Assembly: GCA_963815095.1 (NCBI GenBank)
Contig: CAWFFH010000002.1
Span: 1-11,024, forward strand
DNA: 11,024 bases
Source of the DNA: Candidatus Bathyarchaeota archaeon
GTDB taxonomy: Archaea; Thermoproteota; Bathyarchaeia; Bathyarchaeales; Bathycorpusculaceae
Direction of reading: 5' to 3'
Within the stretch, counting starts at the first letter, position 1, and each line of letters begins with the position of its first letter. A model generated the notes under the pieces. That model was not told where the DNA came from. It was given only the letters and a program-made list of their open reading frames with translations, and made no database searches. The translations under genes were made by a program, and so were the position numbers. This document shows, piece after piece, positions 1 to 11,024 of the stretch.

Positions 1-2
1 CT

Positions 3-698
3 GCGCTATCTCAACCGATTTTTCCACTGAACCTAAGAAACGTGAATGAGATTTTTCCAGGATTCGCATTAGGCGATTTTGCAGTTCTACAAGGTTCGTC
101 TGTTTCGTCTTTAACTTCCTTATTGTGCGTAAAATCCCAACTTCCAACCCAACTAGGCGGATTACAAAGCAATGTTATCTTCATTGATGGCGGCAACACA
201 TTTGGACTCTACCAAATCGCCAGACTTGCGCAACTTTGCCATCTTAACCCCAAACAGGTTTTAGACAACATCTACATTTCAAGAGCCTTCACAGCCTACC
301 AAGCAACCTCGCTAATTATGCATCATCTAAAGGAATCAATCAAAAAATACAACGCTAAACTGGTCATAATCTCAGATATTGCCGGATTCTTCTTAGACAA
401 AGACATTCCTGAAGATGAAGCCCAACACATATTCAGCCAAATTACGACTTATCTTTCAAACTTTGCAAGAGAAACCCAAACAATAATAATTGCAACCTAT
501 CCCCAACACCCAAACACCACACGAAACAGCTCTCTGCAAACCCTAACAAATGCCAAAGCAAATGTTGTTCTTTCTTTGAGAAGAACCAGTTATTCCAGGC
601 AATTTGTTTTAGAAAAACATCCTTACCTATCCTCAAAAGTTGCTGAACTGCCTTCAGAAGATTTAACGTTGGTGGATTTTGCGGAGGGTAATGCATAA
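3..698 (+). CDS. Inactivated RadA/Rad51-like protein associated with PolB2 (iRadA-type), probably 5'-partial
   Basis: RecA/RadA-fold motifs VIFIDGGNTF, LDNIYISRAFTAYQ and LVIISDI (Walker B-like). The Walker A region is degenerate (VLQGSSVSSLTS, no GKT). The frame is open from position 3 (ALSQPIFPLNLRNVNEIFPGF), so the true start probably lies outside the window rather than at GTG 42. Confidence 0.85.
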   Translation, partial: ALSQPIFPLNLRNVNEIFPGFALGDFAVLQGSSVSSLTSLLCVKSQLPTQLGGLQSNVIFIDGGNTFGLYQIARLAQLCHLNPKQVLDNIYISRAFTAYQATSLIMHHLKESIKKYNAKLVIISDIAGFFLDKDIPEDEAQHIFSQITTYLSNFARETQTIIIATYPQHPNTTRNSSLQTLTNAKANVVLSLRRTSYSRQFVLEKHPYLSSKVAELPSEDLTLVDFAEGNA

Positions 699-955
699 TG
701 GGGAAAACTGTTGAATCTTACCGGATGGCCATTGAGGATGAAATATCCCGGTGGAGCGGTTTTGGAAAAGCCTTGCGAATCGAAGATAAGGCAGCATTCG
801 ATGCGTTAATGGATGCTTGCCGAAGCTATGCATCAGCTGGAAGCAATGCTACAAATCCTATTCTTTTCGAACCCATGATCATGTCCATTTTACTCTCACA
901 GCAAGTAAAGATCAGCCGATTAGAGAAGGCATTGAATGCTATCAAGCAGCCCTAA
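698..955 (+). CDS. Small alpha-helical PolB2-associated protein (arCOG07300/PPB2-like)
   Basis: 85 aa, MGKTVESYRMAIEDEISRWSGFGKALRIEDKAAFDALMD...FEPMIMSILL. TAATG stop/start overlap with the upstream gene and a 20-nt overlap with the polymerase. Size, sequence and position fit the small protein known from polB2 neighbourhoods. Confidence 0.8.
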   Translation: MGKTVESYRMAIEDEISRWSGFGKALRIEDKAAFDALMDACRSYASAGSNATNPILFEPMIMSILLSQQVKISRLEKALNAIKQP

Positions 956-3212
956 AATCCGCGGCTGGATATTTGACGTTTACCCGGACAACATTGGCGA
1001 AATGGCAGTCTGGATAATTAGCGAAAATGGCCAAAGAATCAGATTAACAGACAAGTTTCAGCCAAAAATCTACGTTTCAGGCAAAAAAGAAGATGTCGAA
1101 AAACTCGTAGGGCGCATCTATTCCAACGAAAATATTGCCAATTGGTGTTTTGTTTACAAGTATGCGAACCCGATGGATGCAGAAAAATCAAGAGTTCTAG
1201 AGATAACGCTCAAGGATTGCAGAAAGGTTTCATCCTTAACCAATCAAATCCTCAAATTAGGTGACTACTTGACTTATGAAGTTCACAACTGCGATCTGAA
1301 GGGAGATAGAACCTACTTTTTTGAGCATGATTTGTTTCCGCTTGCTTTCTTAGAAGTCGAAGTCCTAAAAACAGGCCTAAAATACACTCTACTAGATTCT
1401 GTTGAGAGTATTGATTATTCGATTCCGCCGCTGAGAATAATGCAGTTAAGGGTTGAAATCGCTAAATCGGGGAAAATCGCAAGTCCTCAAGATCCCATAG
1501 CAAGTATTATTCTAAATGAACAAATAATCATTGATTCGGGTGATGAGGGAGAAAAACTTCTGCAGTTAAGCAAGATGGTGAAGGAATTTGACCCAGACAT
1601 TATAGTAACCAATGGCGGAGATTCCTACCTTTTCTCTTACATGCTCCAACGGGCAATCATCAGCGAAGTGTCTGATAAGTTTATTTTAAGCCGGGATGAG
1701 GTGCCTTTTGTTCCTAAAGCAGCGCAGGGGAAGACCTTCTTTTCCTATGGACGTACATTTTACAGAGCAGCAACCATTCGATTGTATGGAAGAGTTCACA
1801 TCGATGCAGGAAACACCTTCATTTTGAATGAAGCCAGCTTTCAAGGCCTATATGAAATTGCAAGGACTTGCAGAGCACCCTTGCATACTTCTTCTCGATC
1901 GTCAATTGGATCAAGCATGTCTTCGTTACAGTTCTACCAAGCCTTTAAACAAGAAATTCTGATTCCAAGAAACAAAAGCATCCCTGAAGCCTTCAAATCA
2001 GCCTATGAGCTTCTTGTTGCAGACCGCGGCGGTTTTGTTTATGAACCAAAAGTAGGCATTCACGACAATACGGGGGAAGTGGATTTTTCCTCGATGTATC
2101 CAAGCCTAATGGTTAACAACAACATCTCAGCGGAAACGGTCCTTTGTAAGTGTTGCCCAGACTCACACTTACGCATCCCCGAGCTCAACTACAATATATG
2201 CGAGAAACGTGAGGGAGTTGTTCCTAAGGCATTGAGGCTTGTTGTCCGCAAACGATTAGATTACAAGCGATTAAGAGATAAAACCACGGACCCAAAACTC
2301 AAGGAGATGTACGATAATCGGCAGACTGCTTTGAAATGGATTTTGGTTACATGTTTCGGTTATTTGGGTTATAGAAACGCGAAGTTTGGAACGGTGGATG
2401 GGCACATTGGGGTATGTGCCTTTGGGAGAGAAGCGTTTCTTAGGACTGCTCGGATTTCTGAAGGTTTAGGCTTTGAGGTGCTCCATGGAATTGTTGATTC
2501 TTTGTGGCTGAAAAAAGACGATGCTACCTTGGACGAATATCATGAATTGTGCAATTATGTAAGCAAGATTATTGAGGTTCCGCTGAATTTTGAGGGACGA
2601 TACAAATGGATTGTCTTCTTGCCCTCCAAGATGCATCCTAACATTGGCGTCTTAAACCGTTACTATGGGGTTATGGAAAGCGGAAAATTAAAAGTCAGAG
2701 GCTTAGAAGTACGCAAACACGACACTCCAAAGTTTGTTTACAACGCCCAAATGGATATGATAAACGTGTTTTCCACAGCTAACAACTCAACGGAGTTTAT
2801 GCAAAAGATTCCTCAAGCATTCGACGTTGTAAGGGCTTATCGACAGAAGCTACTTGATGGTGATGTGCCCATCGGCGATTTGATCATTTCTAAGCATCTA
2901 TCGAAAAACCCCATGCATTACAAACAGCACGTCAGCCAAGTAATCGCCGCTGAGCAATTAATCAAGGAAGGCGGCGAAGTCCATGCGGGCAACAGTGTAA
3001 AGTTTGTTTTCACCCATTCAGAAGATAAACGACATGAGCGCAGGGTAAAAGCAGCGCAACTTATTGTAGAAGATACTAACCCAGACAACAAAAAGTACCT
3101 GTCTTTACTCTATGCCTCGGCAGCCAATTTGCTTAGCTTCGCAGGCTACACAACTCAATCGGTCTATGAAACAATCTCAGGACAAAACCAAAAGAGTATC
3201 TTGGGATATTAA
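936..3212 (+). CDS. polB2: Family B DNA polymerase, archaeal PolB2 group
   Basis: 758 aa. Motif A VDFSSMYPS; motif B RQTALKWILVTCFGYLGY (KxxxNSxYG altered); motif C HGIVDSLW (YGDTDS altered); also NRYYG and KVRGLEVRKHD. Exonuclease motifs are degenerate (LRVE for FDIE; NGGDSYL). N-terminal GWIFDVYP. Confidence 0.93.
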   Translation: MLSSSPKIRGWIFDVYPDNIGEMAVWIISENGQRIRLTDKFQPKIYVSGKKEDVEKLVGRIYSNENIANWCFVYKYANPMDAEKSRVLEITLKDCRKVSSLTNQILKLGDYLTYEVHNCDLKGDRTYFFEHDLFPLAFLEVEVLKTGLKYTLLDSVESIDYSIPPLRIMQLRVEIAKSGKIASPQDPIASIILNEQIIIDSGDEGEKLLQLSKMVKEFDPDIIVTNGGDSYLFSYMLQRAIISEVSDKFILSRDEVPFVPKAAQGKTFFSYGRTFYRAATIRLYGRVHIDAGNTFILNEASFQGLYEIARTCRAPLHTSSRSSIGSSMSSLQFYQAFKQEILIPRNKSIPEAFKSAYELLVADRGGFVYEPKVGIHDNTGEVDFSSMYPSLMVNNNISAETVLCKCCPDSHLRIPELNYNICEKREGVVPKALRLVVRKRLDYKRLRDKTTDPKLKEMYDNRQTALKWILVTCFGYLGYRNAKFGTVDGHIGVCAFGREAFLRTARISEGLGFEVLHGIVDSLWLKKDDATLDEYHELCNYVSKIIEVPLNFEGRYKWIVFLPSKMHPNIGVLNRYYGVMESGKLKVRGLEVRKHDTPKFVYNAQMDMINVFSTANNSTEFMQKIPQAFDVVRAYRQKLLDGDVPIGDLIISKHLSKNPMHYKQHVSQVIAAEQLIKEGGEVHAGNSVKFVFTHSEDKRHERRVKAAQLIVEDTNPDNKKYLSLLYASAANLLSFAGYTTQSVYETISGQNQKSILGY

Positions 3213-3223
3213 ATGAAAAAAGA

Positions 3224-3507
3224 AATTCTCAATTTCGTTGCATGGAAATAGCTAACATGGCAAAAGCTGACAACAAAGAAACTGAAACAGTTAGACTGTT
3301 GAAACAGGTTTTAGTCGAGTGGAAAAGAAGGTGTTAAGCTAGTTTAGCCGTGTGCTAACGTCGATAAGGCAAAAGAGGGGCACATACATGCTTATCTCTT
3401 ATTAGCAGCCAAACCAGCCCAACTATAGGGGCTTGTCGGACTATGTCTGACCAGTATTACCGATTGAAAATAATATAAAATAATGCTGTCACAAACTGAA
3501 ACAACAA
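3224..3507. repeat. 284-bp direct repeat, copy 1
   Basis: Aligns without gaps to 8876-9159 (offset 5652). Mismatches only at 3230/8882, 3250/8902, 3316/8968 and 3320/8972. Confidence 0.97.
3322..3452 (-). ncRNA. Putative structured small RNA within repeat copy 1 (unassigned family)
   Basis: 15-bp stem GGGCUGGUUUGGCUG (3420-3406) / CGGCUAAACUAGCUU (3350-3336), fully paired only on the minus strand through G.U pairs. Inner helices CUAA/UUAG and GAUAAG/CUUAUC. TTTTATAT lies about 25 nt upstream and CUUCUUUUCC downstream. Ends are estimated. Confidence 0.5.
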
Positions 3508-3592
3508 AAATAACTATCCTCGCTAAAACCGTTGGATGCTATTTCAAAGAAAAGTTTACCTGTTTTGGGAGAGAGGGCGTTCTTGGGTCATG

Positions 3593-4537
3593 CTAATGCA
3601 TTAGGGGTGGAGCAAGTTCGGGCATGTCGTTTTTGAGAGTCATCATGTCCGAAAGGAGGTTTTCTGTTCCGCACCAGTATTTTCCTTCTCTTTCAATGGC
3701 ACCAGCGACATGTAGTCGTCTTAGGTAGTTAACAAGAACGGAGTCGTTGATTCTTCCGTATGTTGTTCGGTAGTATTGCATGATTGATTCTGTGGATAAG
3801 CAGATTTGTTCCTCTGCCTCGATAGCTGGTCTATAGATGCAGCTATCAATGTGGATTGAAGGCTGGAAACGGCTAATTTCGAAAACCTGTCGTAGGGCAG
3901 TGTAGTTTTTCCTTAGCAGTTCTGAGATTATGGCTTTTCTAAAACCTTCTTCCTGAAACTTTTCGTCTTCATATTTTTGATGCAATAGCCAATATGTTTC
4001 ACAGGTTTCAGCGATTTCCCCATTTTGGTGGATGATGTTCATAGCTTCGAGAAGCTGTAGGTATTGCTTGATTTTTGCTTGACTTTTTGCTGAGCGATGC
4101 CTTAGTAAATCGTCTATTGGCACGGATTCGTTTTCCAGAAAAGCACTTAGGATTTGGTCTATAGGCGTAAAGAAGTGACGAAACTCTGGAATTTGCACCA
4201 GACAATCAGCTGAGGCTTGAACAACTATCCGTTCTGTACGATCATAATAAGTTTTCAATAAGCATTGTATATTCTCGAGGCATTTTTCTCGGGGGGTTGA
4301 TTCACCACTTAGCAGACCCAGATTTTCATCAAAACTCACTTGACCTATCTGCTTGATAGGAATAAAATGTAGCAACACATCCTCGGGGCAACGATCATCT
4401 TGCAAATATATTGGATAGTCACTCTTTATGTTCGCGACCCATTTCCGGGCTTCTTTATCAAACTCGGGATTCTCTGCGCTGATATGAAGCCCATACTTGT
4501 GCAGAACATAACTTTTGATTGTTCTTTGCGCGCTCAA
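3593..4537 (-). CDS. Hypothetical protein with two probable winged-helix domains
   Basis: 314 aa. TTG start 1 nt after the peptidase stop, preceded by GGAGG. wHTH-like segments PIDDLL...KIKQYLQLLEAMNIIHQNGE and STESIM...VLVNYLRRLHVAGAIEREGKYW. Fold called by eye. Confidence 0.75.
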   Translation of the reverse strand: MSAQRTIKSYVLHKYGLHISAENPEFDKEARKWVANIKSDYPIYLQDDRCPEDVLLHFIPIKQIGQVSFDENLGLLSGESTPREKCLENIQCLLKTYYDRTERIVVQASADCLVQIPEFRHFFTPIDQILSAFLENESVPIDDLLRHRSAKSQAKIKQYLQLLEAMNIIHQNGEIAETCETYWLLHQKYEDEKFQEEGFRKAIISELLRKNYTALRQVFEISRFQPSIHIDSCIYRPAIEAEEQICLSTESIMQYYRTTYGRINDSVLVNYLRRLHVAGAIEREGKYWCGTENLLSDMMTLKNDMPELAPPLMH

Positions 4538-4538
4538 T

Positions 4539-5096
4539 CTAACTATCCTCCCGAGTAAATTCCTGTAATTTAGTTTGCTTTCTCTTTTCTACCTCAAGCA
4601 ATATTAAGGTTTTATCCACATTTTCATTCTCCCATTGAGAAATAAACGTTACTACATTCTCATTTCTTTGCCCACGTGCGGGGTCATTAACTGTAACAAC
4701 GCCTTTTTCTCGGTCAATATCGATGATTACCACTGAATGTCCACATCCAATGTTGCTGTTGCGTTTGTCGGTTATCCAAATCCAAGCTATGACGGGGTTT
4801 CCTTTTTCATTTTCTTTCAGAACAGTTTTCCAGTCAGAAGGATATTTAGCGATAAACCGAATGCAAAAGTTTGAGGTAACCAGAGAGTCATTAATTAAAG
4901 AAATGTTGTCGATGGTTGTTTGGCCGCCGCTTTTTGTGTCAGTTCTTATTTGCTTGGCTATCTTGTTTATAGGAACATTAGGTATTTCTTTTTCGCCATA
5001 AACTTGCCGCAAATAGTCTATAATCATCTTCATGCAGGCAGGCACACAGTAATCGGGGTGTGGCTGACGGTAAAGTGGCACGTTTATTCTTGGCAC
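4539..5096 (-). CDS. C39-like (papain-fold) cysteine peptidase, stand-alone, no signal peptide
   Basis: VPLYRQPHPDYCVPAC (oxyanion Gln, catalytic Cys), GHSVVI (His) and VNDPARG (Asp). GTG start. Confidence 0.88.
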   Translation of the reverse strand: MPRINVPLYRQPHPDYCVPACMKMIIDYLRQVYGEKEIPNVPINKIAKQIRTDTKSGGQTTIDNISLINDSLVTSNFCIRFIAKYPSDWKTVLKENEKGNPVIAWIWITDKRNSNIGCGHSVVIIDIDREKGVVTVNDPARGQRNENVVTFISQWENENVDKTLILLEVEKRKQTKLQEFTREDS

Positions 5097-5120
5097 GCAC
5101 TGATTATCTGTTCACTTTCC

Positions 5121-5132
5121 ATATAAGCTTTA
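5121..5132 (-). promoter_or_regulatory. Probable BRE/TATA promoter of the peptidase-wHTH operon
   Basis: Minus strand reads AAAGCTTATAT 25-35 nt upstream of the GTG at 5096, which fits a leaderless archaeal transcript. Confidence 0.5.
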
Positions 5133-5328
5133 ATGAGTTGCTATTTGAAGCAGTAAGACTTTTCCATAAGATCGAGCATTTCCAAGATACCTACCATTAC
5201 CTTCTCAGAGATAGACTGCTGAAGGTCAACCTGTTTGGATGGTTCCCCAAAAATAGTTTTGCCAATAAAGATTGATAGAGGGCGAAGCTGCAGTTCAGGA
5301 AAAACAAAATTCGATATAACCGCAAGGC

Positions 5329-6624
5329 CTAAGAAAATGATCCAAAAATGCCCGACTTTGTTTTTACTGATTTCCGCCGAAGGACTAAGAGAATTATTAG
5401 GGCAACAATTACAACTGCAGCAACAACTGGGATTATTATATATTGGCTGTTAAGCGATGTTGATGGAGAAGCACCCATGGCATAGATATTGTTGCCGCCT
5501 GCAATGTATAGAACACCGTTGACAATGGCAGCAGACGCCCCAACATAATTACCAGTTGTGTAGCTCCAGAGTTTTGTGCCGTTAGTAGCGCTTAATGCGT
5601 AAACAGCTTTTTCGCCGCCTATGTAGACAGTGTCGTCGTTAACTGCAGGCGATGATGTAATTGAGTTGCCTATGGTATAATTCCACAGCTTATCGCCGCT
5701 TGCAGAGTTCAAAGCGTAAACGTTGCCGTCATGAGAGCTTATGTACATTATGCCTTCGTTAACTGCAGGCGATGACTCAATATAGCCACCTGTGCTGTAA
5801 TTCCAGAGTTGAGCTCCATTTTCAGCGTTCAAAGCAAAAATTGTGTTACCGCCGCCCCCAATGTATACCACGCCATCGACAACGGCTGGCGAAGAAACAA
5901 GTTCCTTGCCTGAACCGCCAGTGGTATAATTCCAAAGCTTAGCGCCATTAGCGGCATTCAATGCGTAAACGTCGCCAAACCATGAGCCTACATAGACCAC
6001 ATTATCAACAACAGCAGGTGATGAGCCAACGTAGAAAGGCGTTGTATAGTTCCAAAGTTTAGCGCCGTTTGTGGCATTTAGGGCATACACGTTGGAGTCT
6101 TGGGAGCCTACGTAGACGACCCCGTTTACAACGGTTGGAGAGGAAATAACTAAGTCTCCAGTTGTGTGGTTCCAGAGCTTTTCCCCAGTGGTGGCGTTCA
6201 CAGCGTAAACGTTGTAATCGAGTGAGCCTATATAGACCACGCCGTTGGCAACAGCGGGGGATGAAGCAACCGTGGGTGGGATTACACCGCCTTGGAAAAT
6301 ACCCCCAATGTTGAAATTCCAGAGTTTATCTCCGTTAGTGGCGTTTAGGGCATAGAGGTTTTTGTCATCTGAGCCTATGTACACCACGCCATTGCTAACG
6401 GCAGGCGATGAAACAATAGAGTTGCCAGCGGTGTATTTCCAGATTAGCGTTGAGGTAAGCACCGCATTGTTAGTTGCAACACCACTATGGGATGGGTCCG
6501 CATGGAACATAGGCCAGTCACCAGAAGCAAAGGCGGCTTGAACGTAATATTCAAAGGATGTTGCAGTTGTCGCTGTGATCAGGATTACCGAAATTAGAGT
6601 TATTGCTATTACTTTCTTGTTCAT
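5329..6624 (-). CDS. PQQ-like (BamB-type) beta-propeller repeat surface protein with signal peptide and C-terminal membrane anchor
   Basis: N-terminal MNKKVIAITLISVILI, a DWPMFHAD motif, and eight ~40-aa repeats (LWNYTTG..V.SSPAV.NGVVYIGS.D.NVYALNA.NG). C-terminal IIIPVVAAVVIVALIILLVLRRK. Many N-x-S/T sequons. The 120-nt DNA periodicity is visible, e.g. TCGTTAACTGCAGGCGATGA at 5636 and 5756. Confidence 0.93.
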   Translation of the reverse strand: MNKKVIAITLISVILITATTATSFEYYVQAAFASGDWPMFHADPSHSGVATNNAVLTSTLIWKYTAGNSIVSSPAVSNGVVYIGSDDKNLYALNATNGDKLWNFNIGGIFQGGVIPPTVASSPAVANGVVYIGSLDYNVYAVNATTGEKLWNHTTGDLVISSPTVVNGVVYVGSQDSNVYALNATNGAKLWNYTTPFYVGSSPAVVDNVVYVGSWFGDVYALNAANGAKLWNYTTGGSGKELVSSPAVVDGVVYIGGGGNTIFALNAENGAQLWNYSTGGYIESSPAVNEGIMYISSHDGNVYALNSASGDKLWNYTIGNSITSSPAVNDDTVYIGGEKAVYALSATNGTKLWSYTTGNYVGASAAIVNGVLYIAGGNNIYAMGASPSTSLNSQYIIIPVVAAVVIVALIILLVLRRKSVKTKSGIFGSFS

Positions 6625-6679
6625 ACCGCACCATGGTTATTTTATCTGCGTTAAGTTAAAAGTGTTCTCGTACAACTTT

Positions 6680-6711
6680 CTTGACTAAACCCAGTCAAGG
6701 TTTCTTAACTA
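6680..6711. promoter_or_regulatory. Palindromic motif CTTGACT-N6-AGTCAAG-N4-CTTAACT, copy 1
   Basis: Seen directly. 6681-6711 is 27/31 identical to 8810-8840. Lies ~57 nt upstream of the beta-propeller start. Confidence 0.65.
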
Positions 6712-7135
6712 AGAAATAGAGGATGGCTACACCAAATCGCTGGAAAAGGTCATTTCGACTTTGAGGTATTTCGATGCCGTCTGTAAAGAAGCATTGAAAT
6801 AAGCCCTAAAAATGCTATCAAGACAATTGCGATTATATCAGTTAATGAGACAATTGCAGGACAAAACCAAAAAAAACCCTCAGATTACTAAAACAGCGCT
6901 TTTTCAAAAGGAATGCGGCTCAAATATATCGAAGGACTAATCAAAGATCGTATACCTGTGGCTAGAGAAACTGAGCAAGTAGTGTTCGACGCTGTGGCTT
7001 TGCCCTGCCCCTTGCCACCTAGAGGGAGACTGTTGAGGGCATCCCCGTTTGGACGCCGCCCAAAAAATAACTTGCCAGGTATTGGAAAAAAAGGTTGGAT
7101 TAGTTTTAAAAGCAAACACGAATATAGAGTTAGTC

Positions 7136-7630
7136 ATGGCTGTTGAGAAACAAGGCTTTTCCCGTAGGAATTGGAAGCGAATAGTATACTACTCGATAAT
7201 TTTTTCAACATTTATTGCGATAACTTTTTGGGTGTATCTTCAGGAAATTAACCACTTAATTGAGAATGACACTGCTAATTTCATCAATAATGTCACTTAT
7301 ATTACCTATTTTACTCTAATATTTTTAGAGCCATTTTCACGAGATAAAAAAAGAGCGTACCTTGTTCGCAAGACAACACCATTTGTAATACCTATTTTTG
7401 CTGTCAGTTTAGGGCTCCTTTACTTAGACTATAATTTAGTGATCAATAAAACAATAAATGAAATTGAATACCTAAACCAATACACCATAATACTGGTCGC
7501 TTACTTCCTTTGCTATATACTAGTTTATGGTTTGTTCTGGATTCAAGACTGGAGAAGAGAAAGAAAAAACAATTACCTGAATAACACTATCCCGCCAAGC
7601 ATTCCGCCTCCACCCCGCCATAGAGCTTAG
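7136..7630 (+). CDS. Hypothetical integral membrane protein (about 4 TM segments, Pro-rich C-terminal tail)
   Basis: Four hydrophobic segments and a tail TIPPSIPPPPRHRA. ATG 7136 is preferred over TTG 7049 because TTTTAAAA at 7104-7111 lies 25-30 nt upstream. 164 aa. Confidence 0.75.
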   Translation: MAVEKQGFSRRNWKRIVYYSIIFSTFIAITFWVYLQEINHLIENDTANFINNVTYITYFTLIFLEPFSRDKKRAYLVRKTTPFVIPIFAVSLGLLYLDYNLVINKTINEIEYLNQYTIILVAYFLCYILVYGLFWIQDWRRERKNNYLNNTIPPSIPPPPRHRA

Positions 7631-7897
7631 TAATTTCTTATTCTTCCTTTTTGTGTTTTTTAGATTGAGCTGCTCTAAACTCAAAAGAAGAAAAGTAATT
7701 GATCAAGGTTAGAAGCAAAGCGGCCTTTGCATTTTTGTTGAACTTGTCTTCAGAAAAAGTTGTTTTTTTCTGAATTATAAAAGGACTTGTTAGCAAGACT
7801 AACATCTTCAAATGATAGTTTTGTAATTGCGCCTGCACACTCACAGAGGTATATATCTCAGCATGATATATTTGAGTCGTTTGAGGAGATATTGGGT

Positions 7898-8113
7898 ATG
7901 AGGAGAAAGTTAAAAGGTCGATGTCCGTGCGGTTATAGTTTTGAAATCTTAGGCGATATATGTGAAGCCATATCTGTAGTACGGAGACATGTAGATAGTT
8001 TTCACAAAGATTTTCTCCCATTTGGAATAACAAATGATGAAGCGCTAGAACTTCTTAATAAGGGACATGAACTGAAGAACTCCTCAATTGCAAGGCCTCT
8101 TCAGTGCATATAA
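7898..8113 (+). CDS. Small putative metal-binding protein (CPCG...H-x4-H, DUF1059-like pattern)
   Basis: MRRKLKGRCPCGYSF...RRHVDSFH. ATG 7898 is preceded by GAGGAG and by TATATAT near 7850, so it is preferred over 7787. 71 aa. Confidence 0.65.
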   Translation: MRRKLKGRCPCGYSFEILGDICEAISVVRRHVDSFHKDFLPFGITNDEALELLNKGHELKNSSIARPLQCI

Positions 8114-8245
8114 AAGTCCGCTTATAGAGTTAAAAAGCCAGTTTAAGGCCAATTTTTTTCATAGACCTTATGATTTAACGCTGGCTTAACCGAGCGAAAG
8201 GACTCTGGGCTAACTAAGATAGAGAAGCTTTTACTTTCTTTGTAG

Positions 8246-8761
8246 TCATGGAATCATTATTGTTGCTTGGTCTAATACAGTATCACCAATTCTTAATGTA
8301 ACATTAAGAGCATATCCACGTATTTTATAGGAGTCATCCATGTTATTTAGAGCAGCACCATGCAATTCTTTTACTTCCCCTTGTTGTAAAGGACTTAGGA
8401 ACCATGGTTGCCCCATCTCAATGAATCCTTGGTCAGCGGGATTAGCATTATTAAAGAATCTAATTGTTCTAGTCATATTATAGGGGCTTTCACTGACAAA
8501 AGTCAAAGTCAAGTTATCTACTCTTTGTGTTTCATTGTTTGTAACTTCAATAATAAACCCAGCATGCCAACTTAGCCCTTCTGCAGGAAAGAAACCAGTA
8601 AAGTGAAAATTTGTAATATGGACATTAGAAATAGGTTTCATTGAAGGTGTAGGAGTCTGTATATTACTTGTTTGAGGATTGTTAAAGAGTGATGATAGAA
8701 TTAAGACGAAGACTAAGACAACTGCAATTGAAATAACTATAGATAGTCTAATCTTATTCAT
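8246..8761 (-). CDS. Hypothetical exported/membrane-anchored protein, beta-rich (possibly Ig-like) domain
   Basis: N-terminal hydrophobic helix, a Pro/Thr linker (QTPTPS), then a beta-strand pattern (FIIEVTNNETQRVDNLTLTF, LQQGEVKEL, LNVTLRIGDTVLD) with N-glycosylation sequons. Confidence 0.8.
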   Translation of the reverse strand: MNKIRLSIVISIAVVLVFVLILSSLFNNPQTSNIQTPTPSMKPISNVHITNFHFTGFFPAEGLSWHAGFIIEVTNNETQRVDNLTLTFVSESPYNMTRTIRFFNNANPADQGFIEMGQPWFLSPLQQGEVKELHGAALNNMDDSYKIRGYALNVTLRIGDTVLDQATIMIP

Positions 8762-8809
8762 ACTCTCAGCTTACCACTATAGCAATAAGAGCTTTTTTGT
8801 CCACATCTA

Positions 8810-8840
8810 TTGACTAAGCCAAGTCAAGATTTCTTGACTA
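8810..8840. promoter_or_regulatory. Palindromic motif TTGACT-N6-AGTCAAG-N4-CTTGACT, copy 2
   Basis: Seen directly, ~49 nt upstream of the 8761 start. Same orientation relative to its gene as copy 1. Confidence 0.65.
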
Positions 8841-8875
8841 TCTTAAAGCATAATTAACCAGTGTTTTTCTGACAT

Positions 8876-9159
8876 AATTCTTAATTTCGTTGCATGGAAA
8901 TCGCTAACATGGCAAAAGCTGACAACAAAGAAACTGAAACAGTTAGACTGTTGAAACAGGTTTTAGTGGAGGGGAAAAGAAGGTGTTAAGCTAGTTTAGC
9001 CGTGTGCTAACGTCGATAAGGCAAAAGAGGGGCACATACATGCTTATCTCTTATTAGCAGCCAAACCAGCCCAACTATAGGGGCTTGTCGGACTATGTCT
9101 GACCAGTATTACCGATTGAAAATAATATAAAATAATGCTGTCACAAACTGAAACAACAA
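8876..9159. repeat. 284-bp direct repeat, copy 2
   Basis: 280/284 identical to 3224-3507. Confidence 0.97.
8974..9104 (-). ncRNA. Putative structured small RNA within repeat copy 2
   Basis: Identical in sequence to 3322-3452. Confidence 0.5.
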
Positions 9160-9165
9160 TAAAAA

Positions 9166-9402
9166 TTAGTTGTCCTGAACTATCATAAGTGTTAGTGAAC
9201 TGTTTACGCCTGCGATTGGTTTTATTCGTTGTTTGGTTATTTCTTTTAGTTTATCAACGGAGTTGCCTTTGATTTTGATTAATAGATCGTAGACCCCGTA
9301 AAGTGCGTGTGCTTCTTCTACCCCGTCTACAAGCTTTAGGCTTTCTAGTATTTTGTCTTGGGTACCTGAATCCGTATTTAATAGAACAACTGCAGAAATC
9401 AT
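9166..9402 (-). CDS. Stand-alone Lrp/AsnC ligand-binding (RAM) domain protein
   Basis: 78 aa, AVVLLN...GVEEAHALYGVYDLLIKI...IKPIAGVNSSLTLMIV. No N-terminal HTH. Confidence 0.92.
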   Translation of the reverse strand: MISAVVLLNTDSGTQDKILESLKLVDGVEEAHALYGVYDLLIKIKGNSVDKLKEITKQRIKPIAGVNSSLTLMIVQDN

Positions 9403-9760
9403 ATCTTTAACCTCGCTGTTTTGAGTCTATCTTGAAACAGCATAATTAAGATGTGTTGTTGCTTACGTGAAGCCACAACCGCTAACTAAGAGGTATGAAC
9501 CATTCATGAAGGTTCAGTTCGATGGGCTATGCAACTTTTGGATGATGTAGTGAACAAGAGAAGGCGCTTGAGCGATTACTCTCCTAAATTTCTGCGGACA
9601 CGATCTCTTTCTCAAAAAGAGGCTTCAAAGAAGAAAATACACAATTCCAATGATTATAATTTATCGCAAAGCAGGAAAAATCACAGTAAACAAATATAGC
9701 CTAAACACCAGATTAATAAAAACATCATAAGCAGAAATAGAAGCTAAGTGGGCACCCGTC

Positions 9761-11024
9761 TTGAAAAAATTAGTGACATTGATTGCAGTTACGATGCTAA
9801 TCATTGTTGTTTTAGTTTCAGCGCTATTCGTAGAATCAAACAAAACCGCTTCATCAAACGGTAACACGAACAAGCCATTCTATGTAGGCGTAACCTTTGG
9901 CGGAGAAAATAGTACCGATGCGAAACACCTAATCGATAGAGTGAAAGACTACACAAACTTGTTTGTTATAGCATCAGGTCCTTTACAGTATAATATTGCC
10001 GAACTAGAGCGTACTTGTGACTACGCAGTTAAATCAGGATTAGACATCATCGTTTACTTCGGTTCTTATGAATCGCAGAGAAATACCACCATAGACTTCA
10101 GTGATACTGCAAAGGAACGATGGGGTAACCACTTCTTAGGAATTTACTATGGAGATGAACCAAGCGGGAAAGCACTAGAAAACCGTTTGAATTTACAAAA
10201 TGTCCCTAACTTAGGGAATGTAACCAAAGACCAATTAGGGATTGAGATTAGCCAGACTGTCGGATCTAGCTGGAATAACAAATATTTTAGTTATTCAGGT
10301 GAAATTGATATAAATTGTTATGACCCGCCAAATAGCAACATGACAACTTACTATCCAAATGGAACAGTTACATTATCAAAAAGCTATGCCGATGATAATG
10401 CCAGAAATGAATTCTTAATTTACCTACCAAACGGAACAACACTAAAACAAGAAAGCTCTCCACCTGCAAACAATAATTACATAGTTGACCAAAATGGAAC
10501 AACTATTCTCCAACAAACAACACATATCCCCTGGCCAACACTAACCTATTCAATTGTAGAGGATAAAGGTAACTTCTCCCAATTTGAACCATACCTGCAA
10601 CTGTGGAATTCAAGACCATTCCAAACAATAGATGATTTATCAACAGTAGCTAAATCGTATGTAAGTACCCAACAAGAAACGACGAACTGGATAACTAATC
10701 AAAGCAACGTTAAACTTTTCACTTCTGATTATGTACTTCATTGGTGGGATTACCAAATAGGCTATGACACAGTTTTTGCTGAACTAGGTTGGAACAACAC
10801 AGTATCCCAAGAAATCGGTCTTGTGAGAGGAGCAGCGAATTTGCAGAATAAGAGTTGGGGAACAATCATCACTTGGAAATACACACAGCCACCTTATTTG
10901 ACAAGTGGCGATGAGATGTATGACCAAATGCTTACATCATATGAGTGCGGTGCTAAGTATGTGGTGGTTTTTAACTACGCTAATGGCATGGATGGTCCGT
11001 ATGGGATATTGCAAGATGAGCATT
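9761..11024 (+). CDS. Secreted/anchored hypothetical protein, possibly glycoside-hydrolase-like TIM barrel, 3'-partial
   Basis: Not in the ORF track because it has no stop in the window. Hand translation from TTG 9761 is open for 421 codons: MKKLVTLIAVTMLIIVVLVSALF..PFYVGVTFGG..LIDRVKDYTNLFVI..CDYAVKSGLDIIVYFG..FLGIYYGDEPSGK..LFTSDYVLHWWDY..GYDTVFAELGWN..RGAANLQNKSWGTIITW..GAKYVVVFNY. Confidence 0.85.
   Translation, partial: MKKLVTLIAVTMLIIVVLVSALFVESNKTASSNGNTNKPFYVGVTFGGENSTDAKHLIDRVKDYTNLFVIASGPLQYNIAELERTCDYAVKSGLDIIVYFGSYESQRNTTIDFSDTAKERWGNHFLGIYYGDEPSGKALENRLNLQNVPNLGNVTKDQLGIEISQTVGSSWNNKYFSYSGEIDINCYDPPNSNMTTYYPNGTVTLSKSYADDNARNEFLIYLPNGTTLKQESSPPANNNYIVDQNGTTILQQTTHIPWPTLTYSIVEDKGNFSQFEPYLQLWNSRPFQTIDDLSTVAKSYVSTQQETTNWITNQSNVKLFTSDYVLHWWDYQIGYDTVFAELGWNNTVSQEIGLVRGAANLQNKSWGTIITWKYTQPPYLTSGDEMYDQMLTSYECGAKYVVVFNYANGMDGPYGILQDEH

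Follow-up and report, generated by a model that had tools for sequence, protein, structure and literature searches.

Bacterial 'sibling' sRNAs, such as Qrr1-5, are encoded by several paralogues per genome that combine a common upstream regulator site with a conserved body and variable parts. Among archaea, intergenic regulatory sRNAs such as sRNA162 of Methanosarcina mazei (PMC3510493; review PMC4152357) form small independent transcription units that carry a BRE/TATA promoter and end in oligo-U, and they are structured molecules of 100-200 nt with single-stranded stretches able to pair with targets. A protein-coding gene that sits next to a unit it might control is known from haloarchaea, where Brz, a small CPxCG zinc-finger regulator, is encoded directly upstream of bop and in the same orientation (PMC2253796). 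Short, multi-copy, hairpin-forming, intergenic and sharp-ended sequences are also found among MITEs and among elements derived from IS200/IS605, including PATE and the scaffolds of omega-RNAs.

The window considered here, by which we mean the whole stretch of DNA that was analysed, is the entire 11,024-bp contig C2 of a 9-contig, 2.69-Mb genome from the Bathyarchaeia, abundant and mostly uncultured archaea of soil, peat and sediment. An earlier note on this DNA had proposed that a duplicated stretch encodes a structured, unannotated minus-strand RNA outside the known families. This proposal is supported by the conservation of its helices, by strand bias, by a boundary at a T tract and by the orientation of an upstream operator; the element is indeed present twice in the window, but it is not merely duplicated, being part of a genus-wide multigene family. 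Judged from the sequences, it is likely that we are dealing with a real, multi-copy and previously undescribed family of minus-strand RNA genes, and the best explanation, which we regard as probable, is that each copy would be a gene in its own right, encoding a structured non-coding RNA of ~125-135 nt. The boundaries of the module, its predicted fold, its strand preference, the orientation of its putative promoter and its distribution were all established by comparison of the copies.

The predicted RNA thus counts as a family that is new but of a familiar kind, namely the intergenic sRNA genes of archaea. It resembles sRNA162 and similar archaeal sRNAs (PMC3510493; PMC4152357) in forming an intergenic unit that has a BRE/TATA promoter of its own and an oligo-U terminus, features that are here predicted, and also in being structured, in its length and in its single-stranded stretches. 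It differs from sRNA162-type sRNAs in having no sequence or Rfam relation to them, in its up to 11 paralogues, in their shared palindromic operator and in its occurrence in one genus. With Qrr1-5 it shares multiple paralogues, a common upstream site and a conserved structured body with variable parts, although it belongs to another domain of life, uses another promoter type and has copies that also lie on mobile-element-like DNA. Unlike MITEs and IS200/IS605-derived elements, it lacks terminal inverted repeats, TnpA and any TnpB above cut-off, and its copies are syntenically stable. Such a family offers a well-bounded and testable RNA with a clear fold, an operator with which to fish for the regulator, and a possible protein partner. 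It also exemplifies the multiplication and turnover of small-RNA genes in a single archaeal genus, mobile DNA included.

Two copies of the module in the window

The two window copies, A and B (Table 1), are direct repeats with an offset of 5652 nt that differ at 7/293 positions (3230, 3250, 3316, 3320, 3508, 3511 and 3514), four of which precede the core while three fall in the frayed right-hand end. Alignment of the copies bore out two observations of the earlier note, namely that 3321-3507 forms 187 nt of perfect identity and that the differences between the copies fall outside this core; the alignment shows seven such differences. Directly upstream of copy B, and co-directional with it, lies a 78-aa AsnC/RAM-domain gene, which adjoins the RNA in at least 11 further loci, gene and RNA being conserved as a block; copy B is the ancestral AsnC-linked paralogue.

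Comparison with a paralogous stretch of contig 4 reveals an additional block in the window, at 3213-6837, which holds copy A and also encodes a 314-aa protein, a C39-like peptidase and a PQQ propeller. Because a direct repeat of 30 nt (3166-3195 and 6845-6874, 26/30 identical), itself derived from the 3' end of a polymerase gene, flanks this block, copy A is taken to have arrived with the cassette. A CRISPR leader or repeat was considered because the operator contains CTGAAAC, but a repeat scan of the window found no repeat-spacer array adjoining either copy. As a protein-coding candidate, a 26-codon plus-strand ORF at 3258-3338 was dropped, since the contig-4 copy has no ATG and copy B has a W -> G change.

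Table 1. Coordinates of the two repeat copies, of their predicted parts and of the neighbouring AsnC gene in the window
Feature	Position	Strand	Basis and remarks
293-nt repeat, copy A	3224-3516		RNA module plus 86 nt downstream of the module; repeat scan
Copy A operator TTGTTGTTTCAGTTTGTGACAGC (TTGTTG-N11-GACAGC)	3485-3507	minus	PWM and regex scans
Copy A A/T-rich BRE/TATA region ATTATTTTATATTAT	3470-3484	minus	alignment of 33 copies
Copy A predicted RNA, ~128 nt	3323-3452	minus	fold; covariance-model match 3315-3467, 109.5 bits
5' leader	3424-3452	minus	single-stranded in the model; specific to each paralogue group
Helix 1, 5' arm	3407-3423	minus	pairs with 3333-3349; 17 bp
Helix 2, 5' arm UGCUAA	3401-3406	minus	pairs with 3354-3359; fold
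Helix 3, 5' arm GAUAAGCA	3389-3396	minus	pairs within 3363-3371; fold
Pyrimidine-rich apical loop UGUAUGUGCCCCUCUUU	3372-3388	minus	fold
Helix 3, 3' arm	3363-3371	minus	fold, family pairing
Helix 2, 3' arm UUAGCA	3354-3359	minus	fold, family pairing
4-nt 3' bulge between helices 1 and 2	3350-3353	minus	CACG in copy A
Helix 1, 3' arm	3333-3349	minus	fold and family pairing
Pyrimidine tract CCUUCUUUUCC with U4 run	3321-3331	minus	putative archaeal terminator
293-nt repeat, copy B	8876-9168		repeat scan, alignment with copy A
Copy B predicted RNA	8975-9104	minus	copy A coordinates + 5652; covariance-model match 8967-9119, 112.1 bits
Copy B operator and TATA region	9122-9159 (operator 9137-9159, TATA region 9122-9136)	minus	identical to copy A
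78-aa Lrp/AsnC ligand-binding-domain gene	9166-9402	minus	Pfam PF01037, E = 1.2e-10

Copy number and distribution

The RNA module, ~190 nt in length, occurs 11-13 times in its own genome: a DNA search returned four long and two short matches, iterated nhmmer 13 places, 2 of them partial, and a covariance model (R1; 157 positions and 31 pairs, built from 75 copies) 11 copies. The same model detected it in 97/120 genomes of the genus, or 60/73 when the high-quality ones are considered, at 1-11 copies per genome. Its matches across the genus number ~350, and 92 related copies, 77 of them distinct, were compared. Outside the genus the module was not found, whether in the other genera of the same family (0/145 genomes from 69 genera, by covariance model under stricter filters) or in the other families of the order (0/24 genomes from 11 families, by DNA search).

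A pattern scan of public genomes yielded 68 stretches, 58 with the full element, which come from MAGs labelled Bathyarchaeota or Bathyarchaeia with the sole exception of L110, a 4.7-kb contig labelled bacterium that carries the full element. The ten pattern loci lacking the full element, nine of them labelled bacterium, appear to be chance matches, and viral contigs gave one pattern match, again without the full element. Within the reach of these searches, the predicted RNA family thus occurs in a single genus of uncultured Bathyarchaeia.

Predicted fold, covariation and strand preference

On the minus strand, 3322-3452 folds at -40.3 kcal/mol (z = -3.07), a value equalled by 2/200 shuffles; the corresponding values for the plus strand are -36.5 kcal/mol, z = -1.10 and 28/200. 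The 15-bp basal stem with five G.U pairs described previously was recovered with its five wobble pairs (G.U or U.G at 3420/3336, 3419/3337, 3415/3341, 3410/3346 and 3407/3349), all of which are A.C on the plus strand, but its length is 17 bp. Above this stem, the copy A rod passes through 4 bulged nt on its 3' side and 6 bp of helix to an internal loop, beyond which 8 bp of helix are capped by a C/U-rich loop of 17 nt; the CUAA/UUAG and GAUAAG/CUUAUC pairings and the loop GUGCCCCUCUUU that had been reported are all seen in the minus-strand fold. The caveat that a hairpin at 3435-3451 pairs better on the plus strand is true by folding; this stretch varies across the family.

In the family as a whole, the minus strand reads, in order, operator, TATA region, ~20 nt with a conserved YTAAC, A-rich leader, rod and tail. 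The 31 bp of the rod are divided among helix 1 (16-17 bp), helix 2 (6 bp) and helix 3 (9 bp), with a C-N-N-G bulge on the 3' side separating the first two, an internal loop separating the last two and a pyrimidine-rich loop at the apex; the tail has the form CnnnCUUUUUGCCCC. The leader, with 41% A in the 77 distinct members, varies from one paralogue group to another but is maintained inside each group. Forms of the bulge consensus include CATG (26/77), CTCG (9/77) and CACG (9/77). The apical loops contain 74% C+U (77 members), and CCCC is present in 29/77 of them compared with 7 expected.

Collected homologs argue for the structured RNA that the earlier note proposed, as the 92 copies (77 distinct) keep the three helices with compensatory changes. 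In a MAFFT alignment of 75 copies that had been made without fitting to a structure, pairing extends to 87.4% of 2313 cells and changes on both sides occur in 18/31 pairs (98 cells), values reached by 0-1/500 shuffles, and controls with slid partners reached at most 44.9% paired. The model-fitted alignment, which leans towards the structure, has 89.1% of cells paired and 119 double-change cells over 77 distinct rows, with 0/500 shuffles matching, shuffle statistics of this kind being inflated by sequence relatedness and therefore taken as support and not as proof. Considered individually, helix 2 is 93.1% paired across the family with changes on both sides in 4/6 pairs, and helix 3 has compensatory changes in all 9 pairs with 75-81% of its cells paired.

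In these alignments, the minus strand clearly gives the better predicted pairing. For all helices together pairing amounts to 89.1% on the minus strand versus 78.2% on the plus strand, and for helix 1 to 92.3% versus 73.9%, helix 3 being without strand preference (80.7% versus 80.3%). RNAalifold gives -9.95 for the minus strand versus 0.0 for the plus strand, with a consensus stem on the minus strand only. Columns of helix 1 interchange G.U, A-U and G-C, as in one with GU 48, GC 10 and AU 9 and another with GU 39, AU 18 and GC 14; at one position of helix 1, 36-37 members have C.A, which would be a wobble pair on the opposite strand. A G.T wobble would also fit a same-strand hairpin of single-stranded DNA.

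Operator, promoter direction and predicted terminator

The operator and the TATA region are the best-conserved part of the module, with the operator as the top block. The family operator TTGTTGTTTCAnTTTGTGACAAC is an imperfect palindrome with the half-sites TTGTTG and CAACAA and the form TTGTTG-N11-GACAAC; it contains CTGAAAC and, in copy A, lies directly upstream of the TATA region. The TATA-like element that had been suspected upstream of the RNA was confirmed as an A/T-rich region, with the family form ATTATTTTATATT, in which T36, T38 and T40 are invariant among 33 aligned copies. The tRNA promoters of the same genome include forms with CAACA and a T/A box.

The earlier note had cautioned that an AT-rich promoter could fire either way. 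The TATA region is in fact nearly symmetric, with a purine-rich BRE-like run on its plus-strand side, but the orientation of operator and TATA at protein genes matches the minus strand. A PWM of operator plus TATA located three additional genome sites (C8:21907, C3:331906 and C6:207542), each upstream of a small ORF and oriented as for the RNA, the ORFs encoding a 47-aa CPxCG...CxxCG zinc-ribbon protein, a frameshifted relative and a 79-aa protein with two Cys pairs. At 19/19 orthologous zinc-ribbon loci (L160-L178), TTGTTGTTC...TTTGAGACAACAA and then TTTCATATAG could be recognized by eye upstream of the start codon, and a short-motif nhmmer search recovered 7/35 upstream regions at E<0.01. 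The operator thus stands upstream of TATA relative to the protein ORFs, and its orientation therefore fits a minus-strand RNA. From the spacing to TATA we infer a start of the copy A RNA near 3448-3452, and from the U4 tract an end at 3323-3326.

A pyrimidine tract, CCUUCUUUUCC in copy A, follows the rod as the earlier note had stated. Across the family a T-run of at least 4 follows the rod in 64/77 members, and one of at least 5 in 32/77. Similar runs are present inside the apical loop (at least 4 in 52/77, at least 5 in 29/77) and could halt the archaeal polymerase before the rod is complete. Among 11 orthologous AsnC-linked loci, the mean column identity is 0.93-0.95 in the operator and TATA region and 0.53-0.92 in the RNA, where the loop is lowest. 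Because it drops to 0.31-0.47 right after the T tract, the conserved block ends at the predicted terminator.

Comparison with known RNA classes and structural motifs

The view that this RNA belongs to no known family, and in particular that it is not a tRNA, is upheld by database models: Rfam 15 covariance models, which cover SRP, RNase P, 5S, 6S, ribozymes, riboswitches and C/D and H/ACA RNAs, gave 0 matches at E<=1 across the window, and ARAGORN identified 0 tRNA/tmRNA genes in it. When 8 loci with other members were searched with Rfam, only RAGATH-8 was returned, at 24.8 bits versus a gathering value of 86.7, and this match (L030:1077-1217) lies outside the RNA at 1548-1703. In the Bathyarchaeia literature, a full-text search of main articles found no non-coding RNA family described.

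Two finer structural suggestions fared less well. The internal loop with opposed GA/GA, which had been called reminiscent of a k-turn, is not conserved: opposed GA/GA is present in 4/77 distinct members, the 3' internal loop begins with GA in 27/77, and the loop has 5-6 nt versus 4 nt, where an L7Ae-bound k-turn needs 3 versus 0 and, next to this bulge, tandem sheared G.A/A.G pairs. Switching through an AGCCC/GGGCU pairing that competes with the basal stem appears weak, with a mean duplex energy of -7.9 kcal/mol versus -6.5 kcal/mol for shuffled leaders; the MFE fold retains the basal stem in 62/77 members, and the alternative pairing is far weaker. A further reading of the apical loop as an anti-Shine-Dalgarno mimic was rejected, as CCUCC occurs in 0/77 loops and CCUC in 16 versus 12.9 expected, CCCC alone being enriched.

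Genomic settings and alternative explanations

Copies of the module occupy both housekeeping intergenic regions and mobile-element-like DNA, of which the window is an example. They are seen in the ilvD-ilvB gap, downstream of NAC/Lpd, of ribosomal protein L10 and of CheB, and close to a radical-SAM gene. Another place lies between a P-type ATPase gene and HisRS, antisense to both, and others are in polymerase-B/Rad51-like, mobile-element-like regions. Several of these places are common across species (ilvD-ilvB in G000, L084 and L115; NAC/Lpd in L068; the P-type ATPase in L080, L062 and L106), and individual paralogues have therefore been vertically inherited. The RNA lies within 1.5 kb in 6/30 ilvD loci; in G010 and G124 the ilvD-ilvB spacer is ~400 nt long and contains no RNA. 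The RNA locus is dispensable.

A selfish, non-autonomous element of the MITE or SINE kind, in which the hairpin would act at the DNA level or be incidental and any transcript would be functionless, could explain why sharp-ended copies are numerous and restricted to one genus, why mobile-element-like DNA hosts 7/13 of the own-genome copies, why close species are polymorphic for presence at ilvD-ilvB, with an apparently decayed copy in G001, and why one relative has an inverted identical pair flanking 8 kb. We nevertheless consider such an origin unlikely. The consensus ends (TTGTTGTTTCA... versus ...TTTTTGCCCC) are not mutual inverted repeats, no terminal inverted repeats having been found, and by eye TTGTTGTTTCA... 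and ...CTTTTTGCCCC are not complementary; the copies keep their syntenic places across species and diverge alongside their neighbours; pairing is kept by compensatory change with strand bias; and the operator is common to the module and to protein genes. The genome also has 0 matches to PF01797, the Y1 transposase (TnpA) expected of an IS200/IS605 partner. Its one match to TnpB PF07282 scores 21 bits, below the 26.3 cut-off, and is far from any copy, and no transposase was found among 73 proteins neighbouring copies. A target duplication was not visible between filled (G000, G011) and empty (G010, G124) ilvD-ilvB spacers, whose junction flanks are too diverged to read.

Other readings keep the conserved sequence and assign it a different role. 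The operator and TATA might fire on the plus strand or both ways, as the almost symmetric TATA and its plus-side purine-rich run would allow, or the rod might be a cis-acting 3' end or terminator of an upstream co-directional gene, as the location of many copies 50-230 nt downstream of such a gene would suggest. Both are rather improbable, given that plus-ward of the two window copies there are only 3' ends of minus-strand genes, that plus-strand pairing is poorer, that at protein genes the operator is always upstream of TATA relative to the ORF, and that the RNA between the P-type ATPase gene and HisRS runs antisense to each of them. It is also highly improbable that the repeat provides the 5.6-kb segment between its copies with a recombination or attachment site. 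Direct 293-nt repeats do bracket genes partly missing from the contig-4 paralogous region, yet the block inserted relative to contig 4 is not the whole inter-repeat segment and is bracketed by the other, 30-nt repeat, and most members are single in housekeeping loci without such an insertion.

Association with a zinc-ribbon protein and proposed mechanism

Returning to the independent minus-strand RNA gene, a possible partner is the 47-aa zinc-ribbon protein, for which no Pfam or NCBIfam model was found at cut-off. Its family is present in 53/61 of the genomes sampled from the genus, a single genome having as many as 16 matches, but in only 8/145 genomes of other genera; the window itself was found to contain no member. 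A zinc-ribbon gene lies within 1.2 kb of 16/78 RNA copies, on the same strand in all, with 15 upstream and one downstream, although orthology means that these 16 adjacencies are not independent events, and L030 and L072 represent an inverted duplicate of one RNA/zinc-ribbon pair. With about ten zinc-ribbon genes in a genome of 2.5 Mb, chance would bring the two together far less often than observed. In the reverse view, the RNA lies within 1.5 kb of 7/25 zinc-ribbon loci and of 0/25 loci of the 79-aa family.

This arrangement recalls Brz, in that a tiny zinc-ribbon gene stands directly upstream of, and co-directional with, a possible target. It departs from the Brz case (PMC2253796) in that the protein matches no curated family above cut-off and the downstream partner is a predicted RNA gene. 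To that extent, the likeness to Brz is a lead on the role of the 47-aa protein.

The shared operator suggests co-regulation of the RNA and the zinc-ribbon protein, and from their common upstream sequence the two kinds of gene are probably switched together. In the mechanism that we propose, the palindromic operator TTGTTG-N11-GACAAC, the presumed binding site of a dimeric transcription factor, would abut the BRE/TATA box, and transcription would begin ~22-25 nt past TATA, near 3450 in copy A. The resulting RNA would comprise a paralogue-specific A-rich leader, the 31-bp rod with its C-N-N-G bulge and C/U-rich loop, and an oligo-U end (3323-3326), and the operator would provide co-regulation with the 47-aa CPxCG zinc-ribbon proteins. 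The conserved rod may offer a handle to a binding protein, possibly the zinc-ribbon protein, while the paralogue-specific leader and the C/U-rich loop may recognize targets. For the RNA itself we infer transcription, the exact ends and an action in trans, either as a regulatory sRNA or as an RNP.

The trans-acting leader/handle mechanism is put forward tentatively, as one possibility among several. More speculative, and in our judgement rather doubtful, is the combination of the RNA and the 47-aa protein into one genus-specific system, under the control of one palindromic operator, often encoded in tandem, amplified to many copies and carried by mobile elements as well as by the chromosome. 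In this system the protein would either act as the regulator that binds the operator or bind the rod to give a small RNP, which the paralogue-specific leaders would direct to different targets. We know of no guide-plus-handle arrangement described in archaea beyond CRISPR and snoRNA-like systems. If the link between the RNA and the zinc-ribbon protein is functional, it opens a new small-RNP or regulatory module for study.

Direct targeting of zinc-ribbon mRNAs by the RNA was rejected on the basis of crude duplex energies, 9 start regions giving ~-41 versus a mean of ~-49 for 150 random gene starts. A wider operator regulon was not apparent in the genome, where a relaxed pattern matched 52 sites versus 43-56 in shuffled genomes. 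The only extra operator sites judged worth keeping are C7:62090 and an AsnC-like promoter at 9455-9478 of the window.

Possible mobile-element character of the contig and a putative inserted cassette

The contig, which encodes a Rad51-like ATPase and a family-B DNA polymerase, appears to belong to a mobile element. Contig 4 of the same genome holds two regions paralogous to the contig (window positions 1-3213 and 6837-9491): the first, in which the polymerase is broken into two ORFs, has 87-92% identity and the second 77%. Short remnants are also found on contigs 1 and 3. Two direct copies of the 3' end of the polymerase gene enclose a 3.65-kb block that is missing from the contig-4 paralogue. 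Within it lie copy A of the predicted RNA and a 314-aa ORF to which Pfam assigned no family, along with a C39-like peptidase and a PQQ propeller. This block looks like a cassette inserted site-specifically into the end of the polymerase gene, although a recombinase was not recognised. The repeat families D2 and D3 are coding repeats, specifying the PQQ/beta-propeller blades of a 431-aa protein. The 26-codon ORF within the 293-nt repeat is probably not a gene, since its copy on contig 4 has lost the start codon.

Coordinates of features in the window, in other contigs of the same genome (G000) and in a relative (G003); C and L numbers denote contigs and extracted loci
Feature	Location	Strand	Remarks
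30-nt direct repeat	window 3166-3195 and 6845-6874		26/30 identical; polymerase gene's 3' end
Repeat families D2 and D3	window 5617-6363		periods ~120 nt; within 431-aa minus-strand gene
26-codon ORF	window 3258-3338	+	within 293-nt repeat
Paralogous regions	G000:C4:15170-20550; G000:C4:230446-233645
Operator-like motif TTGTGGCTTCACGTAAGCAACAAC + TCTTAATTAT	window 9455-9478	-	upstream of 78-aa AsnC/RAM-domain gene
Perfect TTGTTG-N12-GACAAC operator + A/T box	G000:C7:62090-62113
47-aa CPxCG...CxxCG zinc-ribbon protein	G000:C8:21734-21874 (L132:1331-1477); many loci in L160-L207
79-aa protein, two Cys pairs	G000:C3:331637-331870 (L133:1234-1473)		operator common to RNA and zinc-ribbon genes upstream
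Identical zinc-ribbon-plus-RNA pairs, inverted	G003:C4:1876-2376 and 9870-10370 (L030, L171)

Additional candidate operators and associated small proteins

The operator-like motif upstream of the AsnC/RAM-domain gene has a column identity of 0.95 across 11 orthologous loci and is also kept in the contig-4 paralogue. The contig-7 operator precedes an ORF of 30 codons as well as a longer, unknown one. The 47-aa zinc-ribbon family, for which comparison with curated families gave no match above the cut-off, is expanded within the genus, where as many as 16 matches occur in one genome; its relatives in other genera are ~60 aa long and carry a K-rich tail. The 79-aa family is present in 52 of the 61 sampled genomes of the genus. 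In the relative G003, two identical inverted zinc-ribbon-plus-RNA pairs enclose ~8 kb, a stretch that could represent a composite or invertible segment.

In L208 (~880-960), and at the equivalent position in L214-L217, ilvB is preceded by a strongly conserved ~80-nt leader. This leader, in which a GGGATCGTC motif is repeated (GGGATCGTCACCTC...GGGATCGTCGGGTAC), could be a cis-regulatory RNA or a protein site for branched-chain amino-acid genes.
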